Assembly (NCBI RefSeq): GCF_009914755.1
Contig: NC_060934.1
Reading direction: 5' to 3' (one strand)
Source of the DNA: the human T2T-CHM13v2.0 reference genome, Homo sapiens
DNA: 64,000 nt
The position numbers were made by a program, and so were the translations under genes. Of the stretch, positions 1 through 64,000 are shown one piece after another (the first letter of the stretch is position 1; each line of letters begins with the position of its first letter). Below the pieces are notes generated by a model. It saw only the letters and a program-made list of their open reading frames with translations. It did not search any database and had not been told where the DNA came from.

Positions 1-110
1 CTTCCTTGTCTGTCCAGGAGGTTGCTGATGTTCCATCCACCCCACACACACTGTTCTGACCCCAGCTGGGCCTCAGCAGCCCCAATGCCAGCCCCCACCC
101 TTCCTTTCAG

Positions 111-267
111 CTCTCTCCGGTCTCAGCCTCAATACCCTGACCATCTTCTCTTTCTGCAAGACCCCGGAGCTGCGGACTCCCTGCCACCTACTGGTGCTGA
201 GCTTGGCTCTTGCGGACAGTGGGATCAGCCTGAATGCCCTCGTTGCAGCCACATCCAGCCTTCTCCG
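111..267 (+). CDS. RGR: RGR exon 2 (157 bp)
   Basis: Acceptor ttcctttcag|CT, donor CCG|gtacca. Translates (A)LSGLSLNTLTIFSFCKTPELRTPCHLLVLSLALADSGISLNALVAATSSLL(R), matching RGR opsin TM1-TM2. Confidence 0.97.
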
Positions 268-697
268 GTACCAGCCCCCTCCCCAGTCCACAGGCTCTGG
301 GGTCCTGCCTGGGGCCTGACCCCTGGGCCCTGGGCAGCCAGGCCAAGGGCATTTTTACTACTTACAGAAAATTGGCCAAGGGCAGAGGGTGGGCAGGCTA
401 AAATGGGCTGAATTCCAGATTGATTCTGAAGAACGACAGCTGATTTCTGGAAGACAGGGGTTGCTGAAACCTGATGAAAGAGATGGTAGGCTGTAGAGAT
501 CAATGGTGTGGGTTCTGTAACCAAGCAACCTAGGTTTGCATTCTGGCTTCAGCATTTCTAGTTCTGGGCTTCTTCCATAAATCGGATATTATTTCCTAAC
601 TCATATAGGTGGTTGGAAGTATTTACTTCTATTATGTGTAAATAACTTAAAATAATGCTTGATACCTAGGACTCTACGTAAGTGTTTGTGAACACAA

Positions 698-811
698 ATG
701 GGGGCGTTATCACCACTACTGCACCCGTATGTATCTGGGCTCCTGGAGTGGAGGGACACCGATGCAGTGTGGAGAGGATAAGAGGCAGGGAGGGGCAGTC
801 ATAACTAGCTA
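698..811 (+). repeat. Exact 114-bp direct copy of 1535-1648 (RGR exon 3 3' end, donor and start of intron 3)
   Basis: Base-for-base identity from atgggggcgttatcacc to cataactagcta at a constant offset of 837. Confidence 0.95.
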
Positions 812-1441
812 GTGTCTAATACCTCCTTATACAAAAACCAGGGTCTTCCATCACAGCTTCAGAAGGTGTTTATAAAATTGTTTTCTGAAGCAGACTGGAC
901 ATTCTCATTCTGGTTTTGGACACTACAGACGGAGGCTGGAGCCCCCCCGGATGTGCATGCTCAGTGCTGACCAGCCTGGGGGGTCTGCATCAGTGAGAAC
1001 TCTTCCTCCCACAGAGAATTGAAGTTTCCACCTTTGCTTGCCCTTTTAGGCTGGGGAGGCCTGGGATCTCCCCTCTGACTTTGCCTTCATCTTCTGTGTG
1101 ACCTTGGCTTCAGTATCTTTGCCTCTTTGAATGTCAGTTTCCCCACCTATCAAATACAGGCATGAGCTCTCCTGTGACAGAGGGATCTGATCACGCAGAG
1201 AGAGCCTATGGCCCAACCATGGTGCAGTCAAAGTCACCCAGCCTGGAGAGTGTGCATTGGGCTCCACCCCTTCAGCCCAGTTACTTGAGCTCCAACGCCT
1301 CATAGGAAAGACACCAATATTAAGGCCCTCTTCAGAGAAGAAGGGCAGCATTCAGGAACACACACTCCAAGCTGTACTTGGCAGGTGTGGGAGGTGGAAA
1401 GGATCGGAGGAGAGGTCACTGGTGCCCAGTGTCTCCCACAG

Positions 1442-1563
1442 GCGCTGGCCCTACGGCTCGGACGGCTGCCAGGCTCACGGCTTCCAGGGCTTTGTGACAG
1501 CGTTGGCCAGCATCTGCAGCAGTGCAGCCATCGCATGGGGGCGTTATCACCACTACTGCACCC
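1442..1563 (+). CDS. RGR: RGR exon 3 (122 bp; alternative acceptor at 1430 adds 12 nt, VSHR)
   Basis: Acceptor ctcccacag|G, donor CCC|gtatgt. Translates RWPYGSDGCQAHGFQGFVTALASICSSAAIAWGRYHHYCT (TM3, with GRY in place of the (D/E)RY motif). Confidence 0.97.
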
Positions 1564-1840
1564 GTATGTATCTGGGCTCCTGGAGTGGAGGGACACCGAT
1601 GCAGTGTGGAGAGGATAAGAGGCAGGGAGGGGCAGTCATAACTAGCTACTGCTCCGTGTTTCCCAGTACAGGGAAGTGTGGGTAGGTGTGAGTGTGCATG
1701 CATAGGCACTCATTTCAGGAAAGGAGGGAGGGTGGGAGAGTGTGCAGGAGAGCTGTTGGGCCTCTCTTGCCATTACCGCAACCTTGGGCAAGTCAGGGAT
1801 CCTCTCTGAACCTTAGTCTCCTCCTCTGCGAAATGATTTT

Positions 1841-2130
1841 CTTTTTCTTTTTGAGACGGAATCGCTCTATTGCCCAGGCTGGAGTGCAGTGGTGTGACCT
1901 CGGCTCACTGCAACCTCGGCCTTCTGGTTTCAAGTGATTCTTTTGCCTCAGCCTCCTGAGTAGCTGGGACTACAGGCATGTGCCACCACACCTGGCTAAT
2001 TTTTGTATTTTTAGTAGAGATGGGGTTTCACCATATTGGCTAGGCTGGTCTTGAACTCCTGACCTCGTGATCTACCCACCTCAGCCTCCCAAAGTGCTGG
2101 GATTACAGGCGTGAGCCACCGTACCCGGCT
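1841..2130 (-). mobile_element. Alu (AluS-type)
   Basis: Antisense Alu with T-tail; TSD-like gaaatgatttt / gagatgatttt. Confidence 0.9.
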
Positions 2131-3034
2131 GAGATGATTTTAATAACCAATCTCAGTTTTATTTTGAAAATGAAATGAGATCAGGGATACAGAAAATGCC
2201 CTTGCAGACAGGCACTACTCTGCAGACAGGCGCAGAGAGGCTGTGTGTATGTGTGTGTAGCTGGGCATGTGCCCTGGCACCCCACACTTCCATGAGGCTT
2301 CATGAAAACTGTCCAGCTCTAGATTTCACAAGCTGCACTGTCAAATACCATCTTCATAATTGGCCATATCAGTGTACAAACTGCTCCATTTTTCCTTAAT
2401 TTTTTTTTTCTTAAAAGTGACTCATTTTTTAAAATGTAAACACCTGCTACAAGCTCATTCTAAACAACATCTGGGAAATCACAGGTTTAATGTTCTTATA
2501 ATTTTAATACAATTAAAATAAAAACCTGTTCACCAGAGACCATCTAGAACCCTGTTTACCACCAGGGGTACATAAACATGTTTTGGGGAGCTGTGGCTCA
2601 GCTAACCCTCCTAGCAAACCTTCAGCTCACAGCCTCGGAAGCAGAGGCACAGAGAAGTTAAGCAGCTTGCCTCGCTACTAAGGGCAGAGCCAGCACTGGG
2701 CATGACCTGGTACCTCCAAGTCCTGAGCTATGAATTTGTCCAGCACAGAGGCTGCTGTGAGGTCTATAGCCAGCACAGCCTCAAACCATGGCATGTCCTC
2801 TTTGGAATCCACAGAACTTCCCTTGCCATAGTCACATGTATAGCCCCCTTCCCTGAAAATTCACTGCCCCTCATGGGTCTCTCCTGTCATATGCCTCTCT
2901 CCAGGCCAAAATGCTGCCATCGGTCTCATCATTTTGAGTGGCGATAGGTTAGCCCTCTTGTCCACTTGGCCTCAGAGCACTTCTCCCACTCCTTACATCC
3001 CAGCCCCTGCCCCTAATGCTCCCTTGGACCATCT

Positions 3035-3036
<2 letters not shown>

Positions 3037-3076
<40 letters not shown>
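3037..3076. repeat. (CA)n microsatellite in RGR intron 3
   Basis: About 20 CA units. Confidence 0.95.
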
Positions 3077-3277
3077 ACCTTCTCAGATAGCAACAGGCTT
3101 CTCTGCCTCAATATAGAACAGTTAATCCCTGTGCCAGAGGCCTTAGATCAAAGCCCTTTCTATACTGAGAGCATGGCAGAGCAGTGTGAAGGCAGGCAAA
3201 GGGGAATGAGGAGGTCTGAATTCATCTACTCCATCCCTGGGTGGTTGTAGGCATGTCACCTTGGCCATCTGTTTCTA

Positions 3278-3797
<520 letters not shown>

Positions 3798-3857
3798 CTA
3801 TATTGAGTCTTCCTGTCCTTGCACGTAATTATCGTGCCCACAGTTGGGATGGGAGGT

Positions 3858-4380
3858 GTCTTAGTCTGCCCAGGCTCCTATAATAGAATGCCATCGACTC
3901 GGTGGCTTGAACAATAGAAATTTATTTCTCAGTTATTCAGGCTGGGAAGTCCAAATGCGAGGTGTCAGCATGGTCAGGTTCGGTGAGGGCTTGATTCTTG
4001 GTTTATAGATGTTCACCTTCTTGCCATGTCCTCACATTAAAAGAGAGAGATTGTCACTCTTGTGTTCCTTCTTTCATTTTTTTGAAACAGAGTCTCACTC
4101 TATTGCCCAGGCTAGAATGTAGTGGCACCATCTCAGTACACTGCAACCTCCGCCTTCTGGGTTCAAGCAATTCTCCACCTCAGTCTCCTGACTAGCTGGG
4201 ACTACTGGCGCATGCAGCATGTCCAGCTAATTGTGTCCCTTCTTATAAGGGCACTAATCACATCATGGGGGCTCCACCCTTATGGCCTAGTTATCTCCCA
4301 AAGGCCCCACCTCCAAATGCCATCACATTGGGGATTAGGGCTTCAACATATAAATTTGAGGGGACACAAACATTCAGTTC
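3858..4380 (-). mobile_element. MaLR (MLT1-like) LTR interrupted by an Alu right-arm fragment (~4075-4232)
   Basis: tgtcttagtc...tttatttctcag...aggccccacctccaaat...ggggacacaaacattcag are antisense MLT1 hallmarks. Confidence 0.75.
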
Positions 4381-5377
4381 ATATCAGAAGGTCACATCCA
4401 AGCAAACTCCATCTGGAGCCGTATCAGTAGAAGCAAACTGTCAGATGAGGGAGGTTGTAGACATGCTCTTCTCTCCCGATCAAAACCCATCTGGAGAACT
4501 GTCCTCTGCCCTGGTATCTTATATACAAAGGAGTATGACAAAAAAACAGTAGACAGAGGAGGGCACCTGGGAAGTGCATCCTGAAGCCAGATCCAGGAGG
4601 AACCACTGAATGGGAAGGACCCAATGACACTGCAGCAGAGAGGGGGGCTTCAGGGAAGGGACTAGAGGAGGTCAAATCCGCATGGCTGGTTCACATCAAA
4701 AGATGCTGCTGGGACCCAGCCTCTGCCATTGGCACTGAGATTGAGCCCCAACCCCCGAGTCAAGCATTCTCAGAGGGTGTCCTGGAAGCAGGGGCAGTGG
4801 CCTGATTCTGAGCAAGTGCTGAGGATGGTGGTAAGTCCAGACTTCTGCCTCCATCCCCTATGACCCTCACCTGAACCCCTGCCTATGCTTCTTCCTGAAC
4901 TTTGTCTCTGAAAACGTATCTGTCTCTTTGCCACTCCCTCGTCTCTGTCCTCTGAAGAAGATGGTATAGTGTGTCTATTTGGAGACCTTCACCATCCATT
5001 ATCTATTTCATTCTTCATAACAATCCTCTGAGGCAAGGATTATCATTCCCATTGTGGGCGAGAATACTGGGGCTCAAAGAAGCTCTTCACTTGCCTGAGG
5101 CTCTGAGTTATTAAGCATCAGAGCTGGGGTTCTCATTTTGGTGAGTTGCTTAGTTAACCCCTCTCTCAGCCTCAATTTTTTAGACCGTAACACAGGGATA
5201 AGAAAACCTCCTTCTGGCAGGATGTAGTGGCTCAATCCTGTAATCCCAGCACTTTGGGAGACTGAGGCTGGTGGATCACTTGAAGGGACACTCTTCGAGA
5301 TCAGGAAGTCCATTCTTTCTCACTCTATCAGGCCATCTCCTCCTCACAACCTCCTCTTCTTCCTCTGTCCTGTGCAG

Positions 5378-5531
5378 GTAGCCAGCTGGCCTGGAACTCA
5401 GCCGTCTCTCTGGTGCTCTTCGTGTGGCTGTCTTCTGCCTTCTGGGCAGCTCTGCCCCTTCTGGGTTGGGGTCACTATGACTATGAGCCACTGGGGACAT
5501 GCTGCACCCTGGACTACTCCAAGGGGGACAG
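5378..5531 (+). CDS. RGR: RGR exon 4 (154 bp)
   Basis: Long pyrimidine tract, tgtgcag|GT, donor CAG|gtgagg. Translates SQLAWNSAVSLVLFVWLSSAFWAALPLLGWGHYDYEPLGTCCTLDYSKGD (opsin ECL2 motif). Confidence 0.97.
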
Positions 5532-6846
5532 GTGAGGTGGGAGGAGCAGCTTCGAGGCTCCTATCCATGGGAATCTTGGCTTTGAACTCCTATGACAAGG
5601 GTGCCCCAGCTGAAAATCCAAATGGGGAAATGTCAACGTTTGCCAGACAATCTCAACTTCTTAATCATGATACCCACCTGCAGGTGGACAGTGGGACTGG
5701 AAAAAGCCTGTTCTGAAAACTGGCCAGGTGATGGGAATGCTGTGAAAATTGGGACCCAGAGTTGAACCCAAAAAGAGACATCATACAGGGAGCCATTGGC
5801 TTGTGTCAGTGGTAACAGTCACCAAGCCGCACCACCTCTTAGCCATCTTCAGCACAGTCGACCATCATGGCTCTGACCTCATCAATTTCTAGAGGGAGCC
5901 ACGCCCTTGGTACAATAGATTCAAAGAACATTAAGGTCCTTGCATTGGGAGGGAATGCCCTGAGCATACGCTATGAGGCAATCCCTGGAGAAATAGGACA
6001 GAATGCATGAGGGTCCCCACCCTCATGGGGCTCGTGTTCTGGTACTGCCCCATCAGGAGGCTCTAGGGAGACAAGGGCTTAGGGGGATCCTTTAGGAACT
6101 GCCTTGAGGAATGGTCACATGGGCTCCAGCCCCTCTTGCTTCCACCAGAGCCAAGTTGCATTCATCTGCTTTACCCATGGTGTTTAATCATGAGGCATCT
6201 GCACTGGATGACAGGCTTTCCAGGTGATGCATTCTTGAGAACGCTGGGCCTGGTCCAAGTGTCCCTCCATGGCACTCCCCAGCCAGGGTCCAGTCCTTCC
6301 AGCTGCCCCTCCCTGGTGGACGGCTCCAAGGTGACATAGTCTTCCCTTCAGAAAATGGGAATCTGTCTCCCTGGGACTCCCACTATTCCCTTCACCTCCC
6401 CATGACCACTACCTGGGAACCCAAGCTCTTCTGTGGTGCCTTCAACCATTTCTTCAGTGACACAGTATCCAGTCTTCTTGTTATCCCGTCTCCTTTTAAA
6501 ACCTTTGGGCCTAGAATGCTCCTTGAATGTTCCTTTCTCTTGGCCCACTGACATCCCCACCATTGGGTGAACATGTTTCCCAAACTAAAATTTCCCATTC
6601 TTCATGCTTGGGGGACAAACAGGAAAGCAGGGCTGAGCACTTGAACAAGAAAGAGGCCTCTTCCTCCTTGTAGCTCCCTGGCTCCTAAAGGGAGTTCACC
6701 TGGGACCCGGGAGCAACCACACTGCGAGCTTGTCTGAATGGGGCATTTCCCCACAACCGATCATCTAGGGCAGAGCTGGTGGGTCCTTGAGGGCAGCTGG
6801 CCATCCCTGAGAGCTAACCCCAATCCTCCACCCGCTCTCCCTGTAG

Positions 6847-6964
6847 AAACTTCACCAGCTTCCTCTTCACCATGTCCTTCTTCAACTTCGCCATGCCCCT
6901 CTTCATCACGATCACTTCCTACAGTCTCATGGAGCAGAAACTGGGGAAGAGTGGCCATCTCCAG
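6847..6964 (+). CDS. RGR: RGR exon 5 (118 bp)
   Basis: Acceptor ccctgtag|A, donor CAG|gtaagg. Translates NFTSFLFTMSFFNFAMPLFITITSYSLMEQKLGKSGHLQ (TM5). Confidence 0.97.
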
Positions 6965-6984
6965 GTAAGGACCCCCTTCTGGAG

Positions 6985-7626
6985 TGTTATCTGATGGTGC
7001 AGCGCAGCTCCAGGCTCTTGGTGTCCCGAACAAAGAATTGGATGTGACACACACAAACAGCAAAACAAATATTCATTGCTTTTGCAGCAAAAGCTTATTC
7101 AGCACAGTATTACACTCTCAGAGAGGGGAGGGTGGACCAATCTCTGCGAAGTGAGATCAGCACCAGTTTGGTGTATTTTGGGTTCTTTTATATGTTTATT
7201 TTTCTTCTCTTCCCAAGGCTGCCTAATCTCTAGCCAGCATCTGCCTTTTGATTGATAGGTGGGTTGCTTATGTTACTTTGGCCCTTGTGTGCTTGCCTGT
7301 CACCTCCATCCCATAATCTTAAGTACATGCATGATATGCAGTCCATATGCATCAGCTTTAATAAGCTTATTATCATACGGGGTCATTTTAAGGATACTTT
7401 TTCTCTCTAATGCACATGCGCATCTCTGAGGAGCTGCCCCTGACAGGTTTGGTCCAGACCTAGCTGGCCACAGGAGCTTCTTACTCACTTTTTAATCTTA
7501 TTTGTGTTTTGGTTGCTCAACTTCTGTTTCTTGTCTTGCTTCTTGCTCACTGCCTCTTCACCTTGCTTCTGCTTCTACTCATTCCGCCCTTTAACCTCCA
7601 ATTCCCTCTGCTATTCTCCTGCCTCA
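6985..7626 (-). mobile_element. Solo LTR, ERV1 (MER4-group-like), in RGR intron 5
   Basis: TG...CA termini (tgttatc ... tcctgcctca). The reverse strand starts TGAGGCAGGAGAATAG. Near-TSD ggag/agag. Confidence 0.7.
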
Positions 7627-8221
7627 AGAGCAGCAGTAATTTCTCGTTTCCTCTCAGGGACACCAGGGAATATGAACAATGTGACAGACAGCAACCAGGG
7701 GTTTTCTGCGTTTTCAGTGATCAAGAGAAAATCCAGCTTGTGCACAGCATAGGATGTTAGAACTGGAAACCACCCTCCCTTTGCTCAGATCGCCAAGGCC
7801 TGGGGAGCAAGGATCAGGACTGCTCAGATTCACCCAGACCCCGTAACTCTGGGGACCAGGGCTCCCTACTGGACACATCTGTGCTGTTCCACTTAACTCT
7901 TGCCAAGGACGTGAGGTTTGGCACAAAGTTACAGGCTTTTTAAATGCTACTTTTAAACCACTTTGAGATGTTTAATTTAATCACAGTCACAGGGTGGTGC
8001 CCAAAAGATAAAAATCAACCTATAAGCACATTTGTCCAAGAAATACAATACTTCAAAATAAGCCCTCCTGGCCATTTTTTAGTTTCTGAATTACTATTCC
8101 CTTGCCACGGTTTTATTTTAACTTGGTCACCTGGATGACCTCTAGCAAAGGAGTCGTAACAAGCAACAAAGATTAGAACAAATTCAGATCTTAATATTAT
8201 TTCTTTGCAACCACTCTATGA

Positions 8222-8868
<647 letters not shown>

Positions 8869-9968
8869 AGAAGGAGGTTTTCTTATCCCTGTGTCGCGGA
8901 CTAAAAAATTGAGGCTGAGATGGGGATTAACTAAGCAACTCACCAAAAACCACACACCTGGATTCAAACCTAGGTCTGGGACTCCACCACCCATGTGGTC
9001 AATCACAGTGCATGAAAGAAACTCTTTTTTTTAAGTCACTTCATCTGCCACTTTATTTATTTATTGTAAATTGGAAAAGGACTGTGCAAATCTATTTTAG
9101 CTGGAGCCCCGATGCTCCCCCGAGGTCAGAAGGAGAGAAAGGGCTTTCCTGGGACCAGAATCCAGTCCCCTGGCTCCCAGCTGGCTGCTGGCATAGGTGC
9201 CGCTTCTAGGCTGTCCTCCGCGATGCCGGTCCCAAGCCCTGTCTGGAGGCGCAAAGTTCACATTTACTGGAGGCTCAGGCAGCCGGGAGACAAGGCTGCC
9301 ACCATGATCTCCTCATTTTTCTGCGTTGACTTTAAACCATTGTCTCTGGTGGGCATCGCCAAGGTCACACGCAGGGGTCCAGGGACCTCATCCCAAGCTG
9401 AGCGGCTTCCCGAGACCGCGTAGCCTCCCCAGGGGATTCCACGTCTTAGGGCCTCGGCTCCCGGGAGGGCCCCGAGGTGCTGAGCTCCGTTGTTCGTGGG
9501 TTTTTTTTTCCCCAAATAAGGGACAGTTAAGAGGAAAAAAAAAGTCTCTTGGTCAACATATTTTAATAATCCAAGATGGAAGAAAATATGCCCTCTTCCA
9601 GCTTAATCACCCTCTTTGTTAAAGAAAGTCAGGTCAGGGAGAAAACAGGCAAGAACTTGAGCGTCAGAATTGCACGTCCGCGTGTTTGTGCGGGGCTGGA
9701 ACTTGGCAGCTCCCGCTGAAATTAAAGCGCGAGTCTTGCGCCCCCTCATGGCCCCAGGCGGCACCCCAGCATCTCCCGCTCTCTGGACAAGCCCCTCCCC
9801 CGCTGATTGTATTTCACATTGGGAGCCCAGACAGGGTGGTCTCGCCGGGTGGCTGTAGCTGTGGATGACGAGTTGGTTCTAGGACTGAGGCCTGAGGGCA
9901 GCTCAGCCTGGGGCCCCTTGAGCACGCAGTCACAGAGCCCAGGATTCCTCTTAAAGAGCACAGACGCA

Positions 9969-10085
9969 GGCCAGGCACAGTGGCTCATGCTTGTAATCCC
10001 AGCACGTTGGGAGGCCGAGGCAGGAGAATCCCTTGAACCCAGGAGTTCGAGACCAGCCTAGGAAACATAGTGAGACCCCTTCTGT
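9969..10085 (+). mobile_element. Alu left monomer (FLAM-like)
   Basis: ggccaggcacagtggctcatg...gagacccc. Confidence 0.85.
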
Positions 10086-10408
10086 ATTTGACAAACAAAG
10101 AGTACAGACCCAGGAGGAAGCGCTTATTATCCACCCAGTCTCGGCCTCCAGCCACGTTGGGTATTGTCAGGCCATTTTACAGACACAGCAGCTGAGGTCA
10201 GGCAAGTTTAAATAAAAGGCTTAAGGTCACACAGTCTTAAACAACAGAGAGGCCCATCTGGTCCCAAGTTCCCCTGCAGACTCAGCCCCCTCCTGAAGCC
10301 TGGTCCATGCTGCCCCGCCCTGCTGAGTGCTGACCTGGTTTTCTTGGCCACATAGGGCTGTGGGCCACCTGGAGCAAGCTGACATCTCCTGTGACAATTT
10401 CTCCCCAG

Positions 10409-10522
10409 GTAAACACCACTCTGCCAGCAAGGACGCTGCTGCTCGGCTGGGGCCCCTATGCCATCCTGTATCTATACGCAGTCATCGCAGACGTGACTTC
10501 CATCTCCCCCAAACTGCAGATG
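10409..10522 (+). CDS. RGR: RGR exon 6 (114 bp, frame-preserving; skipped in RGR-d isoform)
   Basis: Acceptor tttctccccag|GTA, donor ATG|gtacag. Translates VNTTLPARTLLLGWGPYAILYLYAVIADVTSISPKLQM (TM6). Confidence 0.97.
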
Positions 10523-11023
10523 GTACAGATACTTCTAGTACCTAAAACTAGACCCCTCTCCATCTTTGTTCTCTGTCTCATCTCATCTCACTTTCTGGAT
10601 TTATGACCTCTGTGTCAGTCTCTTCCTTTCTGTGTTTCTTCCTTTGGATACTCACAAGGCATAGAGCATTAGTTTGCCCCCCTAATCCCCCACCTCGTCT
10701 CTGAGTCATACCAGGCTGCTGCTTGACATTGCCCAAACCTCATGTGAGATGACAGGGACAGCCAGCCAGATGGTGTAGATAAAGACTCTGTGACCAGGGG
10801 TTGAGATTAGTCCCCAGGCTGGGAGCAGGTGGGTCTGGACAAGAGTATGGCTCCATGGACTCCGTGAGCCATGCATCTCCACCAACTAGTCAGGGAAGCC
10901 TCCAAGGCTGCAGAACTAAATGATTGGCAGTTGTAGGTGGAGGGTGACCGGGGTCACCAGGTGAGACCAGAGAGAGGATCAGTGGCTTTGAAGCTTCTTT
11001 TCTGGACTTTTCTGCCACAACAG

Positions 11024-11155
11024 GTGCCCGCCCTCATTGCCAAAATGGTGCCCACGATCAATGCCATCAACTATGCCCTGGGCAATGAGATGGTCTGCAG
11101 GGGAATCTGGCAGTGCCTCTCACCGCAGAAGAGGGAGAAGGACCGAACCAAGTGA
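11024..11155 (+). CDS. RGR: RGR exon 7 coding part, to TGA; retinal-binding Lys255 codon at 11042-11044
   Basis: Acceptor caacag|GTG. Translates VPALIAKMVPTINAINYALGNEMVCRGIWQCLSPQKREKDRTK*. Exons 2-7 total 797 coding nt, consistent with a 291-aa protein given a 79-nt coding exon 1 outside the window. Confidence 0.97.
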   Translation: MPALIAKMVPTINAINYALGNEMVCRGIWQCLSPQKREKDRTK

Positions 11156-11391
11156 GCCTGCCACCCTGGAGTGAGCCCCAGGCCAGGAGGCTGTTCCAGG
11201 AGTCCTGCCCAGCAGCCTCGGTGGCCAAGCCCAGACACTCACCCACCTTCCCCAGTGGCCCCGTGGATCCTGGTCCTAGGCTGGACACAGGATTCAGAAA
11301 GACACCAGGCTGCACAGAAAGAGCCAGATGGACCTGAGTGTCGGTCACAGCCCCCTACACTCAAGGCTGAGAGGCCTCAGGAAAGTCATTC

Positions 11392-13020
11392 CTTTTTAAA
11401 AATAATAATAAATGTAAGGGGGTACAGTGCAGTTTTGTTACATGGATAGATTGCCTAGTGGTGAAGTCTGGGCTTTTAGTGTAACCATCACCCTAATAAT
11501 ATACGTTGTACCCATTAAGTTATTTCTCATCCCTCACCCCCTCCCACCTTGTCACCCTTCTGAGTCTCCAATGTCTATTATTCCACACTCCATGTCCACG
11601 TGTACACATTATTTAGCTCCCACTTACAAGTGAGAACATGTGGTATTTGACTTTCTGTTTTTGAGTTATTTCACTTAAAATAATGACCTCCAGTTTCATC
11701 CATGTTGCTGCAAAAGACATGATCTCGTTCTTTTTTATGGCAGTGTAGTATTCCATTCCATATACATATATAAACGTTATATATATGTAACGTTTTCTTT
11801 ATCCAATCATCTGTTGATGGATAGATTCCATATCTTTGCTACTGTAAACAGAGCTGTGATAAGCATACAAGTGCAGGTTTCTTTTTGATATACTGATTTC
11901 TTTTCCTTTGGGTAGATACCAGTAGTAGGACTGCTGGATCAAATGGTAGCTCTATTTTTAAGACAGTATGGAGAAATCACCATACTGTTTTCCATAGGGG
12001 TTGTACTAATTTACAGTCCCACCAACAGTGTATAGGTGTTCCCTTTTCTCTGCATCCTTACCAATATCTGTAATTTTTTGACTTTTTAATAATAGCCATT
12101 CTCACTTGTGTGAGATAAGGTCTCATTGTGGTTTTAATTTCCATTTCTCTGATGACTTTTGATGTTAAGCATTTTTTCATATGCTTCTTAGCCACGTGTA
12201 TGTATTCTTTTTGAAAAAATGTTTATTCATGTCTTTTGCCCACTTTTTAATGGCATTATTTGGATTTTTTTTGTTGAGTTATTTGAGTTTCTTATATATT
12301 CTGGATAATAGTCTGGATAATATATTCTGGATAATATATAATAGTCTTATATATTCTGGATATATTCTGGATACATGGTTTGCAAATATTTTCTCCGGTT
12401 CTGCACGTTGTTCATTCTGTTGATGGTTTATTTTGCTGTGCAGAAACTTTTTTAGTTTAATTAAGTCCCATTTGTCTATTTTTGGTTTTGTTGCTTGTGC
12501 TTTTGAGGTTTCTGTCATGAATTCTTTGCCTAGACCAATGCCCAGAAGAGTTTTTCCTAGATTTTCTTCCAAGATTTTTATAGTGTCCATTCTTACACTT
12601 AAGTCTTTAATCCATCTTGAGTTGATTTTTTTTTTTTAAGACGGAGTCCTGCTCTGTCACCCAGGCTGAAGTACAGTAGCACCATCATAGCTCACTGCAA
12701 CCTTTGCCTCCCAGGTTCAAGCAGTTCTCATGCCTCAGCCTCCTAAGTAGCTGGGATTACAGGCATGCGCTACTATGTCTGGCTAATTTTTTGGGGTTTA
12801 GTAGAGACAGGGTTTCACCATGTTGAACAGGCTGTCCTCAAATTCCTGACCTCAGGTGATCCACCCACCTTGGCCCCCAAAGTGCTGGGATTACAGGCAT
12901 GAGCCACCGTGTCTATCCTTGAGTTGATTTTTATATATGGTAAGAGATATGGGTCCAGTTTCATTCTTCTGCATATGGCAATTTAATTTTCCCAGCACCA
13001 TTTATTGAAAAGGTGTCCTA
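11392..13020 (-). mobile_element. 5'-truncated L1 (L1MA/L1PB-like), antisense, interrupted by Alu ~12625-12915
   Basis: L1 3'UTR motifs (cccacttacaagtgagaacatgtggtatttg). Minus-strand ORF2 remnant [10 protein letters not shown]. Alu TSD cttgagttgattttt. Confidence 0.88.
11407..11412 (+). terminator. Candidate proximal polyadenylation signal (AATAAA) for RGR
   Basis: First canonical AATAAA after the stop codon, about 250 nt downstream, lying in the tail of an antisense L1. Usage is not verified. Confidence 0.45.
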
Positions 13021-13449
13021 ACATCACTCCTTCTAAATCCTCTAACCCTTAACATAAGGATGTTAACATGGACATCACAGGGTTGTTGTGAGGCTTGAAG
13101 ATAACATGTACTCACTAAGCACATAGAAAATACTCATTAAAACAGAGCTGTTCGTTAAGTCTTGGCCATGCCTTGCAGGGACTCAGTCTTACATAGAAAG
13201 GGGTAAAAGCCCCAGGGTTTGCTTATGGGACCTCAAGCCAGGCTGCCAGCATTCAAACACCATGTATTAAATCGTGATCTGCTGCCCGTCACTTCCTCTG
13301 CCTGTGCATCGTTTCCCAAGTTGGGAGGTGAGATGATGGAAGTGGCAACTTGACTACACAGAAAGGACCAGAACATTCCCTGTCATGGTAAGTGCTCATG
13401 GAGTATCAGCCACCAGTACATGCCAGTCAAAGACAGCCTCTGGTAATAC

Positions 13450-13690
13450 GGGGCTAGGCCTGCACATTACTTTAAAATGTTTTGAGGTTTGTTGCCAACA
13501 TTTAAAAATCAGGACAGTTTATTTAAATCCAGATGTCAGAAGATGAGGCTTTACCCGGCTGCCTTCCTACATTGTTACAGTTTGTAGAGCTCAGGGCAGC
13601 TCGGCCCTTTGCCCAGGACACATGCTCTTGTGTCAACCTCAGTGCCTGTGTCCCCTGTGGATCCTGTGGGCCTCTGGGTTTGTGACAAGA
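13450..13690 (+). mobile_element. MER102-like hAT DNA transposon remnant
   Basis: ttgttgccaacatttaaaaatcagga...tccaga and terminal cctgtgggc..gtttgtgac resemble MER102 as I recall it. Confidence 0.55.
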
Positions 13691-16123
13691 GCCATCCCGA
13701 GTCCCCAAGAGAAAGAGACGAGGCCGAACACATCAGCGTCCTCATCTGTGCTCAGAGGAGAGGCAGGGAGGAAGGTGGTTTGGTCAGGCTGCTTTCAGGG
13801 ATGGCTTAAGCTCAAGCCTTGCATCCCCAAGGCTTCCCGCAGGAGTGAAAGGAGGGCTTGGGAATGGCCACCCTGGCCTGGGTTGGCAGGAGATGGGAAG
13901 GGCTGAAGCAGCACCTGGTGAGGAATGACCAGAGTCCCGCCTGAAGCTACTCACTTCAGAAGCCCCATGTCGGCCCACACCCCCCAATTCCCACTCATGG
14001 AGTGGGCTTGGGGAGACTCATCACCTTCAGGCTCTTCTGCCCATGTTCCCAAGCACTTTTAGGATCTTGTCCCCTGTGACACTGCGTGCAGGGCTTCTTC
14101 TCTGCCCTCCTTCCCACTCACCCCACAACCTCCCCTGCACCCCTGCCTTCTTTTAAGCAGCTCAGCTGCCTCTGGGGGAAGAGGACAAAGAAAGTGGCTG
14201 AATCCTGTCTGAAGTCCACCTCCCTGTGGGCCCTTGGCACAGTCCCTGAGCTGGGATAGGAATCAGAGTCCGCCCATCCCTGGCACTTGGCCTGGCAGAA
14301 GTTAGACCACAGCCCTCAAAGGCCTAAATCCTTCTCAGGCTCGCTTTGCTCTGCGCAACCCCTAAGGTGATGGATTCACAGTCCTCAAGCTCTCTGCTGA
14401 TTTTCTACAATGAATATGTACCACTTTTGCAATCACAAAAACATGTAAAGAGTAATGTTACTTCTACCTCCTTCAAGTGTTTTATCCCTGGCTGTAGTTG
14501 TATGTTCCCTGCAGAGCCTGTGGGCCTCTGGGTTTGTGACACTAATGCAGGAGTCCCCATCCCTGAATGTATATCTGTATATCTGGTGAGACCCGGGGCC
14601 CTGCAGGGAAATGGAGATGGTGGGCAAGGTGACTGAGGAAGTCTGATGATGAAGGCGCAGCTGACCCAGGACCGTGGAGGCAGGAGAAAGCAAGCTCCGT
14701 CCCACAGAGCGGAGGGGAAGAATAGATAAGCCCCATCAGTCTGAGTTTGCTGAGCGTCATTCCCCACCAGCCTTCCTCTCCTGCCTCCCTCCTAGGCTCC
14801 TCTGGAGCAACTGCTCACCCTTTCCTGGGCACCCCTTGGTCTTTTTTCTCCATTCACTTGTGACCCCTTAATGCCACCCCCTGCAGACACAATGAATTTT
14901 AGGGGGACACACCAACAAGGTCCCCCCGCCCATGTTAGTCATCACTAGCACCACAGTGCTCTCTCCAAGTTCCGTGCAGCCCTGGAGAACTGGGGCCACA
15001 TTGTGGAAAGGGGAACAAGAGCAAGGTGAGAAGACTGAGTCTGGAGAAGTCGGAAGGAAGAAAGAAGGGTGAAAATAGCAGAGACTGTGCTAGAGCCTCA
15101 TCTGCAGAGCTCGAGGGCTCAGGGCATCTTCACTGGAGGCCCGGGGAACCAGCCTAACTTCTCCTGCCCTGGCCTCTAGCCACACTCTACACTAAAGACC
15201 ACATTGATATGCAGACACACAGACTGGACTTGGAAGAGGCCACCAGGAGGTGGACGTCCAGAACCAGCAAGCATCAAGCACCAGAAAATGTCACCTCCAG
15301 CAATCACTTCCTCATTTGTAAGCCAGCATCCATTTGACCCCCTGAATCCCTGTCTGTGTCACTTAGTTCTGACATATTCACCTATCCATCCAATACGTAT
15401 CTACTGAACAGCTGCTGTGTGTCAGACACGTGCTCGATGCGACGACGCAGTACCAAGATCCTTTCCAGATACTGCCAGAAAATGTCCACTGCCTCTTTGT
15501 CTCTTCGTTACATTTGTGAGTAAAATACAGGTGTTAACAATAGCTAGGAAATCAAAGATAGAAATTACGGTACAGCCATGTCCAAGTAAGTGAAATCAGG
15601 TATAATAATAAGGTTATCAAGATAGCCCAGAAATTTCCTTCAGAATCTCTGCAAGTCGTTATCACAAAACTAAACAGTTATCCCTGGCTCTAGATAAATT
15701 AAGCGTGCACTCTATGCTTCATTGTGTACTTGATTTAATTGTATTTCAAGAGAATTATCCCCCACTGAATTTCAATGTGTAGCCAATTTTAGCCCCATTC
15801 TGGATTTTTAAAATTTTCTGTTTGACTTGGAAATCACCATTTTTTTTCTTTTGTTTCTCTATTTTTTTAAAACCACATAGTCCTATGTAAGAAAACCACC
15901 ATGATTTCTAAGAACAGTTTTCCCTAAATTGGCATCCACAGAGGAAGGCCCCATAACATGCACTCCTGTAGTGTGACCAGGCCTTGCCATCCCCTCGCTG
16001 GGTAACCTTGGGAGTCAAGACCCCCTCTGGCCCATCCCCTCTATCATCTCAGTCCCCCAGGGCTCTGACACAGGCAGAAGATTCTCAAACACTATCGAAT
16101 TTTTTTTCTCCAAACTAGATGTT

Positions 16124-16475
16124 TGTGGTGGACTGAATGTTTGTGTCCCCTGAAATACCTATGTTGAAACCCAGTACAGTTAAATGAGGTCATAAGAGCG
16201 GAGCCCTGATCCCATAGGATTGTGTCCTTATGAGAAGAGACACCGGAGAGCCTGAGCTCCCTCTTCTCCCACCCCAAGCATATGTCCAGGAAAGACCATG
16301 TGAGCTCACTGTGAAAAGTTGGCCCAGCCCAAGGAGAGAGCCCTTACCAGACACCAACACTGCCGGCAACTTGATCTCCGACTTCCAGCCTCCAGAAATG
16401 TGCAAAATAAATTTCTGTTGCTTAAGCCACCCAGTCTATGTATTTTGTTACAGCCGCTTTAACAAACTAATACAG
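16124..16475 (+). mobile_element. MaLR (MLT1/MST-like) solo LTR
   Basis: tgtggtggactgaatgtttgtgtcccc ... aataaatttctgttgcttaagccacccagtctatg ... actaataca. Confidence 0.85.
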
Positions 16476-18236
16476 TGTTACATCAAAGCTCATCATTGAA
16501 ACAGATGATAATGGAGGGGACCAACAGCCCAACTGGTGCCCCCAGCCCAGGAACACCCAGTGCCACTTCTGCAGAACCCGGGGATTGTAAAAATCCCATT
16601 TAAAAGTTATAAAATTTGGCTTCTAAGATCCCCTCCCACTCTAAGATCCATTGATTCTAGAATGTATTTGAGTTCTTTCACAAAGAAATGTAAGTACCGT
16701 AGAATATTATCACCCACCTCATCCTCTTGCTGGGAAAGATGGCTCTGCCTATTGCCAAATGGACTTGACATCACAAATAAAGTAGAAAGTTGTAACCAAG
16801 GTAAAGGATTGGCCCCTTCCGGAGACCTTCACTGGCACAATTTTCCTGGGGAGGGAAAGGGCTGTGCATTTGATTGTCTAGCAAGAAAGTAGATACCAAC
16901 TAGATACTGCCTGAACTATACAGTATCTATATTCCCTGTTAAAGGGAAAAGGGATCCCACAAATTTTCTATATAGATAAATAAATTCATTGGCAAAGAAG
17001 TTGGCCTAATTTATTCATATCTTTCTTTTTGCCTCATAATTAATAGAATTTCTGCTGTTCTCCCTGTCAGAGATACTCCTGGTCCAATTCTCTCAAATAC
17101 AAGCTCACTCTCCTTCCCACCACAACTGTCTCCCTTCTTGTGTTCCCTGTGTATGTAAATATCACTATTATCTGTCCTGTCATCTAAGGTAAATGAAGAG
17201 AGAAGGGAAAAGCAGAGATCCGACATGCATAAATACTCGCACTGGGCAGAATGTGAGGGTGGCGCAGTGCTCAGCAGGTACCACAAGGTGGCAGTGCCCT
17301 CTCAATGATCAGTACATCCTGAGCTGCCAGCCCTGATGGTAGTGCCTCTCCGCAGAGCCTGGGGGTCTCCTGCTGAGGCCGCGTGGGTGGGTTATTGATT
17401 CCTGCAGGATTTCCGACACGTTTTCCTTTGCCTGCTCGTGATACAGACGAAACCTGACACTTAACTGTTTCTACCTCAAATGATGACATGATTCCACATC
17501 TCTCTCTTTCTTAAAGGAAACACAGTGTCATGCACGTTGGCCAGAGGAGTCTTTGATGGCCCCATGGAGTCAGTCCCTTTTCTCTGTCTATAGAACAGCC
17601 ATTGAATGTCTAGCCAAATGGAGGCCTCCAAAGCCCTGCACACCACAGCATTTTGATAAGAGGTCTGGGCCTGGGTTTTGTCTTTGTCTGACTGATAAGT
17701 CAGGGCAGTCCCTGGATTTCTCCAACCTGGGATTGTTCATCTGAAAAGTGGTGGTGATTAGCCCTCATGCTGTGATCATAGGTGGAAGAACACTGCAAAC
17801 TATGGGGTGTGGGGCAGGAGGGTTCGGAGAAGCACCCCACTCCTCAGGCAGAGGCACAATAAATGACATTTGGCAATTGTGGGCAATGTTTCTAAGGTAA
17901 CGAGGGCTGGGAAAGCACTGGGTGAAGGCCAGAGATATAATCCTTAAGTCTTCCCTCTGTTCTCGGTTGAGGTAACTTGCTGCTCCTCTCTTAAGCTGCT
18001 CCTTGGCCCCAACATCACACACCTGCTCTTCCCTCCATCCACCTGGCAGCTCTCACAATGGCCTCCATTATCCCCTGCACAGCATCCTCAGCTCAGCTGC
18101 CCTGCCCTCTGCAGCTGTCCAACACATGCACCGCCTTCGCCTTCTAGATCACAGCCAGCTTGGCAGATTGGAAAGGGCTCAGCTTTGGGTGTTGGAAATC
18201 CCTGGGCATGAATCCAGGATTTACCATTTATTCAAT

Positions 18237-18676
18237 GTGACAAAGATTCTCTGCTTGACCAAACTCGAGTCAGGCTCTTGAACCTTCTTCTAGGCCCATC
18301 TCTGAACTTCCTTGTAACACCCAGTTGTAGCAAAGAACCCTATTAAGTTAGTTTAGCAAGAACCATCAGCCCTGGATATCTGATCAGGTTCCTCAGCCTG
18401 CACCATCCCCCAGGTGATTTCTGATCACCCTGGCCTGTCTTCAGCAAGAATCTTGTTCGATAGGTTTAGCCAGAATCCCTTTTATTCTTGATGTTTCATC
18501 TTAGTAATTTTCCATCCAGCAAACCACACCCTGCTCCTGGGCTATCGTTTCCGACTTGTCCATCTCTCTCACCCATTGCAACATTCCATTGCAGCTGTCC
18601 CTACACCTATAGCGATGGTCCTGAATAAAGTCTTTACCATGCTTTCACAAGTGTCATCGAATAGTATTTTTTAACA
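18237..18676 (+). mobile_element. ERV1 solo LTR (MER31-like)
   Basis: tgacaaagattctctgcttgaccaaact ... ctgaataaagtc ... ttaaca. Confidence 0.7.
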
Positions 18677-19059
18677 AATGTCTAAGCAAGTTCGAGCAAA
18701 TTTTTTATCTCTGAGTTTGTTCCACATCCACAAGAATGGACTCATTTGGGTGGCATACTTTAAAGCACATGGTACCCGGTAGGTGCTCAATAGATATTAG
18801 ATATGTTCCATCAGGGACTTCATCATCTACTCTTTGCTGTCACTCAAGAAAAGGGTGTGTAGGAGAATTGTGATAATTGACTGGCGATTACACACCACAA
18901 GTGTCCCAACTACTCCCTCATTTAATCCCCACAACATCCTCACAAGCACAGTTCTCAACTTTGTTTGCAAATTTGAATCACCTGGTTCCTGGTGACTCAA
19001 TGTGTTATCCCTGCACTGGAAGCCCCAACCTCATTTGGGAGCTTGTTCGAAATGTCTCA

Positions 19060-19265
<206 letters not shown>

Positions 19266-20299
19266 AAATGTCTCAGGCCCTCAAGTCTCAGGGCCCAGCT
19301 CAGAACTCCTTAATCCAAATCTTCATTTTAACGACCCCTAGAGTTGGTTTGTGTGCACCTTAAAACTTGAGAAGCCCCAGAGAGCCTTACAGATTATAGC
19401 TGTCTAGGTCCCTGGCACAGAGATTCTGATGTGGTAGGTTTAAAGGGCTGGCTGGCTTGGGCTTTTTAAGCTCCCAGGTGATTCTGATATGCAGCCATGA
19501 GTGAGAACCACCACTTTTGGGGAGTGGTATGAACAGTTCTGTTTCATGAAGAGTGATTTAACTGAGATTTACTCTGAGTTATCTCTGAGGCCATTGTTTG
19601 CTGTTTTATATTAATATATATTTCTCTCTAGGTGTTCATTCTTCTTCACTTGCTCTTGTTCTATGGCTTGCTCTCATCTTTCTCTTACTAATTCTCCCAA
19701 ATTCCAAAGACCATAGGCCAGCAGGAGAGCCTCAGCCCAAGGCTTTTTATTTTATTATCATGATATCATCCACAAGATAATAGGGCCAGGGCTTTTAGTG
19801 GGCGCACTAAAGAATAAGAGGTTAATAATACTGCTGAAGGTCATACAGTAAATGAGAAAGCTTGGTTTGTGCCTCCTGGCACAGGGATTTTTGGATATCA
19901 GTGCAGGCAATGCACATCCAAGATGCTGTAGAGCAGCACTTCTCAAACTCTTCGGTGCACACAAATCACCTGGGATCTTGTTAAATGCAGACTCTGGTTC
20001 AGTAGGCCTGGGTAGGGACCAAGGATGCATTTCTAACAAACTCCCAAGTAAACCGATGTTACTGAGTTGCAGTGTGTTCAGCCAAAGCAACCGATTATGA
20101 TCCTAGCTGCTCCTCCATCACTTCCCAGCCTCTGACTGGGTGTTCATTGTCTCTCACCTGCCAGATGATTCAGATCAATGTTTCAAGTTGTGTCATTGGA
20201 CTGAGCTCTGAAAACCTCCATGCCAGGCCTAAGATGCCACTGGGTGGCGCTCTGGTGCACCTCCCTATGGCATTTCCTGTTGCCGCACAGCTGTTGGGT

Positions 20300-21020
20300 G
20301 TTCACCATTCAACAACAATTCAACAAATATTTATTGAGCCTAACTGTAAGTCAAGTTTAAACAAGACAGACAAGGTCCTCATGAGGGGCTTACATTGTAC
20401 TGACAATAAACAAGTAAATGTATAAAAGAAATCGTTACAAATTTTGATAAGCACTTTGGAGGACATAAACTAGGGAACAGATAGGGAAGCTGGGAGAGGT
20501 GGTTGGGAAAGACCTCTCTGAAGAGGTGATATTCAAGCTGTGACTTAAACGATAATAATAAGGCTGTCAGGTGAGGGCAAAAGGAAAATATTTCAGGCAG
20601 AGGGAACAGCAAGTGGGAAAGGGAGTGGCTGTTCGAGGAGAGGCATGAGGCTGGGGCAGAAAGCCCAAAGAGAAGCAACGGGAGACGCAGGGGACATGTC
20701 CATCCAGTAGGGCTGGCTGGGATGGGGAAGGGGAACAGTGAGTTTTATTTTAAGAGCAAATGAAAATCTTTGAAAGGTTTTCATCAAGAAAGTAACCAGA
20801 TCTGGTTTCCATTTTTAACTGATGTCTCTGGCTGCTGTTTGGGGGCTACATTGAACAGTAGAGGCTGAAAATTGAAGTAGGGATTGTTACAATAGTCCAG
20901 ACCAAAGATGCTGCTGCCTTGAACTAGGTGGTGGTGACGATAACAGTGAGATATGGACAGATTTGTTACACAGTTTTAGAAACAGATGTTACATGACTTG
21001 CTAGTGGTTTAAGTAAGTTT
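20300..21020 (-). mobile_element. L2 remnant
   Basis: cattcaacaa...caacaaatatttattgagc and gaggtgatattcaagctg / ggcagagggaacagc are L2 3' motifs. Confidence 0.7.
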
Positions 21021-22634
21021 ATCAGTTTGGGTGCTTTTGATTTCAGGTAACAGAAAATGTAAATATTAACAGTCTGAAAAATAAGTGCAACTTACAGATT
21101 CCCACAAATGAAAAGTGGAAGAGTGGAAGCTTCATGCAAGGTTTGATCAGGTCTCCAGGTTTATTTTTCTGTGATTCTCAGGTCTGCCCTTTCTCTCTCC
21201 CACTCTCTATGTGTCCATTTATTCTTACGCTAACTTTATTAATAACTCCAAGATGGCTCCTAGAACAATATACGTACATGATTGTGAGTTAGTTCTGTTC
21301 ACATATAGGAGGAAGCAAGCATCATTCCCAATAACCATAAAATAAAAATCTTGAGTTGGGGCTTGATTGGACCACTTCTAAACAAATCCCTGTTTCCAGG
21401 AGAATTAAAATGATAGTTGGCTTAATACTCCCATTAATCCCCAGCTGCCAATGGACTGATTAGCTTAGCTTAGATGGGATTTATTGGAAACCATCACCAT
21501 AGGTAAGAGGGTGAAATTATTTTAATTTGCTTGTACCAATAAAGGTACGGGTGTAGTCAGACCTACACAAATGACATAGTTGCTGAGTAGTGGGAGAGGG
21601 CAGAATGGATGCTGTAGAGAAAATTTCCATTTCCATTTGTAAATGAGGTGAGAATCGAGGACATGGGAGTACATAAGGATGGTACCTAGGGTTTTGGAGG
21701 TGCCATATACCAAGATGAGGAAGACAAACCAGGCTTGGGGGAGAATAAATACAGATGCCTCTTAGATACTCAGGTATTTGGATCTAGTGAGCATTTAGGT
21801 CTAGTGAGCATCTGGAAATATGAGCAAGAGCTGAAGGGAGTTGTCCTGGGTGTAGTCACATGGCATCATGTAGTCACATGGCAGGTGTGGGACAGAGTGA
21901 CAAACTTTCAGCCACTTAGCACAGCCTCTCCCTGCCAGCTCGGGAATCAGAAGAAAAACCCTGTGATGAGAAGGTTAGAACTAGTGATTCTCTAAACCAA
22001 ATAAAGCCATGAGCACCAATATTCTGCTACTAAAGGAATAAATGAAGATCTAAATGAATACATTACAATTACACATCTCTTTCATGTCTTTTGTTTGAGC
22101 GATCCTCAGAACAATGAAAGAAAGGTAGCAGGAAGAGAATTTAGAATCCCATTTTTCAGATGAAAAAGCTGAGATGTGCACAGGTTAAGTGGCACCCCAA
22201 ATCCACCAGAACCTGAGTTTGGAATCCATCCTCTTGATCCTAAATCTAGTCCCCACGCCCTGCAGATCCAAGCATCTATGATCAGATAAATCTATTCATG
22301 GGGACAATATATCTACAACCAAAGATATTCTATGACTCAAGTCAGCACATGCTAAGAATTTTTCAGATGCTGTGGAAGGTGACTTAACAGGGAGGCAGCA
22401 GGTGACATAGAAAGAATCTTGGTCTCCTGGTCAGAACAGACACCCACTTTGGAGTTCCAGCTTTGCTGTTCCCTTCCTGTGTGACTTTGGGTGAATCACT
22501 GAATTTTTGTGGGCTGCATTTTCATTTATGATGGGTTGGATTACATCAGTCGTTTTCAAACTTTTTTTAAAAAACTGAAGCAATCCTTAGGTCACTGGTT
22601 AAATTCCTGCTGGAAGTAGGTGACTTACGCTTCA

Positions 22635-23007
<373 letters not shown>

Positions 23008-23639
23008 TTAAAGAAATCCCAGCATAACTTCTCCTACCAAATGTTTAAGATGGTGAATGGGGATAAGCCTCCTCCCCCATGACTACCACCTTAGAAATCT
23101 GCAATCCACTCTGCTTTGCTTTCTAGGAGTCTGTGGGTTGCATCTCTTTTTAGGTAAGTTCTGAGATTGCCTGCCTTCCCCCAGTTCTAATGCCCCAACC
23201 ACTCCAGGAAAATGGCCTCATAGTCCCTCTCTTCACCCCTGGCCAGTGCCACAGACAGCAGGTGTTGTTCTCTGTTCACAGTGATGTTAGTGCATGAGCC
23301 CAATGGATAGAGTACCTTGTTGTTCAGCCTACCTGGGTTTAAAGAAGGCCTTTGTGGAAGCTCAAGCATTAGAAAGCTACAGATAACATTGTTTATCAGT
23401 TGCTGTTAGCAGGTGTATTTGCCAACTCTTCTCAAGTTAAACAGGAAGTGATTAAAGGACTCCTTGAAGTTAGGAAGGTAAGAAGAATAAACACTCGTAA
23501 TTATGAAACAGCAGAGTCTAACCCTTTATTATGGGCTTTCCATGTGTCAACATATCCAAGCCTCTGAACAATACTAAGATTACAATATTATGATCTTAAG
23601 TTTTATTATCTGCATTGCCTATGTGAGAAAACTGAGGCT

Positions 23640-24770
23640 AAATTTATGAAAATCTAGAAGAAAACACAGGCATAAATATTAACAGCCTTGGATTAGTCAG
23701 TGGTTGCTTACATACAGTAGCAAAAGCACAAGCCAAACAATAATAAAAATGGCTAAACTGGACTTTTCCAAAATTAAGAACATTTGTGCTTCAAAAAATG
23801 CACAAGAACATGAAAATACAGCCCACAGACTGGGGGAAACATTTGTAAATTATATATCTTATAAGTCACTAATATTCAGAATATATTTTAAAACTCTTAT
23901 AGTTCAATAGTAAAAGGACAAATAACCAATATTTTAATGGCCAAAGCATTTGTATAGATATTTCTCCAAAGAGTTACACAAGTGGCCAATAAGCCCATGA
24001 AAAATGCTCAACTTCGTTAGTTATTAGAGAAATGCAAATCAAAACCATAATGAGATGTCATTTCATATCTATTAGAATGGCTGAAATCAAAAAGGTCAAT
24101 AATAACAAGTGTTGGCAAGGATGTAAAGGCACTGGAAACTTTATACATTGCTAGTACGAATGTTAAATGGTACAGCATTTTGGAAAACAATTTGGAAGTT
24201 CCTCAAAAAGTTAAAAATACAGTTATCATGTCCTCAGCAATTCTACTTCCAGGTACATGCCCAAGATAATTGAAAACATACTTCTACACAAAATCTTATA
24301 TACTAGTATTCATAGCAACATTATTTACAATAGACAAAATGTGGAAACAACCTAAATGTCAGTCAACTGATGAATGGATAAGTAAAATGTAATTTATCCA
24401 TAAGAGGAAATATTATTCAGTCATAAAAATGAAGTATTGATGCATGCTACAATATGAACAAACATTGAAACAAGCCAGACCCAAAAGATCACATGTTGAA
24501 TTATTTCATTTATACAAACTGTCCAGAATAGGAAAATGTATAGAGACAGCAAGTAAGTTAGTGGTTGCCAGGGGCTGGGAGAACAGGAGTTTGAGAGGTG
24601 ATTGCTACTAGGTATGAGGCTTATTTTGGGGATATTGAAAACATCCTGAAATTAAATAGTGGTGATGATTTTATAACTTTTTGAATATACTGAAAACCAC
24701 TAAATTGTACATTTTAAAAGAATGAATTCTATGGTGTATAAATTATATCTTAATAAAAATTAATAATTAA
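23640..24770 (+). mobile_element. Old L1 (L1MB-like) 3' fragment
   Basis: Degenerate ORF2 end (gaaatgcaaatcaaaacc...) and L1M 3'UTR (gtggttgccaggggctggg ... aattatatcttaataaaa). Confidence 0.8.
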
Positions 24771-25749
24771 TTAATTTAGTGAATTAATGGAAAGTGCAAT
24801 GGGAACTCAGAAAAGATGAAACTCAAAAGTAGCAGGAGGGATCCAGAAAGGCTTCCCTGAGGAAGTGACACAAGTTCTCCCCTTCTTAACTCTCAAGGCC
24901 CTGAAGCATAGTACATGCACAATTATTTTCAAAACTAATGTCTCAGCAGAGTAGAAAGGTCCTACTTCACATCCTGATACTCCTTCCCAGTGCCTTCCTC
25001 TCCTCTATACAGGCTTTACGTAATAATCACAAAATCCCCCAGCCCCATCTGTTCACCTGTTTTTCAGTAGAAGCTTCTTCTACACCTAAATACATTTTTA
25101 ATTGTCATTTTTAAATCAATTTCTAACAGACTTTTTGCAAAAAATTCTCATATTTTCCCCATGTTCAAGTTTGGAGCTGGGTGGGAAAGGTTGCTTATAG
25201 GGATGTAAAGGAAGGGGGCTACTAGAGACTGAATGTCAGGGTGTAAAGGGCATTATTCCGTGACTTGTAGCATGGAAGCATGGTGACGAAGCACTATGCT
25301 TCAGCATAACACAGCCACAGAAGCAATGCTGGTAAGGATGTCATGTCCCAATGCCAGGATCCATTAGGAGTGTATTGATCTGAATAGGAGACAGAAGACA
25401 GAAACAATCCACTGGCAGTGGTGGAAGCCTCCAGGCGGATGGATGAAGGACAGATTTGGAAATGGGCAGTGCTGGGAGGAACGGAATCGTAACTCAAGGT
25501 CCTGAAGCAGAGAATGTTCACATTTAGAACAGGAGGTGGCTTCCCCTCTGGATTTCTGGACCTTCATATTGCTGAGGTTTGAGAAAATCATACCCTTTGG
25601 GGTATTTTTGAGATGAAGGTAAAGGCACTGATTGAAGGCCATTGGAGCTTAAGTGATAAATGAAAGGGAAGGAATGATATGACATGAGACTAGACAAGAG
25701 ACAGGATCCAGAACACAGAAACCCTTACAGGCCAGGTTGAGGATTTGGG

Positions 25750-26052
25750 GCTGACCGGGTGCAGTGACTTGAGCCTGTAATCCCAGCACTTTGGGAGGGC
25801 AAGGCAGGAAGATCCCTTGAGCCCAGGAGTTCGAGACTAGCTTGGGAAACACAGCAAGACTCTGTATCTACAAATAAAAAATTTAAAAAATTAGCTGGGC
25901 ATGGTGGTGCACACCTGTAACCTCAGCACTTTAAGAGGCCAAGGCAGATGGATTGCTTAAGCCCAGGAGTTCGAGGCCGTAGTAAGCTATTATTGTGCCA
26001 CTGCGCTCCAGCCTGAGTGATAGAGGGAGAGGTTGTCTCAGAAAAAAAAAAA
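25750..26052 (+). mobile_element. Alu (AluJ-like), within L2 remnants spanning ~25600-27350
   Basis: Dimeric Alu with gagcccaggagttcgag in both arms. Confidence 0.85.
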
Positions 26053-28383
26053 GGATTTGGGGCTTGATAGATGCTCAGTGTAATTGGAGGTATTAAAAGG
26101 GTTTAAGCAGGAGCTGATATAATCCAATTTATATTTTGGCATTGTGGTACAAAGAACCATCCATCCATCCAGGTGGAGGGGATGCAGGGAGTCCAGTTGA
26201 GGCTATTTATGGACAACCAGGTGAAAGATGGTGATGGTTTGGACAGTAGTGGTGGTAGTGGAAATGGAGAAAAGAGTAACAGAAGGTGACTGGGCTTATG
26301 GGGAAAGGGCATGAGTTCTGTCTGGCATTGTTATGGTTGATGTGTCTTTGTGACAGCCAAGTGGAGATTTAGAGAAGGTGATTGAATATGAGAGTTCGCA
26401 GCTCAGAGAAGTCTGGGTGGGGATATAGATGTGCAAGTCTTTGCTATGGAGTTGGTAACTGAAGCCAGGTTTCCCAGGAAGAGGTTTTAAATGGAAGAGA
26501 GAAAAGAGCCTGACTGAGCCTTGAGGAATCCACTATACTGAATAGCCTGGTGGGGAGGAAGAGTCTGCAAGAGGGACCAGAATGAGTATCCAGAGCACCA
26601 GGAAGAAAGCCTGGAGTGAGAGTTTCCCAAAGTATAAGGAAGAGGTTATTTCAAGAAAAAAAGAATGGTCAAGTAAAGTAAGGGTGGATGAATGCCCACT
26701 GGATTTGGTGACTTGGTGGCCTTCATTGACCTGAGCAAGAGCTTTCAGTGAGGGGAAGAGAATAGAAGCCAGACTGGAAAGATAAGTGCTTGTTTTGCCA
26801 GTCATGGAGGCACACACCTGCAATTCCAGCACTTTGGGCTGAGGCGGGAGGGTCATTGGAGGCCAGGAGTTTGAGACCAGCCTAAGCAACATAGTAAGAC
26901 ACTGCCTCTATTAAAAAAAATTTTTTTTCATAGAAATGAAGTGTTCGTTTTGAGAAATTTTGACTGAGATAGAAGAGAGAAACAAAAAAACACAAGGGAG
27001 GGGAGGTCCTGTATGCTTTTGTTTAACAAAGTGAAGCTTGAGCAGGTTTAAATTTTCTTGGGAAAAGTTGATTGAGAAGTAATTGAATATATGGGAAAGA
27101 TAAGCAATAATTAATGGCATAGGGTTCTGAAAAGAGGAAGGGGGTAGGACCCCAGGCAGCAGGAGAGAAAGGCTGAAGGGGGCAAATTTTGATTTATTTG
27201 TGGGATTGGTGTTAGAGATTTGAGGAAATTCCCGTTCAATGACTTCAATTTTCTTTGAGAAGATGAAAATCTGCTGTTAACAAAGCAGGAAATAAGATTG
27301 TCAGAAGGTTGAGAGAATAAGAGCTTAAGATAATAGTTGAATTTCACGGAAGAGAATTGCAGATGCCACATAAGCACAAGAAGAGATGTTCAACATCATT
27401 TGGCATTAGAGAAATGCAAACTAAAACCACAATGAGAGAACTGCTTCCAGGAAAACGAAATAGAGGAACCCTTCCCTATTCCTCCTGCTAAGTGCCACTA
27501 AACACCCTCGACGTTTTATGTATAAAACAAACACAGGCGACTGAAAGACGCAGAGAAGGAAAAGCTGCCTAGAGATCTCAAGATGGAAGAATGACACAGT
27601 GGCGAGTTCTCTGGGTTTTCTTTTTGCCTCATTTATCCCACATTTGAAACTAAAGAAGAAGCCAGTAGCTCAGTCAAGATAATTAGTGCAGCAAAAAAAA
27701 AAAAAAAAAAATACAGCCCCAATAAAGGCCTGATGTGTTTAGCCAAATAAATGGGAAAAGGGCAGCCTTTAGGCATAGCTGTCCCACTCCAGCAAAATTC
27801 CATGGAAAAGACCATGGCCCCCATCCCCACCAGCCCAGCAAAGGTTGAATGGGGAGCCTAGACTTCTACTCTGTCAGAGCTGTAAAAAGGCAACAAAGAC
27901 CCCTTTTGAGATGGTGTCAGGTAAGTCCAAGTAGGGAACTGAGACTTTTATGCTCAACAATCAGTAATGAGCCCACCCCAAATTGTCAGTGGAGACCACA
28001 TGATCAGCCTGGACTTCCACTTCTATCTGGCAGTAATGAGGGGCCCTCCCCCAACCTCAGATGTCAACAGAGGCCAGGTAGAGAACCTGGACTTCTACTT
28101 CTACCTGGAAGTAACAAAGAGGTGACCCCTCCTTCCCTTGCCAGAAAAGTGCCAGGGAATCCCAGCTAAAACAGAAAGTTTAAATAAGATCCACAGGCTC
28201 ATATTATAGGAAAATATCCAGATTGCAAGTGAAAATTACTCATCATATACAGAACCAGGAAGATCTCAAACTAGATGAAAAACAAACAATTATAGATGCC
28301 AACACTAAGATGAGAAAGAGATGATTAGGATTATCTGACAAAGACTTTAAAGTAGCTCATATATATATATATATATATGTATA

Positions 28384-28432
<49 letters not shown>

Positions 28433-29271
28433 GAGACAGAGTCTCGCTCTGTTGTCCAGGCTGGAGTGCATTGGCCCAATCTCGGCCCACTGCAGCCTCT
28501 ACCTCCCCGGTTCAGGCAATTCTCAAGCCTCAGCCTTCTGAGTAGCTGTGATTACAGGCGTGCACCACCATGCTGGGATAATTTTTTGTATTTTTAGCAG
28601 AGATGGGGTTTCACCATGTAGGCCAGGCTGGTCTCCAACCCCTGGCCTCAAGCAGTTTGCCTGCCTCGGCCTCTCAAAGTGTTGGGATTACAGGCGTAAG
28701 CCACCACACCCGGCCAATATTTTAACAAACAATTTGGAACATGCATGAAACAAATGAAAAGAATTAGAAAAACTCATCTAGGAAACAGATTATATAAAGA
28801 AAAAACTCTGAATGGACTCAACCGCAGAATGGAGGGGAGAGAAGAAATATTAAACAAAATAAAGCAGGAGCAGCTATACTAATGTCAGATAAAGTAGATG
28901 TCAGAGCAAAGAAAATTACCAAAGAGAGAGAAGAACCCTATATATGATGAAGTGTAAATCCTCCAAGAAGACTTAATAATTCTGAAAGTGTATGCACCAA
29001 ATGCTGGAGCTGAAAAATATGTGAAGCAAAAACTGATGGAATTGAAAGCAGAATGAAGCAATGGAAACTTCAACAACTCCCTCTCAATAATTGTGAGAAC
29101 AACTAGGCAGAAAATAAGCCAGGATGTACAAGAACTCAACACACCATCAAGGAATGGTATCTAATCAACATTTATAGAATGTTCCACTCACCAGCAGCAG
29201 AATACACATACTTTTCAAATGCCCATAGAACATATACCATGATAGGTAATATTTTGTGTCATGGAGTGTAG

Positions 29272-29463
<192 letters not shown>

Positions 29464-29814
29464 TGAGCCACCACACCTGGCCAACAAATTTAAAATAACT
29501 GAAATGATATAGAGTATGTTCTGTAATCATAATGAACCAAAATAGAAATCAACAACAGAAAGATAACAGGAAAATCTTCCAACATTTGCAAACTAAACAA
29601 AACACTTTTAAATGATTCATGAGTGAAAGGGAAAGCATCAAGGGAAATTTTAAAAATGCATTTAACTGAATGAAAATTAAAAAATAAAACATATGAAAAT
29701 GCATAAGACACAGCTACATTAGTGCTGAGAGGGAAATTAATAGCACTGAATACATTCATTAGAAAAGAGAAAAGATTTCAACTCAATTATCTAAGCTCCC
29801 ACCTCAAGAATCTA

Positions 29815-30165
<351 letters not shown>

Positions 30166-30420
30166 TCAAAAATAAATAAATAAATAACAGCAAAATCACT
30201 AAAATTAAAAACACAAATCTACAGAAAACCAATAAAACAAAGACCTTTTTTTTTGGAAAAGGTAAATTCACAAAACTCTTGTAAGACAACAAAGAATAGA
30301 AGAGAGAAAACAAAAATCTCAAATATCAAGAATAAAACTGAGATATCTCTACAGATCCTGGAGACAGCAAAAGGATAATATGGAAATACTATAATCTACA
30401 CTCATAAATCTCCAAGCCTA

Positions 30421-30609
<189 letters not shown>

Positions 30610-32490
30610 CTACACTCCAGCATGGGTGACAGAGCGAGATTCCCTCTCAAAAAAATAAAAAATGAAAACAAAGTTACTAACCCAACAACTATTAAGTAAA
30701 TTGAATTTATAATTTCCAAACTCCTAAAAAAGAAATTCCAGACCCAGATGATTTTATTAGTGAATTCCATCAAATGTTTAAAGAAGAACAAATACCCATT
30801 CTATGCAATATTGTCTAGAAAATGGAAGCAGAGGAAACACTTCTCAATTCATTTTATGAAGTTAGTATTAACCTTATACCCAAACCAGATATGACAAGAA
30901 AATAAAACTACAGACCAATACCTCTCATGAATATAGATGCAAAAACCCTTAACAGAATATTATCAAATAGAAATTAACAACCTACAAAAAGGATTATATA
31001 CCATGATCAAACAGGGTTTATTCCCAGGGATACATGGCTAATTTTCATATGGGAAAATTAATCATTATAACCGATCATACTAACATACTAAAGAATTTAA
31101 AATCCCATGATCATATCAATAGATATAGAAAAGGTACTTGACAAAATTCCACACCCGTTCATAGGAAAAACTCAGAAATATAAGAATAGAGGAGAACTTC
31201 TTTAACTTGATACACAATCTACAAAAACTTATAGCTAACATACTTAATGGTGAAAAACTGAATTCTTTCCTCCTGAGATCAGGAGCAAAGCAAGCTGTCT
31301 GCTCTCACCAATCTTATTCAACATAGTGCTAGAATTTCTAGCTAGTGCAATTAAGGCAAGAAAAGGAAATAAAATGCATACAGGTTAGAAAGGAAGAAAT
31401 CGAACTGCATCACTTTGCAGATGACATGGTTGTCTGCATAGAAAATCCCAAAGCATCTTACAAATAAGCTCCCAGAATTAAGTCACCATCAATGCAGGCT
31501 GCAGGATAAACATATAAAAAGCAAATTGTTTCTGTATACTAGCAACACATGGAAACTGAAATTAGAATACAATACCGCTTATAATTGCTCAAATAAAATT
31601 AACTACTCAGATGCAAATATAAAATAGCATATACAGGATTTGTATACTGAAAACTATGCAATGCTGATGAAAGAAATCAAAGAAGATCCGAATACACAGA
31701 AAGACACATCATGTTCATGAACTAGACTATTCAACACTGTTAAATATTAATTCTCCCCAAATTGATATACAGGTAGAAAGGAATGACTATTAAAATCCTA
31801 GCAAAATGTTTGTAGCTATAGATTATTTTCAAATTCATAAGAAAGGCAAAAAAGCAAGATTACTTTAAAGTTTTTGGAAAGGAAAAATAAAGAAGGAGAA
31901 ATCTGTGTATTCGATTTTAAGACACAGAGCTACGTAACCAAGACTGTGTAATTTGGCAGAAGGATAGTCACACAGGTCGGTGGAACAGCACAGAGAACCC
32001 AGAAACAAACCCATACCAACATGCCCAACTGTTTTTGACAATGGGGCAGAAGCGATTCAATGGAAGGATAATCTTTCCAACAAATGGAAATCCACAGGCA
32101 AAAATAAATAAACAACAAACAAAAATAAACCTTGACCTATGTCCTACATCTTATACAAAAATTAACTCAAAATAGATCATGGATATAGATATAAAATGTA
32201 AAACTATACAACTTTCAGTAAAAAACTTGGGAGAAAATCTACAGAATAGAGGGCCAGGAAGAGTGTTCTCAGAATTGATACCAAAAGGATAAGTCCATAA
32301 AAGGAAAACCTGATAAATTGCTCTTCATCAAATTAAAAACTTTTGATCTGCAAAAGGACTCTGTTATGAGGATGAAAAGACAAGCTTCAGAATGGAAGAA
32401 AATATTTGGAAACAATATGTCTGACAAAGTGCTAGTGTCTAGAGTATATAAAGAACCTGAAGACTCAACAGTTAAAAAATAATGCAACTA

Positions 32491-33396
32491 GGGGGAGGAG
32501 CCAAGATGGCCGAATAGGAACAGCTCCGGTCTACAGCTCCCAGCGTGAGCGACGCAGAAGACGGGTGATTTCTGCATTTCCATCTGAGGTACCGGGTTCA
32601 TCTCACTAGGGAGTGCCAGACAGTGGGCGCAGGTCAGTGGGTGCGTGCACCATGCGCGAGCCGAAGCAGGGCGAGGCATTGCCTCACTAGGGAAGCGCAA
32701 GGGGTCAGGGAGTTCCCTTTCCGAGTCAAAGAAAGGGGTGACAGACGCACCTGGAAAATCGGGTCACTCCCACCCGAATATTGCGCTTTTCGGACCAGCT
32801 TAAAAAACGGCGCACCACGAGATTATATCCCACACATGGCTCGGAGGGTCCTACGCCCACAGAGTCTCGCTGATTTCTAGCACAGCAGTCTGAGATCAAA
32901 CTGCAAGGCGGCAGCGAGGCTGGGGGAGGGGCTCCCGCCATTGCCCAGGCTTTCTTAGGTAAACAAAGCAGCGGGGAAGCTCGAACTGGGTGGAGCCCAC
33001 CACAGCTCAAGGAGGCCTGCCTGCCTCTGTAGGCTCCACCTCTGGGGGCAGGGCACAGACAAACAAAAAGACAGCAGTAACCTCTGCAGACTTAAATGTC
33101 CCTGTCTGACAGCTTTGAAGAGAGCAGTGGTTCTCCCAGCATGCAGCTGGAGATCTGAGAACGGGCAGACTGCCTCCTCAAGTGGGTCCCTGACCCCTGA
33201 TCCCCGAGCAGCCTAACTGGGAGGCACCCCCCAGCAGGGGCACACTGACATCTCACAAGGCAGGGTATTCCAACAGACCTGCAGCTGAGGGTCCTGTCTG
33301 TTAGAAGGAAAACTAACAAACAGAAAGGACATCCACACCAAAAACCCGTCTGTACATCACCATCATCAAAGACCAAAAGTAGATAAAACCACAAAG
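32491..33396 (+). promoter_or_regulatory. L1 5'UTR bidirectional internal promoter, CpG-rich, with intact YY1 site (caagatggc) and +97/98 splice donor (ctgag|gtaccg, 32588/32589)
   Basis: Canonical L1PA 5'UTR sequence with many retained CpGs. Confidence 0.85.
32726..32941 (-). CDS. L1 ORF0 (71 aa), intact
   Basis: MAGAPPPASLPPCSLISDCCARNQRDSVGVGPSEPCVGYNLVVRRFLSWSEKRNIRVGVTRFSRCVCHPFL*, the primate L1 antisense ORF0. Confidence 0.85.
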   Translation of the reverse strand: MAGAPPPASLPPCSLISDCCARNQRDSVGVGPSEPCVGYNLVVRRFLSWSEKRNIRVGVTRFSRCVCHPFL

Positions 33397-34433
33397 ATGG
33401 GGAAAAAACAGAACAGAAAAACTGGAAATTCTAAAACGCAGAGCGCCTCTCCTCCTCCAAAGTAACGCAGTTCCTCACCAGCAACGGAACAAAGCTGGAT
33501 GGAGAATGACTTTGACGAGCTGAGAGAAGAAGGCTTCAGACAATCAAATTACTCTGAGCTACGGGAGGACATTCAAACCAAAGGCAAAGAAGTTGAAAAC
33601 TTTGAAAAAAATTTAGAAGAATGTATAACTAGAATAACCAATACAGAGAAGTGCTTAAAGGAGCTGATGGAGCTGAAAACCAAGGCTCGAGAACTATGTG
33701 AAGAATGCAGAAGCCTCAGGAGCCGATGCGATCAACTGGAAGAAAGGCTATCAGCAATGGAAGATGAAATGAATGAAATGAAGAGAGAAGGGAAGTTTAG
33801 AGAAAAAAGAATAAAAAGAAATGAGCAAAGCCTCCAAGAAATATGGGACTATGTGAAAAGACCAAATCTACGTATGATTGGTGTACCTGAAAGTGATGGG
33901 GAGAATGGAACCAAGCTGGAAAACACTCTGCAGGATATTATCCAGGAGAACTTCCCCAATCTAGCAAGGCAGGCCAACATTCAGATTCAGGAAATACAGA
34001 GAACGCCACAAAGATACTCCTCGAGAAGAGCAACTCCAAGACACGTAATTGTCAGTTTCACCAAAGTTGAAATGAAGGAAAAAATGTTAAGGGCAGCCAG
34101 AGAGAAAGGTCGGGTTACCCTCAAAGGGAAGCCCATCAGACTAACAGCGGATCTCTCGGCAGAAACCCTACAAGCCAGAAGAGAGTGGGGGCCAATATTC
34201 AACATTCTTAAAGAAAAGAATTTTCAACCCAGAATTTCATATCCAGCCAAACTAAGCTTCATAAGTGAAGGAGAAATAAAATAAGTGAAGGAGAAATAAA
34301 ATACTTTACAGACAAGCAAATGCTGAGAGATTTTGTGACCACCAGGCCTGCCCTAAAAGAGCTCCTGAAGGAAGCGCTAAACATGGAAAGGAACAACCAG
34401 TACCAGCCGCTGCAAAATCATGCCAAAATGTAA
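33397..34433 (+). pseudogene. L1 ORF1p, disrupted
   Basis: MGKKQNRKTGNSK... Premature TAA at 33463-33465 (codon 23). A 20-bp tandem duplication at 34261-34300 creates a stop and frameshift. Confidence 0.93.
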
Positions 34434-34481
34434 AGACCATCGAGACTAGGAAGAAACTGCATCAACTAACGAGCAAAATAA

Positions 34482-38315
<3,834 letters not shown>

Positions 38316-39541
38316 ACAATGAGATCACATGGACACAGGAAGGGGAATATCACACTCTGGGGACTTTTGTGGGGTGAGGGGAGAGGGGAGGGATAGCATT
38401 GGGAGATATACCTAATGCTAGATGACGAGTTAGTGGGTGCAGTGCACCAGCATGGCACATGTATACATATGTAACTAACCTGCACAATGTGCACATGTAC
38501 CCTAAAACTTAAAGTATAATAAAAAAAAATTAAAAAAAAATAATGCAACTAAAAATGGGCAAATACATGCAGAGATATTGTACTGAAGAGAATATACAGA
38601 TGGCAAATAAGCACATGAAAAGATGTTCAACCTTATTAGCCACTAAGAAAATGCAAATTAAAACCAGAGTGAGATAACCTCACATAGCTATCAAAATGAC
38701 TAAAATTAAAAACAGGCCCCACATGTTGGCTCATGCCTGTAATCCCAAAATTTTAGGAGGCTGAGGCAGGAGGATGGTTTGAGCACAGGAGTTTGAGACC
38801 AGCCTGGGCAACATAGTAAGACCCAGTCGTTATAAATAAATAAATAAATACAAACAGAGACAACATCTAATGCCAGTGAGAACATGAGGAAAATTCACCA
38901 CTGACACGTTGCTGGTGGGTATGTAAAATGGTACAGCCACTCTGAAAGATAGCTTGATAGTTTTCTTAAAAACAAAGTGCAACTACCATACCACCTAGTA
39001 CACCTCCGGGCATTTAATCCAGAGAAATGAAGCCTTCTGTTCACACAAAAAGACCTATACACAAATGCTGATAATAGCCTTTTTGCCCCACAGTGGAATA
39101 AACATAGCTGTCCTTCAAAAGGTAAATGATTAAACAAACTGTAGTATGTACATACATGGAATAGTATTCAGTAATCAAAAAGAATGAACTATTGATATAC
39201 ACAACAACCTGGATGAATCTCCAGAAACTTATACTGAGAAAAAAATCCCTGTAACAAAAGGTTACATACTGAATGAGTCCATTTATATATCATTTGTGAA
39301 ATGATAAAATTTTAGAAATGGAAGACAGATTAGGATTTTTCTGGAGTTAGGGATGGAGTAGGGGTGGGAGGAAGGTGGGGGTGACTATAAAAGAATACAT
39401 AATGAATCCTTGTGCTGTTACAGTTGTTTAGTATCTTTGTTATGATAAAGAATACATGAACCTACACAGATGATAAAATTGTATAGAATTTACACACACA
39501 AATGAGGACAAGTAAAATGGAAATCTGCATAAGATCAGTGA

Positions 39542-39999
<458 letters not shown>

Positions 40000-40670
40000 T
40001 AATTGTTTTTCCACACATAAATTAATACAATTATATATTTTGTTTCATATAAAAATATAAGTTGACTGGAAAGTGTAGTAGGAGAAGCTCGGGACAGTAG
40101 CCATGACCATTTGAGATAAGTGATTATAGTCCTGTTGTTTAAGTTCCTCTAGCACTTCTTGGCTGCTCAGGTAAGGCCTTGAGAGGAAATTATGTGGGGT
40201 CATCCAGAGGTGGGGTTTCGTTGATGACCATGAGAAAAGAAAAAAAGAAAAATAAGGTTTAGGGCCATTAAAGTGACAGTGTTGAGAATCTAGTCTGACT
40301 GAGGAGGATAATGAAGAGAAAGAGGTGATGCTTTGGATGAAAGCAAGAGTCAACAGACTAGAAATCCTAATGAAGTAAAAACACAGAGTGGGGTAAGTGA
40401 GCATGCAAGCTGGTTGGAAAGGAGCAGTCAGGGAGAATGAAATTTTAATTAGACTATGAAGATGGACCATCTTGGAGGGGACATAAGGTCAAGGATGACT
40501 ATGCAAGTCATGGGTGAGGTGGAGTGGACAAGGAGTTCACTGGTAATAAGGAGGTCAAGGAAACAAGAGTCGCAGATATTGGATGCTGAAGTCATCAGAT
40601 TTATGGACAGCTGATAGAGCGAAGAGCAGGACCTTGCACCAGGAACCTAATGCTTTAGCCTGTGAAGTGA

Positions 40671-41302
40671 TGTGGTGGCTTAGTAACATGTCAGCTTGGC
40701 TAAGTGGAAGCAGATTTCCTAGAATCCCTTTCCTGTTTGTTTTCAGTTAGGCTTGGCCACAAGAGACAAATTGCAAGGCATGGAGACATTTTTCTAACAC
40801 TTGAAAATTCTATGCAAGAGCACCAGGAAGCTCAGTCACCTTGTCACTTATCTACTGGGTCACCTTGTTGGCATGGGATGCCAGCCAGGCTTGCAGCTGC
40901 TCCATCCTCCCCTGAATTTGTACTTCAGCTTCTCCACTCATGGGTAAGTTATGTGTTTATCTGCTTTTCTTACAAGACACCGTATATTTAAAATTGGAGG
41001 CAGTGCAATACTAACATGGGTTCCAGTCCTTCTGTGTTCATTTCAGCTCATGCTTGTCATCTCCAGCTTGTCCTTGCTCTCTACCACTTTGCAATCATCT
41101 TCCCTTCCCTTCCCAGCCTGCCCTGAGGACTTCATGGTTCAGCATCAGATATGAAGACGACAGCCCTATAGAGACTATTTAACCAGCTTCTAAGGTGGTT
41201 AAATATCTTACCAGCCTATGTAAGGCCGAATCCTACTAACAAAGCACTGGTATATGTAATATCCCAGTGGTTTGCTTCTCTAATTGAACCCTGACTACTA
41301 CA
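40671..41302 (+). mobile_element. ERVL (MLT2-like) solo LTR
   Basis: tgtggtggc...tgtcagcttggcta start and gaaccctgactactaca end. Confidence 0.6.
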
Positions 41303-42611
41303 GGTAAGAATTTTGACAAGAATATATTAATTCTTCTAGGATGAAGAAAGGGAAACTCACTTCAGGTCAATAGAGATTGTCATTTGGGACCCCTTCAAGA
41401 CAACCAATTATATGACTGTCTCTAAAATATTGCTATCCAGCCCCCATTCCTCACTTTTGTCCTACTGGTAATAAGACATTCATCGTGTATCTTTCAGAAG
41501 TCCAGATACCACAGTCTGAGTAGTTCTTTAATCTGCTTATCTGGTGATTCCATCACAAATGGTTCAGGTAAGTCTGGCATGCCTTGGGCTTGGTGTGATT
41601 TTCTACACAAAACACAGATTATAGGTGGACCTGACAATTAATCTAATTAATAAGAAATGCTACATTCAAAGCATTTTATCCCAGACTCAGCTATCTCAGT
41701 TATAAGAAACATATGTTTTCTATTTGAGAACCCTTGGATTTACGCACATTCAATTTGGAGGTTAGAAGGAATAAGGATGAGAGTTCGTAGTGTCTGCTTT
41801 ATCCAAACCTTTTTACAAGGTGAAGATGTGTTAACTAGTTACTATTTTGAGCTCTTCATACTAAAGTTTTGAGTGAAAAACACAATCTGCTAAGTCAAGG
41901 CAACAATATTTTTCTTTTTTTGAACTTACTGCACCATTTAAATTATGAAGAAATCAAATGTTAATAATCATAAACACTTTGTGTTGTAAAACGGCTTTCC
42001 CCTCTCTTTCCTTCACTGTACACTGTACTAAAATGTTTCAGATACTTCCAGAGACAACTGCCTTTAGAGGAGTCATACACATTCTCCTTCAGCCTGGACA
42101 CTAACTCAGCAAGCAGCAGCTTCAGAATAATGCACCTGTGATCAGGCCAATTGGGATAGAGGCATCATCTGCCCTTATCTTCTCAGAGCCAAAGAAACTA
42201 ACTTAATTTTCCGTATCAGCTTCATTTTCCCCTTTACTCAATGCCCAGAGATTAATTCTTGGTTTCAGCCCCACCCCATGAAAAGGATGTCTATTCAATC
42301 AGAGAGACACAAAGATGGCTTGTGCAAACCAAGCAAAAAAGACACAAGAGGAATTTATTCTGGTTAATAAGCTGAGAGCAAACATGTAGAGGCTAATTGT
42401 ATGGTGAGTACAAGAAGAGTTTCTTATCTGGGGAGTGTATAATGTTGGGGTAGACACTGTCATTTGTTTTCTTATCCAATAGCCATCATTCTTCATTGCT
42501 TAGAAAAAAAAACTTTGTGCTACAGCTGTCAGGCAAGTGGCATGGGATTTAGGAGAAAATTATTTGCTGTCAGCCCTGAAGGATGAAGGAATCACAATTT
42601 CTCTGTACAAT

Positions 42612-43105
42612 CATGGTAGTCAGCTTTCAAGATTCCTCCAATGATTCTCATCTCCTGCTATTCATGCCCTTGTGTAGTTATCTCTTGCACAGAATAGGGC
42701 TGATGTGTGACCAGTAGGATATTATGGAAATGGCAGAATTTGATGTTCATAAAAGATGTTGCAGCTTTTACCTCGCTCTCTCAGATTATTCACCCTGGAG
42801 AAGGCTGTTGTTTATCTTTTCACATTGTGAAAACATTCAAGTGGCCCTCTGTGAAGTCCATGTGATTGGGACTTGAGGCTTCCTGACAATAGCCACCACG
42901 AATTTGCCGACCATGTGAGTGGCACAACTTTGTTCAGGTGACTGGAGGCCCAGCTGGCATTTTGCCTGCTATTTCATAAGAGACTCCAAGCCAGAACCAT
43001 CCAACAGAGCCAACTAAGTCTCTTCCAAATTCCTGGCCCAAAGAAACTCTGAGAGATAATACATATTTATTGTTATTTAAGCCACTGAATTTCAGAGTAA
43101 TTTGT
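42612..43105 (+). mobile_element. MaLR (MLT1-like) LTR
   Basis: ...ccaaattcctggcccaaagaaactctgagagataata...ttaagccactgaatttc...gttatgcagaaataaataaca. Confidence 0.7.
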
Positions 43106-43518
43106 TATGCAGAAATAAATAACACCAATTGTGTTGAATCCCATTTCTCTCTCATGGTATATATGTAGTCAGAAAACCATAGACTAAAATCCACAGGCAT
43201 ATATGATAGTCCTTGACATTACCCATGTCTTATTTTAATAATCCTGGCTAGTTAAGTACTGCTAATCCATATCTCCAGAAAAATTTAGAAAGCCCTGATT
43301 TGCAGTGTTTACCTAGTTGTGTGGTGCAAATATTCCCACTGGTTGACATCATGCTACCAACACAGAGTTGGGAAGAAATGCACACAATTGGTTCTTGCAA
43401 GCTCATATGAGCCCCAACGCACCACTGAATTGAGCTCAGAAGAAATAGATTGGGTCAAGTAATCATACTGACCTCTGCCTGTTTGGCCAGAAGGATCTTC
43501 AGAGGTAGTGTAATGTTT

Positions 43519-45150
43519 TGACAATAGCTTTAGGACCAAATGACCAGGAACATAATTTTGCCTATGCTGTTTTCTGGCTGAGTGACCTCAATAGGTACTG
43601 CTTATTGGCAATAAGTGTCAGATTCTTCATCTGTAAAATGAGGATGGCAATTTCTGCTCATCAGAGATTTGAGAGAATTAAGTGAAAATAACAATAGCAA
43701 AAACAACAGTTATAAGTACTTACTATATATCAGGCCAGAGTTGCTTATAAGATATCATTACTTAATTTAATAATACAGGCAAAGCAGTAGGGACTAAATG
43801 AATGCTAACTATCAGCATTGTTATTACATTTCTGAGCAGGGAGCTGTTCATTAGAATGAACACTGAATCAGAAATTGTTGGAACTGACCTGTCTCCTATT
43901 TTCCAACCTCAATTCTTCGTCTTCCTAAGTTGGGCAAAAGGCTCCAGTGAAGAGCTGTGAGGCTTATGTATGGGGACTCACCAGGGGCCAGCCCAGGCTG
44001 CCCACAAGACCATGAGCCACCCTGTGACTGAATGAAGTGGAGAGAAGGGAAAGTAGTTAAGAAATCAAGAAAAGTGTCTTTCAGCACCATGGCCAGAAGT
44101 TGTGCCACAGAATTGGAACAGGGAAACCCAGAGAGCCAGTGCTGTCCTAGTCCTAGTGCTGAATGATCCCATTGGTGTCCTTAGAAGGGCTCTGACTTCA
44201 GCCCACCAGCAGCATGTGGACTTATAAGCTTTCTAGCAGAGTTGGAGATCCCCAGGAAAAAGAAATCTCTTAAAATGAAATGAAACTTCAATCAACCAAG
44301 GCTTTCTAGCCTGATGTGAGTTGTCTTTACACACATATACCTTTTTAACAAAGAAGAAGAAAAGAATGGACATTGATAGAACTTGCATTCTGTGTTCATC
44401 ACCAGGATAGTTGCTTTATAAATATCATTTTGTTTTTAGTCACAACCCAATGCAGCATTTTCCTTACTGACAAAGAACCTGAGGCATGGAGAATTTAAGC
44501 AACTCCCTGAAGGCCACCCAGCTAATCAGCAGTGGGAAAAGAATTTAATTCTAGATCTTTCATTCTAAAGCCCAGCTCCTTACACACGTTGGATGCTACT
44601 ATTTCCAAAATGTCAACAACACTTTGGACTATCAACCTGTCTAAAGAGTATTTGAAGCAGGTAATACAAATTGTTTTCTAATTTATTATGGTCAGTTCTC
44701 TTCTTTGAATCCAGGTGATGCTGATGTCTTCATACCTCCTCTTCACCCTTCAGAAGAGGTCCTCTTGCTTCTAGAAAGAGAATACAAATAGCTACATTCC
44801 TACTCAGTGGGAGAAAGTGAGACTGTTCCAGAAGATGAGGACTTAGGCTGGTAATGTCCTGAGGAAATGACTATGCCAACCTAGAGATCCCCTTGTGTGT
44901 GGTAAGGTCCCCAGTGAACAGAATGGGGCCCTCACCTAACCACATCTCAGGCCTGGCTTCAAGATGGGTTTCAAACCAGAAAGTAATCATATCGGATGAT
45001 TACTACATACTACATACATTGCCATCCTCATTTTATAGATGAAGAATCTGACTCTTATTGCCAATAAGCAGTGCATGTTGAGGTCACTCAGCCAGGAAAT
45101 AGCAGAGGCAAATTTAGGCTCCTGGTCATTTGGTCCTAAAGCTACTGTCA
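43519..45150. repeat. 133-bp inverted repeat pair (43519-43651 / 45018-45150), MIR-derived
   Basis: Ungapped reverse-complement alignment by hand gives 12 mismatches in 133 bp. Confidence 0.9.
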
Positions 45151-45240
45151 GTAATCTCAGTATGCCTGAGATGTGGTCAGGTCAGCATACTTTAGAATGA
45201 ACTTTTATGCTAAGATAATAACATGGTGGTTAAGTATTGA

Positions 45241-45640
<400 letters not shown>

Positions 45641-46784
45641 GGGTTTTGTAGCTTTAAAATGGGAACTATAAGGTTGTTTACATGCAATTATGTATGTCAT
45701 GTGCTTTCCCTAAGGAAATTATTCAACAAACTTTAGGTAGTTTTATTATTATTATTATTTCTGTGCAGTGATGCAGGCCTCTGAAGGAAAAGGTGCACAT
45801 TTTCAACAATAAAAGAGAGACATTCCTTTAGTGTATCTCCACATTCCCTGAAGGGGAGCTGGAATGACATGACGGACTTGGCCTCAGGGCCCCAAGCCTT
45901 CCCTGTTGCAGTCTTCATGACACTCCTCAGAAGCAGCAACCCCAGCCATGTCTGGAACCATTCCTTACCAGACAGGAGGATATCATGGCCTCAACTCATG
46001 ATCTGTACCAAGCCAAACCTCTTTTGGGGTACCCACCAAGCCTCAGGCCTCACCTTCTCTGCCCTGTTGTCCCTGCCCATCTGTCCTGGTTTTCTACTAG
46101 TTTCCACTACTGGACACTTGTCTGAGGCTGGGTCCCCACCTGGATCTTGTGGCCTCTTGCCCAGGGCTTGGAGGGAAGCTGCTCCCACACTTGAAGATGA
46201 CAGCTGAGCATGGTCCTTTGTGGGCGTGCTGTCAGGAAGATGACAGTGCAATCTGTTTAATGTGCCAGTTGTCTCTGTGAGTCCCTCATCCGGATGAGCA
46301 CTTGTCACACCCCTGCAGAGCCCCAGCTGGTTCTTAGAGAGGTGCTCCAGCTCTGTGATTACCTAATCTGGCTTCCCAATCTATCCCACAATGTGTCATT
46401 GCTGAGGTCCCTGTGGGTCTTGCAGATAAACTTGCTACAGTCATCCTACACAAAAAAGAAGCTCGTTATCATGAAACCGGCCTGCTTTTTAGCTCCTGGG
46501 CCCTAACTCACCCCAGATTGCTGCCAGCTCTTTTGTTTTCCCACTTAGACCAAAGGGATTGAGAAGCTTTCCCATTCCTTGGAGCTGCCACCCTCCATTC
46601 TAAGGCAGTCTCCCCCTTCACCCTGCTTGCTGCACCCCAGATGCTGCAAGGCCCATGTGCTGTTTTTGACTTCAGTACTTCAGATTGCTGTGGGAACACA
46701 GGAGGCAGCAGCCAGATGAGAAATTGAGTCTGACTCTGGAGTATTATAAAGTCCTTATAGTTACTGGCATTAGGTATAGGGTCT

Positions 46785-47947
46785 GTATTATTAAAGAGAA
46801 ATTATTCACCAAACACTTGTTAAAAATGGCAAGACAGTTTATTTAAGAGCATTGCAATAGGTAAGTGCTATGGTCTCAATGTTTGTGTCTCCCTCAAATT
46901 CATAAGTTGAAACTTCACTTCCAAGATGAAGGAATTAGGAGGTGGGCACTTTAAGGGATGATTATGTCATAGGCCAGAGCCCTCATGAACGAGATCAGTG
47001 CCCTTCTAAAAGAGGCATTGGGAGAGACCCCTCACCTTTTCCATCATATGAGGACACAGCCAGGAAGCATCATCCACGAACCAGAAAATTGGCCCTTACC
47101 AGACACTGAATCTGCTGATGTCCTGACCATGGACTTCTGAGCCTTCTGAACTGTGAGAGATAAATTTCTGTTGTTTATAAGCCTTCTGGTTGATGATATT
47201 TTGTTATAGCAGCCCAAACAGAAGGGGACAGGGAGAGAGATGGAACTCAACTTCAAATACAAACAGGGACAAGTGGGGCTTTATAGCCAGTGGGCCCAGT
47301 GAGGCAGAGGACAGAGAATTACTATGGGGAACTTGGGATAGGGGAGAGAGACCTGATTAGATATCAAGGGCAGGGGGGATTCCCAATAAACTGCCTCAGC
47401 AGAATTTTTGCTAAAACTGGGCTCAGCAGGCCATGGAGGAGGCCTAGTTGAGAAGAGGGCTCAGAGTGTGGTCAATGAGAGAGGCTTTGTCAGTTTCAGT
47501 CAGGGTTCTTCAGAGAAACAGAAACAATAAGAAAGAGAAAGATTGAGATTTATTTTAAGGGATTGAGTCATGCAATTGTGGATGCTGGCAAGTCTGAAAT
47601 CTAGGGCAGGCCCTTTGGATAGAAATTCAGACAAGAGTTGAAATTGTAATCTTGGGCCCAAAGTCTGCAGGGCAGACCAGTGGGCTGGAAATCTAGACAG
47701 GATTTCTATGTCAGTTTTGAGGCAGAATGCCTTCTTCCCCTGACACCTCAGCTTTTGCTCCTAAGGCCTTCATCTGATTGGATGAGGCCCACCCACATCA
47801 TGGAGGGTAATCTGCTTTACTTAAAGTCTGCCAATTGTAAATGTTAATCACATCTACAAAATGCCTTCCTAACAACATCCAGACTAGTTGACCAAACAAC
47901 TGGCCCCAATCGCCTAGCCAAGTTGACAAGAAAAATTAGCCTTCACA
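46785..47947. mobile_element. LTR cluster: antisense MER31-like LTR split by a sense MaLR LTR (~46866-47225), then an antisense MLT2-like LTR (~47494-47947)
   Basis: attaaagagaaattattc..acacttgttaaaa (MER31-like). tgctatggtctcaatgtttgtgtc...gttatagcagccc (MaLR). tcagggttcttcagagaaacagaa...gccaagttgaca (MLT2). Confidence 0.7.
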
Positions 47948-48135
47948 GGGTCTGAAGAGAGTATGTGGACACCTAGACAGGTATGTTCAGTCCATCTTTG
48001 CTTCCAAGGGATGCTCACAAGTCTCCCCAGTTGATCCTATTTTTTAGGGAAGACAATGCAGAGGATCCTCCCCCACCCCCATCACCCCTTTCCATAACCT
48101 AAAGATAAAAATGAGGTAAGAAAGATTTGTTCCTG

Positions 48136-48450
48136 GGCCGGGTGTGGTGGCTCATACCTGTAATCCTAGAACTTTGGGAGGCCAAGGTGGGTGGATCACC
48201 AGCTCAGAAGTTCGAGACCAGCCTGGCCAACATGGCAAACCCCCATCTCTACTAATAATACAAAAATTAGCCAGGTGTGGTGGCGGGCAACTCTAATCCC
48301 AGCTACTCAGGAGGCTGAGGCAGGAGAATCGCTTGAACCTGGGAGGCGGGGGTTGCAGTGAGCCAAGATTGTGTCTCTGCACTCCAGCCTGGGCAACAAG
48401 AGCAACAAAAAACAAAAAACAAAAAAATTAAAACAAACAAACAAAAAAAG
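48136..48450 (+). mobile_element. Alu
   Basis: TSD agatttgttcctg on both sides. Confidence 0.9.
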
Positions 48451-49599
48451 AGATTTGTTCCTGTACCTCAAGTGGACAACTGATGTCCAGAGACCCACTG
48501 GACTGAGAACATCCACCTTCCTCAGTTTCTGACTGCCGAGCAATGATGACTGGGGACATTTCATGCAGGTACATCACCGAGGAGTGAAGAAAGTAGTCAC
48601 CTGAACCAAATAGTAAGGTCTCTGTCCCAGAGAGCCTGGGGGTTTGGCAAAAATGCTGTGAACACCCATATGGGCATTGCATTGTTAATCTGTACATGTG
48701 AACAAGAAAGGATTAGCCCCCAGACCTCATACTCAAGGATGATTGTAGTGGAAAGTCCCACTTCCCATTGTGCTTCTGCTTCCTGATGCTCAAGAATAAG
48801 CTTTAGGCTTGACCAAGTGGGGGTGGGAGGAAACACAAACAGAAACTGCCACTACCCTCCCCACAAGTAGAAAAATTTAAGCGTGTCTTGTTCTCTAATG
48901 AAGTTTTGTAACAGTAGCCTACATGGTGAAAACAAAGTCGAAGCCGCCTCCAGCGTGCTTAAAACCAGGTTTAAGCTGCTGGCTGCTACTGTTGCTTCAC
49001 CAAGCACCTTAGTTCCAGGGAATGGGCTTCATCTCTGTTTCACAGAGAAGTCCCCTTTGCCAAAGAATGTGGGTGGCCTACAGAGAAGCAGGGCAGTGAA
49101 TATACTTTCCCTGCCTTCTGTGATGCATTTTCTTCGTGCAGCTCTAAAGCAAGATTGTTTGTTGTTATAATGACGGCCTTTCCGTCTTTACTTACAACAT
49201 CCTGTTCTCCCAGGACATTAAAGGCTGGGCTGAGAGACAAAGCTGAGGGACGCCTAGTCTGGCTGCCTCCCTGGTGCCAACCAAGTTCCTGACTGGATCA
49301 GGCTCAACCTACAGGAATTCCTCCCCCGTCATTCACTCACTAATGTGTTTTAAAAACATATTTTGAGTGCCTACTGCTGGTGCTAGGGAAACAGCTGTGA
49401 CTAACCATCTCTGACATTCTGGGGTGCCCATCCTCACAAAGGAGGCCTCTGCTCCCAGCACACCAGTGGCAGATGTGTCCACATAGATCCGACTCCAGTT
49501 CAAACTCAAAATGACCTCTTTTACTCCTGCTATGTTATATATATTTAAATAGTTTTAAACATTTGTTAAATAGCATTTCATGGGGATATAGTTTCTCTT

Positions 49600-50245
49600 T
49601 CTCTCTTTCTTTTCTTTTCTTTTTTTTTTTTTCAGTCTCCCTCTGTCGCCCAGGCTGAAATGCAGTGGCTCAATCTCCTCCACCTCCTGTGTTCAAACGA
49701 TTCTCCTGCCTCAGCCTGCCGAGTAGCTGGGACTACAGGCATGCACCACCATGCCTGGCTAATTTTTTTGTATTTTTAGTAGAGATGAGTTTTCACCACA
49801 TTGGCCAGTCTGGTCTTGAACTCCTGACCTCAAGTGATCTGCCCGCCTTTGCCTCCCAAAGTGCTGAAATTACAGGTGTGAGCCATGGTGCCTGGCCAGA
49901 TGGTGAACATAGTTTCAAAAATTAGATATAGTTTCTGCAATTAGAAAAATGCAGAAAGTGGGCCAAACGCAGTGGCTCATGCCTGTAATCCCAGCACTTT
50001 GGGAGGCCAAGGTGATCAAATCACTTTAGGCCAGGAGTTCAAGACCAGCCTCGCTAAAATGGCAAAACCCCATCTCTACTAAAAATACAAAAACTAGCTG
50101 GACTTAGTGGTGCATGCCTATAATTCCAGCTACTTGGGTGGCTGAGGCAGGAGAATTGCTTGAACCCAGGTGGCAGAGATTGCAATTAGCCAAGATCGTG
50201 TCACTGCACTCCAGCCTGGGTGACAGAACAAGACTCTGTCTAAAA
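49600..50245. mobile_element. Head-to-head Alu pair (antisense ~49600-49897, sense ~49960-50245)
   Basis: Two full Alus in opposite orientation about 60 bp apart. Confidence 0.9.
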
Positions 50246-50249
50246 AGGA

Positions 50250-50312
<63 letters not shown>

Positions 50313-50465
50313 GAAGGAAGGAAGGAAGGAAGGAAGGAAGGAAGGAAGGAAGGCAGGCAGGCAGGCAGGCAGGCAGGCAAGGGAAGGGAAGGGAAGGGAA
50401 GGGAAGGGAAGGGAGGGAAGGAAAGGAAGGGAGGGAAGGAAGGAAAGAGAGAAAGGGAAAAAAGA
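50246..50465. repeat. Compound purine-rich microsatellite (GAAA)n(GGAA)n(GGCA)n(GGGAA)n
   Basis: Read directly from the sequence; it is the expanded tail of the preceding Alu. Confidence 0.95.
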
Positions 50466-51208
50466 AAATAACCAAAACGAATAAAAAAAGAAAGAAAAAT
50501 GCAGAAAAGTATGAAAAAGAAAAAGTATCACTTCTACATTCATATCCAGAGATAACAACGGCTAAAATACCGGTATATTTTCTTCCAGCCTGTTTTCCAC
50601 CAATATATGTAAAATACGAAACATGTAACACATCCTTGGCTATTATCTCCCTTTCCTTCAGAAGGACTTGGGAGAACAAAGACTCTTGGCTAAAAACTAA
50701 ATGAAGGTCTTTTTGGAAAGGCCATTTCACAGCCCCTCTCAGGGTAACCAAGGGAGCCTCCTTTGAAGCATAATGTGGCTTTTTTATTTTTCAGGCTGGC
50801 CCCAAAAGGCAGGAAGCAAGCCAAACAGGACACAGGCGCAGCATAACAATGTGGTGTACTGACTCCCAGGAAAAAGGGAGGCGTGCTCCTAATTATGAGG
50901 ATGTTAAGGAAAGGGCTCCTTCCTCATTGTGGGTTTGGGCATGGTCCCTGACAGTTGGTACTAGTGTTTGTCCTTGGGAGATGTGGGTGGCGATGCTTGA
51001 TGTAACAGGTGCATAATTTAAGGAGGCAGAAGAGCCCAAGGGTCACACTGGGAGGGAAGTTGACAAGAAAAGCTGACCCAGTGGTAGTGTCAACCTGGAC
51101 CCCTGGTATCTGAGCACCGAAGTCCCTCCCATCCCAGGATGCACAGGGAACGTCTTCAATGGGGGGCTTCCTGACCATCTGCTGAAGCCTGGGGACTGCT
51201 CAGGATGA

Positions 51209-51763
<555 letters not shown>

Positions 51764-53102
51764 TGAAGCAAATCTTCTTCCTCAACTGCCCAAATCAAAG
51801 CCCCCAAATTATGTCAGGACAGCCCAGATTGTAGTAGGAAGACAGAGGTCATTGGAAGGGAGCTTTTTCTCCTGGGGGGAGAAAAAAAAGAAGATAATTC
51901 TGTATCTGATACCACAGAGACTTTGTTTTTGTGTTTATTGTCTAATGGAAGAAAAGAAAGAATGTTAGGACATTAGAAAAGAAAGACACAGAGCTATACA
52001 AGAAGGACAATGTGGTCAAAACGCACTCCTTAGCTCTACAAAGAACATTGTCAGTGTGGACCTAATAAGGTAGCCTGTTTATTGATTTGACCAAAAATAG
52101 AAATAGAGCTACATTGGGAGAATGAAGAGAGGGGAGGGTGATGTAAGAGGGCTAAATCATGATCTATAGGAGGTAAAGCAGCAATGTCCGAATTTAGTAA
52201 ACTACAACTATGAGTGTACGCTTGGGGAGAGATAGGGTATGGTCAGAGGTGGCACAAAGCAGTGCTTTATCATTATCTTCATCATGTATCCTCTTAGAAC
52301 TCTTAGCCATGTTTGTGTATAACTTTTACTAAAAATTTATACATCTATAAAGAAAAACTGCCCCAACCATCTGTAAAATGAAAATGTGCCTTCTGGGATG
52401 GCTGCTGTAGGAAGCAGATACCCTGGGGCTTGCAAGGGGGTTGGAGGAGAGGGGCCTCATGCACTGCCCTACCATCCCTGTGCTGCCTTGGAGGACCAGC
52501 AGCAGCCAGGGCCCAGGTGACCTGGTAGAGACCAGCCATCCAGCAGGTCATGCTCTTCCAGCCATCCAGCAGGGAAGAGCTCCTGATGCTGAGGACCCCC
52601 AGAGAGGATCCCTCCTGAACCATGGGTCAGAACCTTCTCTCTACTTCCACACATGAGAGGCAGCTGGCCCTGACTGGGGAAGACCAGGTCAACTCTCCAG
52701 TTTCACACAGCTCTGTGTATGGCTTTTTCCATTTAAAATTATCTTGTGGGCATTTTTATGCAATATGTATCTTTTGGAATTTGGTGCAAATGCTATCTGG
52801 TCTCATTGTGTGGCTATACCATGTTAACGGCATATCTAAAACACAACACTGTGCTGGCTAAGAGTACAGGTGCATCAATCCTATTTTCTCAACTAGAACC
52901 CTGACTCTGTCACTTTCCAGCTGTGTGACATGCGGGGACACACAGCTTCAGCTTCTATCTCTGTAAAATAAGGTAATAAGAGTACCTAATTCACAGGGCA
53001 CTTGTGAGATTTAAATAAATAAATACATGCAAAGTGCTCAGAGCAAGACCCACTGCTTAATAAACACATAACACATTGTAGCTATTACTATTTTTTAGCA
53101 AT

Positions 53103-53601
<499 letters not shown>

Positions 53602-54153
53602 GCCATCCTCATTTTAAATATAGGATTTCTTTTTCCTAAAGCACACTTTAATAAACCTCCTTATACAACTTAATCACACACAAAAATTCATATTCGTTAA
53701 AGAAAAAAATAGACCATGCACATGAGCAAAAAAAGAAAACAAAAGCTACTTGGAATATTACCCTTTTCCCCCAAAGATAACCGTAATATATTTGGTGTAT
53801 ATATTTCAAATCTCTTTCCTTTGCGTGTGTGTGTATACACATATGTATACATATACATACACACACATATTTACACATATACACACAATATATTTGTACA
53901 CTATATACACACATAACTCCTTAGAAAAATTCGTTTTGTGATACTGTTTTATAGTTTTCTTTTTACCAGTTAAGAATAGATCATTGGAGTTATGTGTGTA
54001 TATAGTGTATATTTTGTGTATATGCGTATATATGTGTGTGTATATATATATGTATACATGTATGTATACACACACACAAAGGAAAGATATATATATGTAT
54101 ATATGTATACATATGTATATATACACATATATACATATATACACATACATATA

Positions 54154-54189
<36 letters not shown>

Positions 54190-54255
54190 AAAGAGATTTG
54201 AAATATATACACCAAATATATTGTGGTTATCTTTGGGGGAAAAGGGTAATATTCC

Positions 54256-54422
54256 AATTAGCCGGGCGTGGTGGCAGGCACCCGTAGTCCCAGCTACTTG
54301 GGAGGTTGAGGCAGGAGAATGGCGTGAACCTGGGAAGCGGAGCTTGCAGTGAGCCTAGATCGTGCCACTGCACTCCAGCCTGGGTGACAGAGCGTGACTT
54401 CATCTCAAAAAAAAAAAAAAAA
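54256..54422 (+). mobile_element. 5'-truncated AluY (right arm and poly-A)
   Basis: AluY-diagnostic gagaatggcgtgaacc and gcggagcttgcagtgag. Confidence 0.88.
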
Positions 54423-56009
54423 GAGTAGATCATTTATAGTTTTCTTTTTCCATTTAAGAAAAAAGTCAACAATAATTTTTAATGGCTGCCTAGTATTCCT
54501 TTTCATGTTTGTATTACTCTTTGTTAGTACCCATTGTCCATCACAAACAGCATTTTATTATTCCAAGTTTTGTGTGTGTGCTGAGATAAAAAGCTCACAC
54601 AGTCTACTCAGGTCCAAAGAGTATAGCTTTTAATTTTCTCTGCAATGATCATAAGATAGTCTCCATTGTGTGTAATAATGAGGAAAACTTAGATGTGCCA
54701 TTTAAAAGTTTAGCAATCTCTTCTGGTTTATGTCTCTGATTATTCTGTCAATATTCAGTCTCCTACTTCTGAAATCAGCGTCTGGGCTGATGGGGAGTAC
54801 AGCGTGTCTTCAGCAGCCTCCCCAGCTGTGTGCCCTGTCACATCTGGCCATGGAGTGGAGCAGGCACCTTGGCCTCATGGGAACCTCCCTGTGCAAACTC
54901 CTGCAAGCCCTCCATGCCTAGACCATTTTGTCATCAGCCTCCTGGCCAGTCTGTCTAGGCTGGTGCTTTCAGATTTCAGCATGCATGCAAATCACCTGGA
55001 AAGTTTGTGAAAACAGACTCCTAGGCACCACATCCAGAGATTCTGATCAGTAGGTCTGGGGTGGGATGGAGAGTCTGCACTTCTAACAAGCTCCCAGGTG
55101 AGGCAGGTCCCAAAGCCACACTTTGGAAATGAGTACCCTCATCTACATCTTCACCACAGCCTTGCTGTGCAGTCACTTTGCTCTCACCAAGGTAGTACCT
55201 TGGCTGGTCTCTGGCTCTCAACCGAGCTGCCTCCCCACACATTACCAAGAGCTTAAGAGATATCCTAGATTCCTGGTTTTCCATAAGGGAAATTGGAGTG
55301 GGGAAGGGGGAGTGGTTCCTACAGCCCTCCCTCTGAGGACATCCCATGCTGCCTCCTCTCCCCCAGGTTGATATGAGGGCTCCTTTTCAGAGGCGCCTTT
55401 CCAAAGCACCAACTGGGAAGAGAAACACAAGCTCCCCCCACCCACCCCCCTTACTTCAGGCTTTTGTTCCAAGGTAATTTTTATCTGCCATCTTCCTCCA
55501 TTTTAACATTAAACCTGAATGTGTAGAGAGATAGACGCAGGGTCACTGTTATCTGACATCCTATGCATCTCTTTCTTACTCCTCACTTTCCTCCCAGAAC
55601 CAGAGAGCCTTTCTTTTGTTTCCCTCTTGTCTGGAAGTCACTCCTTCATTGTTAATGCCTTGTTTTGTTGTGTGTGTGTGTGTGGCGGCGGGCGGGGGGG
55701 GCGGGGGGTAGACATTTGGTCACCTTCCCTGGGGCCATAATGGCAGAGTGGCTTCTGGGGAATATAATTTATAGAATATTAAAAATATATAGTTTAATGT
55801 TTTCAAAATGTCTCTGGTACACATAGTAATTGTGTTTTATTTTTCGTCATTACATTTGCCAGAATTTGTCTATTTGTTTATGCTGTTTTATTTGATTTTA
55901 CTTATTAATTTTACTTTTTTCCTATTTTCAGACTCAATAATTATGTTACCTTTATTACATAGGGTAATTATATGTAATACCTTATTATATTTATTATATT
56001 TTTTCTTCT

Positions 56010-57078
<1,069 letters not shown>

Positions 57079-57349
57079 GTTATGTTCTTCATTTTTAGAT
57101 TTTTTTTCCTTGTTTTTCCTAACATCCTGAATGGAAGGTTTCTTTTGTTTTCATCATTTTGAACTTTAAAGATATATTTCACACTCACATAGAAGTATGT
57201 AATTGTACACACATGGGATCATGCCATAGGTGCCGTTTTTACTGTAGAGGCCTTCTCTGCCACTACCACCTCCACCATCCCTTCACAGGAGCACCACACC
57301 TCGCATCTTTCTTCTTATATAATAAAACATCTGAAGCTAGAAGCTTATA

Positions 57350-57652
57350 CTTTTTTTTTCCTTTTTTTTTTGAGATGGAGTTTTTGCTCTGTTGCCCAGG
57401 CTGGCATGCAATGGCATGATCTTAGCTCACTGCAAACTCCGCCTCCCGGATTCAAGCAATTCTCTGCCTCAGCCTCCAGAGTAGCTGGGATTACAGGCGC
57501 CCACCACCACGCCCAGCTAATTTTTGTATTTTTAGTAGAGACAGAGTTTAACCATGTTGGCCAGGCTGGTCTCAAACTCCTGACCTCAGGTGATCCAACT
57601 GCCTCAGCCTCCCAAAGTGCTAGGATTACAGGCATGAGCCACTGCACCCAGC
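57350..57652 (-). mobile_element. Alu
   Basis: TSD tagaagcttat. Confidence 0.9.
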
Positions 57653-58018
57653 CTAGAAGCTTATCTTTTTATATGATTTGACTATATCCATTACTTCAAC
57701 ATGTAGTATTATCACTGTCTTTTAATTTCTAAAGACATGAAAATCCTGCTGTAGTTTGTGCCATAAATAATGTGAATTTGAAGACAATGCATATTTAGAT
57801 CTATTGAGATTGGTGCTTTATTTCTTCCCTCTTCTGAACTCTCTCTTCCTTTTCAAATGGGGCAAGCTAAAATTCTTATCTCCCACAGAGGAAGGAGGAT
57901 GTTAAGAGGAGGAGAGATTGGGCAATGAAATGAAGAGAACATGACTACCAACTTCCCAGGATTCTCCTGACCCATTCTCCCCAATCAACTGGATACCTAC
58001 GAGCCTCGAGATTCCTGA

Positions 58019-58378
58019 TGATATGGTTAGGCTTTGTGTCCCCACCCAAATCTCATCTTGAATTATAATCCCCATAATCCCCATGTGTCAAGGGAGAGAC
58101 CAGGTGGAGGTAATTGAATCATGGGGCCAGTTTCTCCCATGCTGTACTCGTGATAGTGAGTTCTCACAACATCTGATGGTTTTATAACGGGCTCTTCCCT
58201 CTTCTCTTGGCACTTCTCCTTCCTGCCACCTTGTGAAGAAGGTGCCTTGCTTCCCCTTTGCCTTCCACCATGATTGTAAGTTTCCTGAGTCCTCCCCAGA
58301 AATGCTGAACCCTCTTTCCTTTATAAATTACCCAGTCTTGGGCAGTTTTTTATGGCAGCATGAAAATGGACTAATACA
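58019..58378 (+). mobile_element. THE1-type (THE1D-like) MaLR solo LTR
   Basis: tgatatggttaggctttgtgtccccacccaaatctcatcttgaatt...ggactaataca, with a perfect 5-bp TSD cctga (58014-58018 / 58379-58383). Confidence 0.9.
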
Positions 58379-58473
58379 CCTGAGATGATTGTTTCTGTCC
58401 TGGATGTCTAAGTCAGCCATAGAACCTAGCATTGCCCTCATATTTAAGTTGAGGCAGTCATCTACTAGCAGGT

Positions 58474-58864
58474 ATTAAAGAAACATTACTTAAGACACTT
58501 GTTAAGGATGGTAGGAAGGCTTTTCTCAAGAGGAGTTACTGCAGTGAGGGTTTTGCAGTGTGGAGGATAGAGATCAAGCTCCACTGTAAATACAAGAAGG
58601 ACAAATGTGATGTTTAGCTGAGTGAAATGGGAGTTAGTGGATGGAAAATTCCTCAGAGGAAACATCAAAGCTAGGGGGACTCTTGCTAGACCAACTGTTT
58701 TTTTTTTTGAAAAACCACTTTATTGAGGCATGATTGACATGAAAAAAGCTGTACATATATAATGTATGTAACTCAATGAGTTTGGGGATGAATATACAGC
58801 CATGGGGCTGTCACCATCATCAAGGTCATAAACATATCCATCACCTCCCAAAGTTTCCTCTGTC

Positions 58865-58906
<42 letters not shown>

Positions 58907-59865
58907 TGTGTGTGTGTGTGTGTGTATGCATGCATGTATGTGTGTAGTAAGAACACTTAATGTAAGAGCCACCGTCTTAGAAAATTTTAAGTATACAATG
59001 CGGTATTGTTAACTATAGGCATCTGCTGTATAGTGGATCTCCAGAACTTATTTTTCTTAACTGAAATTTTGTACCCTTTGACCATCACCTCCCCATTTCC
59101 CACTTCATCCAGCACCCAGAAATAACCATTCTACTTTCTGTTTTTATGAGTTTTTTAGATTCCACATGTAAGTTGTAGATCAGATAGTATTTATCTTTCT
59201 GTGTCTGGTGTATTTCATTTAGCATAATATCCTCCAGATACATCCATGCTGTCCCAATGGCAGTATTTTCTTCTTTTTTTAAGGCTGAATAATATTCCAT
59301 AATCTATACTATATTTTCCTTGTTCGTTCATACAGAAATGTGTAGGTTGTTTCCATACCTTGGCTATTGTGAATAATGCTGCAATGAACATGGGAGTGCA
59401 GGTATCTCGTATCTCTTTGAGATCCTGATTTCAATTTCTTCAGATAAATACCCAGAAGTGGGGTTGCTGAGTCATATGGTAGTTCTATTTTTAATTTTCT
59501 GAGAAACTACCATACTATTTACCATAATGGTGGCACCAATTTACATTTCTACCATCAGTGCACAAGAATTTTCTTTTCTTCATATCCTCACCAGCCATTT
59601 TTATCTTTTGTTTTTGACTTAACAGGATTCTTATTTGCTAAAGGCAGGCCAGCATGATAAATAATGTGAATTGGGGGTGGGGAGTGAGGAATTTGATCAG
59701 ATATTGAGAGTAATCAACTACCAAGGTGGGGCACTTCCACTAAACTGACTCAGCAGGATCTTGCTGGACTAAGTGGCCCAAAGACAGAGGCTAAGGTAGG
59801 GACCTAGTCAAGAAGAAGGGCCAGAGGAGCCTGACTCAGGTTTGGTCGAGGACAGAATCTTTGTT
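58474..59865 (-). mobile_element. MER31-like LTR split by an antisense L1M 3' fragment (~58700-59615) containing (ATT)n(TG)n
   Basis: attaaagaaacattac..gacacttgttaa and gagcctgactcaggtttggtcgagg LTR halves; L1 3'UTR tttattgagg...; minus-strand MEYYSALKKEE remnant. Confidence 0.7.
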
Positions 59866-59934
59866 ACAGATAGCAGCAAATGCGGCCAGGACCTGGATGG
59901 ATTTGGGGAACTCCCAGCTATAAACACTTGTCCT

Positions 59935-60475
59935 GGCCAGGTGCAGTGGGTCATGGCTGTAATCTCAGCACTTTGGGAAGCTGAAGCGGGAGGATCACCA
60001 CTTGAGGCCACAAATTTGAGACCGGCCTGGGAAACAGAGTGAGACCTTGTCTCTACAAAAAAAAAAAAAAAAAATCATGACTCACTGCTTTCCACCTCAG
60101 CCTCCCGGTAACTGGTAGTCTTCTTGACAAAGGGTGTGCCACCATGCCTGGCTAATTTTTCTAATTTTTGTAGAGATGGGGTCTTACTGTTGCCCAGCTG
60201 GTCTTGAACTCCTGAGCTCAAGCAATCCTCCCACCACTGCCTCCCAAAGTGCTGAGATTACAAGTGTGAATCACTGCGCTTAGCCTACGAAAATTTTTTT
60301 AAAACATTAACCGGACATGGTAGCATGCACCTGTAGTCCCCATTACTCAGAAGCCTGAGGTAGGAGGATCACTTGAGCCCAATAAGCTGAGTTTACAGTG
60401 AGCTATGATTATGCCACTGTACTCCAGCCTGGGTGACAGAGCAAAACCCTGTCTCTAGAAAAATAAAAATAATTT
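59935..60475. mobile_element. Sense Alu with an antisense Alu fragment (~60080-60285) nested in its A-rich linker
   Basis: Left arm, then poly-A, then antisense Alu sequence, then right arm. Confidence 0.8.
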
Positions 60476-61930
60476 TTTTGGAAAAAAGGATAAAATTTGG
60501 CTCTCTAAAGCCACCTTATTTCTTAATGATTCTAGATAACGTAAAAAAAAAAAAAAGACAATTACAAGACCTGTCCTGCATCTTTTCATCTCATTAGCCT
60601 CTCAATAACATGATCCCATACATTTTACAAGACTGAATTTTTCTGGACCATTTTAAGTGAGTTATGGTGGAGTTTAACTGTCTGCTCCCATCCCCCTATC
60701 CCACGAATGCTCAGCCCCAGAGAACAGCTCCCTCTCTCTGATGCTCACTCACCCACCTGCTCTCATGGCTTATTCACATCACACTGTGGTCCCAACTCCT
60801 GGCTTTTCTGCATCTCACATTCTTGTTCCCAGTGCTGCCTGCTCTTTCCTCCCTCAAGCCTGCTTGCTTCAACCACTGATTCTGGTACTTTTCAGTTGTG
60901 TTTTCTTATTATTATTTTCTAATTTGTATTGATTTCCTATTATGAATAGGTATTTTATGTACATGGTACAGCATCAAAAAGCTACACAGGGTATATGTAC
61001 AGTAGAAATTAAGTCCCCTTTCACCCACATCTCATAGTAATGGAATCTTCCTCTGTGAAAGTAACCATTGTTACCAGTTTCTTGAGTATCTTCCCAGAGA
61101 TGACCTGTGAATTTATAAATATTTATGTATATACACATATTTCTTTTCTTCTGTACAGATTGAGCATACTATACAGATTGTTTGGTATCTGGCATTTCCC
61201 CATTGACATCATAGCTTGGAAAGTGCTCCATTTCAGTGCACAGAGAGCTGCTCATTTTTGTTATTGCTATCACTTTTCTTTGGCTTTGACTCTTGGAAAA
61301 AAATGTCTTGGGCCATTCTGGCAGTGTCTCCAAACCTGCCCTCTGCTCCCTGTACTGCAGTTTCTAACGAGAGGTACCCTCTGCCCACCCTCCTCAGAGA
61401 CTTGCACCATCCCCACCCCTCTCCCTGGCCTTCCTGCCAGTGATGGAGAGGAATGAGCCATTCTAACCACAGAACTTTTCATTTCTCCGAAGAACCACCG
61501 AGCTGAAAAGGGAAATGGCTCTTCCTGTAAGGGAGTCTGAGGACTTTCAACAATGACATGCTGGTGCCTGGCAAGGAGCCCAGATTCACAAAACCTTCCC
61601 AGCCATATCAGATAAACGGCATTTATACCACTAGGACCAAGATCAGCGATATCAAATCAGCAATCCTTCCTGCTTAATATGCATGCTTCTCTTTTAAGAT
61701 AAACAAGGGGTCACTTTGCACAAGAAACAGTCAGCATCCTTCTCAGGGCCCAGGGCTGCATGGCATCTCAATTTTGTTACACCTTCATCATACATGTAAG
61801 TTTCAAGCATGGGACCTCTTAGCGGGTTGTGTAATTACCACCGCCTAAAAATTTAGCCTCTTCCACCCTAATTCAATGCAGAGACAAACACAAAAGTCCC
61901 AAAGTTAGACTTGGTTAAAAAAGAATTTAG

Positions 61931-62830
61931 GGGCTGAGCCCGGTGGCTCACCCCTGTAATCCCAGCACTTCAGGAGGGAGGATTGCTCCCTACTTCAAGG
62001 TGGGAGGATTGCTTGAGTCACCAGTTTGAGACCAGCCTAGGCAACACAGCAAGACCCTGTCTCTACAAAAATATATATTTTTTCAATTAGCTAGGCATGG
62101 TGGTGCATGCCTGTAGTCCCAGCTACTTGGGAAGCTGAGGGAAGAGGATTGCTTGAGCCCAGGAGGTCACGGCTGTAGTGAGCTCACCCATGATTGTACC
62201 ACTGCACTCCAGCCTGGGTGACAGAGCAAGACCCTGTCTCAAGAAAGAATTCAGAGGAGTTTGAGTAAAATTTGGCCAAGAAAAGAATCTTTGTCAAGGG
62301 CCAGAGTCTAGGAATGAGGGACTGCAAAAAAACTTGAAGGAATCCAGCCCCCATACCAACCTTGGACCACATTCATCATGACTTTTCCATGGGGGAGAAG
62401 TAAATTCTGATCTAGTCACAGCTCTGTCATGTTGAATTTTGCTTTTTTTTAAAATTTAAATCTCTATCTATCCTAAGTAATGAACTACCATCCCATCAGA
62501 AATAGATTTTTAAGGCTGGACACCATGGCTCATGCCTGTAATCCCAGCACTTAGGGAGGCTGAGGTGGGAGGATAATTTGAGATCAGGAGTTTGAGATCA
62601 GCCTGGTAAACACAGTGAGACCCTGTCTCCACAAAAAAATTTTAAAAATTAGCCAGGCATGGTGGTGCACGCCTGCAATCCCAACTACTCCAGAAGCTGA
62701 GGTGAGAGAATCACTTGAGCTCAGGAGTTCAAGACTGCAGTGAGCTATGTTCACGCCAGTGCCCTCTAGCCTGGGCGACAGAGCAAGCCCTCATCTCTTT
62801 AAAAACAAGGAAAAAGAAAGAAAGAAAATA
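61931..62830 (+). mobile_element. Two AluJ-like elements (~61931-62245 and ~62515-62830)
   Basis: Dimeric Alus with J-type gagc(c/t)caggag right arms. Confidence 0.85.
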
Positions 62831-64000
62831 AATATATTTTAATGTTTATTTTTTGAACCTCTGCTGCCAGCAATGGCAATAGTTAATTTATAGATGTTGG
62901 TTTTAAAGGTATCTGCTATTCTTATTTCCTGCCTTTCCAACCTGTAGGAAATACTTCAGCTTGAAACTTCCACCCTGCTCGGTGCATGAGCCAGAGAGGT
63001 GCATGGAGTGTGCAGGTAGAATGGAGCAGAGAGGTACAGAGGATTTTGGAACTGTTCTTTCAAGAGGTTTGATTCTAATATGCCCAGGTTACCCAGCTGA
63101 CTCCATGGGAACCTACATGCGCATAGAGCCTCAGCCTAACCTGCTGAGTCACAGTAGCAGGAACAGACTTCCAGCTTCTCCCCACATGAGCAGGCCACTC
63201 ACTCCTCAGAGGCATTCATCCTTTTCTGATCTCTGTTGGAAGAACTGGCTACTGGCCAGAGGCCTGGGATGAGGATCCTCTCCACAGCTGACCCCAAGTA
63301 CCAAGGAAATTGGAGGCAGAACTGGCATAGGAGCCAGTTGGGAAGAAGTGAGGGAGGTGGCACTGGGTCACTATACTGATGGTTCCCCATCGCTAGCACC
63401 ACCACTGGGCAGCGGGGCATGGGCATGTTTACCCAACTTAAAGATCCAGGGCAATTTTCGTAGTTTTTGAGAGAAGCCTTTCTGGGTTGCTGGTTCCTGG
63501 TCCCCAGCCCAGCTCTAAGCCCAGTGGGTCAGGAAGTGCTCAGGGGCTGCCAACTGACTTAGGGTATCCACACTGCTTGGAGAAGCTGCTTCTGAGCCCT
63601 ATCCACTATGTCAGGCTGAGCCAGATGCCAGCTCACATAAGTTATATTTGCTATAACCTCTGCATGGCAACTGGGAATCCTGAGTCCTCTTCACAATGTC
63701 CTCAGTTCTCCTAGACTGGGGATCATCCATCATCCCTTTCCTACCTGGCCCGTTACTGGGCCAACTTCCCAGATGGGACGGAGTTGGCTGGCAGGCAGAC
63801 CTCAGAAGGGTCCACTGTCTGAGAATGAGGTTGAGCATCAGGGAGAGCTACTGAGCTTTGAACAAGCCAAGAGAAATGTTTCTTGTAACTGTGGCTGGAG
63901 TCTTCTGCCTGGAAAGATAGGCAGGAGATACTGCTTCAACAACCAAAGGAAGCAGGAGACATCCCACTTGATGACCCCAATATTTCCCTGCTGCCATAAA

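What the first reader, a model, noticed from the sequence alone, without database searches (positions are those of the whole stretch)
681..815. Exact 114-bp copy of the RGR exon 3 end and splice donor, inserted into intron 2 with a templated-insertion junction
Seen: 698-811 is identical to 1535-1648 (last 29 nt of exon 3, the CCC|gtatgt donor, and 85 nt of intron 3), 837 bp upstream. It is preceded by a perfect mini-hairpin tttgtg-aa-cacaaa (685-698). The insert is bracketed by agtgt (681-685 and 811-815). Removing it restores cgtaagtgtctaatac, which resembles a MIR 3' end. Established: locally templated insertions with snap-back filler are typical of polymerase-theta/MMBIR break repair. Inference: zero divergence means the event is very recent (possibly human-specific or polymorphic) or is kept identical by gene conversion. 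It places a decoy donor at 726/727. It offers a substrate for an 837-bp recombination deletion that would remove the exon 3 acceptor. It could also confound PCR or short-read genotyping of exon 3 in a retinal-disease candidate gene.
Basis: partly seen in the sequence, partly recalled or inferred. Interest (0 to 1): 0.8.

Follow-up and report, generated by a model that had tools for sequence, protein, structure and literature searches.

The report
Repair scar copying RGR exon-3 end
A 130-base piece in intron 2 of the human RGR gene is an exact nearby copy of the exon 3 end and its splice site, left by DNA break repair; this is a catalogued, usually harmless kind of small duplication.

Summary
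Window 698-811 matches 1535-1648 at 114 of 114 bases. These are the only two copies found in the 3.1-Gb assembly. The junction is as described: AGTGT, a 12-nt palindromic filler, the copy, then AGTGT.

It fits a known class, the "repair-mediated duplications" of Pace et al. 2009 (PMC2671141). That paper lists 824 proximal, non-tandem copies in the human genome. Their median length is 147 bp, donors lie within 5 kb, and junctions carry filler and short target duplications without poly-A. Four donors were partial exon/intron pieces.

A single 114-nt tract copied from 837 bp away is outside the usual polymerase-theta range of 3-30 bp. Only the filler looks polymerase-theta-like.

Zero divergence favours a recent origin but does not prove one. 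P(0 differences) is still 0.22 at human-chimp depth. My estimate is 0.4-0.7 that the insert is human-specific.

I found no evidence that the decoy donor is used. Every candidate pseudoexon carries stop codons. Mapping ambiguity affects only reads of 100 nt or less.

No primate or second human sequence was available, so age, polymorphism and the MIR context remain untested. This is an ordinary finding of low interest.

The parts
681..685 (+). Left copy of the 5-nt target-site duplication AGTGT (end of the original intron 2 sequence before the break)
   Evidence: Sequence. Control frequency of such a 5-mer repeat is 4.3%.
686..697 (+). 12-nt filler TTGTGAACACAA. It forms short inverted repeats with break-proximal bases in two registers: TTTGTG 685-690 with CACAAA 693-698, or GTGTT 682-686 with AACAC 691-695.
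   Evidence: No template of 10 nt or more within 6 kb on either strand.
698..811 (+). Acceptor copy, 114 nt. 698-726 copies the last 29 nt of exon 3 and 727-811 copies the first 85 nt of intron 3. The A at 698 and the A at 811 could each belong to the copy or to the neighbouring segment.
   Evidence: 114 of 114 identical to 1535-1648. Only 2 places in the genome.
724..732 (+). Copied 5' splice site CCC|GTATGT (decoy donor, cut after 726)
   Evidence: same 9-mer as the real exon 3 donor, 6 of 9 matches to the textbook consensus. No RefSeq exon ends here (hub table).
811..815 (+). Right copy of the target-site duplication AGTGT. It also matches the donor's continuation ACTG at 3 of 4 bases (imperfect microhomology).
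1535..1648 (+). Donor: last 29 nt of RGR exon 3, its 5' splice site and 85 nt of intron 3
   Evidence: hub annotation (exon 1442-1563).

Best explanation
This is a germline repair-mediated proximal duplication, a templated insertion left by imprecise repair of a chromosome break in RGR intron 2.

Inferred sequence of events:
1. A break occurred at or next to AGTGT, in what was ...ACGTAAGTGT|CTAATAC....
2. Both 3' ends kept the AGTGT segment, which produced the 5-nt target duplication.
3. One end first gained a short stretch by hairpin-primed or untemplated synthesis. This is the 12-nt filler, which is an inverted repeat of the break-proximal bases.
4. That end then paired, through a single A, with the donor 837 bp downstream. 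The template was either the resected other end of the same break or the sister chromatid.
5. About 113 nt were copied in one tract: the exon 3 end, its donor site and 85 nt of intron 3.
6. The new strand left the template and rejoined the other end at A(G/C)TG.

The product is most likely a neutral scar. It is probably young: human-specific or shared with the African apes. It is probably fixed rather than polymorphic.

Shown: the anatomy and the copy number. Inferred: the order of steps, the enzymes involved, the age and the neutrality.
For: Anatomy:
- Exact 114-nt direct copy, 837 bp away, same strand, with 2 copies in the genome.
- 12-nt filler with 5-6-bp inverted repeats to the bases at the break.
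- 5-nt flanking direct repeat.
- No poly-A or poly-T at either end.

Match to the class described by Pace et al. 2009 (PMC2671141; section 5 parts 1-2 and passages read):
- 824 duplications with the donor within 5 kb.
- Acceptor length: mean 162 bp, median 147 bp.
- Donor-acceptor distance peaks near 1.2 kb.
- Filler 1-68 nt and TSD 4-21 nt.
- 0 of 39 inspected proximal cases had poly-A/T.
- 6 of 39 had a TSD and 25 of 39 had filler.
- 4 donors were 'partial exon/intron'.
- 7 human-specific cases had identical donor and acceptor.

The model of direct-repeat insertions copied from the other resected end, and inverted-repeat insertions from a hairpin, comes from PMC7165422.

Age. With Pace's branch rates and 2.2e-9 per year, the posterior is 0.71 human-specific, 0.24 shared with chimpanzee and 0.05 older. 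With the rate halved it is 0.39, 0.33 and 0.28. As a sanity check, the same calculation predicts 7.75 identical human-specific cases, and Pace et al. report 7.
Against: - No empty site from another primate or another human haplotype could be obtained. The scans found 0 matches. The target duplication, the filler boundaries and the age are therefore inferred from one haplotype.
- Exact microhomology at the two copy junctions is only 1 nt each. This is below the 2-9 nt that Pace et al. counted as microhomology.
- The filler hairpin is only modestly unusual. Such a stem occurs in 1.0% of 20-nt windows, and 13 of 200 shuffles fold as well.
- Break repair cannot be told from replicative template switching on sequence alone.
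- Pace's operational criterion, an insert that interrupts an annotated transposable element, could not be tested.
Confidence: 0.75

Rival explanations
1. Replicative template switching (FoSTeS/MMBIR) without a two-ended break. A nascent strand stalled at ...AGTGT, made a short snap-back, jumped 837 bp ahead, copied 113 nt, and returned 5 nt behind where it left. The return created the AGTGT duplication.
For: The same anatomy fits: multiple short switches, 1-nt or imperfect microhomology at each switch, and a small duplication at the return point. Germline multi-template insertions exist at about 100 per person at 25 bp or longer (PMC8421209).
Against: The MMB-TI signature in that work is an inverted copy of a template within 100 bp. 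Here the main tract is direct and 837 bp away. Pace et al. attribute the matching size and distance class to SDSA. Sequence alone cannot decide between the two.
Confidence: 0.15
2. An old insertion (older than the human-orangutan split) kept identical to its donor by repeated gene conversion.
For: The two copies are close (837 bp) and in the same orientation.
Against: Identity runs sharply to both edges, with 0 nt of flanking similarity. Conversion needs flanking homology and should leave the edges diverged. At 114 bp the tract is short for conversion (recalled knowledge, not tested). All 3 CpGs in the intronic copy are intact. Recency alone explains zero differences with P = 0.22-1 inside the human-chimpanzee time frame.
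Confidence: 0.04
3. RNA-templated insertion. A fragment of unspliced RGR pre-mRNA was reverse-transcribed or used as a repair template at the break.
For: The copy has the same orientation as transcription and spans an exon-intron boundary, as an unspliced transcript would. Templated sequence insertion polymorphisms derived from transcripts are described (PMC5110952; only the search listing and the start of the abstract were seen).
Against: There is no poly-A, and the 5-nt TSD is short for LINE-1. In Pace et al., 0 of 39 proximal cases had poly-A/T against 17 of 29 distant ones. Proximity of the donor is what the DNA-templated class predicts. RGR is a retina/RPE gene, so germline transcripts should be scarce (recalled).
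Confidence: 0.03
4. The insert has a function or a harmful effect. The decoy donor and 29 nt of exonic context could create a pseudoexon or sequester U1 and so lower RGR expression, or the repeat pair could drive 837-bp deletions.
For: The decoy donor is identical to the real one (6 of 9 to consensus). Three upstream AGs with 13-14 of 20 pyrimidines exist at 553, 562 and 609. A repeat-to-repeat deletion would remove the exon 3 acceptor and 93 of 122 exon nucleotides, which is a frameshift if the exon is skipped.
Against: All 3 candidate pseudoexons contain stop codons. RefSeq lists no exon in intron 2 (hub table). A retina transcriptome meta-analysis lists for RGR only an isoform skipping exons 2 and 3 in the passages seen (PMC10111803). 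No paper on an RGR exon 3 deletion of this kind appeared among the 15 that hold all four search terms.
Confidence: 0.03
5. Assembly artefact of this haplotype.
For: None found.
Against: The junctions have the structured anatomy of a biological repair event: filler, TSD and sharp edges. The raw reads could not be inspected here.
Confidence: 0.01

Closest known systems
Repair-mediated duplications (RDs), Pace, Sen, Batzer & Feschotte 2009, PLoS Genet (PMC2671141; abstract, section 5 parts 1-2 and passages read)
   Same: - Single parental copy and non-tandem arrangement.
- Donor within 5 kb on the same chromosome (837 bp here; their peak is about 1.2 kb).
- Length within range (130 bp insert; their median is 147 bp, maximum 619 bp).
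- Filler (12 nt; their range 1-68), TSD (5 nt; their range 4-21) and no poly-A.
- Donors can be partial exon/intron pieces (4 of 824).
- Identical donor/acceptor pairs exist (7, all human-specific).
   Different: - Exact microhomology here is 1 nt per junction; they counted 2-9 nt.
- Whether the insert interrupts an annotated TE, which was their detection criterion, could not be tested.
- RGR is not named in their main text (0 occurrences).
- Their Table S1 could not be opened, so this locus may or may not already be listed.
Polymerase-theta locally templated insertions (TINS), Carvajal-Garcia et al. 2020 (PMC7165422; passages read)
   Same: The 12-nt filler is an inverted repeat of break-proximal bases, as in hairpin-primed synthesis. 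The main tract is a direct repeat of sequence on the other side of the break, as in synthesis on the other resected end. Microhomology is minimal.
   Different: TINS are 3-30 bp, with primary tracts rarely above 10 bp and templates next to the break. Here there is one 114-nt tract from 837 bp away.
MMBIR-type templated insertions (MMB-TI), Osia et al. 2021 (PMC8421209; passages read)
   Same: They occur as germline variants in normal people, can use several templates, and show microhomology or 'microhomeology' at the switches.
   Different: They are defined as inverted copies of templates within 100 bp. The main tract here is direct and distant.
Templated sequence insertion polymorphisms (PMC5110952; only the listing and start of the abstract seen) and short 'doublets' (Thomas et al., as cited in Pace et al.)
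   Same: Both are small non-tandem copies inserted at a break. Doublets are short local duplications with many attributes of RDs.
   Different: TSIPs are templated from distant regions, and class 1 has LINE-1 features. Here the donor is local and there is no poly-A. The studies of small-scale duplications that Pace et al. cite alongside the doublets focused on duplicons under 100 bp.

Membership tests
Repair-mediated duplication (Pace et al. 2009) | Inserted sequence found at exactly one other place in the genome (a single parental copy) | tested here: met
   2 candidates and 2 matches in 3.117 Gb, the acceptor and the donor. The tool's counts are lower bounds.
Repair-mediated duplication (Pace et al. 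2009) | Donor on the same chromosome, more than 50 bp and less than 5 kb from the acceptor (non-tandem, proximal) | tested here: met
   Start-to-start spacing of 837 bp.
Repair-mediated duplication (Pace et al. 2009) | Insert of at least 50 bp | tested here: met
   130 bp inserted: 12 nt filler, 113-114 nt copy and a 4-5 nt duplication.
Repair-mediated duplication (Pace et al. 2009) | No poly-A/T tract of 5 bp or more at an end (not retrotransposition) | tested here: met
   The ends read TTGTGAACACAA... and ...AACTAGCTA.
Repair-mediated duplication (Pace et al. 2009) | Break-repair signatures at the junctions: filler, deletion, microhomology or TSD | tested here: met
   12-nt filler and 5-nt TSD. 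Controls: 1.0% for the hairpin and 4.3% for the TSD. Exact microhomology is only 1 nt.
Repair-mediated duplication (Pace et al. 2009) | Insert interrupts one annotated transposable element (their detection criterion) | not testable with these tools
   No repeat library is held. The genome search found only the query itself. blastn found no hit below E = 0.19 and none spanning the junction (one search returned nothing). nhmmer found 0 hits at E <= 10. The MIR resemblance rests on recall only.
Repair-mediated duplication (Pace et al. 2009) | Empty orthologous site in an outgroup species | not testable with these tools
   No primate genomes are held. A 26-mer of the left flank gave 0 matches in genome contigs and 0 in viral contigs.
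Polymerase-theta templated insertion (TINS) | Insert of 3-30 bp identical to flanking DNA, with primary tract rarely above 10 bp | tested here: not met
   The main tract is 114 nt from 837 bp away, against the definition. The 12-nt filler alone would meet it.
MMBIR templated insertion (MMB-TI as searched by MMBSearch) | Inverted copy of a template within 100 bp of the insertion | tested here: not met
   Direct orientation at 837 bp, against the definition.
LINE-1-mediated insertion (retrocopy, transduction, class 1 TSIP) | Poly-A tail, longer TSD, processed (spliced) source | tested here: not met
   No poly-A. The copy contains 85 nt of intron, so the source was unspliced. The TSD is 5 nt.

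The most novel reading that the evidence does not exclude
The insert is a human-specific, possibly still polymorphic allele. It places a fully competent copy of the exon 3 donor, with 29 nt of exonic context, in intron 2. In RPE and Muller cells this would produce a stop-containing pseudoexon (acceptor at 553, 562 or 609, donor at 726) or sequester U1. It would thereby lower functional RGR output and act as a cis-modifier of retinal phenotypes. The 114-bp repeat pair would also occasionally yield an 837-bp loss-of-function deletion that short-read pipelines miss.
Probability: 0.03. Interest if true: 0.5.

Novelty: new member of a known kind. Interest (0 to 1): 0.2.

Why it matters
The practical points are small:
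- The last 29 nt of RGR exon 3 and its donor site have an exact second copy. Of the reads touching them, 12% of 100-nt reads, 28% of 75-nt reads and 37% of 50-nt reads have a second exact place. Reads of 125 nt or more have none.
- Primers placed within 1535-1648 would also prime at 698-811.
- It is a clean, undecayed example of a proximal repair-mediated duplication that carries a splice site. Such cases are rare within the class: 4 of 824 donors were partial exon/intron, and 7 were identical human-specific pairs.
- If it proves human-specific or polymorphic, it would be a convenient marker and a natural minigene test of decoy-donor effects.

It does not open a new question.

Tried and rejected
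1. MIR identity of the flanks.
- A genome search with 470-697 returned only the query itself.
- blastn of an in-silico empty site against the rest of the window returned nothing with one parameter set. With four other sets it gave no hit below E = 0.19 and none spanning the junction.
- nhmmer gave 0 hits at E <= 10.
- The window file carries no soft-masking.
- Result: untestable here.

2. A template for the 12-nt filler. There is no match of 10 nt or more to 676-706 within the first 6 kb on either strand apart from the donor. Only 8-9-mers matched, at chance level.

3. Independent human or primate DNA. A 26-mer of the left flank gave 0 matches in genome contigs and 0 in viral contigs.

Whether this locus is already listed is open.

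6. A meiotic hotspot motif near the break. CCNCCNTNNCCNC (a recalled motif) has 8 matches in the window, and the nearest is at 7123-7135, more than 6 kb away. No link.

7. Structured RNA. Rfam gave 0 matches in 1-3000.

8. Literature on this locus.
- 48 papers held at least 3 of the 4 terms and 20 were listed.
- 15 papers held all four terms.
- 21 papers held at least 2 of the 4 terms and 15 were listed.
- None describes an RGR intron 2 insertion or an exon 3 deletion of this kind.

9. Rejected readings: segmental duplication (far too short), retrocopy (contains intron, no poly-A) and tandem duplication (837 bp apart).

Full report
OBSERVATION

Window 698-811 equals 1535-1648 at 114 of 114 positions, and no identity extends beyond either edge. 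The repeat finder reports the pair as 117 nt at 99%, because one mismatch (812 g against 1649 c) is followed by a shared TG. The spacing is 837 bp.

The donor is the last 29 nt of RGR exon 3. Translating 1443-1562 gives RWPYGSDGCQAHGFQGFVTALASICSSAAIAWGRYHHYCT. The donor then continues through the 5' splice site CCC|GTATGT and 85 nt of intron 3. The copy therefore carries the same splice site at 726|727.

The match is not chance:
- 16-mers and 20-mers of the copy occur only at these two places in the window, on both strands.
- A search of the whole 3.117-Gb assembly found 2 candidates and 2 matches, these two places. The tool says its counts are lower bounds.
- This is the only direct repeat with an exact seed of 30 nt or more within 5 kb in the 64-kb window.

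ANATOMY OF THE JUNCTIONS

Read left to right, the structure is:
- target ...ACGTA-AGTGT (681-685);
- filler TTGTGAACACAA (686-697);
- an A at 698, which could belong to the filler hairpin or to the copy;
- the copy, through ...CTAGCT;
- an A at 811, which could belong to the copy or to the target;
- GTGT (812-815), then CTAATAC....

The insert is therefore 130 bp: 12 nt of filler, 113-114 nt of copy and a 4-5-nt target-site duplication.

The donor's continuation ACTG matches the target AGTG at 3 of 4 bases. This is an imperfect microhomology at the return junction.

The filler has no template of 10 nt or more within 6 kb on either strand. It does form short inverted repeats with the bases at the break, in two registers:
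- GTGTT/AACAC (682-686 with 691-695), which is the register that the DNA fold prefers, at -3.5 kcal/mol.

Each junction signature is only moderately unusual by itself:
- A stem of 6 bp or more occurs in 651 of 63,980 20-nt windows (1.0%).
- A TSD-like 5-mer occurs at 2,753 of 63,690 control positions (4.3%).
- 13 of 200 shuffles fold at least as well.

WHAT IT IS

The literature search turned up a class that fits point by point. These are the repair-mediated duplications of Pace, Sen, Batzer and Feschotte 2009 (PMC2671141). I read the abstract, section 5 parts 1-2 and several passages.

They found 1,136 insertions of 50 bp or more that interrupt transposable elements and have one parental copy. 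Of these, 824 have the donor within 5 kb. For that proximal set:
- Acceptor length has mean 162 bp, median 147 bp and maximum 619 bp.
- Donor-acceptor distance peaks near 1.2 kb.
- 0 of 39 inspected cases had a poly-A/T tail.
- 25 of 39 had filler (range 1-68 nt).
- 6 of 39 had a target-site duplication (range 4-21 nt).
- Four donors were 'partial exon/intron' pieces.

The authors assign the class to synthesis-dependent strand annealing at a double-strand break.

The RGR insert meets every criterion of this class that I could test (see the membership table). Two criteria could not be tested. One is whether the insert interrupts an annotated repeat. The other is whether outgroup species have an empty site.

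HOW IT MOST LIKELY AROSE (inferred)

1. A break occurred at AGTGT in intron 2. Both 3' ends kept the 5 nt.
2. One end was first extended by a few nucleotides in a hairpin-primed or untemplated way. This is the behaviour described for polymerase theta, in which inverted-repeat insertions come from a hairpin and direct-repeat insertions come from the other resected end (PMC7165422).
3. The end then paired through one A with the donor 837 bp downstream. The template was either the resected other end or the sister chromatid.
4. About 113 nt were copied. The strand was released and joined at A(G/C)TG.

- Polymerase-theta insertions are 3-30 bp, with primary tracts rarely above 10 bp.
- MMBIR-type insertions, as operationally defined, are inverted copies of templates within 100 bp.
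- A direct 114-nt tract from 837 bp away fits the RD/SDSA class better.

Replicative template switching cannot be excluded from sequence alone. I give it 0.15.

AGE

Zero differences in 114 nt is weaker evidence than it looks. With the 2.2e-9 per year pairwise rate used by Pace et al., P(0 differences) is:
- 0.36 at their mean human-specific divergence (0.89%);
- 0.22 at human-chimpanzee depth (1.32%);
- 0.011 at 3.96%;
- 0.0005 at 6.6%.

I weighted these by their branch rates of RD formation: 2.5, 3.1 and 11.8 per My. The posterior is 0.71 human-specific, 0.24 shared with chimpanzee and 0.05 older. If the rate is halved, it becomes 0.39, 0.33 and 0.28.

The same calculation predicts 7.75 identical human-specific RDs. 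Pace et al. report 7, which supports the approach.

Of 10 human-specific RDs that they genotyped in 80 people, 9 were fixed and 1 was polymorphic. Fixation is therefore the better guess for this insert.

Gene conversion is not needed to explain the identity. The sharp edges of the identity and the 3 intact CpGs argue for youth rather than homogenisation.

None of this could be checked directly. No primate genome or second human haplotype is held, and scans of two public collections with a 26-mer of the left flank found 0 matches.

CONSEQUENCES

The decoy donor equals the real one, at 6 of 9 matches to the textbook consensus. For comparison, the five real RGR donors in the window score 4-8 of 9.

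Three upstream AGs have 13-14 of 20 pyrimidines, at 553, 562 and 609. They could define pseudoexons of 174, 165 or 118 nt. All three contain stop codons in frame with exon 2.

I found no sign that any of these is used:
- RefSeq lists no exon in intron 2 (hub table).
- In the passages I saw of a retina transcriptome meta-analysis, the only novel RGR isoform skips exons 2 and 3 (PMC10111803).

A deletion between the two repeats would remove 837 bp, including the exon 3 acceptor and 93 of the 122 exon nucleotides. At 114 bp the homology is short for homologous recombination (recalled knowledge). No report of such an allele turned up among the 15 papers holding all four search terms.

Read-mapping ambiguity over 1535-1563 depends on read length:
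- 29 of 78 reads at 50 nt;
- 29 of 103 at 75 nt;
- 15 of 128 at 100 nt;
- 0 of 153 at 125 nt;
- 0 of 178 at 150 nt.

WHAT STAYS OPEN

- The MIR context is untested (searches gave nothing usable). The resemblance rests on recall only.
- The outgroup empty site is unknown.
- Presence of the insert in other human haplotypes is unknown.
RGR does not occur in their main text.

VERDICT

This is a real and cleanly resolved feature of an ordinary kind: a young proximal repair-mediated duplication that happens to carry an exon end and its splice donor. It is a new member of a known kind, or possibly an already listed one. Interest is low.

Noticed in passing
window 1830-2141: An Alu in antisense orientation (T-rich start at 1841, masked 1828-2132 in the hub table) is flanked by an 11-nt target-site duplication: GAAATGATTTT at 1830-1840 and GAGATGATTTT at 2131-2141, 10 of 11 identical. 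It is a classical retrotransposition junction only about 200 bp from the donor, and it contrasts usefully with the 5-nt TSD and poly-A-less RGR insert.
   Followed up: no
window 7123-55310 (8 sites): The degenerate 13-mer CCNCCNTNNCCNC (a recalled hotspot motif) occurs 8 times, against 1.48 expected from shuffles. 0 of 100 shuffles reach 8. Several sites lie in stretches the hub lists as masked repeats. None is within 6 kb of the insert.
   Followed up: no
window 1430 and 1442: The alternative exon 3 acceptor at 1430, 12 nt upstream of the main one, has a poor pyrimidine tract: 8 of 20, against 13 of 20 for 1442 and 13-17 of 20 for the other RGR acceptors.
   Followed up: no
RGR exons 111-267 and 1442-1563: [quoted passage not shown] It does not involve the decoy donor.
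   Followed up: partly

What the first reader, a model, noticed from the sequence alone, without database searches (positions are those of the whole stretch)
10401..10528. RGR exon 6 looks like a recursive-splicing exon, a candidate mechanism for RGR-d skipping
Seen: exon 5 ends ...CTCCAG and exon 6 begins GTAAAC. Joining them rebuilds CAG|GTAAAC, a 7/9 match to CAG|GTAAGT; the genomic acceptor itself also reads CAG|GTAAAC. The native exon 6 donor ATG|GTACAG matches only 4/9. Exon 6 is 114 nt and frame-preserving. Established: exon-6 skipping gives the RGR-d isoform found in human RPE/drusen. AG|GT ratchet exons can be removed by recursive splicing, which the exon junction complex normally suppresses. 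Inference: RGR-d may arise by re-splicing from the rebuilt donor to the exon 7 acceptor rather than by direct skipping.
Basis: partly seen in the sequence, partly recalled or inferred. Interest (0 to 1): 0.75.

Follow-up and report, generated by a model that had tools for sequence, protein, structure and literature searches.

The report
RGR exon 6 rebuilt splice donor
The exon of the human eye gene RGR that is skipped to make the drusen-associated RGR-d protein really does begin with a hidden splice-donor motif, but whether that motif causes the skipping is still an untested, cheaply testable idea.

Summary
Exon 5 ends CTCCAG (6959-6964) and exon 6 starts GTAAAC (10409-10414). Both the spliced junction and the genomic acceptor read CAG|GTAAAC. 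The exon 6 donor is ATG|GTACAG (10520-10528). Exon 6 is 114 nt, phase 0.

By U1 pairing, the rebuilt donor has 7 contiguous pairs (-8.3 kcal/mol) and the native donor has 4 (-4.2). This fits the qualitative definition of an annotated recursive-splicing exon (Blazquez 2018). The formal cut-off, MaxEntScan 5.52 or more, could not be computed.

The motif is not rare. It occurs in 3.6% of human exons, 93.8% of them constitutive. Coding for Gln|Val-Asn forces at least 5/9 of it.

A simpler cause exists. The native donor scores no better than 23% of all GTs in the window. RGR exons 2 and 3 have equally poor donors, do not start with GT, and are also reported skipped in human retina. Only exon 6 is frame-preserving on its own.

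No paper holding both "recursive splicing" and "RGR" was found.

Verdict: a plausible candidate new member of a known class, with no evidence yet on route. One-step skipping as the main route: about 0.5. Recursive route substantial: about 0.33.

The parts
6847..6964 (+). RGR exon 5 (118 nt). Its last three bases, CAG (6962-6964), supply positions -3 to -1 of the rebuilt donor. An exon junction complex would be expected about 24 nt upstream of 6964; that position is recalled from general knowledge, not taken from a call, and was not tested.
   Evidence: Blazquez 2018 passages
6962..6972 (+). Native exon 5 donor CAG|GTAAGGAC. It is strong: 8/9, U1 duplex -11.5 kcal/mol.
10379..10383 (+). CTGAC, a candidate branch point of intron 5 (A at 10382, 27 nt before exon 6). 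It is followed by a 75% pyrimidine tract and ccccag.
   Evidence: motif scan only
10406..10414 (+). Overlapping acceptor and donor CAG|GTAAAC. The AG at 10407-10408 is the exon 6 acceptor. The GT at 10409-10410 is the first Val codon and the GT of the candidate recursive donor. There are 7 contiguous Watson-Crick pairs with the U1 5' end.
10409..10522 (+). RGR exon 6, 114 nt, phase 0, 38 codons (per the cited papers, all of transmembrane domain 6). It is the exon missing in RGR-d.
10520..10528 (+). Native exon 6 donor ATG|GTACAG. It is very weak: 4/9, 4 contiguous U1 pairs, -4.2 kcal/mol. 23% of all GTs in the window score higher. It is predicted to be mostly base-paired.
10523..11023 (+). Intron 6, 501 nt. 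In the recursive route it would leave together with exon 6 as a 615-nt lariat whose 5' end is G10409.
   Evidence: inference
11001..11032 (+). Exon 7 acceptor (ttctggacttttctgccacaacag|GTGCCCGCC), shared by the normal, direct-skipping and recursive routes. No yTnAy branch motif lies within 60 nt upstream.

Best explanation
RGR exon 6 is a poorly defined, frame-preserving cassette exon. The main cis-cause of RGR-d is its very weak donor, ATG|GUACAG. In a minority of transcripts U1 fails to define the exon, and the strong exon 5 donor pairs directly with the exon 7 acceptor. This is one-step skipping, releasing a lariat of intron 5 + exon 6 + intron 6. The product is seen as a stable mRNA and protein because exon 6 is the only single exon of the gene whose loss keeps the frame. 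The CAG|GUAAAC at the exon start is real and could act as a donor, but it is largely dictated by coding for Gln|Val-Asn, and its contribution to RGR-d is minor or unproven.

Shown: the sequences, the relative donor strengths by proxy, and the frame.
Inferred: the route.
For: - The native donor has 4/9 consensus, 4 contiguous U1 pairs and -4.2 kcal/mol. 23% of the 2976 GTs in the window score higher on the recalled PWM.
- It is predicted to be mostly paired: mean unpaired probability 0.13-0.34 in 9 of 9 sequence contexts.
- RGR exons 2 and 3 have equally weak donors (CCG|GTACCA at -4.3, CCC|GTATGT at -3.8) and do not begin with GT. A human-retina transcript skipping exons 2 and 3 is nevertheless listed in Table 2 of PMC10111803. 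157+122 = 279 nt, which is in frame.
- Only exon 6 is a multiple of 3 on its own, so ascertainment favours seeing this particular skip.
- 93.8% of the 6,837 putative RS-exons are constitutive. Only 26.8% of 1,105 in HeLa respond to eIF4A3 knockdown. The authors state that exon definition accounts for most alternative splicing.
- Short introns (<1 kb) favour conventional over recursive lariats (Hoppe 2023 passages). Intron 6 is 501 nt.
- All 16 synonymous codings of Gln|Val-Asn give at least 5/9.
Against: - The rebuilt donor is much the stronger of the two competitors for the exon 7 acceptor: 7 contiguous U1 pairs, -8.3 against -4.2 kcal/mol, and about 5 bits better.
- It equals or beats 5 of the 10 annotated donors in the window, including the real LINC00858 exon 5 donor CAG|GTAATA.
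- In the donor-competition model, a stronger recursive donor predicts skipping unless it is repressed.
- The strong exon 5 donor, the reasonable exon 6 acceptor (CTGAC branch motif, 75% pyrimidines) and the weak exon 6 donor together favour removal of intron 5 first. That is the precondition for recursion and the profile of EJC-sensitive RS-exons.
- In the predicted ensemble the rebuilt donor is mostly unpaired (0.80).
- The exons 2+3-skipping transcript is a computational assembly. I saw no RT-PCR validation of it in the passages read.
Confidence: 0.5

Rival explanations
1. Recursive (two-step) splicing is a substantial route, giving a third or more of RGR-d. Intron 5 is removed first and exon 5 is ligated to exon 6, rebuilding CAG|GUAAAC. 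Where EJC repression is incomplete, U1 uses this site in preference to the far weaker AUG|GUACAG. Exon 6 + intron 6 then leave as a 615-nt lariat, joining exon 5 to exon 7.
For: - The anatomy meets the qualitative definition of a putative RS-exon.
- The rebuilt donor is stronger than the native donor by all three proxies.
[quoted passage not shown] They show that sensitive exons have a stronger 3'ss, a weaker 5'ss and upstream-intron-first order. They also show that recursion contributes to physiological skipping of several exons, such as MRPS5 and AP1G2.
- The donor-competition model is supported in vivo in Drosophila.
- A chosen exon carries such a site by chance in only about 3.6-4.9% of cases, yet the exon that is skipped is the one that carries it.
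Against: - There is no RGR-specific datum on route.
- MaxEntScan 5.52 or more was not verified. The site lacks the +5 G and +6 U.
- Most RS-exons are never skipped.
- The weak donor explains skipping without recursion, as for exons 2 and 3.
- Intron 6 is short and is transcribed very soon after exon 6 (only 501 nt separate them), so intron 6 may often be committed before or along with intron 5 (inference).
- Val-Asn fixes GT, +4A and +5A. If Gln-Val-Asn is conserved, other mammals would carry nearly the same site, yet RGR-d is reported only in human. Conservation was not tested here.
- 'RGR' occurs 0 times in the three readable supplementary files of Blazquez 2018, one of them the RS-lariat table. 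I did not check whether that table names genes or whether the sampled cells express RGR, so this absence says little.
Confidence: 0.33
2. The AG|GT motif acts on the unspliced pre-mRNA, before intron 5 is removed and without any EJC involvement. There are two possibilities. (a) U1 bound to the genomic ccCAG|GUAAAC sterically hinders U2AF at the overlapping exon 6 acceptor, promoting ordinary one-step skipping. (b) The site is used as a donor first, removing exon 6 + intron 6. That fuses the intron 5 acceptor (ccccag) to exon 7 (GTGCCC), and the regenerated acceptor is used in a second step (nested order).
For: - The genomic 11-mer at the acceptor is identical to the post-splicing junction 11-mer, so U1 affinity is the same before splicing, when no EJC is present.
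- After a nested first step, the sequence ...ccccag|GTGCCC would be a normal acceptor (inference).
- Multi-step, non-sequential removal exists in the literature (Hoppe 2023 describe distal exonic recursive sites; nested splicing in DMD is recalled, not read).
Against: - There are no data for this.
- The site is less accessible in the predicted unspliced ensemble (0.35-0.51) than after splicing (0.80).
- Acceptor-bound U2AF/U2 normally win at annotated RS-exons, which are mostly constitutive.
- Exon 6 is included in most transcripts.
Confidence: 0.1

Closest known systems
Annotated ('proximal') recursive-splicing exons repressed by the exon junction complex (Blazquez et al. 2018, PMC6224609; examples KPNA1, aCADM2, MRPS5, AP1G2)
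   Same: - The exon starts with GT and follows an exon ending in CAG, so ligation rebuilds a donor.
- It has a weaker downstream donor and a reasonable acceptor.
- It sits in an ordinary protein-coding context.
- Skipping gives an annotated isoform.
   Different: - Membership by the paper's numeric cut-off (MaxEntScan 5.52 or more) is unverified.
- There is no EJC-knockdown, PRPF8 iCLIP, lariat or reporter evidence for RGR.
- 'RGR' occurs 0 times in that paper's three readable supplementary files.
Intronic ratchet points / cryptic RS-exons in very long introns (Drosophila Ubx, kuz, Bx; vertebrate sites of Sibley 2015 and Duff 2015, as summarised in PMC8605326 and PMC10156609)
   Same: - It has a YAG|GT juxtaposed acceptor-donor motif with an upstream pyrimidine tract.
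- The same competition occurs between the regenerated donor and the RS-exon donor.
   Different: - The introns here are 3,444 and 501 nt, against medians of about 550 kb for sawtooth-defined sites.
- Exon 6 is a conserved coding exon included in most mRNAs, not a cryptic exon that is always removed.
Distal exonic recursive sites of cassette exons (Hoppe et al. 2023, PMC10156609)
   Same: Both are a two-step route to cassette-exon exclusion inferred from AG|GT at an exon edge.
   Different: That class needs YAG at the exon's 3' end. Exon 6 ends ATG, and the nearest CAG (10517-10519) lies 3 nt inside the exon. Using it would leave an extra Met codon, which the RGR-d junction peptide GKSGHLQVPALIAK lacks.
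Ordinary weak-donor cassette exons skipped through failed exon definition
   Same: - The donor is very weak (4/9).
- The length is frame-preserving.
- Skipping is partial (up to 17%).
- Other weak-donor exons of the same gene are also reported skipped.
   Different: A competing, stronger donor is rebuilt at the exon's 5' edge, which typical cassette exons lack.

Membership tests
Annotated RS-exon (Blazquez et al. 2018) | Exon-exon junction with the preceding exon rebuilds a GT-containing 5' splice site exactly at the junction | tested here: met
   Exon 5 ends CAG and exon 6 starts GTAAAC, so the junction is CAG|GTAAACAC.
Annotated RS-exon (Blazquez et al. 2018) | Rebuilt site scores MaxEntScan 5.52 or more (the level reached by 90% of canonical human donors) | not testable with these tools
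   - No MaxEntScan tables are on the script machine.
- Two literature searches for the 9-mers with scores found nothing usable.
- Proxies: 7/9, 7 contiguous U1 pairs, -8.3 kcal/mol. The site is stronger than 5 of the 10 annotated donors in the window.
Annotated RS-exon (Blazquez et al. 2018) | Upstream intron removed first (asymmetric sites: stronger 3'ss, weaker 5'ss) | tested here: inconclusive
   Sequence proxies agree: a strong exon 5 donor, a CTGAC branch motif plus 75% pyrimidine tract at exon 6, and a very weak exon 6 donor. Splicing order itself needs RNA data, and intron 6 is only 501 nt.
Annotated RS-exon (Blazquez et al. 2018) | Skipping depends on the intact rebuilt donor and rises when EJC core or RNPS1/PNN are depleted | not testable with these tools
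   This needs reporters and knockdown in RGR-expressing cells. I found no RGR-specific EJC-depletion data: 'RGR' is absent from the three readable Blazquez supplementary files, and no paper holds both 'recursive splicing' and 'RGR'.
Annotated RS-exon (Blazquez et al. 2018) | RS-lariat: 5' end of the exon joined to the downstream branch point | not testable with these tools
   No read data are available. The term 'RGR' occurs 0 times in the 3 readable supplementary files, which include the RS-lariat table.
Intronic ratchet point in a long intron (Drosophila / Sibley-Duff type) | Site lies deep inside a very long intron and its RS-exon is cryptic (never in mRNA) | tested here: not met
   The flanking introns are 3,444 and 501 nt. 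Exon 6 is an annotated coding exon present in most RGR mRNA.
Distal exonic recursive site (Hoppe et al. 2023) | Cassette exon ends in YAG immediately before the GT of its donor | tested here: not met
   Exon 6 ends CAGATG|gt. The CAG is at 10517-10519, 3 nt inside the exon.
Weak-donor cassette exon (exon-definition skipping) | Donor far from consensus, exon length a multiple of three, partial skipping | tested here: met
   The donor matches 4/9 at -4.2 kcal/mol, and 23% of the window's GTs score higher. The exon is 114 nt. RGR-d reaches up to 17% of RGR mRNA.

The most novel reading that the evidence does not exclude
RGR-d is made mainly by two-step recursive splicing through the rebuilt CAG|GUAAAC donor. 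Its level in retinal pigment epithelium would then report how well the exon junction complex on exon 5 represses that donor. Lower EJC activity in aged, post-mitotic RPE would raise production of the drusen-associated isoform. That would link a general mRNP-fidelity mechanism to an AMD-relevant proteopathy and make RGR-d tunable through the exon-start motif or the EJC site.
Probability: 0.2. Interest if true: 0.65.

Novelty: new member of a known kind. Interest (0 to 1): 0.4.

Why it matters
RGR-d is a common human isoform, reported only in human. It lacks transmembrane domain 6, accumulates in Bruch's membrane and drusen, and is pathogenic in knock-in mice. In the papers I could read, nothing is said about why human RPE makes it.

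If the recursive route were real, three things would follow:
- It would be a disease-relevant example of physiological RS-exon skipping in a short-intron gene.
- It would tie RGR-d output to EJC function.
- It would suggest specific handles (the exon-start codon, the EJC site on exon 5, the weak donor) for lowering RGR-d.

If it is not real, the finding reduces to a weak-donor cassette exon whose first codons happen to resemble a donor, as in about 3.6% of human exons.

Tried and rejected
- **MaxEntScan or SpliceAI scoring:** no tables or models are on the script machine.
- **Published scores for the two 9-mers:**
  - The search for 'CAGGTAAAC' found 262 papers; the 20 listed looked unrelated to splice-site scoring by title and abstract.
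  - The search for the 9-mers together with 'MaxEnt' found 3 papers, none relevant.
- **Massively parallel 5'ss assay (Wong 2018):** identified through PMC9311317, but PMC6179149 is not held.
- **Supplements of PMC10904865:** After that I read main texts only. The supplements I could not see may contain activity values for both 9-mers.
- **Blazquez supplements:** 3 readable files, with 'RGR' at 0 occurrences. The PDF supplements, which hold the score distributions, are not readable.
- **RGR literature on mechanism:**
  - Bao 2021 (PMC8351129) and Kochounian 2009 (PMC2763577) are not held.
  - Jiang 1995, Fong 2006 and Lin 2007 were not seen; they are cited only through others.
  - PMC7910522, PMC7917623, PMC6527609 and PMC12805961 say nothing about exon 6 splicing in the passages read.
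- **Earlier scan notes:** not open.
- **Cross-species comparison of the Val codon and the donor:** no vertebrate DNA collection is offered. The claim 'other species carry the same Gln|Val-Asn' is therefore untested.
- **Considered and rejected:**
  - U12-type donor: the sequence does not fit.
  - Re-splicing of the mature mRNA: the exon 7 acceptor is gone once intron 6 is removed.
  - A Hoppe-type distal site: the exon does not end in YAG.
- **RNA-folding results:** kept only as a side note. The pairing partners of the native donor change with context, and the local z-score is only -2.17 (5 of 200 shuffles fold as well).

Full report
**What is there**

The window carries RGR exons 2-7.
- Exon 5 (6847-6964) ends ...CATCTCCAG and is followed by gtaaggac.
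- Exon 6 (10409-10522) is preceded by ...gctgacatctcctgtgacaatttctccccag. It begins GTAAACACC and ends ...CTGCAGATG, followed by gtacagat.
- Exon 7 begins at 11024 with GTGCCC, after ...ttttctgccacaacag.
- A script over the annotated coordinates gave intron lengths of 3,444 nt (intron 5) and 501 nt (intron 6). It gave exon lengths of 157, 122, 154, 118 and 114 nt for exons 2-6.
- The reading frame makes exon 6 phase 0, 38 codons, starting Val-Asn (GTA AAC) after Gln (CAG).
- The 11-mer at the spliced ex5|ex6 junction and the one at the genomic acceptor are identical, CAG|GTAAACAC.

**How strong are the two donors**

MaxEntScan and SpliceAI are not available here, so I used three proxies. They are consensus matches, base pairing and ViennaRNA duplex energy with the 5' end of U1 snRNA (a recalled 11-nt motif), and a position weight matrix from recalled approximate human donor frequencies. 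The matrix is indicative only.

| Site | Consensus | Contiguous U1 pairs | Duplex energy (kcal/mol) | PWM (bits) |
|---|---|---|---|---|
| Rebuilt donor | 7/9 | 7 (-3 to +4) | -8.3 | 3.55 |
| Native exon 6 donor | 4/9 | 4 | -4.2 | -1.69 |

- Among the 10 annotated donors in the window (5 RGR, 5 LINC00858), the rebuilt site is stronger than 5 and weaker than 5.
- The real LINC00858 exon 5 donor, CAG|GTAATA (-8.1 kcal/mol), is its near equal.
- Of 2976 GT dinucleotides on the + strand, 80 (2.7%) reach the rebuilt site's PWM score and 63 (2.1%) reach 7/9. The native donor is beaten by 23% of all GTs.

**What the known class requires**

I read passages of Blazquez et al. 2018 (PMC6224609).
- A putative RS-exon is any exon that rebuilds a 5' splice site at the preceding junction. 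Operationally the cut-off is MaxEntScan 5.52 or more.
- 3.6% of human exons (6,837) qualify, and 21.7% of genes contain one.
- 93.8% of these exons are constitutive.
- In HeLa, eIF4A3 knockdown increased skipping in 26.8% of 1,105.
[quoted passage not shown] - PRPF8 iCLIP and 287 RS-lariats show that recursion contributes to physiological skipping of some exons.
- Joseph et al. 2021 (PMC8605326: outline, abstract and discussion read) support donor competition. They also show that exonic sequences and prior splicing modulate the outcome.
- Hoppe et al. [quoted passage not shown]

How RGR exon 6 compares:
- It meets the qualitative definition.
- It shows the asymmetric profile: a strong exon 5 donor at -11.5 kcal/mol, a CTGAC branch motif at -27 with a 75% pyrimidine tract at the exon 6 acceptor, and a very weak exon 6 donor.
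- The numeric threshold, the splicing order, EJC dependence and lariats could not be tested.

**Why the simpler reading is still ahead**

1. The native donor is poor enough to predict partial failure of exon definition on its own.
2. RGR exons 2 and 3 have equally poor donors and do not begin with GT.
   - Even so, Table 2 of a human-retina transcript catalogue lists an RGR transcript that skips exons 2 and 3 (PMC10111803, passages).
   - 157+122 = 279 nt, which is in frame.
   - This is an assembled transcript. I saw no validation of it.
   - Weak donors in this gene therefore seem to give skipping without any rebuilt donor.
3. Exon 6 is the only single exon whose loss keeps the frame, so its skipped product is the one expected to be stable and noticed.
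4. The motif is largely a by-product of coding.
   - Val fixes GT, and Asn fixes +4A and the non-consensus +5A.
   - All 16 synonymous codings of Gln|Val-Asn give at least 5/9. The actual one ranks third.
5. Intron 6 is only 501 nt, so it may often be committed together with intron 5. That would pre-empt recursion.
6. If Gln-Val-Asn is conserved (not tested here), other mammals would carry almost the same rebuilt site, while RGR-d is said not to be found in other species (PMC4783578). A human-specific cause would then more likely lie in the freely evolving intronic half of the native donor.

**What still favours recursion**

- Once exons 5 and 6 are joined, two donors compete for the exon 7 acceptor, and the upstream one is the stronger by about 4 kcal/mol and about 5 bits.
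- Under the competition model, inclusion then depends on repression of the rebuilt site. A leak of the observed size (up to 17% of RGR mRNA) is plausible.
- The exon that is skipped is the one that carries the motif, which has a chance expectation of about 3.6-4.9% per exon.
- In predicted ensembles the rebuilt donor is mostly unpaired in the part-spliced RNA (0.80).
- The native donor, by contrast, is mostly paired: 0.17 in that RNA, and 0.13-0.34 in 9 of 9 contexts.
- The pairing partners vary, however, and the local fold is only modestly better than shuffles (z -2.17, 5 of 200 fold as well).
- A rough Bayesian estimate gives about 0.3:
  - my assumed prior is that 1-2% of cassette exons are skipped by recursion;
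  - the likelihood ratio is about 25, from the 3.6-4.9% base rate.

**A third possibility**

The genomic acceptor already reads CAG|GTAAAC, so U1 could bind there before intron 5 is removed, when no EJC is present.
- It could occlude the acceptor, which promotes one-step skipping.
- Or it could serve as a donor first, which fuses the intron 5 acceptor to exon 7 and regenerates an acceptor (nested order).

This matters for test design. Only an intron-5-less reporter, lariat mapping and EJC perturbation can separate them.

**Novelty**

- No paper in the searched library holds both 'recursive splicing' and 'RGR' as whole words.
- Of the 14 papers holding 'RGR-d' and 'exon', I read passages of four (PMC10615142, PMC4783578, PMC6031102, PMC7910522). 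None discusses splice-site strength or route, and 'splice site' occurs 0 times in the first two.
- The primary RGR-d papers of 1995, 2006 and 2007 are not held and were not seen.
- The mechanism itself is established. The application to RGR would be a new member of a known kind.

**Verdict**

- Estimates:
  - one-step skipping from the weak donor as the main route: about 0.5;
  - recursion as a substantial route: about 0.33;
  - pre-splicing action of the motif: about 0.1.
- Interest is 0.4. It is a well-posed hypothesis, cheap to test, on a disease-relevant isoform. It rests on a motif that is common, mostly silent and largely forced by coding, and there are no data yet on route.

Noticed in passing
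window 10826-10836 and 10958-10968 (+): Intron 6 contains two unused donor-like sites far stronger than the native exon 6 donor. They are CAG|GTGGGTCT at 10829 (PWM 5.94, -11.4 kcal/mol) and CAG|GTGAGACC at 10961 (6.89, -11.1 kcal/mol). The second lies only 63 nt before exon 7. They could act as U1 decoys or as alternative donors that extend exon 6.
   Followed up: no
window 265-275 and 1561-1571 (+): The RGR exon 2 and exon 3 donors (CCG|GTACCAGC and CCC|GTATGTAT) are as weak by proxy as the exon 6 donor, so 3 of the 5 RGR donors in the window are poor. A human-retina transcript catalogue lists an RGR isoform skipping exons 2 and 3 (PMC10111803, Table 2).
   Followed up: partly
window 10470-10580 (+): The native exon 6 donor is predicted to be mostly base-paired (mean unpaired probability 0.13-0.34 in 9 of 9 contexts). 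The local fold is -19.8 kcal/mol with z -2.17 (5 of 200 shuffles fold as well). The pairing partners change with context, so no single stem is established.
   Followed up: partly
window 5378, 10409, 11024 (+): Three of the five acceptors of exons 3-7 are followed by GT (exon 4 GTAGCC, exon 6 GTAAAC, exon 7 GTGCCC). Only ex5|ex6 rebuilds a good donor. The RGR-d junction ex5|ex7 reads CAG|GTGCCC (5/9, -6.8 kcal/mol), but exon 7 is the last exon.
   Followed up: yes
window 10517-10519 (+): A CAG lies 3 nt before the end of exon 6 (ctgCAG ATG|gt). If used as an acceptor it would leave a 3-nt ATG micro-exon. The RGR-d junction peptide reported in the literature has no extra Met, so this is not the RGR-d route.
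   Followed up: partly
window 10553-10640 (+): A long pyrimidine-rich stretch (ctctccatctttgttctctgtctcatctcatctcactttc...tcttcctttctgtgtttctt) starts about 30 nt downstream of the weak exon 6 donor. It could bind U-rich or CU-rich splicing regulators that set donor use.
   Followed up: no
window 1430-1441 (+): The annotated alternative exon 3 acceptor lies 12 nt upstream (cccag|tgtctcccacag|). Its pyrimidine tract is poor (35%), and it gives the in-frame 4-codon insertion isoform.
   Followed up: no

What the first reader, a model, noticed from the sequence alone, without database searches (positions are those of the whole stretch)
53750..54434. Truncated AluY carrying an inverted copy of its own upstream flank inside the TSDs
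Seen: 53986-54257 is the reverse complement of 53750-53920, with extra TA/CA expansion. The near-identical ORFs [11 protein letters not shown]... on opposite strands show this. It is fused directly to a 5'-truncated AluY (54256-54422). The whole unit is bounded by a 14-bp TSD, aagaatagatcatt (53972-53985) / aagagtagatcatt (54421-54434). The junction has imperfect microhomology: the source reads ccaagtagc and the junction reads ccaattagc. Inference: during target-primed reverse transcription the Alu cDNA switched template onto nearby genomic DNA before integration finished. The result is a ~170-bp-arm, AT-rich inverted repeat with a 65-bp spacer that could extrude as a cruciform.
Basis: partly seen in the sequence, partly recalled or inferred. 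Interest (0 to 1): 0.7.

Follow-up and report, generated by a model that had tools for sequence, protein, structure and literature searches.

The report
Alu insertion with foldback flank copy
An old, shortened Alu element carries a reversed copy of the DNA just upstream of where it landed, likely made when its copying strand slipped onto neighbouring DNA during insertion; this rare accident is already described for L1 insertions and likely has no function here.

Summary
The structure is real. Between the two copies of a 14-bp target-site duplication (13/14) lie a reverse-complement copy of 53750-53920 and a right-arm-only AluY with an A16 tail. The copy starts on the base after the left TSD and ends where the Alu begins. 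Corrections: the copy is two overlapping pieces, not one arm with microsatellite growth; a second direct repeat (27/29) starts at the end of the right TSD and was missed; a cruciform is unlikely (65-bp spacer, computed cost 79 kcal/mol or more). The host is an ancient dispersed repeat whose motif spacing returns to the family range when 53986-54434 is removed, so the block is an insertion. None of 164 other Alus checked has such a copy. [quoted passage not shown] One event is about 90% likely. Microhomology at the Alu junction and none at the TSD junction mildly favour the cDNA-switch direction. I found no Alu-specific report. No primate ortholog could be examined. It is a neat, rare fossil of a known kind.

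The parts
53728..54513 (-). Ancient dispersed repeat that hosts the insertion (L1 3'-end type, antisense; the name L1M/L1ME is recalled, not from a call)
   Evidence: Profile of 9 paralogs matches 53728-53847 (E 1.7e-7 in the window); profile of 5 paralogs matches 54446-54513 (E 4e-8); downstream motif has about 22,000 genomic matches at up to 1 mismatch
53745..53751 (+). Microhomology site: its reverse complement matches the first 7 bases of the Alu remnant (54256-54262) at 6 of 7
53750..53920 (+). Source segment of the inverted copy (171 bp, 70% A+T, with a TA/CA microsatellite at 53834-53915)
53921..53985 (.). 65-bp spacer between the arms; no internal structure beyond chance (z +0.44)
53948..53976 (+). 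Left copy of a 29-bp direct repeat (partner 54433-54460)
   Evidence: 27 of 29
53972..53985 (+). Left target-site duplication; starts at TT|AAGA (bottom strand TCTT/AA), one base off the L1 endonuclease consensus TTTT/AA
   Evidence: consensus and 14 +/- 3 bp mean TSD from PMC3415434
53986..54087 (-). Inverted copy, piece 1 (copies 53920->53813); no microhomology at the TSD junction
   Evidence: 94 of 100 aligned bases
54088..54257 (-). Inverted copy, piece 2 (copies ~53870->53750), with expanded (TA/CA)n including (AC)15 at 54157-54187
   Evidence: 68 of 70 in 54188-54257
54256..54406 (+). AluY-type right arm, 5'-truncated at the end of the A-rich linker
54407..54422 (+). A16 tail
54421..54434 (+). 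Right target-site duplication
   Evidence: 13 of 14
54433..54460 (+). Right copy of the 29-bp direct repeat, starting in the last two bases of the right TSD; origin unexplained

Best explanation
This is a right-arm AluY and a reversed copy of the upstream flank lying together inside one 14-bp target-site duplication, likely made in a single L1-driven insertion in which the Alu cDNA likely switched template onto nearby genomic DNA. Inferred steps: (1) L1 endonuclease nicked the bottom strand at 53971/53972 and the A-tail was primed there. (2) Reverse transcription stopped at the A-rich linker, where other Alus are truncated too. (3) The cDNA end paired through the 6-of-7 microhomology with the bottom strand at 53745-53751 and copied rightwards from 53750. 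(4) It slipped back once inside the microsatellite (to 53813) and went on to 53920; this internal repeat could instead be later replication slippage. (5) It joined the top-strand end at 53985 without homology, by template jumping or end joining, and fill-in made the TSD. Shown: the anatomy, junctions, subfamily states and insertion into a continuous older repeat. Inferred: order, strand, and enzyme (ORF2p or a host polymerase). It most likely does nothing now: it is intergenic in the supplied annotation, and would form a hairpin only in long single-stranded DNA.
For: Left TSD ends at 53985 and the copy starts at 53986; the copy ends at 54257 and the Alu starts at 54256; the Alu has no TSD of its own. 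Host motif spacing is 702 nt here, 253 after removing 53986-54434, and 166, 188, 199, 310 in the 4 of 9 paralogs where both motifs were found. Truncation at this linker is a normal TPRT outcome: 8 of 15 other right-arm-only Alus have a TSD of 12 or more within 1 nt of the Alu start. Divergence is compatible: Alu 5 of 121 non-CpG sites; arms 2 of 70 (p 0.26) or 8 of 170 (p 0.35). Homology lies at the Alu junction and none at the TSD junction, the reverse of a fold-back case with 14 bp at the fold and none at the L1 junction. Same structure and mechanism for L1 in Nam et al.. ORF2p copies DNA templates, uses 5-6 nt primers and jumps templates in vitro (PMC10830420).
Against: No primate empty site was seen. 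The age test is weak (wide intervals). Copying the bottom strand needs invasion of duplex DNA, whereas resection of that end would expose the top strand and favour fold-back. The model does not explain the 29-bp repeat after the right TSD; such short-period repeats cover only 0.22% of 277,762 control bases (11 events). Microhomology is imperfect.
Confidence: 0.55

Rival explanations
1. Same single insertion, other strand: the left DNA end was resected, its top-strand 3' end folded back over the 65-nt spacer, copied its own strand leftwards, and the new end annealed to the Alu cDNA through the 7-nt microhomology to start second-strand synthesis.
For: Gives the identical product. Proposed for an inverted duplication next to an L1 insertion (PMC11702581 Fig. 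S9C legend). Uses single-stranded template. In 2 of 5 paralogs (L006, L016) the bases at the matching place are TGG, as at the left junction, so some priming homology may have been ancestral (weak alignment).
Against: No homology between the TSD end and 53921 onward; the published folds had 14 and 6 bp. If TGG were host sequence it should also follow the right TSD, and it does not.
Confidence: 0.25
2. One longer chain of template switches at a DNA break: a strand from the right-hand end copied the 29-bp repeat, then the 14-bp 'TSD', then Alu RNA, and met the fold-back copy. The TSD would be a templated copy, not the product of staggered nicks.
For: The 29-bp repeat starts exactly at the right TSD end (2-nt overlap) and such repeats are rare (0.22% of control bases). 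Host spacing across it is 88 nt against 80, 84 and 67 in three paralogs, so it replaced rather than added sequence. Its divergence (2 of 29) is compatible with the TSD and arms.
Against: The TSD has the usual length and starts at an endonuclease-like site. The last ~15 bases of the right repeat copy align without gaps to the host family, so part of the match may be older. The rarity figure was computed after seeing the repeat.
Confidence: 0.1
3. Two events: a full-length or truncated AluY inserted normally, and a later replication or repair accident placed an inverted duplication between the TSD and the Alu, perhaps removing the left arm.
For: Stand-alone inverted duplications are a common class (277 events, median 284 bp, mostly with 1-15 bp microhomology; PMC12350158). 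The arms are slightly less diverged than the Alu (not significant).
Against: Needs a later breakpoint on the exact base after the TSD. The Alu start coincides with a recurrent TPRT truncation point. The opposite order (duplication first) is excluded because the TSD does not flank the Alu alone.
Confidence: 0.1

Closest known systems
[quoted passage not shown] 2023, PMC10191854; preprint 10.1101/2022.05.18.492429)
   Same: TSD and A-tail kept; inverted copy of upstream flank at the 5' head; 52-220 bp copied (171 bp of source here); cDNA 3' end proposed to continue on the upstream bottom strand; rare (3 + 1 events, 0.3% + 0.1%).
   Different: Here the cargo is an Alu, the event is old and in the reference germ line, and the copy has an internal repeat.
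Inverted duplication and templated genomic insertions next to engineered L1 insertions (PMC11702581, Figs S9-S10 legends)
   Same: Local inverted duplication joined to the reverse-transcribed end.
   Different: Explained there by fold-back of the reciprocal end, with homology at the fold; cultured cells; L1 cargo.
Templated insertions in tumour L1 insertions (Zumalave et al., 10.1101/2024.08.27.596794)
   Same: 22 cases, templates under 250 bp, cDNA proposed to leave the RNA and pair with nearby DNA.
   Different: Templates typically within 15 bp of the site (51 bp from the nick here); orientation not given in the text I could read; L1 cargo.
5'-truncated Alu with 5' extra nucleotides (Kojima 2010, PMC2912911)
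   Same: 19.5% of lineage-specific Alus are truncated and 11.7% of those carry extra 5' bases.
   Different: The passages seen do not describe a long inverted flank copy; 270 bp is far beyond the 3-4 extra bases seen in my controls.

Membership tests
L1-driven (TPRT) Alu insertion | 3' A-tail | tested here: met
   A16 at 54407-54422
L1-driven (TPRT) Alu insertion | TSD of about 14 bp | tested here: met
   13 of 14; mean 14 +/- 3 in PMC3415434. The left copy lies 270 bp from the Alu.
L1-driven (TPRT) Alu insertion | Endonuclease-like site at the TSD start | tested here: met
   Bottom strand TCTT/AA, one base from TTTT/AA
L1-driven (TPRT) Alu insertion | Empty site with one TSD copy in an outgroup | not testable with these tools
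   No primate genomes held; only the indirect paralog-spacing test
AluY | Right-arm diagnostic states of the younger Alu group | tested here: met
   Two states co-segregate in 110 of 115 arms (15 both, 95 neither); this arm has both, and differs at 5 of 121 non-CpG sites from that group's majority against 10 of 123 from the other. That these states define AluY is recalled.
AluY | Left-arm diagnostics and finer subfamily (Y, Yc, Sc-like) | not testable with these tools
   Left arm absent; no Dfam or Repbase library
5' foldback inversion at a retrotransposon insertion (Nam process C) | Inverted duplicate of upstream flank between left TSD and element 5' end | tested here: met
5' foldback inversion at a retrotransposon insertion (Nam process C) | Size of a few tens to about 220 bp | tested here: met
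   171 bp of source; 272 bp as it stands; range
5' foldback inversion at a retrotransposon insertion (Nam process C) | Arises together with the insertion | tested here: inconclusive
   Junction geometry and divergence agree but no ortholog was seen
Cruciform-forming palindrome (PATRR type) | Near-perfect arms with little or no spacer | tested here: not met
   65-bp spacer, ~100-nt bulge; hairpins minus duplex cost 79-275 kcal/mol against 14 for a no-spacer control
Twin-priming 5' inversion | Inverted part comes from the element's own RNA | tested here: not met
   The inverted part is flanking genomic DNA

The most novel reading that the evidence does not exclude
The locus records one growing DNA strand that switched template four or five times: 29-bp repeat, 14-bp pseudo-TSD, Alu RNA, upstream flank, flank again. 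An Alu that looks like a textbook endonuclease insertion would then have been captured midway through break repair, with a 'TSD' made by copying, and Alu 5' foldbacks would be an overlooked source of spaced inverted repeats in primate genomes.
Probability: 0.1. Interest if true: 0.5.

Novelty: new member of a known kind. Interest (0 to 1): 0.2.

Why it matters
It is a clear germ-line example that a rare way of finishing L1 insertions also occurs with Alu cargo, which bears modestly on the unsettled question of how the 5' end of an insertion is joined. One locus cannot settle that. A genome-wide count of such Alus, scoring on which side the microhomology lies, could tell cDNA switching from end fold-back. 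No gene, regulatory element or instability is indicated at this site.

Tried and rejected
Coding role: rejected, the ORFs start at TTG and cross microsatellite. RNA gene: no Rfam match reached its gathering score among 49 weak matches; they follow Alu and TA/CA sequence. Chance inverted pair of two copies of a dispersed repeat: rejected, 97% identity in unique sequence and only two matches in the genome search. The 29-bp repeat as the true TSD: less likely, it is 10 nt from the A-tail and does not start at an endonuclease-like site. Micro template switch as the cause of the two adjacent mismatches at 53783-53784: unlikely, because all 9 paralogs have AC there like the inverted copy, so the source changed later (the pattern favours that state, the pattern allowed both and gave 3 of 3). 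Ancestral sequence across the TSD: paralogs too diverged to decide; a further motif search gave 1 locus that was interrupted and not used. Five apparent positives in the Alu control were Alu sequence matching neighbouring Alus and were dropped. Gilbert et al. 2005 was not held. PMC13526784 passages held nothing on this structure. Earlier scan findings were not available.

Full report
Observation. Reading 52900-55200 and comparing it with itself confirms the main structure. From left to right: source segment 53750-53920; 65-bp spacer ending in the left TSD 53972-53985; inverted copy 53986-54257; Alu right arm 54256-54406; A16 tail; right TSD 54421-54434. The TSD matches 13 of 14; its 12 bases outside the tail match 11 of 12 (chance about 1e-5 at a named place) and that 12-mer occurs only twice in the window at up to 1 mismatch. 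A genome search with 53617-53830 found only the source and this copy (simple repeats are skipped).

The copy is in two overlapping pieces. Piece 1, 53986-54087, copies 53920->53813 (94 of 100 aligned). Piece 2, 54088-54257, copies about 53870->53750, with an expanded TA/CA tract, and matches 68 of 70 in its unique part. The predicted single-strand hairpin is strong (-156 kcal/mol, z -23) but has a bulge of about 100 nt. A second direct repeat, 53948-53976 and 54433-54460 (27 of 29), starts in the last two bases of the right TSD. The ORFs start at TTG and are not evidence of a gene. No Rfam family reached its gathering score.

The Alu. Among 115 other Alu right arms in 278,862 bases, two sequence states co-segregate (15 with both, 95 with neither, 5 mixed). 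This arm has both. It differs from that group's majority at 5 of 121 non-CpG and 8 of 28 CpG sites, against 10 of 123 non-CpG for the other group; the group median is 2.7% non-CpG, so this is an older member. That the states mark AluY is recalled. With a recalled neutral rate near 0.15% per million years, 4.1% (95% range 1.3-9.6%) would mean roughly 25 million years, with a very wide range.

The host. The flanks belong to an ancient dispersed repeat: a profile from 9 paralogs matches 53728-53847, a profile from 5 paralogs matches 54446-54513, and the downstream motif has about 22,000 genomic matches at up to 1 mismatch. I recall it as the antisense 3' end of an old L1M element; no call names it. 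Its two motifs are 702 nt apart here and 253 nt after removing 53986-54434, against 166, 188, 199 and 310 in the 4 of 9 paralogs where both were found. This stands in for an empty site: the whole block is an insertion into older sequence. It does not show that the block came in one step. At 53783-53784 the inverted copy keeps the family state and the source has changed, so both have drifted since the copy was made.

Controls. Two genome-wide patterns for Alus lacking the A-rich linker gave 28 matches, this one included. Of the 27 others, 9 had no right-arm end that my script could find and 3 had a left arm. Of the remaining 15, 8 have a TSD of 12 or more within 1 nt of the Alu start and 2 more have a TSD followed by 4 extra bases; none of the 27 has an inverted flank copy. 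So truncation at this point is an ordinary outcome, and the foldback is not. In a wider test, 165 Alus with at least 400 nt upstream (43 of them 5'-truncated) gave 6 positives: this locus and 5 matches of Alu sequence to neighbouring Alus, which I dropped. That is 0 of 164 others, upper 95% bound 1.8%.

One event or two. The copy begins on the base after the left TSD and ends where the Alu begins, and the Alu has no TSD of its own. Duplication first and Alu second cannot give this. Alu first and duplication later needs a breakpoint on that exact base. Divergence of arms and Alu is compatible (p 0.26 and 0.35), a weak test. I put one event at about 0.9.

Which strand. At the Alu junction the source and the Alu share 6 of 7 bases; at the TSD junction there is no shared base; at the internal junction at most 1-2. 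If the cDNA switched onto the bottom strand at 53745-53751, the priming step has homology and the last join needs none. If the top-strand end folded back, the priming step would have had none. In a published fold-back case the fold had 14 bp of homology and the L1 junction none (PMC11702581, supplement legend of Fig. S9). Against it, resection of the left end would expose the top strand, which suits fold-back, and 2 of 5 paralogs hint at a few bases of ancestral homology. ORF2p copies DNA, uses 5-6 nt primers and jumps templates in vitro (PMC10830420, passages), so it could do every step; Nam et al. suggest host polymerases. The enzyme is not known.

The unexplained repeat. Exact non-simple direct repeats of 17 or more with period 20-80 cover 0.22% of 277,762 control bases (11 events), so finding one at this site, starting at the TSD end, is suspicious, though the figure is after the fact. 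Spacing across it is 88 nt against 80, 84 and 67 in three paralogs, and its last part aligns to the family without gaps. It may be an older slippage that replaced a few bases, or part of the same event. Only an ortholog decides.

Cruciform. Both hairpins minus the duplex cost 79, 151 and 275 kcal/mol for arms of growing length, against 14 for the inner 24-bp arm without spacer (supercoiling relief and junction energy not included). A review reports that inverted Alus with a 52-bp spacer did not stall forks often in eukaryotic cells while a 12-bp spacer did (PMC7999016, passages). Extrusion from duplex DNA is unlikely; a hairpin in long single-stranded DNA is possible.

What is known. Nam et al. 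[quoted passage not shown] PMC11702581 (passages and supplement legends) reports 3 insertions with local inversions and 3 with templated genomic pieces. Zumalave et al. (section 4 read whole; passages) report 22 templated insertions; its supplement is closed and may give their orientation. Kojima (first part and passages; additional files not read, they may list Alu cases) gives 11.7% of truncated Alus with 5' extra bases. PMC3415434, PMC4607524 and PMC12350158 were seen as passages. Six searches aimed at an Alu-borne case listed none by title or abstract, and one search returned 0 papers; the library lacks most subscription papers, so this is not proof of absence.

Verdict. Real, rare, and a new member of a described kind, with Alu cargo and an old germ-line date as the only fresh aspects. 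Best reading: one L1-driven insertion with a cDNA switch onto the upstream flank (0.55); fold-back of the other end (0.25); serial switching that includes the 29-bp repeat (0.1); two events (0.1). Interest 0.2.

Noticed in passing
L061, L068, L071 (Alu 5' junctions near locus position 1500): Three linker-truncated Alus have 3-4 extra bases between TSD and Alu that form a short palindrome with the TSD end, like miniature fold-backs of the top-strand end. Chance level not computed.
   Followed up: no
L054-L058, L066, L070, L072, L073: Right-arm-only Alus cut at the same place at the end of the A-rich linker, with the TSD abutting and 0-2 A of microhomology: a recurrent truncation point.
   Followed up: partly
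window 53279-53616: A full-length antisense Alu with a perfect 14-bp direct repeat at 53279-53292 / 53603-53616, about 660 bp from the AluY arm and inverted to it (70 nt at 81%).
   Followed up: no
window 53105-53273: An older Alu monomer in sense orientation whose tail abuts the antisense Alu.
   Followed up: no
window 53772-53794 and 53874-53896: A 23-nt, 74% direct repeat 102 bp apart inside the source; piece 1 of the inverted copy is also 102 bp long. Probably coincidence.
   Followed up: partly
L062 near position 1500: A right-arm-only Alu with an A-tail but no TSD found within 600 nt upstream; possibly an insertion with target-site deletion.
   Followed up: no
L075 and L077 near position 1500: Alus with a short tandem duplication of the start of the right arm.
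   Followed up: no
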